Assembly (NCBI RefSeq): GCF_037113525.1
Contig: NZ_CP146963.1
Span: 3,757,226-3,789,225 of the forward strand
DNA from: Butyrivibrio fibrisolvens
GTDB taxonomy: Bacteria > Bacillota > Clostridia > Lachnospirales > Lachnospiraceae
Direction of reading: 5' to 3'
DNA length: 32,000 bases
A program made the position numbers and the translations under genes. Of this stretch, positions 1-32,000 are shown piece after piece. The notes under the pieces are model-generated. The model made no database searches. It saw nothing but the letters and a program-made list of their open reading frames with translations, and was not told where the DNA came from. Positions within the stretch are counted from its first letter, which is position 1; each line of letters starts with the position of its first letter.

Positions 1-130
1 CATCATATCCAACTGACTGGATGTATCCCTGAGCCTGCATATCATCAGGAGACAGAGTCTTATCAAAGTCATAACATATTGCCACTACAGGCAGATTTTC
101 TTTTGATTTTCTATTATATTTAATATCCAT
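1..130 (-). CDS. Partial CDS (N-terminus only, runs off the window): HAD-superfamily hydrolase-like protein
   Basis: The reverse complement from 130 reads MDIKYNRKSKENLPVVAICYDFDKTLSPDDMQAQGYIQSVGYD with no stop before the window edge. DFDKT matches the HAD motif I (DxDxT). Only 43 codons are visible and the SD is weak. Confidence 0.45.
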   Translation of the reverse strand, partial: MDIKYNRKSKENLPVVAICYDFDKTLSPDDMQAQGYIQSVGYD

Positions 131-367
131 AGTATACCTTTACGAAACTTTTGTTTTGATACGTGAATCGCCCAAAAAATTTTATGCAATTCTTCCTGTT
201 AACAAGTATATCATATTTGAATATTCATAACACACAGCAAATACGAGTTTCAATAATTATCATGAATCCTCATCAGTCTAAATCATCGCTCTCCATACAA
301 TTATCTTGATTCAAGAACTTATTGATTACATATTCATTCAGATACTGGATCATTTACTCAAAAAGCA

Positions 368-982
368 TTACGCTGCAGATTTACTTTGAATGTAACAAAG
401 ACAAGCCACTATAACATCCATACCAAACAAAAATCCGCATATAGTATAGATAATACGTCTCTTTTTAGATATAAGACCTGCATCTTCGAGGATATAATAC
501 ACCGGAACAGATGATAATCCGGTTACAGCAATGCTTATTACATCCAGAATGTATAAGGCCATCGATAAAAGGATCATAAAAATGAGCATCGTTCCGATCA
601 CTCCCACGAAGAAGATAACCGCATACGCAGGAATCTGTACAAGTCTCATTATCATCTGTAGTTTGGCAAGATCAATAGCTTCACTTTCCGAATAATAATC
701 ATTGCCTTTTAAAATCTTTACAGTATAGATCAGTGTTAGAACAAACACCACAAATTCATATACCAATATGAATGCCAGTGGCACATACACATTATTATCA
801 AAAATATTCTCGAATAGCCATGCCGCATTTTGACTAAATATAAGACATAACAACACTGCTATCAGATATGCAAAGACACTGTCCAATATGATCAATCGCT
901 TGATCATATTATAATTTGTATTCTTTTTAGACATTTTCAACCGTTTAACCTTTCCCACAATTGATTTCAATAAATTTTTCAA
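368..982 (-). CDS. Hypothetical integral membrane protein (about 5 predicted TM helices)
   Basis: Long ORF with several hydrophobic stretches (LIILDSVFAYLIAVLLCLIF, VPLAFILVYEFVVFVLTLIY, AVIFFVGVIGTMLIFMILLSMALYIL). The start is uncertain: the track start at 982 is TTG without a clear SD, and an ATG at 934 is an alternative. Confidence 0.6.
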   Translation of the reverse strand: MKNLLKSIVGKVKRLKMSKKNTNYNMIKRLIILDSVFAYLIAVLLCLIFSQNAAWLFENIFDNNVYVPLAFILVYEFVVFVLTLIYTVKILKGNDYYSESEAIDLAKLQMIMRLVQIPAYAVIFFVGVIGTMLIFMILLSMALYILDVISIAVTGLSSVPVYYILEDAGLISKKRRIIYTICGFLFGMDVIVACLCYIQSKSAA

Positions 983-1146
983 GTTCCATATCTGGTATTC
1001 CTGTTTTAACTAAAATGCCAGTTGTTTAATATTATACTCGTTAACTCATCAGCCTGTTAGAGCATCTGACGAACCGCACTATTTATCCGACGTATGACAT
1101 TTTCGGGACTAAGCATAATTTTTTGATCGTTAAACGACATTTTCAG

Positions 1147-1168
1147 AATGGTACATACCATTTATAAT
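1147..1168 (+). promoter_or_regulatory. Candidate operator palindrome AATGGTA-ca-TACCATT abutting a TATAAT -10 box upstream of the GH13 gene
   Basis: A 16-bp palindrome at 1147-1162 is followed directly by TATAAT at 1163-1168. A weak -35 (TTTTCA, 1140-1145) sits at 17-bp spacing. It lies about 215 nt upstream of the GH13 start. Confidence 0.3.
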
Positions 1169-1383
1169 CGTCAAACAACATAAAAAAATCATAACATTTT
1201 TAAGCCATCAAAGATCTTTTTTCACATATCAAATCTTTTTTTGCGAAACTTCCCACGAAACTTGCGTAAGGTAATTTACAAGCACAAAAGACATGTTAAA
1301 ATGAAACAAGCTTAAGCGGTTAACTATATTGGGTTTTTATATTAATTCTTTTATTTAGCGCGCCTGCGCAGAAAGAGGTGACT

Positions 1384-2937
1384 ATGCCTAAGTGGCTTAA
1401 TGACGCAGTTTTCTATGAAATTTATCCTCAGTCATTCTATGATACTAATGCTGACGGAATCGGTGATATAAACGGAATCATCCAAAAGCTTGATTATATC
1501 AAGAGCCTTGGATGTAATGCTCTGTGGATCAATCCCTGCTACGACTCTCCATTTAAGGATGCAGGTTATGATGTAAGAGATTATAAGAAGGTTGCTCCAA
1601 GATACGGAACTAACGAAGACCTTTATAACCTTTTTAAGATAGCTCACGAAAAGGGCATCCGCGTACTTCTTGACCTTGTTCCCGGACACACATCAGAAGA
1701 ACACGAGTGGTTCAAAGAAAGTGCAAAGCCTGAAAGAAACGAGTATTCAGACCGTTATGTATGGACCAAGTCTGTATGGCAGGGAATCGGCAATCATCCT
1801 TATATTGCCGGTGACAGCGACAGAGACGGCGTATACATGCTCAACTTCTTCAAGTGCCAGCCAGCTCTTAACTACGGCTTCCTTAACAGAACCGAGGACT
1901 GGCAGATGGCTCCTGATGCTCCTGCTTGCCTTGCTACAAGGCAGGCTCTCAAAGATATCATGAGATTCTGGCTTGATCACGGATGCGACGGCTTCCGCGT
2001 AGATATGGCAGATTCTCTGGTCAAAGAAGATGATGAAGTAAAGTCAGCTACAAGCGCAATCTGGGCTGATATTAATGAAATGCTGGCTAAAGACTATCCT
2101 GAAGCTGCCATGGTATCTGAGTGGTGCAATCCCACATCCGCTCTTAACCTTGCTCACTTCGACATGGACTTCTATCTCGACCATCATTACAACGGTTACA
2201 ACACACTTGTACGTGACTACGAGACAGACGGCGGTGACCACAGCTTCTTTAAATGCGGAGCAGGCGGCGACATCATGCGTTTCCTTGATGATTACCTTCC
2301 CAAATATAATAATACAAAAGGTAATGGTTATATAAGCTTCTTTACCTGTAACCATGACACTCCTAGAGAAACAGCTTCTCTTTCAATCAGAGAACTTAAA
2401 CTTGCTTATTCCTTCTTCTTCACTATGCCCGGAGTTCCATTCCTCTACTACGGCGACGAGATTGGAATGAAATACATAAAAGGCCAGCCCACCAAAGAAG
2501 GCGGCTTCCAGCGCACAGGTTCAAGAACACCTATGCAGTGGACAACCGGCAAGAACCTCGGTTTCTCAGAAGCAGAAAGCGATAAGCTCTACCTTCCTGT
2601 AGATAAAGCAGATGATGCTCCAACAGTTGAAAGTGCAGAAAAAGATCCTGAATCTCTCATCCACACAGTAAGAGATATCATAGCTTTAAGACATAAAGAA
2701 GATGACCTCAAAGCAGACGGAAGCTTCGAAGTCATCTATGCAGAAAAAGAGAAATTCCCTTTTGTATATAAGAGAGGAAATCTCATCATCGCAGTTAACC
2801 CTTCCGAAAAAGAAGTTACTGCTCCTCTTAATGGAGCAAAGGCTACAGATGCCATCTACAAGATAGGAAAAGCTCTTATTTCAGAATCAGGCGATAACAT
2901 TGTTATAGGACCACAGTCATTTGTGATCTTTAAATAA
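1384..2937 (+). CDS. GH13 (alpha-amylase family) alpha-glucosidase / oligo-1,6-glucosidase-like enzyme
   Basis: N-terminus FYEIYPQSFYDTNADGIGDINGIIQKLDYIKSLGCNALWINPCYDSPFKDAGYDVRDY. Conserved GH13 regions are present: GFRVDMADSL (nucleophile Asp), SEWCNP (acid/base Glu) and FTCNHDTPR. The SD AAAGAGG is 5 nt before the ATG at 1384; the track GTG at 1378 overlaps the SD, so 1384 is preferred. Confidence 0.93.
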   Translation: MPKWLNDAVFYEIYPQSFYDTNADGIGDINGIIQKLDYIKSLGCNALWINPCYDSPFKDAGYDVRDYKKVAPRYGTNEDLYNLFKIAHEKGIRVLLDLVPGHTSEEHEWFKESAKPERNEYSDRYVWTKSVWQGIGNHPYIAGDSDRDGVYMLNFFKCQPALNYGFLNRTEDWQMAPDAPACLATRQALKDIMRFWLDHGCDGFRVDMADSLVKEDDEVKSATSAIWADINEMLAKDYPEAAMVSEWCNPTSALNLAHFDMDFYLDHHYNGYNTLVRDYETDGGDHSFFKCGAGGDIMRFLDDYLPKYNNTKGNGYISFFTCNHDTPRETASLSIRELKLAYSFFFTMPGVPFLYYGDEIGMKYIKGQPTKEGGFQRTGSRTPMQWTTGKNLGFSEAESDKLYLPVDKADDAPTVESAEKDPESLIHTVRDIIALRHKEDDLKADGSFEVIYAEKEKFPFVYKRGNLIIAVNPSEKEVTAPLNGAKATDAIYKIGKALISESGDNIVIGPQSFVIFK

Positions 2938-2974
2938 AAACAAACGTTCAGAAATTCTTCATTCTTCAAAGTAT

Positions 2975-3006
2975 AAGAAGGTCTTCGTTAAGAAGGCCTT
3001 CTTTTT
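2975..3006 (+). terminator. Rho-independent terminator after the GH13 gene
   Basis: A 12-bp stem pairs 2975-2986 with 2992-3003 (one G.U), with a 5-nt loop, followed by a T-run (CTTTTTG). Confidence 0.75.
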
Positions 3007-3128
3007 GTGTAGGGGGTGCGTATGGATTCGCACGTTTTGTGGAATTATATTTTAAAATCGCATTGTGGAGGGATAGCGATTTTAAGCAAATTTATATTAT
3101 TGGACTTTTTAGCTTTGCCTTGGTTTTA

Positions 3129-4784
3129 TTATCCGCCAAATGAAAATCCTGAACCGCCGCCATAATTTCCCTGCGGTGAATCATACTCTTGCTCAGACTG
3201 TGATTCATTACCCTGAGAATCAAATCCCTGTTGCGGCTGTGATTCATGTTCCGATTCTGAACCAGACTGACCAGGCATTCCAAAGCTATAACCCTGGTTG
3301 TTATCATCACCACTTGATGATGAGCCTGACAGCTCAGATGCATTATCAAGCGTTACTTCAATATCTACATACTGATACTGACCGTTAACTCTTCTAAGAA
3401 CAGTTACAGTAACTGTGTCTCCTTCTGCATAGTAAGACATAATACTTGTAAGGTCAGCTGCAGATGTTATGTCATTTCCATCAAAAGATGTTATAAGATC
3501 TCCTGCTTCAATTCCAGCCTTATCTGCTGCACTTCCTTCGCTTACTGCTGCAACATAGGCTCCGTCTATTCCTGTAGGAGTCATTACAGATACGCCCAAA
3601 GCACCTTTCTGCGCTTCCGCAACTGTAATCTTAGTATCTTCATTCATAAGATCATTGATAAGATCTATTACATCAGAAATTGGAATCGCAAATCCCATTC
3701 CTTCTACTGTTGTAGCACCAATCTTACTTGATGTAACTCCAATTACTTCACCTGCACTATTTAAAAGTGCTCCACCAGAGTTACCAGGGTTAATTGCTGC
3801 ATCTGTCTGTATGAAAGTATTGGTCTCGCCATCTTCTGTCTCTATCTCTCTACCAAGTGCACTGATAACACCCGTTGTAACTGACTGACCATAGCCAAGA
3901 GCATTACCAATAGCTATAGCACTCTCGCCAACTGTAAGTGAATTAGAATCACCAAGTGTAGCAATGCTTATAGAACTAAGCGTATCTTCAGAAAGATCCT
4001 CAAGCTCTACAGCAATCACAGCTATATCAACAGAAGATTCTGTTCCCTTAAGATACGCCGTAGCACTGCTACCATCTACAAATGAAACTTCCATGGAATT
4101 CGCATCTGCTATTACATGATTATTAGTAACAATGATAAGCTCCGTATCACTCTTAGCGATAATTATTCCAGATCCTGCTCCTTCAGACTCCTGCTGATAA
4201 GACTGCCCGAAGAAATCTGTTGTTGTAGTTGTAGCCTTTATATTTATAGATACGATCGAAGGCATTACAGAAGCCACAACACTGGTAACATCTGTCGTAA
4301 CGACCTGAGTATTACTTGTAGTCGTAACCTTGATCTCAGAATCCGACGAATCAGTATCTGTGTTAGTTGCAGCTATGCTATAAGAAGTATTTGACCCATC
4401 ATTAAGTGAAAGAGTTGTAAAATTCGAAGCTCCATAAATACCTGCTCCCGTACAAACTCCAAACACCGCTGCAAGCGCAAGTGCTCCTGCAATCTTTCCA
4501 GTCATCTTACCTTTTCTCTGCGCTTTTGCTTTCTTTCTCGCTTCTTTTTTAGCTGCTCTTCTGGCTTTTCTGTTTTCTTTCTTGATATCAGACTTTATAG
4601 TATTCGCATCATTTTCATTTTTATCACAATTAACTGCTTCATCAGTTACAGCATTTATCTTTTCATTAGCTACATCTTTTACATTCTCATTCGCAATATA
4701 ACTTACATCCTGCACATTCAATCCATCACCACTGTTCTGAACTGCATCATTATTAACATTTCTGAGGATTTCATCACCATTCAT
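3129..4784 (-). CDS. htrA: HtrA/DegP-family trypsin-like serine protease with PDZ domain, N-terminal membrane anchor and low-complexity tails
   Basis: Catalytic triad contexts are TNNHVI (His), DIAVIAV (Asp) and GNSGGALLN (Ser). A PDZ-like segment follows (GALGVSV...AGIEAGDLITSFDG). A TM helix IAGALALAAVFGVCTGAGIYG follows a Lys/Arg-rich stretch. The SD AAGAGG precedes the ATG. Confidence 0.9.
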   Translation of the reverse strand: MNGDEILRNVNNDAVQNSGDGLNVQDVSYIANENVKDVANEKINAVTDEAVNCDKNENDANTIKSDIKKENRKARRAAKKEARKKAKAQRKGKMTGKIAGALALAAVFGVCTGAGIYGASNFTTLSLNDGSNTSYSIAATNTDTDSSDSEIKVTTTSNTQVVTTDVTSVVASVMPSIVSINIKATTTTTDFFGQSYQQESEGAGSGIIIAKSDTELIIVTNNHVIADANSMEVSFVDGSSATAYLKGTESSVDIAVIAVELEDLSEDTLSSISIATLGDSNSLTVGESAIAIGNALGYGQSVTTGVISALGREIETEDGETNTFIQTDAAINPGNSGGALLNSAGEVIGVTSSKIGATTVEGMGFAIPISDVIDLINDLMNEDTKITVAEAQKGALGVSVMTPTGIDGAYVAAVSEGSAADKAGIEAGDLITSFDGNDITSAADLTSIMSYYAEGDTVTVTVLRRVNGQYQYVDIEVTLDNASELSGSSSSGDDNNQGYSFGMPGQSGSESEHESQPQQGFDSQGNESQSEQEYDSPQGNYGGGSGFSFGG

Positions 4785-4923
4785 CTCTCTACCTCTTTCC
4801 GAGCTTTTAAAGCTCTGTATGATTGATAATCTAACTTTTTAAACCTGTTTCATATTGCTCTATAGAACTCTTGCATCAAGCTTGCCTTTAGCTCTTGTGC
4901 TTTTATGGCTTTAGTTTAGATTT

Positions 4924-4967
4924 GAATTGTGATGAAATTGTGTTTTATTTATGCTCAAATTGTGTTT
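4924..4967 (-). promoter_or_regulatory. Three helically phased direct repeats (CACAATT on the gene strand) upstream of htrA
   Basis: On the + strand AATTGTG occurs at 4925-4931, 4936-4942 and 4958-4964, spaced 11 and 22 bp. The last two extend to an 11-mer AAATTGTGTTT (4935-4945 and 4957-4967). The repeats lie 140-180 nt upstream of the htrA ATG. Confidence 0.35.
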
Positions 4968-4977
4968 ACTTTCTTAT

Positions 4978-5023
4978 AAAAAAATAAAGCATTCCTTGAC
5001 TATTTATAAATCAAGAAATGCTT
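4978..5023 (-). terminator. Rho-independent terminator of the thyA-EAL-folA transcription unit
   Basis: On the minus strand, AAGCATTTCTTGA (5023-5011) pairs with TCAAGGAATGCTT (4999-4987) as a 13-bp stem with one U.G and an 11-nt loop. It is followed by TATTTTTTT (the + strand A-run at 4978-4984). Confidence 0.7.
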
Positions 5024-5092
5024 ATATCTACAACTTTTTCAACCGTTTAAAATAAACGTTTAGCTTTTTGATGGTTGTACGACAACTTAGGA

Positions 5093-5261
5093 TTCAAGAC
5101 TGTTATAAATATAATCATAGGCCGATTTTGAAAATAACCCGGATTTTTCTTAGTGTCTTTGGAGCGTAAGTACTGCGTGTTCACGGAAGCGGAAAAGACA
5201 CTTAGAAAAATCCGGGTTATTTTCACATGAGGCTTATGATTATATTTGTAACAGTCTTGAA
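5093..5261. repeat. 169-nt near-perfect inverted repeat (long hairpin) between the folA stop and its terminator
   Basis: Hand pairing uses a constant index sum of 10354. The outer stem pairs 5093-5123 with 5231-5261 (31 bp, two G.U-type positions on the + strand). A 5x5 internal loop follows. The inner stem pairs 5129-5160 with 5194-5225 (one T.T mismatch). The apical loop is 33 nt and GC-rich (5161-5193). Confidence 0.85.
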
Positions 5262-5303
5262 GGCACAGCCTACCCCATCAAAACCTACGCGTTTATTCGA
5301 CTC

Positions 5304-5807
5304 TTACTTGCGGATCCACCTCTGGAATGTGTAGCAGTTATCGAAGTAGTACTGTTCGTCGCTTTCTTCTGCAAGTTCCCACTCAGGATCTTTTTCAAGA
5401 TTAGGGAAGTATGCATCAGCTGTGAACTCCCTGTCAACCTTGGTAACAATACATGTATCCACATATGGAAGAAGCTGAGTATAAACGCTTGTGCCACCGA
5501 TAACATATACATCGTTGGTATCATACTCTGAAGCTATCTTCAGTACCTCTTCAATGCTCCTTGCCATGATAGCAGTTCCTGTAGAAGTACTCTTAACCGT
5601 ATAATCCGGATTTGCAGATAAGATGATATTGGTCCTTTGGTCAAGCGGAAGGCTGTTTGGGAATGTTGCAAGAGTCTTTCTTCCAAGTATTACAACCTTA
5701 TTCTTGGTCTCATTACGGAACATCTTGTGATCAGCCGGAATGCTGATAAGAAGATTACCGCCGTATCCTATTGCCCAGTTATTATCTACTGCAACTATTG
5801 CTTTCAT
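5304..5807 (-). CDS. folA: Dihydrofolate reductase
   Basis: 167 aa. Motifs IVAVDNNWAIGYGGNLL, VILGRKTLATFP and YVIGGTSVY are typical of DHFR. The SD AGAGGA lies upstream. Confidence 0.92.
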   Translation of the reverse strand: MKAIVAVDNNWAIGYGGNLLISIPADHKMFRNETKNKVVILGRKTLATFPNSLPLDQRTNIILSANPDYTVKSTSTGTAIMARSIEEVLKIASEYDTNDVYVIGGTSVYTQLLPYVDTCIVTKVDREFTADAYFPNLEKDPEWELAEESDEQYYFDNCYTFQRWIRK

Positions 5808-5836
5808 ATAAATGCTGTCCTCTTTTCTTTATATCT

Positions 5837-8347
5837 TCAGGCTCTTTTGCCAATATCCTCTACGCCGTTAGTGCTGATAAAATACTCTTTAAAGCTCTCA
5901 ACATCAAGCGGCTTGGAATAATAGTATCCTTGTATGGAATGACATCCAAGCTTTTTAAGTACCTGTACCTGATTTTCAGACTCTATGCCTTCTGCTACAA
6001 CGAATATACCGATTGTTGTAAACATGCGCATAAGAGCGCTGACCATCTGAAAACTCTTTTCATTATCAGGGAAGCCATGGGTAAAGATGCCTCTGTCGAT
6101 CTTGACTGTATCGAACTGGAGCCTTTGGATCGCAACAAGGTTGGAGTATGAACTTCCAAAATCATCCATGGATACTGTAGCACCAAGATCATGGATTCTG
6201 TCGATGATCTCGGCAATGTCATCTTCGTTATTGTAAGCCATGGACTCGGTTATTTCAAACTCAATCCACTGAATCGGAGGCTGGATCTCTCTTATAATCT
6301 TCTCATAGCTTTCAAAGTTCTCCGGATTCAGGATACTGTATTTAGAGATATTTACTGATATCCTGAAGGGTTCATTCCCTTCATCGATCCATTTCTTTAT
6401 AAAAAGGCAGGTCTCTCTGAACATAAAGAGATCAACCCTTGCTATCATACGGTTTCTTTCAAAAACAGGAATAAAGTATACAGGTCTTAAAATAGTTCCA
6501 TCATTTCTGCGCCATCTGACAAGAGACTCTGCTCCTGTAACTTTGCCTGTATGAGGATCAACTTTGGGCTGGAGGAAGAGCTCCATTTCTTTATTTGTAA
6601 GAGCCTTTTCAAGCCTGTTCTCCATAGTCTTCTCGACACGGAGCTTGTCTTTACACGTTTCAGTATACATCCAGCAGTCAGATGCAATGTCATAGGAAGC
6701 TGCTGAGTTTCTATAAGCTATTCTGGCAAGATCAAGGATTGCCTTAAAGTTCTCATCTCCTGCACTTATAGGGCATGCTGAAAACTCAACTCTTACAGAT
6801 AATGACTTAAAATTATCTCTAAGTACCTTTTCAAGGCCTTCTCTAAGCTGTGAGCACTTACGTCTAACTTCATTTGCCTTTTTGTCGCTCTTTATCAGCA
6901 TTGCAAAACTCGATTGGCCAAGTGCTGCCTGAGCTTCACCATCCACAAGAGTGGTCTGGTTCTGCTGATACAGTTCTTTTAACAATACATTTCCATTTTC
7001 CCAGCCGATGATCTCATTTACTGCCTTAAAACCGACAAGGTTCATGTACAAAAGCCAGTACTCGCCACGTTTTTCCTTATCTATCTCTGTAAACTTCTCG
7101 TTAAGATAAGCAAGTGAATTACCGCCTGTTACGGTATCGACATATGCCAGTTCTTTAAGCCTTCTGAGTGTCATCTCACCTCTTATCTCATGGAAAGATT
7201 TAAACAGCACGGTGAGGGTTATAGTCATAAGGAAAACGCTGTATCCAAGCCTGAAGTATTTTGAATTGCCTTCTATATAAACCATGCGATAACGAATGAC
7301 ACTATAACCGGAGACAATAATAAAGAAAAGAGTTCCGATTATCGATGCAAAGATATACATGTCTTTTGTCAGGATAAGCTCTCTTATCTGAAGTACCAGA
7401 AGTGTCAGGATCATGGCATACAAATAGATAAGAAACCCCACAAAGCTTACAGAAATATGCGATATCCCTGTCACATACAAAAATACTGAAACTGACATTA
7501 CAAAAAGATAAGTACACAAAAGAAACAGTGTGACTTTTTTCCCGCAATTTATATATTCAAGGAAAAACAGTAACAGAAAGATAGGAATGATCATGAAAAG
7601 AAATACTGCCATTGAATATCTGGCAGATACCGAACTGCTTATAAACTGAGGAAGATTTGATTCCATCAAAAGCCAGATTCCTGAAAATATAGATACAGCT
7701 GACATATAAGCTGCAGGAAGCTCCATGGACTCTATCTTAAATTTAAATAAATAGAACGAAAAAATAACCAGAATTATACCAACAACAATGAAAATAATTC
7801 CATTAAGAATAGCACTCATATTCTTAATGAAAATCTCATTATTAAGGTCATTGCGCTGTCCAAATATTGCGTAATTGAAGTAGAAACGAATGCTTCTTGA
7901 TGTAGGATTTGTCATTTCAAGAGTCAGGAACTTACCCGATGCAAACTTTGGAATATTTATCATGAACCAGGTATTTCCAATCTCTTTGCCCAGAACATCA
8001 TCCGTACCTTTGGCAAATTCTCCAAGGAAGGTGCCATTAGCATATATGGCAATATACATTTCGGGATCATATATTGCTATAGCTTCTTCAGGCGGGATAG
8101 AATACGGTAACTTATGATATAACCGAACCGATTCTCCGGGTCCGATCTCGATATATTCATCACTTATTACCTGGCCATCCGGATCATTCTGCCATCTCTC
8201 CGAGAAAAAATCCGAGTACTTATAATGCAAACGAAAAGAATCCACCGGGTCTAAAGATGCATAGATAAAGACTCCCGCGGTTAAAAGAATCAGGATTGAC
8301 GCTATAATCCTGGTTATTAAATACTTCGTTTTCAGAAATTCTTTCAT
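5837..8347 (-). CDS. Membrane sensor protein: N-terminal extracytoplasmic domain + about 7 TM helices (7TMR-DISM-like) + degenerate GGDEF + EAL (predicted c-di-GMP phosphodiesterase)
   Basis: EAL-domain residues are present: FLQPKVD, AESLVRW (EAL read as ESL), SVNIS, FEITE, DDFGSSYSNL, KIDRGIF, AEGIES and QGYYYSKP. The GGDEF-like domain has lost catalytic residues: GGDEF is replaced by GQSSF, DxD..FK by MNLVGFK, and NR by NS. About seven hydrophobic helices lie between aa 178 and 390. Confidence 0.88.
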   Translation of the reverse strand: MKEFLKTKYLITRIIASILILLTAGVFIYASLDPVDSFRLHYKYSDFFSERWQNDPDGQVISDEYIEIGPGESVRLYHKLPYSIPPEEAIAIYDPEMYIAIYANGTFLGEFAKGTDDVLGKEIGNTWFMINIPKFASGKFLTLEMTNPTSRSIRFYFNYAIFGQRNDLNNEIFIKNMSAILNGIIFIVVGIILVIFSFYLFKFKIESMELPAAYMSAVSIFSGIWLLMESNLPQFISSSVSARYSMAVFLFMIIPIFLLLFFLEYINCGKKVTLFLLCTYLFVMSVSVFLYVTGISHISVSFVGFLIYLYAMILTLLVLQIRELILTKDMYIFASIIGTLFFIIVSGYSVIRYRMVYIEGNSKYFRLGYSVFLMTITLTVLFKSFHEIRGEMTLRRLKELAYVDTVTGGNSLAYLNEKFTEIDKEKRGEYWLLYMNLVGFKAVNEIIGWENGNVLLKELYQQNQTTLVDGEAQAALGQSSFAMLIKSDKKANEVRRKCSQLREGLEKVLRDNFKSLSVRVEFSACPISAGDENFKAILDLARIAYRNSAASYDIASDCWMYTETCKDKLRVEKTMENRLEKALTNKEMELFLQPKVDPHTGKVTGAESLVRWRRNDGTILRPVYFIPVFERNRMIARVDLFMFRETCLFIKKWIDEGNEPFRISVNISKYSILNPENFESYEKIIREIQPPIQWIEFEITESMAYNNEDDIAEIIDRIHDLGATVSMDDFGSSYSNLVAIQRLQFDTVKIDRGIFTHGFPDNEKSFQMVSALMRMFTTIGIFVVAEGIESENQVQVLKKLGCHSIQGYYYSKPLDVESFKEYFISTNGVEDIGKRA

Positions 8348-8373
8348 TTACACTGTTTAAGACCAGCAAAATC

Positions 8374-9411
8374 TTAAATGGCAATCGGTATATCTTTAAA
8401 CTGGTCTCCTGCTACCTCATAATTTTCTACACTCACGTCATTCCTTGTAAAGTCATAAAAATCCTTGATATCCGGATTAAGGTGGAAAGTTGGTGCCGGA
8501 AGAGGCGTCCTTCCTATAAGTTCTTTGATATATGGAATATGCCTGTCATAGATATGGCAGTCTGCGATTACATGAAGAAGTTTGCCAACTTTCATATCAC
8601 ATACCTGTGCTAGCATATGCACAAGTGAAGAATACTGGACAATATTCCAGTTGTTTGCTGCAAGCATATCCTGAGAACGCTGATTTAGAACAGCGTTAAG
8701 AACAAGTCTTCCATCTGCCTTGTCCTGAGTCACGTTATAAGTCATGCTGTATGCACATGGTTCAAGATGCATATCAGAAAGTTCTGATACATTCCATGTG
8801 GTAGTCATGATACGGCGAGAGAATGGATTGATCTTAAGGTCATAGATAACCTTGTTCATCTGATCCATAACTGCTATCTTTGATTCTCTGTCAAAAACTA
8901 TGTCAGGCTCGCCAAGTCTTTCGTATGCATCAGTTCCTGGTACAAGACGCTCTTCCATAGAAGGGATACCAGGTCCAGGAACATATGAATACATTACCTT
9001 ATTTCCTTCGATTTCTTTTTTCCATGTAGGAAAAGCCTTATCGATTCCTTCTTCTGTAACGCCTTTATATGAATTCTTCTCTGCGATCTGCCAGCCATAA
9101 GCTTTGCCTATAGAGCCATTGTCATCAGCCCACTCATCCCAGATCGAACCTTTTAAATTTTTGATATTTGAAGATTTCTTCTGATATATCCAAAGTACTT
9201 CATCTGTAGCTGTCTTGATACCTGTCTTACGGAGAGTCATAAGTGGAAATTCTTTAGAAAGATCATAAGTATGTGCCTGACCGAAGATCTTGATCGTATA
9301 TGCAGATGCTCCATCCGGCCAATGTGGACGAACGGCCTGACCTTCTGTAGTAGTACCATTAGTCAGAATATCATTGCACATCTCAATAAAGTATTCATCA
9401 GCTTTAGACAT
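8374..9411 (-). CDS. thyA: Thymidylate synthase (ThyA type, long form)
   Basis: Motifs INPFSRRIMTTTWN, catalytic Cys context LEPCAY, NQRSQDM and IADCHIYDRH. The C-terminus DFYDFTRNDVSVENY resembles my recollection of Bacillus-type ThyA. The SD GGGGGA is 7 nt before the ATG. Confidence 0.92.
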   Translation of the reverse strand: MSKADEYFIEMCNDILTNGTTTEGQAVRPHWPDGASAYTIKIFGQAHTYDLSKEFPLMTLRKTGIKTATDEVLWIYQKKSSNIKNLKGSIWDEWADDNGSIGKAYGWQIAEKNSYKGVTEEGIDKAFPTWKKEIEGNKVMYSYVPGPGIPSMEERLVPGTDAYERLGEPDIVFDRESKIAVMDQMNKVIYDLKINPFSRRIMTTTWNVSELSDMHLEPCAYSMTYNVTQDKADGRLVLNAVLNQRSQDMLAANNWNIVQYSSLVHMLAQVCDMKVGKLLHVIADCHIYDRHIPYIKELIGRTPLPAPTFHLNPDIKDFYDFTRNDVSVENYEVAGDQFKDIPIAI

Positions 9412-9564
9412 AAAGAATCCCCCATAGAATCTAATACACTACCCAGTAAGGCGCGTATTGATAATTATTATAATCTATAATTTGGAAATATAATAAGCAA
9501 ATATTGCCTTTAACAAGTCAGTTTTAATCTTAATAAGAAACATAAACATTATAACAGATTATTT

Positions 9565-11169
9565 TCATCTGTCATACTTATCACAAAGTGCATTGATCTG
9601 ATCCGCAAACTTTGCTTTATCTTTGTTGCTTATGCCGCTGACTTTGCCAATAACTGCGATAAGTCTTGCACCTGCTGCCTTAAGTCTTGCATATACATCA
9701 GATACAGCTTCACCTGTCTTCTTCATAGCAGGAACAGGAACGCCTTCTTTATCAAACTGTCCCGAAATTAGATCAAATATGGTTCCGCTATACGGAGCAT
9801 AGGTATCATATCCAAATTCGTTTCTTAGATAACTTGCAAATGAAACTGTTACAGTATCTTCACCATGCACTATGAAAACTTTTTTAGGTCTTTTCTTAGT
9901 AAATCCGTTAAGCCATGCCACAAGTCCGTCTCTGTCCGCATGACCGGAAAGTCCTTCTATCTTAGTGATCTCGGCATTAACATCGATCTCTTCGCCAAAG
10001 ATCTTGACCCTCTCAGCACCGTCAAATATAGCTCTTCCAAGGGTTCCAATTGACTGATAACCAACAAAAAGAATGGTACTTTCGGGACGCCACAAATTGT
10101 GCTTAAGATGATGCTTGATACGGCCTGCATCACACATACCGGACGCTGCCAGGATTACTTTGGGCTTATCATCAAAGTTGATGGCTACAGATTCTTCCTG
10201 GGTTATTGAAAGTTTAAGTCCGCGGAAAGATATTGGATTTATGCCTTTTCTCACAAATTCAAGGGCTTCCTCGTCATAGCATGCATATTCATGGTCAGCA
10301 AAAAGCTGAGTAGCGCTTACCGCCATAGGACTGTCTACATATACATCAAAATCAGGAACTGCGGTTACAAGATGCTCTTCTTTGATCTGCCTTAAGAAAT
10401 ACAGCATTTCCTGGGTTCTTCCTATTGCAAAAGAAGGGATGACAACATTACCGCCCCTTTCAAATGTTCTGTTTAAAACCTCCGTAAGGTCCCTGACATA
10501 ATCAGGTCTCTCCGTCGTATGAAGTCTGTCGCCATAAGTAGACTCCATAACAACATAGTCCGCTTCTTCTGTATATTTAGGATCCTTGATAAGAGGCTGG
10601 CAGATATTACCTATATCTCCGGAAAAAACGATCTTGCGATCCTGCCCTTTTTCCGAAAGCCATACTTCTATACTGGAGCTTCCAAGAAGGTGGCCGATAT
10701 CTGTAAATCTGATCTTGATCCCATCACAGATATCAATTATCTCATCATACTCACATGCCACAAACTGCCTGATCGCACCCTCAGCATCTTCCATAGTATA
10801 AAGAGGTTCTGCTCCTTCAAGCCTGCTGTTACGCTTAGCCTTCCTCTTCTTCCATTCAGATTCCTGCATCTGGATATGAGCACAGTCTCTAAGCATTATA
10901 TCGCACAGATCTGCCGTAGCGTCTGTAGCATAGATCTTGCCCCTGAAACCATTGGCATAAAGTGAAGGAATAAGTCCGCTGTGATCAACATGAGCATGTG
11001 TAAGAAATACATAATCAATAAGAGCAGGTGCAACAGGAAGCGGTGCATTCTCAAATATATTGCGTCCCTGCTCCATACCATAATCAACAAGAATCGTCTT
11101 ACCACAAGCCTGCAGACAATGACAACTTCCTGTAACTTCGTGATCAGCACCTATAAATGTCAGTTTCAT
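9565..11169 (-). CDS. MBL-fold metallo-hydrolase of the beta-CASP (RNase J / CPSF-like) RNA-metabolising family
   Basis: HAHVDHSG (the HxHxDH motif) near the N-terminus. The length and order of segments (MBL, beta-CASP insert, C-terminal GHAD.. motif SGHADRDGL) fit beta-CASP nucleases. Strong SD AAGGAGGGA. Confidence 0.85.
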   Translation of the reverse strand: MKLTFIGADHEVTGSCHCLQACGKTILVDYGMEQGRNIFENAPLPVAPALIDYVFLTHAHVDHSGLIPSLYANGFRGKIYATDATADLCDIMLRDCAHIQMQESEWKKRKAKRNSRLEGAEPLYTMEDAEGAIRQFVACEYDEIIDICDGIKIRFTDIGHLLGSSSIEVWLSEKGQDRKIVFSGDIGNICQPLIKDPKYTEEADYVVMESTYGDRLHTTERPDYVRDLTEVLNRTFERGGNVVIPSFAIGRTQEMLYFLRQIKEEHLVTAVPDFDVYVDSPMAVSATQLFADHEYACYDEEALEFVRKGINPISFRGLKLSITQEESVAINFDDKPKVILAASGMCDAGRIKHHLKHNLWRPESTILFVGYQSIGTLGRAIFDGAERVKIFGEEIDVNAEITKIEGLSGHADRDGLVAWLNGFTKKRPKKVFIVHGEDTVTVSFASYLRNEFGYDTYAPYSGTIFDLISGQFDKEGVPVPAMKKTGEAVSDVYARLKAAGARLIAVIGKVSGISNKDKAKFADQINALCDKYDR

Positions 11170-11293
11170 AAAGGGTCCCTCCTTTGGTCTGAGTTTGTGA
11201 TAGTTTAATAATTTCTTGCCGTTATTATAAAAAAATGTTATACCTACTTTTATTATATCATGATGATCGTAAAAAAATTATTCGGAGAGTACC

Positions 11294-11539
11294 ATGCTGT
11301 TTTTATATGGATTAAGTGACAAAACAAAGGTAATAGCACATACATATAATGCTGAGTACTGCATGAACTGCCTGCATACTTCAAAGCATCAGGTCAAAAA
11401 GAAAAGTTTATACTTCACCCTTTTCTTCCTCCCTGTTATACCTCTTCATACCAAATATTATGTGACATGCCCTTGCTGTAACTACCAAAGAGGTATTAAA
11501 AGATCAGAGGTCAAAAATATCACAAGGGAGTCCGTATAA
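11294..11539 (+). CDS. Small zinc-ribbon protein with a central hydrophobic segment
   Basis: 81 aa. Two CxxC pairs (CMNC and CPCC) flank the hydrophobic LYFTLFFLPVIPL. The SD GGAGAG is 5 nt upstream. Confidence 0.6.
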   Translation: MLFLYGLSDKTKVIAHTYNAEYCMNCLHTSKHQVKKKSLYFTLFFLPVIPLHTKYYVTCPCCNYQRGIKRSEVKNITRESV

Positions 11540-11973
11540 TGAATACAATGAAACAAAGCAGAAAAAATCTTAAAGCATCCCTTGTGATCTTCTTAAACAC
11601 AGGCACTTTGATATTTGGGATCATATTTCTTATGATGGGATTTGCCATGCTATTCACAGTTCCAGAATTTGGATGTTTTGAAATGGCATTTTCCATGCTT
11701 TTCTTTGTCAAGTATGCTAAAACATGCCAAGCCATAGATTATATACAGGAATATGGTCCATTAATGGTCAACCACCCCGAATACTCAACCTGGGATTATT
11801 GTAAAGGAGTGCATAGGGACAGAGAAGTTGTTATAAAGCAGATAAATGCCATGGCCAAAAGAAAGATGATCTTCGGGGCATTCGATGTAAGTTGTAACTA
11901 TTTCAGATTCGATGAAGATTTTGACCTAAGATCTCTCATGGTAAAAAAAGGTTGGACGAGTGCATTATTTTAA
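11539..11973 (+). CDS. Hypothetical membrane protein, translationally coupled to the zinc-ribbon gene
   Basis: The start ATG overlaps the upstream stop (TAATG). The SD AAGGGAG lies upstream. There are two N-terminal hydrophobic helices. I recognise no family. Confidence 0.55.
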   Translation: MNTMKQSRKNLKASLVIFLNTGTLIFGIIFLMMGFAMLFTVPEFGCFEMAFSMLFFVKYAKTCQAIDYIQEYGPLMVNHPEYSTWDYCKGVHRDREVVIKQINAMAKRKMIFGAFDVSCNYFRFDEDFDLRSLMVKKGWTSALF

Positions 11974-12045
11974 GATTCTATGCTCCCTATATACTTATTT
12001 CTGTGCCTGATATGAAATTATTTTTGGATTTTTTGAAAATAGTCG

Positions 12046-12074
12046 TTGACAACAGAATTCAATTGAGGTAATAT
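12046..12074 (+). promoter_or_regulatory. Sigma-A type promoter of tRNA-Gly
   Basis: TTGACA (12046-12051), an exact 17-bp spacer, then TAATAT (12069-12074). An A/T-rich UP-like tract lies upstream. The promoter is about 45 nt upstream of the tRNA 5' end. Confidence 0.7.
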
Positions 12075-12118
12075 CATACATGTCGCTGAGGTGAGCACCG
12101 AAGCGAAACTGAATAAAT

Positions 12119-12191
12119 GCGATAGTGGCGTAGTTGGTAACGCGCGACCTTGCCAAGGTCGAGACCGCGGGTTCGAGCCCCGTCTATCGCT
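12119..12191 (+). tRNA. tRNA-Gly (anticodon GCC), CCA not encoded
   Basis: Hand-folded cloverleaf of 73 nt. Acceptor GCGATAG/CTATCGC; D arm GCGT-AGTTGGTA-ACGC; anticodon arm CGACC-TTGCCAA-GGTCG (anticodon GCC); 5-nt variable loop; T arm GCGGG-TTCGAGC-CCCGT; discriminator T. Confidence 0.93.
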
Positions 12192-12347
12192 TTAGTAAAA
12201 CGAAAAGCACATCCGTAAAGGATGTGCTTTTCGTTTTAGTGAGCGGCAGAGGAGCCGCTCACCCGCGGTGCAGGATTCGTATCTCCGCTTCGCTCCGGTC
12301 GTCGCTAAGCGCTCGTCCACCGGACGAGCAGCGACCCGTCTATCGCT
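12192..12347 (+). repeat. 143-bp insert (its own terminator plus a GC-rich 3' part) ending in a second copy of the tRNA-Gly 3' end (13-nt direct repeat CCCGTCTATCGCT)
   Basis: CCCGTCTATCGCT occurs at 12179-12191 (the last 13 nt of the tRNA) and again at 12335-12347. Positions 12238-12335 are about 67% GC by hand count (66/98) in an AT-rich context. That stretch contains hairpins GTGAGCGGC-agagga-GCCGCTCAC and GTCGC..GCTCGTCC-acc-GGACGAGC..GCGAC. Confidence 0.8.
12197..12237 (+). terminator. Rho-independent terminator immediately after tRNA-Gly
   Basis: A perfect 18-bp stem pairs AAAACGAAAAGCACATCC with GGATGTGCTTTTCGTTTT, with a 5-nt loop. A T-run lies in and after the 3' arm. Confidence 0.85.
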
Positions 12348-12349
12348 CT

Positions 12350-12385
12350 AAAAAAGAGATGATCTTATCGATCATCTCTTTTTTT
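12350..12385. terminator. Bidirectional rho-independent terminator between the tRNA locus and the convergent ABC/membrane operon
   Basis: AAAAAAGAGATGATC-ttatc-GATCATCTCTTTTTT is a 15-bp perfect stem. It is flanked by an A-run and a T-run, so it can act on both strands. Confidence 0.85.
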
Positions 12386-12396
12386 ATCACTTATCA

Positions 12397-13074
12397 TTAT
12401 TTATTAAGACTTCTGGCAATTCCGTTTACTGCGATCTCATCAATATCTTTTTTGTATAAGAGATTCGCCATAATAACAGCTCCGGCACATCCAATCACAA
12501 CAAATATGATGCTAAAAGCCACTGACTGAGCAAAATGTCTGCCAAAGAAAGATATCAGCTTCTGAGATTCGCTTAGTCCAAGAAAAATAATTGAAATTTC
12601 AACTATCCCAAGTACAATAGTAGATCCAACAAATAATTTATAACTGACTACAGAATATATAAGTAAAATACCAAGCATTGCTCCTGCAAAGAAGAGATAC
12701 TTACTCTGAATTCCATAATTTACAGAATATGTAAAGCCCTCCATTCCATTTTTGGCAAGATAAAAATGATATACAAATACGATTACATATACTAATAATA
12801 GATATGGTATACATAGCAAAAACGGATAATACGTCTGCATTTTCTTCTTGGCCTGTGATGATTGAACTAGGCCACACATGCAGGATGTGTAATGAGACTG
12901 CCAGAATGTTGTAGCAGGGAACAGTAAATAGAGAACTCCCAAAATCGAATCGCCTTTACCTGTTAATTCAAAAAACAGTCCGATTACAAAGAAAATCCCC
13001 GAAAACACTGCATGACTTTTAACTTTGGGATTGTATTTTAATAACTTAACTGCAGTAATAAAATCTTTTAACAT
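12397..13074 (-). CDS. Hypothetical multi-pass membrane protein (last gene of the GntR-ABC operon)
   Basis: Hydrophobic throughout (about 6 TM). An ATG at 13074 with the SD GAGG 8 nt upstream is preferred over the track TTG at 13080. The upstream gene stop (13077-13079) is 2 nt away. Confidence 0.7.
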   Translation of the reverse strand: MLKDFITAVKLLKYNPKVKSHAVFSGIFFVIGLFFELTGKGDSILGVLYLLFPATTFWQSHYTSCMCGLVQSSQAKKKMQTYYPFLLCIPYLLLVYVIVFVYHFYLAKNGMEGFTYSVNYGIQSKYLFFAGAMLGILLIYSVVSYKLFVGSTIVLGIVEISIIFLGLSESQKLISFFGRHFAQSVAFSIIFVVIGCAGAVIMANLLYKKDIDEIAVNGIARSLNK

Positions 13075-13076
13075 TT

Positions 13077-13739
13077 TCAAACCTCACGTTCTTTAAAGCT
13101 TCTATCAAAATTCCTTAAGGGCATTTTCACTGCCAAAAAGCTGCCTATTACATCCAAAACTATAAATACTATCAGCCACGTCCACAGATTAATCGTCATA
13201 TACTCATATCTGTATAAGATAAGCACACTGACAGCTGCGCCAAATAATGCAACAAGTATAAATGCCGTTCCCATATATATCGTATATTCTGTAATGAACC
13301 TAAGAATAGATATAATGATCGAATTAGCGCCATAAACAAATGCTATGAGTATAAGTATTAGTAATACTATTTCACTTTTATTTAGGGCCGACTTACTGAT
13401 AAGTGTTATAGCGCCGCATATCAGAAGAACAAAACATATCTGCAAAAATCTTCTTACCTGATCTGTAACAATGGCAAGTTTAATATTATTTCTTCCATTA
13501 AGGGTATTTCTAAAAAGTCCAAACTGAAAATCTTTAGAATTTATCCCGTTATAGCAAAAGAAATCTCCGAACACACCAAGGACCATCATATAAAAAGCAA
13601 TAATAAATAGACTCCATTCGGCAAGCCTGCCTGTAAGCATTGTATGAATTCCAATAGCCAAAACCGGAAAAAGAACTAACACAACAATACTGTATATACT
13701 ATTACAAAATATCCTGTATACTTTTAATATATCTTTCAT
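13077..13739 (-). CDS. Hypothetical multi-pass membrane protein (putative permease partner of the ABC ATPase)
   Basis: About 6 hydrophobic helices. The SD AGGAGA is 6 nt before the ATG. The gene is tightly packed in the operon. Confidence 0.7.
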   Translation of the reverse strand: MKDILKVYRIFCNSIYSIVVLVLFPVLAIGIHTMLTGRLAEWSLFIIAFYMMVLGVFGDFFCYNGINSKDFQFGLFRNTLNGRNNIKLAIVTDQVRRFLQICFVLLICGAITLISKSALNKSEIVLLILILIAFVYGANSIIISILRFITEYTIYMGTAFILVALFGAAVSVLILYRYEYMTINLWTWLIVFIVLDVIGSFLAVKMPLRNFDRSFKEREV

Positions 13740-13761
13740 GCCTAATCTCCTGTCACTTTAC

Positions 13762-14670
13762 TTATGCAAGTTTAAGTCTTGTGTTAGCACGCATAATGCC
13801 AACAGAAAGCTGCGTAAGTGTAGGAGTCTCAGTAATAATATCAGCGCCCGCCAATTTATCCAGGTCGTCTGAAAGGCAAAGTCCTTCAAAGCCGTAATTA
13901 TTGGTAGTCATGTCATACATATATTTCTTACCAAGTTCTTCGTCTTTTTTATCGCCTTTGACGTATGTATATTTTTCCTTAAGATTTTCTACAAAGCCCT
14001 GTTCAGCTATCTCACCATTTTCTACAATAACTGCATAGTCAGTGACATTTTCCATATCCGCTATATTATGTGTGGAAAAGATGACTGACTTTTCTCCTTC
14101 TGCTTCAGCAAGATACTCTCTTATGATCTCACAGAGTTTTTCTCTCATAAGAGGATCAAGCGCAGATGCCGGTTCATCCATCAAAAGAAGTTCTGTGTTT
14201 CTCGAAAGAACTCCTGCCAGCATAAGCTTGGTCTTATTACCATCTGATAATGAGTTTACCTTTTTATTGGCATCAGTCTTATTATCAGCAGAAAAAGCCA
14301 GTTCTTTCAAAATCTCGTCATATTTATCACCATCAAAGCCATCAAATAAAAGTTCCTGAACTTCTTTAGTCTGTTTAAGATTCCATCCCGGCATAAAGTA
14401 ATTACCTGTCCCTGTATATCCGATGCTATTCTTTACTACCGGGTCTTCTTCTCTGTCTTTTTCTGAATACTTTCCGAAATATCTTATCTCTCCTTCGTGG
14501 TCTAATCTGAGACCTGCTATTAGTTCAAGGAGAGTTGTCTTACCTGCTCCATTCTCGCCAATAAGTGCTGTTGCAAATCCTTTAGGGAAGTCAACCTTAT
14601 CAACCTTAAGTTTAAAATTCTTATATTTCTTCTCTATATTTTTACAAGAGATTACTGCCTGTGTTTCCAT
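13762..14670 (-). CDS. ABC transporter ATP-binding protein
   Basis: Walker A GENGAGKTT, signature LSDGNKTKL, Walker B LLLMDEP. The ATG at 14670 (METQAV...) has the SD GAGGAGGAA and sits 1 nt after the GntR stop, so it is preferred over the track start at 14685. Confidence 0.9.
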   Translation of the reverse strand: METQAVISCKNIEKKYKNFKLKVDKVDFPKGFATALIGENGAGKTTLLELIAGLRLDHEGEIRYFGKYSEKDREEDPVVKNSIGYTGTGNYFMPGWNLKQTKEVQELLFDGFDGDKYDEILKELAFSADNKTDANKKVNSLSDGNKTKLMLAGVLSRNTELLLMDEPASALDPLMREKLCEIIREYLAEAEGEKSVIFSTHNIADMENVTDYAVIVENGEIAEQGFVENLKEKYTYVKGDKKDEELGKKYMYDMTTNNYGFEGLCLSDDLDKLAGADIITETPTLTQLSVGIMRANTRLKLA

Positions 14671-14671
14671 G

Positions 14672-15046
14672 TCATTCCTCCTCAAACCTTAGTAGTGTCT
14701 TAAGTGTGTCTGTCAGTTCGTCATCTGTCATTCCTGCTATCTTAGCACACTTGATAGCTTCCATAAGTGCATCCTCAACCTTACGCATATGCTGCTCTCT
14801 AAGCATCTCGCCGTCCTGAGGGTTTATATAATAACCTTTACCCTGGACTGCGGTTACCATCCCTTCGCTCTCAAGCTCTTCATATGCTTTCATGGTAGTG
14901 ATGACACTTATCTTGAGTTCCTTGGCAAGGCCTCTTATAGACGGGAGGTACTCTCCCTGCCCTAGCCTTCCTTCAAGAATATCTGTTCGAAAGCTGTCTG
15001 CTATCTGCTGATAGATCGGAACTTTAGAATTCTGCGATATCTTCAT
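14672..15046 (-). CDS. GntR-family (short, YtrA-like) transcriptional regulator
   Basis: Winged-helix segment PIYQQIADSFRTDILEGRL..LPSIRGLAKELKISVITTMKAYEELESEGMV. The ATG at 15046 (MKISQ...) has the SD GAGG 6 nt upstream and is preferred over the track start at 15058. Confidence 0.88.
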   Translation of the reverse strand: MKISQNSKVPIYQQIADSFRTDILEGRLGQGEYLPSIRGLAKELKISVITTMKAYEELESEGMVTAVQGKGYYINPQDGEMLREQHMRKVEDALMEAIKCAKIAGMTDDELTDTLKTLLRFEEE

Positions 15047-15127
15047 TGTTAACCTCATGTCGCGAGTGACTAATAGTTATAATTGGTGGAGCTCGCTACA
15101 CCAACTTATGTCGTTGCAACTGTTTAT

Positions 15128-15163
15128 GTGTTATATATACACCCATAACACTCATTATGTCAA
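15128..15163 (-). promoter_or_regulatory. Candidate promoter with overlapping inverted-repeat operator for the GntR-ABC operon
   Basis: On the minus strand, TTGACA (15163-15158), an 18-nt spacer, then TATATA (15139-15134). The inverted repeat GTGTTAT (15128-15134) / ATAACAC (15145-15151) overlaps the -10 and spacer, as expected for autorepression. Confidence 0.45.
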
Positions 15164-15185
15164 CACCCTTGATTTATTTTTTTAG

Positions 15186-15214
15186 TTGACATCTCTTTTT
15201 GATTGAGTCATTAT
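15186..15214 (+). promoter_or_regulatory. Candidate promoter of the metG T-box leader
   Basis: TTGACA (15186-15191), a 17-nt spacer, then CATTAT (15209-15214). Confidence 0.5.
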
Positions 15215-15221
15215 AAAGAGT

Positions 15222-15610
15222 AGGTTTCAAAATGACTTTTGATGCCTGATAATGACCTGTCAATATATAATCTTCAGGTCCATTATCAAACTTTATTATT
15301 CAAAAAGGCTATGAAGAGAAGAGTAATCCCTTTTGATGTCCACAGAGAGCTTCCGTAGAGTATTCACGTAATATTCGCTGCTGAAAGGAAGTGACACAGA
15401 CCGGATGAACCAGGCCTCGGAGCCGCATACGGATCCTTTTTTAGGTGATGCTATGACGGGAGTTCCCGTTACAGAACAAGAGTATTAAGTCATTTAGTTG
15501 ATGCGTACTTAATAAGCTTAAGCCGGTGACGGTTTAAGGAACAAGGGTGGCAACACGATCATTCGTCCCTGTAACTACTAAACGGTAGTTGCAGGGGCTT
15601 TTTTATTTTG
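15222..15610 (+). promoter_or_regulatory. T-box leader (tRNA-sensing riboswitch) with terminator/antiterminator, upstream of metG
   Basis: The conserved T-box sequence AAGGGTGGCAACACG (about 15543-15557) comes just before a terminator. That terminator pairs 15567-15578 with 15585-15596 and is followed by CTTTTTTATTTT. Stem I-like AGAGA/AGTA elements lie around 15310-15330. The candidate specifier is AUG at 15405-15407, followed by A. Confidence 0.85.
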
Positions 15611-15648
15611 TTCCCGAACTACCTTTTTTATCATGGAGGAATTATTAG

Positions 15649-17646
15649 ATGAACAAAAGACTTATGAGAGATGATAAGCCTGTCTGGCCAAAGCGCGCGG
15701 TCATAACCGGCGGTATGCCTTACGGCAACAAGACTCTTCACTTCGGTCACGTGGGCGGTATGTTTATCCACGCTGATATCTTTGCACGCTTTTTAAGAGA
15801 CAGAATCGGTGAAGAGAACGTTATCTTCGTATCAGGTACTGACTGCTACGGCTCTCCTATCATGGAAGCTTACAGAAAGTTAAAGGAAGACGGTTACGAA
15901 GGAACTATAGAAGAATACGTTAAAGGTAATCACGAGAAGCAGAAAAAGACTCTTGCTGATTATAAGATAAGCCCTAACCTTTTCGGTGCTTCTGCTCTTG
16001 GTGAAGCAGGCAAGATGCACACAAAGGTATCTGCTGAGATCTTCAACAAGCTCTACGAAAACGGATATATCGAAAAGCTCTCTACTCTTCAGTTCTATGA
16101 TGAAGAGAAGCAGGTTTTCCTTAACGGCCGTCAGGTTCTTGGTAAGTGCCCTATTCCTGGTTGCTGCTCAGACAAGGCTTATGCTGATGAGTGTTCTCTT
16201 GGTCATCAGTACATGCCATCAGAGCTTATCAATCCTGTAAGTGCACTTTCAGGTCAGAAGCCTTCACTTAAGGCAGTTACAAACTGGTACTTCTGCCTTG
16301 AAGATCTTATCGATCTTATGAAAGAGCGTAATGATGCTCTTAGAAAAGGCTCAAATACACGCCGCTACTCACTTGATACTATCGGCGAATTCCTTGGTAA
16401 GCCAAGCGTTATCATTCCTCGTAAGAACATGAAAGATCAGGCTGCACTTGAGAGTCTTTTCCCTAAGTTTGAAAAGATCGATGAGGAAAAGAAGTCCTTC
16501 GTTCAGTTTATCTTCGAAAACCTTGATGCCCGCGATGAGGCTAAAAAGATTCTTGAGGAAAAAGGTGTTCACTATACATCAGGTAAGACTCTGGTTCCAT
16601 TCAGACTTTCCGGTAATGTTGACTGGGGCGTAAAGGTTCCTGATAAGGAAGATCAGAAAGACCTTACTTTCTGGGTATGGCCTGAATCACTCTGGGCTCC
16701 TATCTCATTCACAAGAACTTATCTTGAGAGCAAGGGCCTTCCTGAAGATGAATGGAAGAAATGGTGGGATAGCGATGACGCTATGGTTTACCAGTTCATC
16801 GGCGAAGACAATATCTATTTCTATGCTATTGCAGAAATGGGTATCTTCACAGGACTTAAATACAAGAAGGAAGAGCATCCTGATATGGCTGCTATCAATC
16901 TTCCTCATATCATTCCTAACAGACACGTTCTTTTCATGGACAAGAAGGCAAGTTCAAGCTCAGATATCAAGCCTCCGATGGCTGATGAACTCCTTGCATA
17001 CTACACACCAGAGCAGCTTCGTATGCACTTCATGAGCCTTGGCCTTTCTTCCAAGAGCGTAAGCTTCAAGCCTCAGGTTTACATGCCTAAGGAAGAGCAG
17101 GAAGGTATCGATATGGTATTAAAAGAAGGAAACCTTCTTACCAACGTATTTAACAGACTTATCAGATCCTGCTTCTATGCTGTACAGAACAACTACGAAG
17201 GCAAGATCCCTTCAAACGAGATCACACCTTCTATCGTAGAGCTGTCCAAAAAGACTATTGCTGAGTACGAGCGTCATATGTACAATCATGACTTCCATCG
17301 TATCTCATATACTCTTGATGACTATATCAGAGAGATCAACAAGCACTGGGTTAACAACGTTAAGAAAGCTGATAACACTGGTGACCCTGAGCTTAGAAAA
17401 CAGATCGTAGCAGACTGCTTCTATGCATGCAAGATCATCGCTATCTTAGTTCACCCTATCGCTCCAGACGGATGCGAGATGTTTAGAGAGTACATGAACA
17501 TCGACAAGTCTCTTTGGAACTGGGATAAGATTCTTGATCCTATCTCATCTTATGTTGGTGATCTTGATAATCACGAGCTCAAAGAGCTTCTTCCAAGAGT
17601 TGACTTCTTCAAGAAGCATGAGTCTCAGTTCGCAGATGCTGAATAA
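15649..17646 (+). CDS. metG: Methionine--tRNA ligase
   Basis: The HIGH-type motif is HFGHVGG, with a zinc-knuckle-like CPIPGCCSDKAYADEC. Overall length and order fit class I MetRS. It is preceded by a T-box with an AUG candidate specifier. The SD GGAGGAA is 8 nt upstream. Confidence 0.93.
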   Translation: MNKRLMRDDKPVWPKRAVITGGMPYGNKTLHFGHVGGMFIHADIFARFLRDRIGEENVIFVSGTDCYGSPIMEAYRKLKEDGYEGTIEEYVKGNHEKQKKTLADYKISPNLFGASALGEAGKMHTKVSAEIFNKLYENGYIEKLSTLQFYDEEKQVFLNGRQVLGKCPIPGCCSDKAYADECSLGHQYMPSELINPVSALSGQKPSLKAVTNWYFCLEDLIDLMKERNDALRKGSNTRRYSLDTIGEFLGKPSVIIPRKNMKDQAALESLFPKFEKIDEEKKSFVQFIFENLDARDEAKKILEEKGVHYTSGKTLVPFRLSGNVDWGVKVPDKEDQKDLTFWVWPESLWAPISFTRTYLESKGLPEDEWKKWWDSDDAMVYQFIGEDNIYFYAIAEMGIFTGLKYKKEEHPDMAAINLPHIIPNRHVLFMDKKASSSSDIKPPMADELLAYYTPEQLRMHFMSLGLSSKSVSFKPQVYMPKEEQEGIDMVLKEGNLLTNVFNRLIRSCFYAVQNNYEGKIPSNEITPSIVELSKKTIAEYERHMYNHDFHRISYTLDDYIREINKHWVNNVKKADNTGDPELRKQIVADCFYACKIIAILVHPIAPDGCEMFREYMNIDKSLWNWDKILDPISSYVGDLDNHELKELLPRVDFFKKHESQFADAE

Positions 17647-17689
17647 GCTGGCAGATCAGCACATTATAAATGTTTAATTATGGCAAAAG

Positions 17690-17726
17690 AATCTCACATC
17701 ACTTTCATGTGGTGTGGGATTTTTTA
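17690..17726 (+). terminator. Rho-independent terminator after metG
   Basis: A 13-bp stem pairs AATCTCACATCAC with GTGGTGTGGGATT. It has two U.G wobbles that are valid only on the + strand, a 6-nt loop and a TTTTT run. Confidence 0.8.
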
Positions 17727-17864
17727 TATCACAGCATTTCTTTTTGAATTTTAATCCGTAATAAAATTATCAATAAGGCACTTTAACAGGCTATTTTATA
17801 ATGTTTACAACCTAAGTCCTCTAATGATAAAATCTTGTCTAATGAAAAAAGGGGGAATTTTCAT

Positions 17865-18572
17865 ATGAATAAACTAATTCAGCTTAATGGATTATCTAAA
17901 TCCTATGGCAGTGTTACCGCTTTGGATAACGTCAATCTCGAAGTTGAGAGCGGGCACATCGTTGGACTTCTTGGTCCAAATGGTAGCGGCAAGACCACTA
18001 TGATCAAAATTCTTTGCGGACTGCTTAGACCTTCAAGCGGTACGGTTCTCGTGGATGGAAACAAAATAGGCGTAGAAACCAAAAGTGTTATATCCTATCT
18101 GCCTGACAAGACTTATCTTGATGAAAGCAGAACTATCAAACAGAACATCGAACTTTTCATGGATTTCTATCAGGACTTTGATCCGGCACGTGCCTACGAT
18201 ATGCTTGCAAGACTTAATTTAAATCCGGATGTCAAGATCAAGACCTTGTCCAAGGGTAATAAGGAAAAGGTTCAGCTGATCCTTGTAATGAGCAGACATG
18301 CCAAGTTGTATATTCTGGATGAGCCGATCGCAGGTGTTGATCCTGCAGCAAGAGATTATATCCTGCATACCATTATCTCAAACTATGATCATCAGGCTAC
18401 TATCCTGATCTCGACACATCTTATCTCTGATGTAGAAAATGTACTTGATGAAGCCATCTTCTTGCAGAATGGACATATCGTACTCCATTCTTCAGTAAAT
18501 GCGCTCAGACAACAGCATGGTAAGACTATTGATGAACTGTTCAGGGAGGTATTCAGATGTTGGGGAAATTAA
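17865..18572 (+). CDS. ABC transporter ATP-binding protein
   Basis: Walker A GPNGSGKTT, signature LSKGNKEKV, Walker B LYILDEP. The ATG at 17865 with the SD GGGGGAA 9 nt upstream is preferred over the track TTG at 17835. Confidence 0.9.
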   Translation: MNKLIQLNGLSKSYGSVTALDNVNLEVESGHIVGLLGPNGSGKTTMIKILCGLLRPSSGTVLVDGNKIGVETKSVISYLPDKTYLDESRTIKQNIELFMDFYQDFDPARAYDMLARLNLNPDVKIKTLSKGNKEKVQLILVMSRHAKLYILDEPIAGVDPAARDYILHTIISNYDHQATILISTHLISDVENVLDEAIFLQNGHIVLHSSVNALRQQHGKTIDELFREVFRCWGN

Positions 18573-19375
18573 TTAAACATGAATTTATAGATACTTGGAA
18601 ACTATTTTTATTACTTGATGTAGCAATACTGATTATCGGAGCTTTTATTGGACTTTCCGTAAGCACCTCAGCGTTCAGTAGTTCAGATGCTTCAGGTTTT
18701 TTTACAACTATGGGGCTCGGCTTATATACACTGATACTTCCATGCCTTGGAACAATATGCCTTGTTTTTATTGTGGTTCATTATTATCGCAGCCTTTACA
18801 GTTCGCAGGGGTATCTGACATTTACACTTCCTGCTACTACCAGTGAAATTCTTTTTTCAAGAATGTTGGTTGCTTATATTTTTGAAATTATCAATATATT
18901 ATGTATCATTCTTAGTATTGTTTTTGTAGTAATGGGATTTTATTCCATAGGCGAATCTGCTTCGGGTAATCTTTTTACGCATATGGTAGATAATATGATT
19001 GAAGGTCTCTATGAGACGCCAATTGAAGTTATTGTAACCAATGTACTCTGGGGAATATCTCGTATTATTTATTTTCTTACGACAGTATTTTTTGCTATAA
19101 GTCTTGGTCAGTTGTGGCAGAAGCATAGAATTATCGGCGCTATTGTAAGCTATTTTGGAATCAAGATCATATCAGCTATAATATCAACAATTTTTAAGGT
19201 TGTTAATAGTAATGATCTGCAAGATACCATTGAAATGTACCATTTAGATGAATATAATACAGATTCTGCATTGGTCATGGCTGCAGTCATAGGAACTGTT
19301 ACATGCCTGCTGATCTCAGCTGCCATGTACTTTGCAAGCGTTTTGATCACCAAACATAAGCTTAATCTGGAATAA
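18557..19375 (+). CDS. ABC-2-type membrane permease-like protein (about 6 TM)
   Basis: It overlaps the ATPase gene by 16 nt. The SD GGGAGG is 8 nt upstream. The protein is hydrophobic throughout. Confidence 0.75.
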   Translation: MLGKLIKHEFIDTWKLFLLLDVAILIIGAFIGLSVSTSAFSSSDASGFFTTMGLGLYTLILPCLGTICLVFIVVHYYRSLYSSQGYLTFTLPATTSEILFSRMLVAYIFEIINILCIILSIVFVVMGFYSIGESASGNLFTHMVDNMIEGLYETPIEVIVTNVLWGISRIIYFLTTVFFAISLGQLWQKHRIIGAIVSYFGIKIISAIISTIFKVVNSNDLQDTIEMYHLDEYNTDSALVMAAVIGTVTCLLISAAMYFASVLITKHKLNLE

Positions 19376-19401
19376 AAATGTGCCGCCAGACGCACCACTA
19401 T

Positions 19402-19440
19402 AAAAAGCCAATCGACAATTTTTCGTCGATTGGCTTTTTT
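19402..19440. terminator. Bidirectional rho-independent terminator
   Basis: AAAAAGCCAATCGAC-(8-nt loop)-GTCGATTGGCTTTTT is a 15-bp perfect stem with an A-run and a T-run. It lies between convergent genes. Confidence 0.85.
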
Positions 19441-19453
19441 AACTTATAAGTGG

Positions 19454-19507
19454 CTAGTGTACTGACTCGTTCATATTTAATCAAATATGAATGAGCCAGC
19501 ACACTAG
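19454..19507. repeat. 54-nt imperfect inverted repeat between the FIST-GGDEF stop and the bidirectional terminator
   Basis: 19454-19478 pairs with 19483-19507 over 25 positions with a 4-nt loop. On the + strand there are two A.C mismatches and one G.U. On the minus strand there are two U.G wobbles and one C.A. Confidence 0.6.
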
Positions 19508-19570
19508 TTTATTATCTCTGATTCTATCTCATTATCTTTTTTCAACTTTATTGTCTTTTATCCTGCCTTA

Positions 19571-21349
19571 TCACCTTACAACTACTTTATTTCTTCCGGT
19601 TTCTTTTGCTTCATAAAGTGCTTCATCAATTCTCTTAAAGACGCTATCTACACTGTCTTTATCTTTGACCATGGTAAGGCCTATGCTAATTGTAATATGC
19701 CCAACTTCTCCGAATTCCATCTGTGCCACACCCTCACGCATCGCTTCACAGAATTCTTTGGCTTCTTCAAATGACAAATTTGGTTTTATTCCTACAAATT
19801 CTTCGCCACCCCATCTTCCGATAACATCTGCCTGATTGAAGAGATACTTAACCTGTCCTACACCATCTCTTAAGACCATATCTCCTGCATCATGACCATA
19901 GGTATCATTTACCCGCTTAAAATGGTCAACATCAACCATCATAACAGCAATATTCTGGTATCTGCTTCTGTTTTCCAGGAACTTGTTCATAAAGTAATTA
20001 AGTGCTCTTCTGTTATAGATCTGTGTAAGCTCATCAAGACTGGCCACCTTAAATAGCTGTTCATTAGCTTCTCTTAAATCTAAAGTCGTAGATTCAAGGA
20101 AATTTACAAGACGGGTCGATAGTGGCAGGAATCCATCTTCTGAATTCTTCACATCGCTGCACATATATTTACTGTCAAAATGATATACAGGACGATCTTT
20201 TTCTTCAGGGACAGGTCCTTCTCTCATTCCAACAACTACGCAGGATGCGTTTAAAAATCCTCTCATACCATCCGCATGAAGTATTTCTCCATAGCCACTT
20301 GCCCATGTAGATGATGAAAGAACGTGCTCATAAAAATCAAACTCAAGATCTGCCATGGCATCGCCCATAAGCATTCTTCTGCTCATGCAGGCATAGACAA
20401 GAATAGCCTGTGGGTAAAATTCTGAAAGCTTTACAGCATTTTGTCCCGACTCAGAAAGAAGCATATCTGTAGTTGAATAACTCAAACTTACAGAACTTCC
20501 CTGCGGAATCTGAGTTGCAAAGCACAAAGCTCCATCATCACGGTATTCAAGAGCTACTCTTGCAAGAGGTATTCCATTGTCTTTTAGGAAGAAAGGAAAA
20601 GAACTGGTATTTTCAAAAAAGTACTCGTTCATGCCAATTCCAAGATGTTCCTGATATACAGAAAACGCAGGTTTATTGTTTATCTCATAAACAATGCCTT
20701 TATCATCTGACTTTGTCACAACAAGTTCTTTACCAAGAGATTTGAATCCAAGATTATAATAATAGTCCAGGTTCAGGTCCTCGCCGCAAAAAGCTACAGC
20801 CAGGATTCCCCTGTTATATATCTTTTGCCCGACATATATCTTAGACCTGTCATCGCCCATTTTGTGGGTTCCTGCGAGGGCTCCAAACATGACTATATCT
20901 TTGTCATAACCTGCAACCCTGTCAATAAATGTTTCAGGGCACAGATCAAAAGCAGAAGACATCATCAGGATGCCTTTAAGATCTTTTTTGTCTTTAAGAA
21001 GCTTAACGTACTTTTCGCCTGCATCATACGTAGATAGTCCTGCAGAACAGTCGAATACATCAATACTAAAATATGCTTTGTCAAAAAATATAACGCAGCA
21101 TACAACAACTTCAACAGAATGATTTTCACGGCTCAGAGCTCCATGATTGGTCATTCCAAACACTGACAGGCCGGGAAGATTTTCGCATAGCGTATCAAGG
21201 TCTTTTTGGATCAAATCTGAGTCATTACTAGGCTCAATAAGCTGCAAAAGACCTTTTTTACCATTAACATATTCCGGAGAATTTTTGATCTTATCTATCA
21301 TCTCCGACATGCTAAGTCTGTCATCAAGAACGTAACGATGCTGGATCAT
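19571..21349 (-). CDS. FIST-domain sensor fused to a GGDEF diguanylate cyclase
   Basis: The C-terminus carries an intact GGDEF domain (NRRALN, VDVDHFKRVNDTYGHDAGD, RWGGEEF). The roughly 400-aa N-terminal region has the layout I associate with FIST_N/FIST_C; that part of the call is from recollection. The SD AAGAGGTAAG lies upstream. Confidence 0.85.
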   Translation of the reverse strand: MIQHRYVLDDRLSMSEMIDKIKNSPEYVNGKKGLLQLIEPSNDSDLIQKDLDTLCENLPGLSVFGMTNHGALSRENHSVEVVVCCVIFFDKAYFSIDVFDCSAGLSTYDAGEKYVKLLKDKKDLKGILMMSSAFDLCPETFIDRVAGYDKDIVMFGALAGTHKMGDDRSKIYVGQKIYNRGILAVAFCGEDLNLDYYYNLGFKSLGKELVVTKSDDKGIVYEINNKPAFSVYQEHLGIGMNEYFFENTSSFPFFLKDNGIPLARVALEYRDDGALCFATQIPQGSSVSLSYSTTDMLLSESGQNAVKLSEFYPQAILVYACMSRRMLMGDAMADLEFDFYEHVLSSSTWASGYGEILHADGMRGFLNASCVVVGMREGPVPEEKDRPVYHFDSKYMCSDVKNSEDGFLPLSTRLVNFLESTTLDLREANEQLFKVASLDELTQIYNRRALNYFMNKFLENRSRYQNIAVMMVDVDHFKRVNDTYGHDAGDMVLRDGVGQVKYLFNQADVIGRWGGEEFVGIKPNLSFEEAKEFCEAMREGVAQMEFGEVGHITISIGLTMVKDKDSVDSVFKRIDEALYEAKETGRNKVVVR

Positions 21350-21459
21350 AGGCTTACCTCTTATAGCAAACTCTGATAGAGATATCCGGTGACATAATTA
21401 CGTCTATTATTTCGGCATTTTTACACTATTCTCAACCCTTATATATTCGAGGTCTGTAA

Positions 21460-22548
21460 TTATTTTAAAGTTACTGTAAGAAGAACAGGATTATGGTCTG
21501 AATTTACAAATCCAAGGTCCTGAGTTTCGCAGGAATCGATCACAATATTAGAAGATACTATAAATCCATCAATAACATAGTACTGGAAAGTATCCTTGTC
21601 TGCTCCATTGTAGATCTTATCAAGTGAACGGCATGTTGGAACGCTGCTATCTGTAATAAAAGTAACTCCATCACCAAATTCAGCTACATCTATACTTCCA
21701 GGCTGCCATGCACCTTCATATGTAGGATAAGCGCTTGCATCAGTATTGGAGAATACCTGATTGAAGTCTCCGCCTGCTATTACGTAGTTACCTGCATCAA
21801 GCTCAGCCTGAAGCACTTCGCGAAGCATGTTGGTCTGTGCAATCTTGCCTTCTCCGCTATCATAAGCTTCAAGATGGAGATTGATAAGAACAAGTTCCTT
21901 GTCAGATCCCTGCACAGGAACTCTGGACACATTAAGACACTTCTTGAAATTACATGTGCTTACCGGCCATTTAAATGGTACAGGAAGTGAAAGTCTTGTA
22001 GCTGATGCTATCTCAAATGATGACAGAGTCTGAATTCCAACTTTGGTCCTTCCGATTGGAGGAATTGGATATGGAATGAAGATTGCATCCATATTAAGGG
22101 CATAAGAGCTTATTTTGCCCTGATTTCTTTCTGAAAAAAATGAAACTTCATTTATTTTATAGGATCTGTCTGCAACTGTATCGACTTCCTGTAAGAATAC
22201 GATATCAGGGTTTACAGTCTCAATTTCAGAATCAATAGCTTCAAGGTTTTCTTTAACTCTTTTTTCATCAGCAGTATAAACCATAGAACCGCCGTCCATG
22301 AAGAAATCTGCGTTATCTCCCAAAGCTCCGTATCCTGTATTCCAGGTAAGTACTGTAAAAGTATCTCCTGTGGAAAGGTTCTTGGAAGATTCTCCTGTAA
22401 GCTCGATACTTTCTGTATCATCCGGTCTATATTCAAAAATAGTCAGAATACCAAATCCAACTACTACGATCAGTGCAAGAACTGCAATAATACAAATGAT
22501 AACTTTTATAACCTTGCTGATTATTCCCATTTTATTTTTTCCAGCCAT
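21460..22548 (-). CDS. Membrane-anchored endonuclease/exonuclease/phosphatase (EEP) family protein
   Basis: N-terminal TM VIKVIICIIAVLALIVVVGFGILTI, then EEP motifs LTWNTGYG, VFLQEVD, GGDFNQ and SDHNPV. The ATG at 22548 (MAGKNK...) with the SD GAAGGGA is preferred over the track start at 22581. Confidence 0.85.
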   Translation of the reverse strand: MAGKNKMGIISKVIKVIICIIAVLALIVVVGFGILTIFEYRPDDTESIELTGESSKNLSTGDTFTVLTWNTGYGALGDNADFFMDGGSMVYTADEKRVKENLEAIDSEIETVNPDIVFLQEVDTVADRSYKINEVSFFSERNQGKISSYALNMDAIFIPYPIPPIGRTKVGIQTLSSFEIASATRLSLPVPFKWPVSTCNFKKCLNVSRVPVQGSDKELVLINLHLEAYDSGEGKIAQTNMLREVLQAELDAGNYVIAGGDFNQVFSNTDASAYPTYEGAWQPGSIDVAEFGDGVTFITDSSVPTCRSLDKIYNGADKDTFQYYVIDGFIVSSNIVIDSCETQDLGFVNSDHNPVLLTVTLK

Positions 22549-22777
22549 TAAATCTGATCCCTTCAAAAAATGTCTATACAAATCTGGACAAAGGAGAATT
22601 TTTCTTCCCCCACATCTTCATTATATTCAAAATTAAAACTTGGCACAAAAACGCGTTACATTTTATCACCTTTTTCATTTATGAGCAAGACATTTTGAAA
22701 GGGTCAGGTTTTATCAAGCTTAGGCCCATATAATAATCAAAATTAGTATTCCGCGCCGTTTAGAAGATAATAACTGA

Positions 22778-23557
22778 TTACTCAGATAGCTCATCGTCGC
22801 TATAATTCTTAGAACTGATCACAGTACATTTATCAGGAAAAATTTCCTTGCAGATTTTAAGTTCCAGCTCTTGTCTATGAATAAAGTGCCCTATCAGAGC
22901 ATCTTCACCTTTGAGCCCTTTTTCTTTTGCATAAGGGGAATTATCAAAATAATCGATCATTAAAGGAAACCATATCTCGTTCCCCTTATCATCAGACCGT
23001 TCTTTACGGATCACATTTAGATTACCTACAATATCATCAGCTTTCAGGTAGAAAACATGATAATCCTTATCTGAAAGAGTTTCTCTTATAGACTTGTAAA
23101 AATCTATGATCTCATCATCTGATGCGCATCTATATAGGATCATATCTTCAACAATGTTTTGAAAAAGTGAACATTCATAGATCATGTTGTCCTGGTTCCA
23201 TGCCTTAAGCCTTGTAAAAACAATCTGTTTAAAGTCTTCATAAGAAACTCTTCCATTGTATATCTCATACTGCTCTAAATCTTTGTAAAAATCTCTATTA
23301 TCAGTTCTTATCTTGGTATAGCAGACGATTCTTTTATCATTCTCTTTATAGGTATTAGCTTCTATTATGTCCTTCATATCAGGATAGGTATTAAGTTTAT
23401 CCTGATATGTCTGCTCATCCATATATGCGCACCATGCAAGCTCTATTTGGGAGTAGTCTCCCTCTTTGACGGTACAACAATCTGTTTTAAGTTTTGATAA
23501 TTTATCAACAAGGGTGCTCTTTCCGCTTCCCTGTAACCCTTCAACAAAATAATTCAT
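22778..23557 (-). CDS. P-loop protein with a thymidylate-kinase/deoxynucleoside-kinase-like N-terminus, function unknown
   Basis: FVEGLQGSGKSTL resembles the Tmk/dNK P-loop context (xEGxxGxGKxT). A possible LID-like IRKERSDD is present. I recognise no other family signature. The SD AAGGAGAGGAG lies upstream. Confidence 0.65.
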   Translation of the reverse strand: MNYFVEGLQGSGKSTLVDKLSKLKTDCCTVKEGDYSQIELAWCAYMDEQTYQDKLNTYPDMKDIIEANTYKENDKRIVCYTKIRTDNRDFYKDLEQYEIYNGRVSYEDFKQIVFTRLKAWNQDNMIYECSLFQNIVEDMILYRCASDDEIIDFYKSIRETLSDKDYHVFYLKADDIVGNLNVIRKERSDDKGNEIWFPLMIDYFDNSPYAKEKGLKGEDALIGHFIHRQELELKICKEIFPDKCTVISSKNYSDDELSE

Positions 23558-23667
23558 ACAAAATCTCCTCTCCTTGTTGTCTATGAATATGCTTCAATAG
23601 GTACTCACAATTTTCTAAGGAACTAATTTGCATATACTTTCTTAATTTCTTTTTAAATCACTCAAAA

Positions 23668-25200
23668 TTATTCAAGACCTTCTTTGGTTAATGTATAAGT
23701 CTTTGTACATACTTCTTCTATATATTTTCTATCATGAGATATACTTATAACTGCTCCTGGAAAAGATGCTATCATCTTCCTGATAACAGGTCCTGAAAGC
23801 GGTGAAAAGTTACGCGTAGGTTCATCTAGTATAAGAACATTCGCATCTGATAAACTCATCTTAAGAAGTAAAACCTTAGCCTTCTGTCCGCCGGATAATT
23901 CTCTGATCGGATGATCCATCTCATCAGCTGTGTATTTCAATGACCCCAGATAAGTCCTAATACGAGTACGTATAGCTTTATCACCAGTATCATCCAAAAA
24001 CTCAACCGGAGTTGCATCAAGGTCAAGTAGTTCTTCGTAGTTCTGTGGCATGTATTGGGCCTTTATATCACTTCTTCCAAGAAGTTCATCCGCCATTTTC
24101 TTTAAAAGAGTCGTCTTTCCTACTCCGTTAGTTCCGACAATGCAGATCTTTTCAGGTCCTCTTACTCTTAAGAAAATATCCTTTGCTAGTACTTTGTTTC
24201 CATCAGGAGTTTTCAGTTCATCAAGTTCATACTCGATAACAGTTTTACCTGCCGGCATTTTGGCGCTTTCATTTCCCAGTTTAAAAAAGATCGCTTCTTC
24301 CTGTTCAGGCATCTTGGTCATGTTCTCATCTTCTTTTTCAAAGCGCTTACCCATAGCTTTTACAGTATGCATCTTATCCTTAAGGTTCTTACCAACGCCG
24401 GGAGCCTGCCTTGATACATTGGAAAGAGCATGCTCTACGCTGTTATAAACCCTGGCATATTTTTCATCGCGGCGCTTTTTCTCATTTCTGTCGTTGATTG
24501 CCTGCTGCTCCTGCCTTTCAAAACTTTCTGCTCTTCTTTTGATATAGTTTTTGTAATTATCTTTCACGATAGTATATCTGCTCTTAGTCTTCCTCATGAT
24601 CTGCTCGATATGGATGATCATGTTGGCAGTATTCTCAATGAGAGTCTCATCGTGAGAGATATAGAGAACTATGTGCTTCCAGTTATTTATAAGCTTTTCT
24701 AGAAGTTCCAAAGTGCTGATATCAATATCATTTGAAGGCTCATCAAGTAGTAGCACTGTAGGGTTATCCATAAGAAGCCTCATAAGCTGCGCCTTAACTT
24801 TCTCGCCGCCCGACAGGCTTTCCATTATCTGGTCACTGTAAAAAAAGTCGCCCGGAATCTGAAATTCACTTGCCATAGCCGCAAGTTCTTTTGGTGTCTT
24901 GTCAAAGAAAAGCTTTGCAGCTGAAAAGTATTCATACAAAGTTTTAGTCTTATCTTCTTTAGGTAGTTCCTGTGGAAGGTATCCTAACATTTCTGCCCCA
25001 AGAACTCTTTCGCCCTGACATTCTGCATACTCTTCCGCCATATCAGGATCATAGATCCATTTCATAAGGGTAGATTTGCCATTACCTTCTTCGCCTATGA
25101 TCACGGCTTTATCGCCATCATTTAATACCATATTGAAATCTTCTAATATTATTCGCAGGTCTTTTTTGTGTGTAATAGTGAGATTCTTTATCTGTAACAT
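23668..25200 (-). CDS. ABC-F family ATPase (two ABC domains, no TM domain), possibly an antibiotic-resistance (ARE) type ribosome-protection factor
   Basis: NBD1 has GEEGNGKST, LSGGEKVKAQL and LLLDEPSNDID. A charged linker of about 90 aa follows (RRAESFERQEQQAINDRNEKKRRDEKY...). NBD2 has GTNGVGKTT, LSGGQKAKVLL and LILDEPT. The 510-aa size is similar to Vga/Lsa/Msr-type proteins. The SD GGAGGT is 7 nt upstream. Confidence 0.88.
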   Translation of the reverse strand: MLQIKNLTITHKKDLRIILEDFNMVLNDGDKAVIIGEEGNGKSTLMKWIYDPDMAEEYAECQGERVLGAEMLGYLPQELPKEDKTKTLYEYFSAAKLFFDKTPKELAAMASEFQIPGDFFYSDQIMESLSGGEKVKAQLMRLLMDNPTVLLLDEPSNDIDISTLELLEKLINNWKHIVLYISHDETLIENTANMIIHIEQIMRKTKSRYTIVKDNYKNYIKRRAESFERQEQQAINDRNEKKRRDEKYARVYNSVEHALSNVSRQAPGVGKNLKDKMHTVKAMGKRFEKEDENMTKMPEQEEAIFFKLGNESAKMPAGKTVIEYELDELKTPDGNKVLAKDIFLRVRGPEKICIVGTNGVGKTTLLKKMADELLGRSDIKAQYMPQNYEELLDLDATPVEFLDDTGDKAIRTRIRTYLGSLKYTADEMDHPIRELSGGQKAKVLLLKMSLSDANVLILDEPTRNFSPLSGPVIRKMIASFPGAVISISHDRKYIEEVCTKTYTLTKEGLE

Positions 25201-25298
25201 TTACTTACCTCCGGTCAAAGAAATGATCTCTTACGCTTTGGCATCAACCGCCCAAATACGAGTTTTTATTGTAAGCAATAATAATATTTGCCTCATCA

Positions 25299-25336
25299 CA
25301 AAAAATGAGTCTATTTTGCATACACAAAATAGACTC
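25299..25336 (-). terminator. Intrinsic terminator inside the 5' leader of the ABC-F gene (candidate attenuator)
   Basis: On the minus strand, GAGTCTATTTTG-tgtatg-CAAAATAGACTC is a perfect 12-bp stem. It is followed by ATTTTTTG. It lies about 100 nt upstream of the ABC-F ATG. Confidence 0.65.
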
Positions 25337-25597
25337 ACACAAATAAACCTACTATAAACAAACTGCCATAAGTAGAAATGCATGATAATCCAGATTAAGC
25401 GTACACAAAACAGCTGCCATAAGCAGCAAGATCATTTCTGATAGTGTTCACTCAAGCTAAATTATCTAATAAACATTCCTTCACCTATGCGCAATGCGCT
25501 CTTTCTTTTTATTTATCATAATGCTAACACCAAAGCATATATGATGCAACTATTAAATCAAGCTTTACTCTTTTTTGACCAAAGCCCTATTTATAGA

Positions 25598-27025
25598 TTA
25601 TGAATAAATCTTATGAATAGTCTCAACCTTGATCATGTTTGTATGACCTGAAGTTCCACCGATCTTACCGCCTGTAAGAACTACGTTGTCTCCCATCTTG
25701 AGGTCGAGGATCTTGGTAGCCTGCTGCATAGCGTGGAAGAAGAGAACATCAAGTGATTCAAATTCATCGCAAAGCAGAGGATATACGCCCCATGAAAGTG
25801 CAAGCTTTCTGAATGCCTTAACAGATGTTGTCATACCGATGATCTCAACAGGACATCTGAAACGGCTTACCATGCGGGCTGTAAGGCCGCTGATGGAGCT
25901 TACTACGATACACTTTGCATCAACGTCGATTGCCATAGAACATGTTGAATGGCTGATAGCATCGAGGTTATTTCTAATGCTGAAGTCCATGTTCTTGAAT
26001 CTCTTGGTGTAGTTGATGTGCTGCTCTGTATATTCTGCAACTTCTGACATTGTCTTAACAGCTTCTACAGGGTACTTACCTGCAGCTGACTCTCCTGAGA
26101 GCATGATAGCAGAAGCTCCGTCATATACTGCGTTTGCAACGTCAGAGATCTCAGCTCTTGTAGGACGTACGTTGGTTATCATAGACTCAAGCATTTCTGT
26201 TGCGATGATAACTCTTTTTCCAAGGAGTCGGCACTTCTGAACGATCTCTTTCTGAACTGAAGGAACTTCCATAAATGGAATCTCAACACCAAGGTCACCT
26301 CTTGCAACCATGATGCCGTCAACAACTTCTGAGATTTCTTCGATATTATCAACGCCTGATCTGTTCTCGATCTTAGCGATGATGTCGATGTCTCTTCCGC
26401 CGTTCTTATCAAGGAAGTCACGAAGATCCTGAGCATCCTGACGAGTAGATACGAAGGATGCTGCAACATAATCGATGTCATGCTCTATACCAAAAAGAAG
26501 GTCTGCCTTGTCCTGATCAGAAAGGTAAGCCTGCTTAAGAACTTTGCCAGGGAAGTTCATGCTCTTCTTATCAGAAAGTGTTCCGCCTGCTATAACCTTT
26601 GTGATTACGTCGTTACCTTTAACCTTGGTAACTTCGCAGATTACAAGTCCGTTGTTAACAAGGATTGTATCACCCTTCTTAAGGTCTTCTGCAAATCCCT
26701 TATAGCTTACAGATACTTTCTTCTCATCACCGATTACATCGTCAACTGTAAAGGTAAATTCCTGGCCTTCTTCAAGAGTTGCCTTGTGATCCTTGAATAC
26801 ACCGATTCTGTATTCAGGTCCCTTAGTATCAAGCATGATCGCGATTGGAAGACCCATCTTGTCTCGAACCTTGTTGATAACCTTGATCTTGCCAAGCTGC
26901 TCCTCATGATCACCATGGCTGAAGTTAAGTCTTGCAACGTTCATTCCGGCTTCACACATCTGTGTAAGAACTTCTTCTGATGAACTTGCAGGGCCGATTG
27001 TACAAATGATTTTTGTTTTACGCAT
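25598..27025 (-). CDS. pyk: Pyruvate kinase
   Basis: Motifs MRKTKIICTIGPAS, ARLNFSHG, MVARGDLGVEIP and ATEMLESM. The ATG at 27025 with the SD TAGGAGT 7-8 nt upstream is preferred over the track start at 27058. Confidence 0.95.
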   Translation of the reverse strand: MRKTKIICTIGPASSSEEVLTQMCEAGMNVARLNFSHGDHEEQLGKIKVINKVRDKMGLPIAIMLDTKGPEYRIGVFKDHKATLEEGQEFTFTVDDVIGDEKKVSVSYKGFAEDLKKGDTILVNNGLVICEVTKVKGNDVITKVIAGGTLSDKKSMNFPGKVLKQAYLSDQDKADLLFGIEHDIDYVAASFVSTRQDAQDLRDFLDKNGGRDIDIIAKIENRSGVDNIEEISEVVDGIMVARGDLGVEIPFMEVPSVQKEIVQKCRLLGKRVIIATEMLESMITNVRPTRAEISDVANAVYDGASAIMLSGESAAGKYPVEAVKTMSEVAEYTEQHINYTKRFKNMDFSIRNNLDAISHSTCSMAIDVDAKCIVVSSISGLTARMVSRFRCPVEIIGMTTSVKAFRKLALSWGVYPLLCDEFESLDVLFFHAMQQATKILDLKMGDNVVLTGGKIGGTSGHTNMIKVETIHKIYS

Positions 27026-27231
27026 TGTTATTACTCCTATTTCCTTTGAAAATTTCAAAAATACTTCTTTTTTTGTTTCTATCTAAATACTTCCAAATAA
27101 TATTTTTACTTCTAAAAATTTTTTCTTTCCTAAGTACTTCTTTTCTAAATAGTTCTTTCTAATTCTCCTTATAGCAATTCCATTACCTGTAATTCATAAC
27201 AATAATTCCTGATTACTTACGCAATTGCTAT

Positions 27232-28086
27232 TTATTTTAGTAGTCTCTCTGCTGCCTCAACTACGTGGCTTACAAGTACTGCTGTTGTAACTGATCCTAC
27301 GCCGCCAGGAACAGGTGTAAGCTTTTCTACAACGCTTTCCACTTCGTCAGACTTTACATCACCAACAAGCTTTTGTTTTTCTTCGCTGTAGTTAATTCCA
27401 ACGTCGATGACTGTCTGGCCGTTTTCAAAATACTCAGCATTAAGCATTTCTGCTTTTCCAAGTGCCGCAATTACTATATCGGCATTTTTAGTAACTTTCG
27501 CCATATTTTCAGTTCTTGAATGGCATATTGTTACTGTGGCGTTTGCATTCATAAGAAGCATCGATACAGGCTTTCCGATAACAAGGCTTCTTCCTACTAC
27601 TGTAGCTTTTTTACCCTTAGGGTCGATTTCGTAATACTTTAATATCTCCATAACTGCCTGAGATGTGCAGGGTGCAAAGCCTTCTCCAAGACCGCTGTAG
27701 ATATAAGCCATAGAGCCAGGTGTTATGCCGTCAACATCTTTGGATGGAAGAATCGCATTGCATGCTGCCTTCTCATCTAGAGTTTTAGGAAGTGGGCGGA
27801 ACATTAGTATTCCATGAACGTTGTCATCTTCATTAAGCTCTTTGATCGCAGCCATGAGATCTTCCTGAGAGCAATCTTCCGGAAGCACTTTATTTACAAC
27901 TGCTACTCCGTCTTTTTCACATCTTTTTGTTGCACCGCGTTCGTAAGACAGGTCGTCCTGCCTTTCACCAACTCTAAGAATTGCAAGTGTCGGGGTTATA
28001 CCCTTTTCCTTTAGTGCATCTGCCCTTTTTAATGTAACTTCATCAAGTGAGTCTGCAACGGGCTTTCCTTTTAATAATTCTGCCAT
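27232..28086 (-). CDS. folD: Bifunctional methylenetetrahydrofolate dehydrogenase / methenyltetrahydrofolate cyclohydrolase
   Basis: Motifs PTLAILRVGERQDDLSYERG, VVGRSLVIGKPVSMLL and TPVPGGVGSVTTAVL. The ATG at 28086 (MAELLKG...) with the SD GGAGAG is preferred over the track start at 28098. Confidence 0.95.
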   Translation of the reverse strand: MAELLKGKPVADSLDEVTLKRADALKEKGITPTLAILRVGERQDDLSYERGATKRCEKDGVAVVNKVLPEDCSQEDLMAAIKELNEDDNVHGILMFRPLPKTLDEKAACNAILPSKDVDGITPGSMAYIYSGLGEGFAPCTSQAVMEILKYYEIDPKGKKATVVGRSLVIGKPVSMLLMNANATVTICHSRTENMAKVTKNADIVIAALGKAEMLNAEYFENGQTVIDVGINYSEEKQKLVGDVKSDEVESVVEKLTPVPGGVGSVTTAVLVSHVVEAAERLLK

Positions 28087-28179
28087 AAAACTCTCCATTT
28101 CTGAGGTGTTGTCAAATATGTTTTTATCCGTTTTATCAGAAAATAACCACTCTGCTTTTATTTATAAATCAATCTTATA

Positions 28180-28806
28180 TTACTTTCTAAGCTTTGCGTT
28201 GACATCGTCAAATACATTCTGAGCTCTAGCAACATATTCATCTAAAATGCTGTCAGCTTCCTGCTCAAAGCTATCTGCCTTATCCCTATCCTGTAAAGAT
28301 TTAGTATTTATAAATACGTTGAGACTCGCGCTCTTAAGGGCTGCACCAGCAAGAGCTGCGCCGCATCCAACGTCGGATATCATGATGACAGAGCCGATTT
28401 CCTTCATGCGCTCTAAAAGCTCTATTACTCTTTTTATCTGTCTCATCATTTCAAGAGGAGGGGCGATTGCATCAAGGGTAGCCTTCTCAAGCTTTTCTAC
28501 TCTCTGCGGATCTTCTTTTGGTATACTGTAAGCTACTGAGAGAGGCTCGAACATCTTTGCATCCTCTTCTACAAGGTCAAGAAGTCTTGTTCTTATATCT
28601 TCTGCCTCTTTTAATATAGCCTGAAGCTCTTCTTCGTACTGAGCATATTTTTTCTTACCGGTAGTAAAGTTGCCTGCCATAGAGCAAAGAGCCATAGACA
28701 GTGCTCCAACAAGTGCTGCAGCGCCTCCACCTCCAGGCACTGAAACCTTGGCAGCAAGCTTACCTGCAAATTCGTTACAGCTGTAATCAGTGATCTTATT
28801 ATCCAA
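28180..28806 (-). CDS. fchA: Cyclodeaminase/cyclohydrolase family protein (methenyl-THF cyclohydrolase / formimidoyl-THF cyclodeaminase-like)
   Basis: The N-terminal VPGGGGAAALVGALSMAL motif and the all-helical 208-aa size are typical of FchA/FTCD-C family proteins. It lies directly upstream of folD. The start is TTG with a strong SD GGGAGG 7 nt upstream. Confidence 0.82.
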   Translation of the reverse strand: MDNKITDYSCNEFAGKLAAKVSVPGGGGAAALVGALSMALCSMAGNFTTGKKKYAQYEEELQAILKEAEDIRTRLLDLVEEDAKMFEPLSVAYSIPKEDPQRVEKLEKATLDAIAPPLEMMRQIKRVIELLERMKEIGSVIMISDVGCGAALAGAALKSASLNVFINTKSLQDRDKADSFEQEADSILDEYVARAQNVFDDVNAKLRK

Positions 28807-28862
28807 AGGAAGGCCCTCCCATATTAAATAAATATAGAGTTTTAATTGAATGCGCGAGTTTA

Positions 28863-28883
28863 GAATGTAACATAGTTACATTC
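28863..28883. promoter_or_regulatory. Perfect 21-bp palindrome GAATGTAAC-ata-GTTACATTC in the divergent fchA / UPF0126 intergenic region
   Basis: 9-bp perfect arms with a 3-nt spacer, 57-77 nt upstream of the fchA start. It could be an operator or a 5'-UTR hairpin. Confidence 0.35.
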
Positions 28884-29021
28884 CTGAAACGTTTTACTTG
28901 CCTGAATAATAATAGCACAAAATACAAGCTTACAAACATTCAATCTCGCATAAAATATGATAAACTTAGATAGAAAAATGGGGTTAAATTTATAGAAATT
29001 TATAGGGAAAGACAAACTGAC

Positions 29022-29672
29022 ATGGCAGAACTTCTTTTAATTCTCAACATCATAGGAACTGTAGCATTTGCTGTATCCGGCGCTATGACTGCGATCAAGA
29101 AGGAGATGGACCTTCTTGGCGTAACTATTGTGGGCGCTATAACAGCTGTGGGCGGTGGTATCATGCGTGACATCATCATTGGCAAGATTCCGCCTGATGC
29201 TTTTACAGATCCTTCATACGTGCTCATCGCCTGCATTTCAGCGATCGTAGTATTTACATATGTCTATTTCAGAGCATCAGGATATGAAAAGATATCCGGC
29301 GCCAAATTTCAGAAGATCGTACTTCTGGCAGATACTGTAGGTCTTGCTGCATTCTCCGTACTTGGCGTTGAGGTAGCCTTTAATGCAGGTGACGGACCAA
29401 GACTTTTCCTTACCGTATTCCTTGGAACCATCACAGGTGTAGGTGGAGGCGTACTTCGTGACCTTCTTGTAGGCGACAAGCCCTATATACTTTGCAAACA
29501 CATTTATGCCTGCGCATCTATTGCAGGCGCCCTTGTCTGTGCCCTTTTATGGGACTTTTCAGGTCAGAGCGTTGCTACGGTCATCGGCGCATCTACCGTT
29601 ATTATCATAAGACTTCTTGCCATCCACTTTGAATGGAACCTGCCTCGCATCAGGCACCATGGCATTTCTTAA
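29022..29672 (+). CDS. UPF0126 / TRIC-like (trimeric intracellular cation channel family) membrane protein
   Basis: Two internal repeats each carry the glycine motif (AVGGGIMRDI and GVGGGVLRDL). About 7 TM helices are predicted. Confidence 0.85.
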   Translation: MAELLLILNIIGTVAFAVSGAMTAIKKEMDLLGVTIVGAITAVGGGIMRDIIIGKIPPDAFTDPSYVLIACISAIVVFTYVYFRASGYEKISGAKFQKIVLLADTVGLAAFSVLGVEVAFNAGDGPRLFLTVFLGTITGVGGGVLRDLLVGDKPYILCKHIYACASIAGALVCALLWDFSGQSVATVIGASTVIIIRLLAIHFEWNLPRIRHHGIS

Positions 29673-30519
29673 ACTTTTTACCGCTACCGCAGGGGCATGT
29701 ATCATTGCCCCTTATTTTTTTCCACTTTAAACATTCCTCTTTAAGCTCATCGCTTTCATCCGGGAATTCTGCAGAAAGATTTTTGTAATAAGTATCTATT
29801 AGGCTATCATGGAGCTGCTGACTCGTTGAAAAAGTCTTAGCCTCCTGTTCCTGCGCCACCTTTTTGGACCACTTAAAGATTTCTTCTTCAAGCTCTCTTT
29901 CATAGCTTCCTGGCCTATCTTTGACAGCCTCAACCTCTTTGTCCAACGTTCTGTAAATGTATTGATATCTGGCTTTGATATCATCAAGACATGAAAGATT
30001 CCTATAAATATATCTTCCAAGGAAAAATCTCTTGATACAGGCATCTCTTTTAAGCTCTAAAAGATCGGATGTGAGTTCGTCTTCAGGTATACCAATATAA
30101 TAATCTTCCACTATATCAGGAAGGAGCTTCTGGACAAAAGAATCTGCCTTAGTATCTTCAGAAAGCGCATAAGTTTCATTAGAAGCCCAGCCGCTATCAA
30201 GTACATGCCTCATCGCATCTGTCCTAAGATAATAATCCTCTTCAAGGAAAGACAGAAGCTTAATAAAAGCTTTGCGAAACCATGGATACTTCTGATAGAA
30301 ACTAAGAGACTGTATAGCTTCAATAACCATTGTTTCATTATCTTCGTCCATGTAAAGGTCATTGAGATCTTCACATATCTTATCTATGTCAGATGCACAT
30401 TCTCTTTTATTTTCTTCTTCAATATCCTTGTATATCTTTTGTATATCTTCTTTGAGCTTCTTGATCCCGCTCTCATCGTCTTTGCCAAAATGTCTTCTAA
30501 TCTCACTTGTAAGACTCAT
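29650..30519 (-). CDS. Acidic helical protein of unknown function with a C-terminal SEC-C zinc-binding motif
   Basis: The C-terminus CPCGSGKKFKKCHG is the SEC-C motif. The SD GGGAG is 7 nt upstream of the ATG. The rest is not recognisably assigned. Confidence 0.75.
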   Translation of the reverse strand: MSLTSEIRRHFGKDDESGIKKLKEDIQKIYKDIEEENKRECASDIDKICEDLNDLYMDEDNETMVIEAIQSLSFYQKYPWFRKAFIKLLSFLEEDYYLRTDAMRHVLDSGWASNETYALSEDTKADSFVQKLLPDIVEDYYIGIPEDELTSDLLELKRDACIKRFFLGRYIYRNLSCLDDIKARYQYIYRTLDKEVEAVKDRPGSYERELEEEIFKWSKKVAQEQEAKTFSTSQQLHDSLIDTYYKNLSAEFPDESDELKEECLKWKKIRGNDTCPCGSGKKFKKCHGA

Positions 30520-30782
30520 ACATTAACTCCCATGTATATGTTCCGATCTTGGTGACACCAATTTGTAAAGTCAATCTTAGATTAACTCCCACCTGATGTT
30601 TTGACTCATTTCTTGCAATTCTATCTTAGCAAATTTACAATGAAAATGTTGTAATCAAAAATATATATCGTAACTTTTTGAACGTAAATACCCAAAACAT
30701 GCAGTAAATACATGTTTCTATTTCAAGTTTACAAAAACATATATTTGTGACATTCCATTTTTGTTTTAAAGGGGAGAATAAT

Positions 30783-31658
30783 ATGAATACCAACACTACA
30801 ACAATTCCAAATAGAAAATATTTCGGTTTCCTATCCGGTTCATTTTTAAAAGTATTCGCCATCGTGATCATGTTTATAGATCACTTTGCTGCAGGATTTA
30901 TATATCCCGCAATAGTTTCCGGGGATATGGGAAGATGGCTTCTTGATTTTGATATACAAGCATCTCCCTTAGAAATTTATGATCATTTTTATCTGATACT
31001 AAGAGGCATCGGACGCTTTGCATTCCCGATATTCTGTTATCTTCTGGTTGAAGGCTACCTTCATACAAGAAGTAAAAAAAGATACGCCATAACCCTCTCT
31101 ATCTTTGGCTTTATATCAGAAATCCCATTCGACATAGCACTTATCGCCCGAAAGAACTATGACACTCTTAACCTTATAGAAATCTACCAAAACAGCGACA
31201 AAGACCTCTGGGAGTACCAAAACGTGTACTTCACCCTTGCACTCGGCGTTTTAGGAATGTGGGCAGCTGATACTATTCTTAAAAAGCTCAGAGAACACAA
31301 CATCGTATTAGCCTACGCTGCCTCCATACTCCCCTTTGCAATAGCCGCACTGGCAGCCTATTACATGAAAACCGACTATTCACACTACGGAATCTGCGTT
31401 ATAGCAATCCTATACTATTTCCATAACATAAGACCCATAGCCACCCTCCTCGCCTACCTCTTCATGGCCTTCACCATGTCAACAGCCTTAACCGGAGGCA
31501 TGGAAGAATGGTCATTCCCAGCATTCATACTGATGAACTTATATAACGGACAGCGCGGTTTCATCAAGAAAAACTTTAAATACTTTTTCTATATATTCTA
31601 TCCCGCTCACCTGATCCTGATATTCTTCCTAAGGTATTTCATACTCACGCGCGGTTAA
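30783..31658 (+). CDS. TraX-family membrane protein
   Basis: The N-terminal FLKVFAIVIMFIDHFA segment and the multi-TM layout are typical of the TraX family. The ATG at 30783 with the SD GGGGAG 6 nt upstream is preferred over the track start at 30747. Confidence 0.82.
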   Translation: MNTNTTTIPNRKYFGFLSGSFLKVFAIVIMFIDHFAAGFIYPAIVSGDMGRWLLDFDIQASPLEIYDHFYLILRGIGRFAFPIFCYLLVEGYLHTRSKKRYAITLSIFGFISEIPFDIALIARKNYDTLNLIEIYQNSDKDLWEYQNVYFTLALGVLGMWAADTILKKLREHNIVLAYAASILPFAIAALAAYYMKTDYSHYGICVIAILYYFHNIRPIATLLAYLFMAFTMSTALTGGMEEWSFPAFILMNLYNGQRGFIKKNFKYFFYIFYPAHLILIFFLRYFILTRG

Positions 31659-31717
31659 TTTACAGAATCATCCTATTGCTTTTCAAACTTGGCATAAGAA
31701 AGCTTCTATAACGCGAT

Positions 31718-31994
31718 GATTCCAGCGGTTGGCAGTTAATAAATGATTTGGTCGTCTTTGAAAAATATATAACGACATAGAAATGCATTCATGCATTTCT
31801 AAACATGTCGGGGTTACATCCTGTAACCCAATTCAAGAGCATAGTAAATGGAGATTTATATTCTGCTCAGGGTCCGCATGCCCCCGCGAAGCGAGTTTCG
31901 GACCCTAGAATATAAATCTCCATTTAGTGTGCCTTGAATTTTATATATTTTTCATGACGACCAAATCATTTATTAACTGCCAACCGCAGGAATC
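31718..31994. repeat. 277-nt nested palindrome folding into a closed four-way junction (long outer stem + three abutting hairpins)
   Basis: Hand pairing gives an outer stem of 31718-31772 with 31941-31994. Hairpin A is 31773-31810, hairpin B 31811-31829 and hairpin C 31830-31940. Details are in the findings. Confidence 0.8.
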
Positions 31995-32000
31995 CCCCCA

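Follow-up and report, generated by a model that had tools for sequence, protein, structure and literature searches.

In the 32,000-nt stretch of Butyrivibrio fibrisolvens DNA analysed here (the window), a gene for an otherwise ordinary membrane signalling protein, pde, lies between the thymidylate synthase and dihydrofolate reductase genes, and this odd gene order is real and is conserved within a small set of Butyrivibrio-like bacteria from rumen and gut. The account that we favour, with moderate confidence, is that a phosphodiesterase of the 7TMR-DISM kind was inserted once, in the ancestor of this clade, and is now an operon member. All three open reading frames are on the minus strand, as are the features described below unless stated otherwise, and an ORF check upheld the coordinates, the co-orientation and the gaps of 26 and 29 nt given in the original prediction. 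Pfam matches likewise supported the proposed gene identities: thyA (8374-9411) encodes a 345-aa thymidylate synthase (PF00303, Thymidylat_synt, 1.3e-78, 264 bits), pde (5837-8347) an 836-aa membrane receptor and predicted c-di-GMP phosphodiesterase with EAL and weak GGDEF matches, and folA (5304-5807) a 167-aa dihydrofolate reductase (PF00186, DHFR_1, 5.8e-39) that is 71-100% identical across the clade. The unit has a promoter-like region only 5' of thyA and a terminator-like site only after folA, and the adjacency of these two genes is interrupted by pde, whose GC and GC3 contents resemble those of the neighbouring genes, with no compositional anomaly.

Adjacency of thyA and folA, expected from general knowledge of Firmicutes, proved to be the rule in Clostridia, where thyA is directly followed by folA, 3-150 nt apart, at about 135 other loci. 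Gene order and orientation of thyA and folA in the window match those of this canonical thyA-folA (thyA-dfrA) operon, from which the locus differs by the inserted 2.5-kb signalling gene and by a 62-aa insert in ThyA. The upstream neighbour of thyA, a beta-CASP gene, is also shared with related Lachnospiraceae (L015-17, L019, L023-26), which have beta-CASP - thyA - folA without pde. The synteny comparison agreed with the earlier view that a signalling gene embedded at this site is unusual, and showed it to be lineage-specific and conserved in relatives: thyA-pde-folA is present in 7/7 lineages examined (ThyA 77-99% identical) and in none of the approximately 135 other loci, and beta-CASP - thyA - pde - folA was found on every contig for P0003, P0005, P0006 and P0007 as well as in L012 and L095-L100. 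Because the arrangement recurs in every relative whose ThyA is at least 77% identical, it is not due to chance, and the direct thyA-folA loci, including those of Lachnospiraceae with the same upstream gene, indicate one ancestral insertion, by which pde apparently entered the locus before the members of a small Butyrivibrio-like clade diverged. The closest out-group homologues of the sensor (P0122, P0123) are not adjacent to thyA or folA. In an Anaerovoracaceae metagenome-assembled genome (L056), two BspA-LRR genes unrelated to pde fill the same site, which therefore tolerates unrelated cargo.

The product of pde is predicted to be a receptor of the 7TMR-DISM kind whose c-di-GMP phosphodiesterase activity is gated by a signal. 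All lineages share its N-terminal region, including invariant R13, A16, F27 and A30, and this conservation argues for a start at the ATG at 8347; the region contains a transmembrane helix (8258-8314, about aa 12-30; helix 2-32 in the AF2 model). This is followed by an extracytoplasmic beta-sandwich sensor (7823-8257, about aa 31-175) with nine strands in AF2 models, for which the top domain-level Foldseek match in two separate searches was the periplasmic (7TMR-DISMED2) domain of RetS (3jyb/2xbz, prob 0.97-1.00), a modest fold match (TMt 0.42-0.47, model pLDDT 69-75); the next matches were jelly-rolls of BcsB, beta-glucuronidase, CBM35 and GH156. Neither the window protein nor any of 60 relatives has a Pfam DISMED match. 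Next, ahead of the cytoplasmic output domains, the AF2 model places a seven-helix membrane module (7178-7822, about aa 176-390; helices 177-202, 206-229, 240-265, 270-292, 298-327, 330-355 and 362-400), which is accompanied by a conserved EIRGE linker helix, and rhodopsins, GPCRs and TMEM87A among the Foldseek matches speak for a 7TM bundle. Against PF07695 (7TMR-DISM_7TM), the window protein reaches only 7.3 bits (E 5.6; cut-off 29), in an alignment covering 4-199/205 of the model; this Pfam family is matched by 23/60 family representatives at E<=0.01 (best 4.8e-08), and a 70% identical fragment (P0121) has a precomputed match. The sensor module belongs to a family of 1349 representative clusters at E<=1e-3, whose members are about 825 aa long when the output is GGDEF-EAL and about 560 aa when it is GGDEF only. 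The sensor most likely binds a glycan or some other molecule outside the cell or in the envelope. The suggestion of a thymidine- or folate-related cue for the sensor was not borne out, given its extracytoplasmic location, the RetS and jelly-roll folds, and out-group homologues located away from thyA and folA; we do not favour this reading in view of an outward-facing, glycan-binding-like sensor from a large paralogous family with GGDEF or GGDEF-EAL outputs.

Selection for the position of pde is possible, as the insertion has been kept in all seven lineages while the folA-htrA spacer has gained and lost genes. In L001 this spacer holds a YgjP-like gene, in L003 an MCP gene and in the window a MITE-like palindromic insertion of about 200 nt (5103-5303, no strand assigned) directly 3' of the folA stop, in the presumed 3' UTR. 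The two 68-nt arms of the palindrome (5093-5160 and 5194-5261) are 90% complementary, the RNA fold energy is -100 kcal/mol (z = -12.8), and the insertion is present in L095 and absent from L097 (same species) and L006. In addition, the pde-folA gap has been compacted to 0 nt in L003 and 4 nt in L001, with the folA Shine-Dalgarno (SD) site inside the 3' end of pde in both. The ThyA insert (aa 116-177) is clade-specific: clade members conserve it, whereas the ThyA proteins of other Lachnospiraceae lack it (68-69% identity outside the insert). It occurs together with pde throughout the clade; the closest solved structure, B. subtilis ThyA 1b02, is matched in two pieces around it, and C219 (PCAYS) and the phosphate-binding pair R199/R200 are invariant. 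These features would fit a selected coupling in which c-di-GMP breakdown (motile, non-attached state) is made to follow growth and DNA-precursor synthesis through the common transcript, or in which thymidylate or folate status affects the activity of the enzyme; the ThyA insert might co-evolve with the phosphodiesterase. We nevertheless consider such coupling unlikely, because a single origin in a narrow clade means that conservation may reflect inheritance, the extracytoplasmic sensor is similar to carbohydrate-binding folds, and the nearest homologues occur in unrelated contexts, with LRR genes at the same site elsewhere. Moreover, pde is lacking in L101, whose ThyA has a shorter version of the insert, and in L102 and L113 (ThyA of 324 and 328 aa, extra residues unmapped). 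A census review of c-di-GMP sensory inputs mentions neither folate nor thymidine (PMC8846402), and we found no paper linking thyA or folA to c-di-GMP.

The preferred reading, an inserted gene that has become part of the operon, is consistent with the junctions. The 26-nt thyA-pde junction (8348-8373), compared using sequences from six lineages, carries a conserved motif, CTGGTCTTAAACA, and a GGAGG-like element is absent from it in 5/6 of them; the lack of an SD site 5' of the pde ATG, pointed out in the original prediction, holds and is conserved in the clade. The 29-nt pde-folA junction (5808-5836) carries the folA SD site (AGAGGA, 5823-5818). As anticipated, a consensus scan detected no terminator-like site at either junction and a single one after folA (4978-5023), where a hairpin (5023-4987) with a 15-bp stem is followed by TATTTTTTTA, the T-run extending to about 4978; this T-run and the sequence further downstream are invariant in four lineages. 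The scan also returned two weak terminator-like hairpins within the pde ORF (8312-8291 and 7715-7694) and none between the beta-CASP gene and thyA. The region upstream of thyA (9412-9575) has candidate promoters and a strong SD site (GGGGGA). The best sigma-70-like match there (9575-9548, ATGACA-16-TATAAT, TG-extended, 11/12) is common only to the window and its closest relative, L012, and a TATAAT box (9472-9467) and the thyA SD site are conserved in 5/6 lineages. Co-transcription of thyA, pde and folA, as earlier proposed, is likely, since the junctions are compact and the folA SD site lies within the pde frame in L003 and L001, where gaps of 0-4 nt leave no space for intergenic signals. It is quite unlikely that the position of pde is accidental, with folA driven by promoters inside pde or its 3' end and pde regulated separately. 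Internal promoters in the 2.5-kb pde ORF are conceivable, as promoter-like hexamer pairs do occur on its coding strand, e.g. at 6258-6230 (10/12) and 5945-5918 (9/12), and the longer junctions of L009 (77 and 100 nt) offer room for regulatory elements, but the total of promoter-like matches (17) equals the chance expectation (17.0 +/- 3.8 in shuffles), and the 29-nt gap contains no evident promoter for the essential folA.

The cytoplasmic half of the protein combines a degenerate GGDEF domain with an intact EAL domain. The former (6710-7147, aa 401-546; PF00990, 33.9 bits vs cut-off 23.8, 3.2e-08) is degenerate, as first described, with GQSSF (aa 477-481) replacing the GGDEF motif and NLV (aa 436-438) replacing the metal-binding DLD in the alignment to MorA 4rnh, so that the protein is not a cyclase. 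No inhibitory RxxD site is present five residues ahead of the motif, the preceding sequence being GEAQAALGQSSF. The EAL domain (5909-6619, aa 577-813; PF00563, 213.9 bits vs cut-off 31.3, 2.7e-63) spans the full model (2-236/236), and alignment to MorA 4rnh and MucR 5m3c assigns it every catalytic and metal-binding residue: E607 (ESL), R611, N666, E698/E701 (EITE), D728/D729 (DDFG), K749 (KID), E786/E789 (EGIE) and Q806 (QGY). All pde domains are under purifying selection across the clade (dN/dS 0.03-0.19), including the GGDEF domain (0.08-0.10), with EAL the most constrained part of the protein (0.03-0.06). These data point to c-di-GMP phosphodiesterase activity of the pde product, and we propose that the dead GGDEF domain is kept as a regulatory or dimerization module. 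That the protein acts mainly as a c-di-GMP receptor or scaffold like LapD, or has an N-terminal role independent of c-di-GMP, as the essential N-terminal domains of RgsP do (PMC6107284), would be in line with the degenerate GGDEF domain and an N-terminal half that is an intact ORF in all lineages but is very improbable given the complete and constrained EAL site and a score of 108 bits against the NCBIfam LapD model (cut-off 1020).

Several known systems share part of this architecture. MorA and MucR of Pseudomonas aeruginosa, the best sequence matches to the cytoplasmic half (9e-45 and 4e-42, both domains), are tandem GGDEF-EAL proteins with identical EAL catalytic residues, whereas they have an active GGDEF motif, retain the metal-binding Asp lost here, and carry other sensor modules. 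In PdeA (CC3396) of Caulobacter crescentus, a degenerate GGDEF domain that keeps a GEDEF motif binds GTP and activates the EAL domain; the window protein has the same pairing but has lost both the motif and the Asp ligands, so that activation by GTP should not be presumed for it. RetS, LadS and NicD of P. aeruginosa are 7TMR-DISM sensors that share the layout of an ectodomain followed by 7TM but have histidine kinase or GGDEF outputs, and although two models of the ectodomain both matched the RetS sensor domain best, sequence similarity was undetectable (12-13% identity), a PDB profile search gave 0 matches and TM-scores were <0.5. RgsP (SMc00074) of Sinorhizobium meliloti is a 7TMR-DISM GGDEF-EAL phosphodiesterase with an active EAL domain that accumulates in growing cells and has an essential role in cell-wall growth (PMC6107284). 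It resembles the pde product in having an outside globular sensor, seven transmembrane helices, GGDEF and EAL, but it has a PAS domain and DISMED2 and 7TM regions recognizable by Pfam, neither of the latter two reaching threshold in the window protein, which has an extra N-terminal transmembrane helix; phylum and genomic context also differ. In terms of gene order, the tmk-pstA operon of Listeria, Enterococcus and Staphylococcus joins thymidylate kinase to a c-di-AMP receptor (bioRxiv 10.1101/2020.08.21.261750) and thus also places a thymidylate-pathway gene and a cyclic-dinucleotide signalling protein in one operon, but it involves c-di-AMP, another enzyme and a receptor rather than a phosphodiesterase, and is widely conserved, whereas thyA-pde-folA occurs in one clade. 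The thyA-pde-folA unit could be a selected regulatory design that keeps c-di-GMP low, and cells motile and unattached, only during DNA-precursor synthesis, and in which the ThyA insert might make contact with the phosphodiesterase or regulate it; this is a long shot, but if true, it would be the c-di-GMP counterpart of the link from thymidine starvation to c-di-AMP in other Firmicutes.

In our favoured account, a pre-existing beta-CASP - thyA - folA arrangement would have received pde in the clade ancestor. The gene would now be transcribed from the thyA promoter region and, with no SD site present, translated weakly, and folA translation would be driven by its own SD site or coupled to that of pde; the conserved terminator 3' of folA would end the transcript. 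The connection to the thymidylate/folate cycle would then be shared, growth-linked transcription and not ligand sensing or enzymology. We infer phosphodiesterase activity, co-transcription, low pde translation and the nature of the ligand from sequence, and find no support for a link from signalling to DNA-precursor synthesis beyond what is probably one shared transcript. Together, the present evidence suggests that a strongly conserved housekeeping operon can take up and retain a signalling gene unrelated to it, and that thyA-pde-folA marks a small Butyrivibrio clade in which weak translation, through the missing SD site, may allow a housekeeping transcript to supply a membrane receptor at low abundance. 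If physiologically meaningful, the shared transcript would be the first case of c-di-GMP turnover wired to thymidylate/folate metabolism and would be relevant to antifolate responses and to how rumen fibre-degrading Butyrivibrio balance swimming against attachment during growth.

The three genes considered here lie on the minus strand and comprise thyA (8374-9411, 345 aa; Pfam Thymidylat_synt, 1.3e-78), a gene we call pde (5837-8347, 836 aa; Pfam EAL, 2.7e-63, with a weak GGDEF match, 3.2e-08), and folA (5304-5807, 167 aa; Pfam DHFR_1, 5.8e-39), with spacers of 26 nt between thyA and pde and 29 nt between pde and folA. The original prediction had described them as co-oriented and closely spaced, with no terminator at the junctions, one terminator after folA, and no Shine-Dalgarno (SD) sequence before the EAL gene, and this description is accurate, since ORF coordinates, Pfam matches, gaps, SD sequences, and the terminator scan all agree with it. 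The consensus scan gave no terminator-like site at the thyA-pde or pde-folA junction and one 3' of folA (5023-4987), followed by a T-run; pde has no SD, and folA has AGAGGA at 5823-5818.

The arrangement is restricted to a small Butyrivibrio-like clade. Every contig carrying one of the pde protein clusters P0003, P0005, P0006, or P0007 shows the order beta-CASP RNase, thyA, pde, folA, a variable stretch, and htrA. Scanning species-representative genomes with ThyA as the seed gave 80 loci, among which pde occurs only in L012, an uncultured Butyrivibrio MAG with a 96% identical ThyA, and folA directly follows thyA in about 70 other Clostridia loci; several Lachnospiraceae (L015-17, L019, and L023-26) have beta-CASP, thyA, and folA in this order without pde. 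On metagenome contigs, the same type of scan found 70 loci with both genes, separated by 3-141 nt in 65 and by pde in the remaining five, all with a ThyA at least 88% identical; pde is also present in L099 (ThyA 77%), a locus truncated before folA. The closest out-group homologues (P0122 and P0123, N-terminal half 25-27% identical) adjoin neither thyA nor folA. Because pde is confined to the clade, thyA and folA are adjacent elsewhere, and out-group homologues lie in other contexts, we conclude from these comparisons that pde was most probably inserted once, in the ancestor of the clade, which is represented here by seven lineages. The insertion is thus lineage-specific and kept throughout the clade, a point that the original prediction had left to synteny in relatives. 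In the most distant lineage, L001, flanking housekeeping proteins are 71-77% identical, the C-terminal half of the pde protein 62%, and its sensor half only 33%. Recent horizontal transfer of pde was rejected, as its GC (0.387) and GC3 (0.398) lie within the range of neighboring genes and all clade members carry it. Over 5304-11169 of the window, synonymous divergence from L012 forms a mosaic (0.11 in the beta-CASP gene, 0.33 in thyA, and 0.7-1.1 in pde and folA), a pattern suggesting that recombination had a breakpoint in thyA or close to it. Insertions separating thyA from folA are uncommon, but this clade does not have the only one: in the Anaerovoracaceae MAG L056, two BspA-type leucine-rich-repeat genes (6841-8558) occupy the same site in the operon through an independent insertion of unrelated genes.

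Such a stable position might reflect selected functional coupling of pde to thymidylate and folate metabolism. Retention of pde across the whole clade while the adjacent spacer turns over, the compacted junctions, the co-inheritance of an insert in ThyA, and the precedent of a link between thymidine and c-di-AMP speak for it. However, the insertion has a single origin, the sensor is predicted to face outward, pde homologues sit in other contexts, unrelated cargo occupies the same site elsewhere, and literature on thyA/folA or Butyrivibrio with c-di-GMP yielded neither such a link nor a description of thyA-pde-folA, making coupling unlikely. The outward-facing sensor and the contexts of the homologues likewise leave the earlier suggestion of a thymidine- or folate-related cue unsupported. 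The ThyA insert itself spans 62 aa (aa 116-177; window 8881-9066), occurs clade-wide, and does not occur in other Clostridia ThyA proteins (276-282 aa); a metagenomic ThyA, L101 (68% identical, 329 aa), has a shorter version with no folA nearby, and Pfam and PHROG searches asking whether L101 is phage gave no matches for its neighbors.

Upstream of thyA, a TATAAT box (9472-9467) and a GGGGGA SD are common to five of six lineages, and the top-scoring promoter-like site of the window (9575-9548) is found elsewhere only in L012. Apart from L009, where it is 77 nt long, the thyA-pde junction measures 25-37 nt (five lineages); it contains a conserved CTGGTCTTAAACA-like motif and has no SD in five of the six. 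Between pde and folA, the gap is 100 nt at its longest and falls to 4 nt in L001 and 0 nt in L003, and in both of these the folA SD (GGGAGGG and GGGGA) sits within the pde coding sequence; this argues for an operon, as the folA mRNA of these two lineages would have to include the pde 3' end. Co-transcription of the three genes, as first proposed, is therefore a reasonable idea as far as junction anatomy goes. Independent expression from promoters inside pde could draw on the 17 promoter-like matches there, but 17.0 +/- 3.8 are expected, that is, chance frequency, and we regard this possibility as quite improbable. The beginning of the pde ORF contains a weak terminator-like hairpin (CCAGGATT...AATCCTG; 8291-8312, pde nt 36-57) followed by an interrupted T-tract, which is conserved in the window, L012, L009, and L006 (with a G-U-compatible change in L006) and not in L003 or L001. 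It was not accepted as a terminator (8312-8291) because it lies within a conserved TM-coding stretch and its T-tract is interrupted; it could serve attenuation of pde or be a by-product of conserved TM-helix codons.

Right after the folA stop codon, a palindromic element of ~200 nt (5103-5303; arms 5093-5160 and 5194-5261) has 68-nt arms that are 90% complementary and an RNA fold energy of -100 kcal/mol (z = -12.8). L095 carries it, L097 (same species) and L006 lack it, and L012 has a partial copy; it resembles a mobile insertion of the MITE type, and TAA may be its duplicated target. At gathering score, Rfam matched only a tRNA (12119-12191); sensitive mode over 4700-9700 added two sub-threshold matches, to 6S (24 bits versus 46) and a miRNA, for both of which the palindrome hairpin accounts, and a riboswitch or known RNA in the thyA leader, junctions, or 3' UTR was rejected. 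In four lineages the sequence is almost invariant in the T-run that follows folA and for some 130 nt beyond it. This stretch between the folA terminator and htrA (4860-4990) contains repeated ACACAATTT / CACAATTC motifs and may bind a regulator or act as the promoter of the gene for the HtrA-like protease (3129-4784).

The cytoplasmic half of the pde protein is closest to MorA (4rnh, 9e-45) and MucR (5m3c). In this alignment, the EAL catalytic and metal-binding residues are all kept (E607 in an ESL motif, R611, N666, E698/E701, D728/D729, K749, E786/E789, and Q806), whereas the GGDEF motif reads GQSSF and the DxD metal ligands NLV, in agreement with the degenerate GGDEF first noted. The protein, for which no NCBIfam equivalog attains its cut-off, thus has the residues of an EAL enzyme and lacks those of a cyclase, and is predicted to be a phosphodiesterase whose cyclase domain is dead; acting chiefly as a non-enzymatic receptor or scaffold, in the manner of LapD or RgsP, would fit the dead GGDEF but, with the EAL residues intact, is very improbable. 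Pairwise dN/dS against five relatives is low in every domain (ectodomain 0.05-0.15, 7TM module 0.13-0.19, GGDEF 0.08-0.10, and EAL 0.03-0.06; the neighboring thyA, folA, and beta-CASP genes have 0.004-0.08), indicating that the whole protein, degenerate GGDEF included, is functional.

For the sensor half, a PDB sequence-profile search gave no matches, so fold comparison was the sole informative route. The AlphaFold model of residues 1-401 (pLDDT 75, pTM 0.72) comprises an N-terminal TM helix, a nine-strand beta-sandwich (~50-165), and seven more TM helices leading into a long linker helix, a layout that predicts N-in, C-in topology with the beta-sandwich outside the cell. Its best Foldseek matches are TMEM87A (luminal domain plus 7TM), the periplasmic sensor domain of RetS (3jyb/2xbz; prob 0.99-1.00), rhodopsins and GPCRs, and glycosidase sugar-binding jelly-rolls; the ectodomain modeled alone again gave RetS first (prob 0.97-0.98, TM 0.41-0.45), then BcsB, GH156, and CBM35. 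As these scores are modest, a DISMED2-like ectodomain is likely but unproven. One 797-aa NCBI record in the protein's 90%-identity cluster has its start called 39 codons downstream (window 8231-8347); the conservation of residues 1-39 and the TM helix that they are predicted to form support the ATG at 8347 as the probable start.

A word-index search with the protein found only seven full-length clusters (100-47% identity), the rest matching the GGDEF-EAL half alone, and with the N-terminal half a single fragment; the family was therefore seen only by an exhaustive profile search of the N-terminal 401 residues, which gave 1349 representative clusters at E<=1e-3 and 425 at E<=1e-10, with a steep score fall from 718 bits for the clade's own representative to 208 for the next match. 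Members group near 825 aa and near 560 aa and are, by Pfam, sensor-GGDEF-EAL and sensor-GGDEF proteins, those named being from Lachnospiraceae and Bacillus. Among 60 representatives, 23 matched 7TMR-DISM_7TM at E<=0.01 and none the DISMED models; the pde protein itself may be a 7TMR-DISM receptor, but it falls below the Pfam thresholds for formal membership.

Elsewhere in the window, a second c-di-GMP gene ~10 kb from pde (19571-21349, minus strand) encodes a FIST-N/FIST-C/GGDEF protein (GGDEF 7e-39), presumably an active diguanylate cyclase. Further one-carbon/folate genes, unlinked to the thyA operon, encode FolD (methylene-THF dehydrogenase/cyclohydrolase, 27232-28098) and an FTCD_C cyclodeaminase-like protein (28180-28806), both on the minus strand. 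The conserved beta-CASP metallo-beta-lactamase RNase gene upstream of thyA (9565-11169, minus strand) has type VII CRISPR Cas14 as its best NCBIfam match, far short of the cut-off (404 bits versus 800); it is an aCPSF1/RNase J-like gene with a housekeeping role, and its synteny with thyA extends across Lachnospiraceae.

Taken as a predicted phosphodiesterase, the pde protein would work like RgsP/MorA-type membrane phosphodiesterases with a RetS-like sensor layout. The ectodomain would bind a ligand outside the cell or in the envelope, for which the beta-sandwich fold makes a glycan the likeliest candidate; the signal would pass through the 7TM bundle and the conserved EIRGE linker helix, and the GGDEF-EAL tandem would then alter its rate of c-di-GMP hydrolysis. 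The gene would be expressed from the growth-linked thyA-folA transcript, and the absent SD would keep the protein scarce. Given the 1349 clusters of its sensor family, the pde protein is a single orthologue group in a large and already known type of c-di-GMP receptor. The novelty lies only in the operon arrangement, in which a very conserved operon takes a form specific to one lineage.
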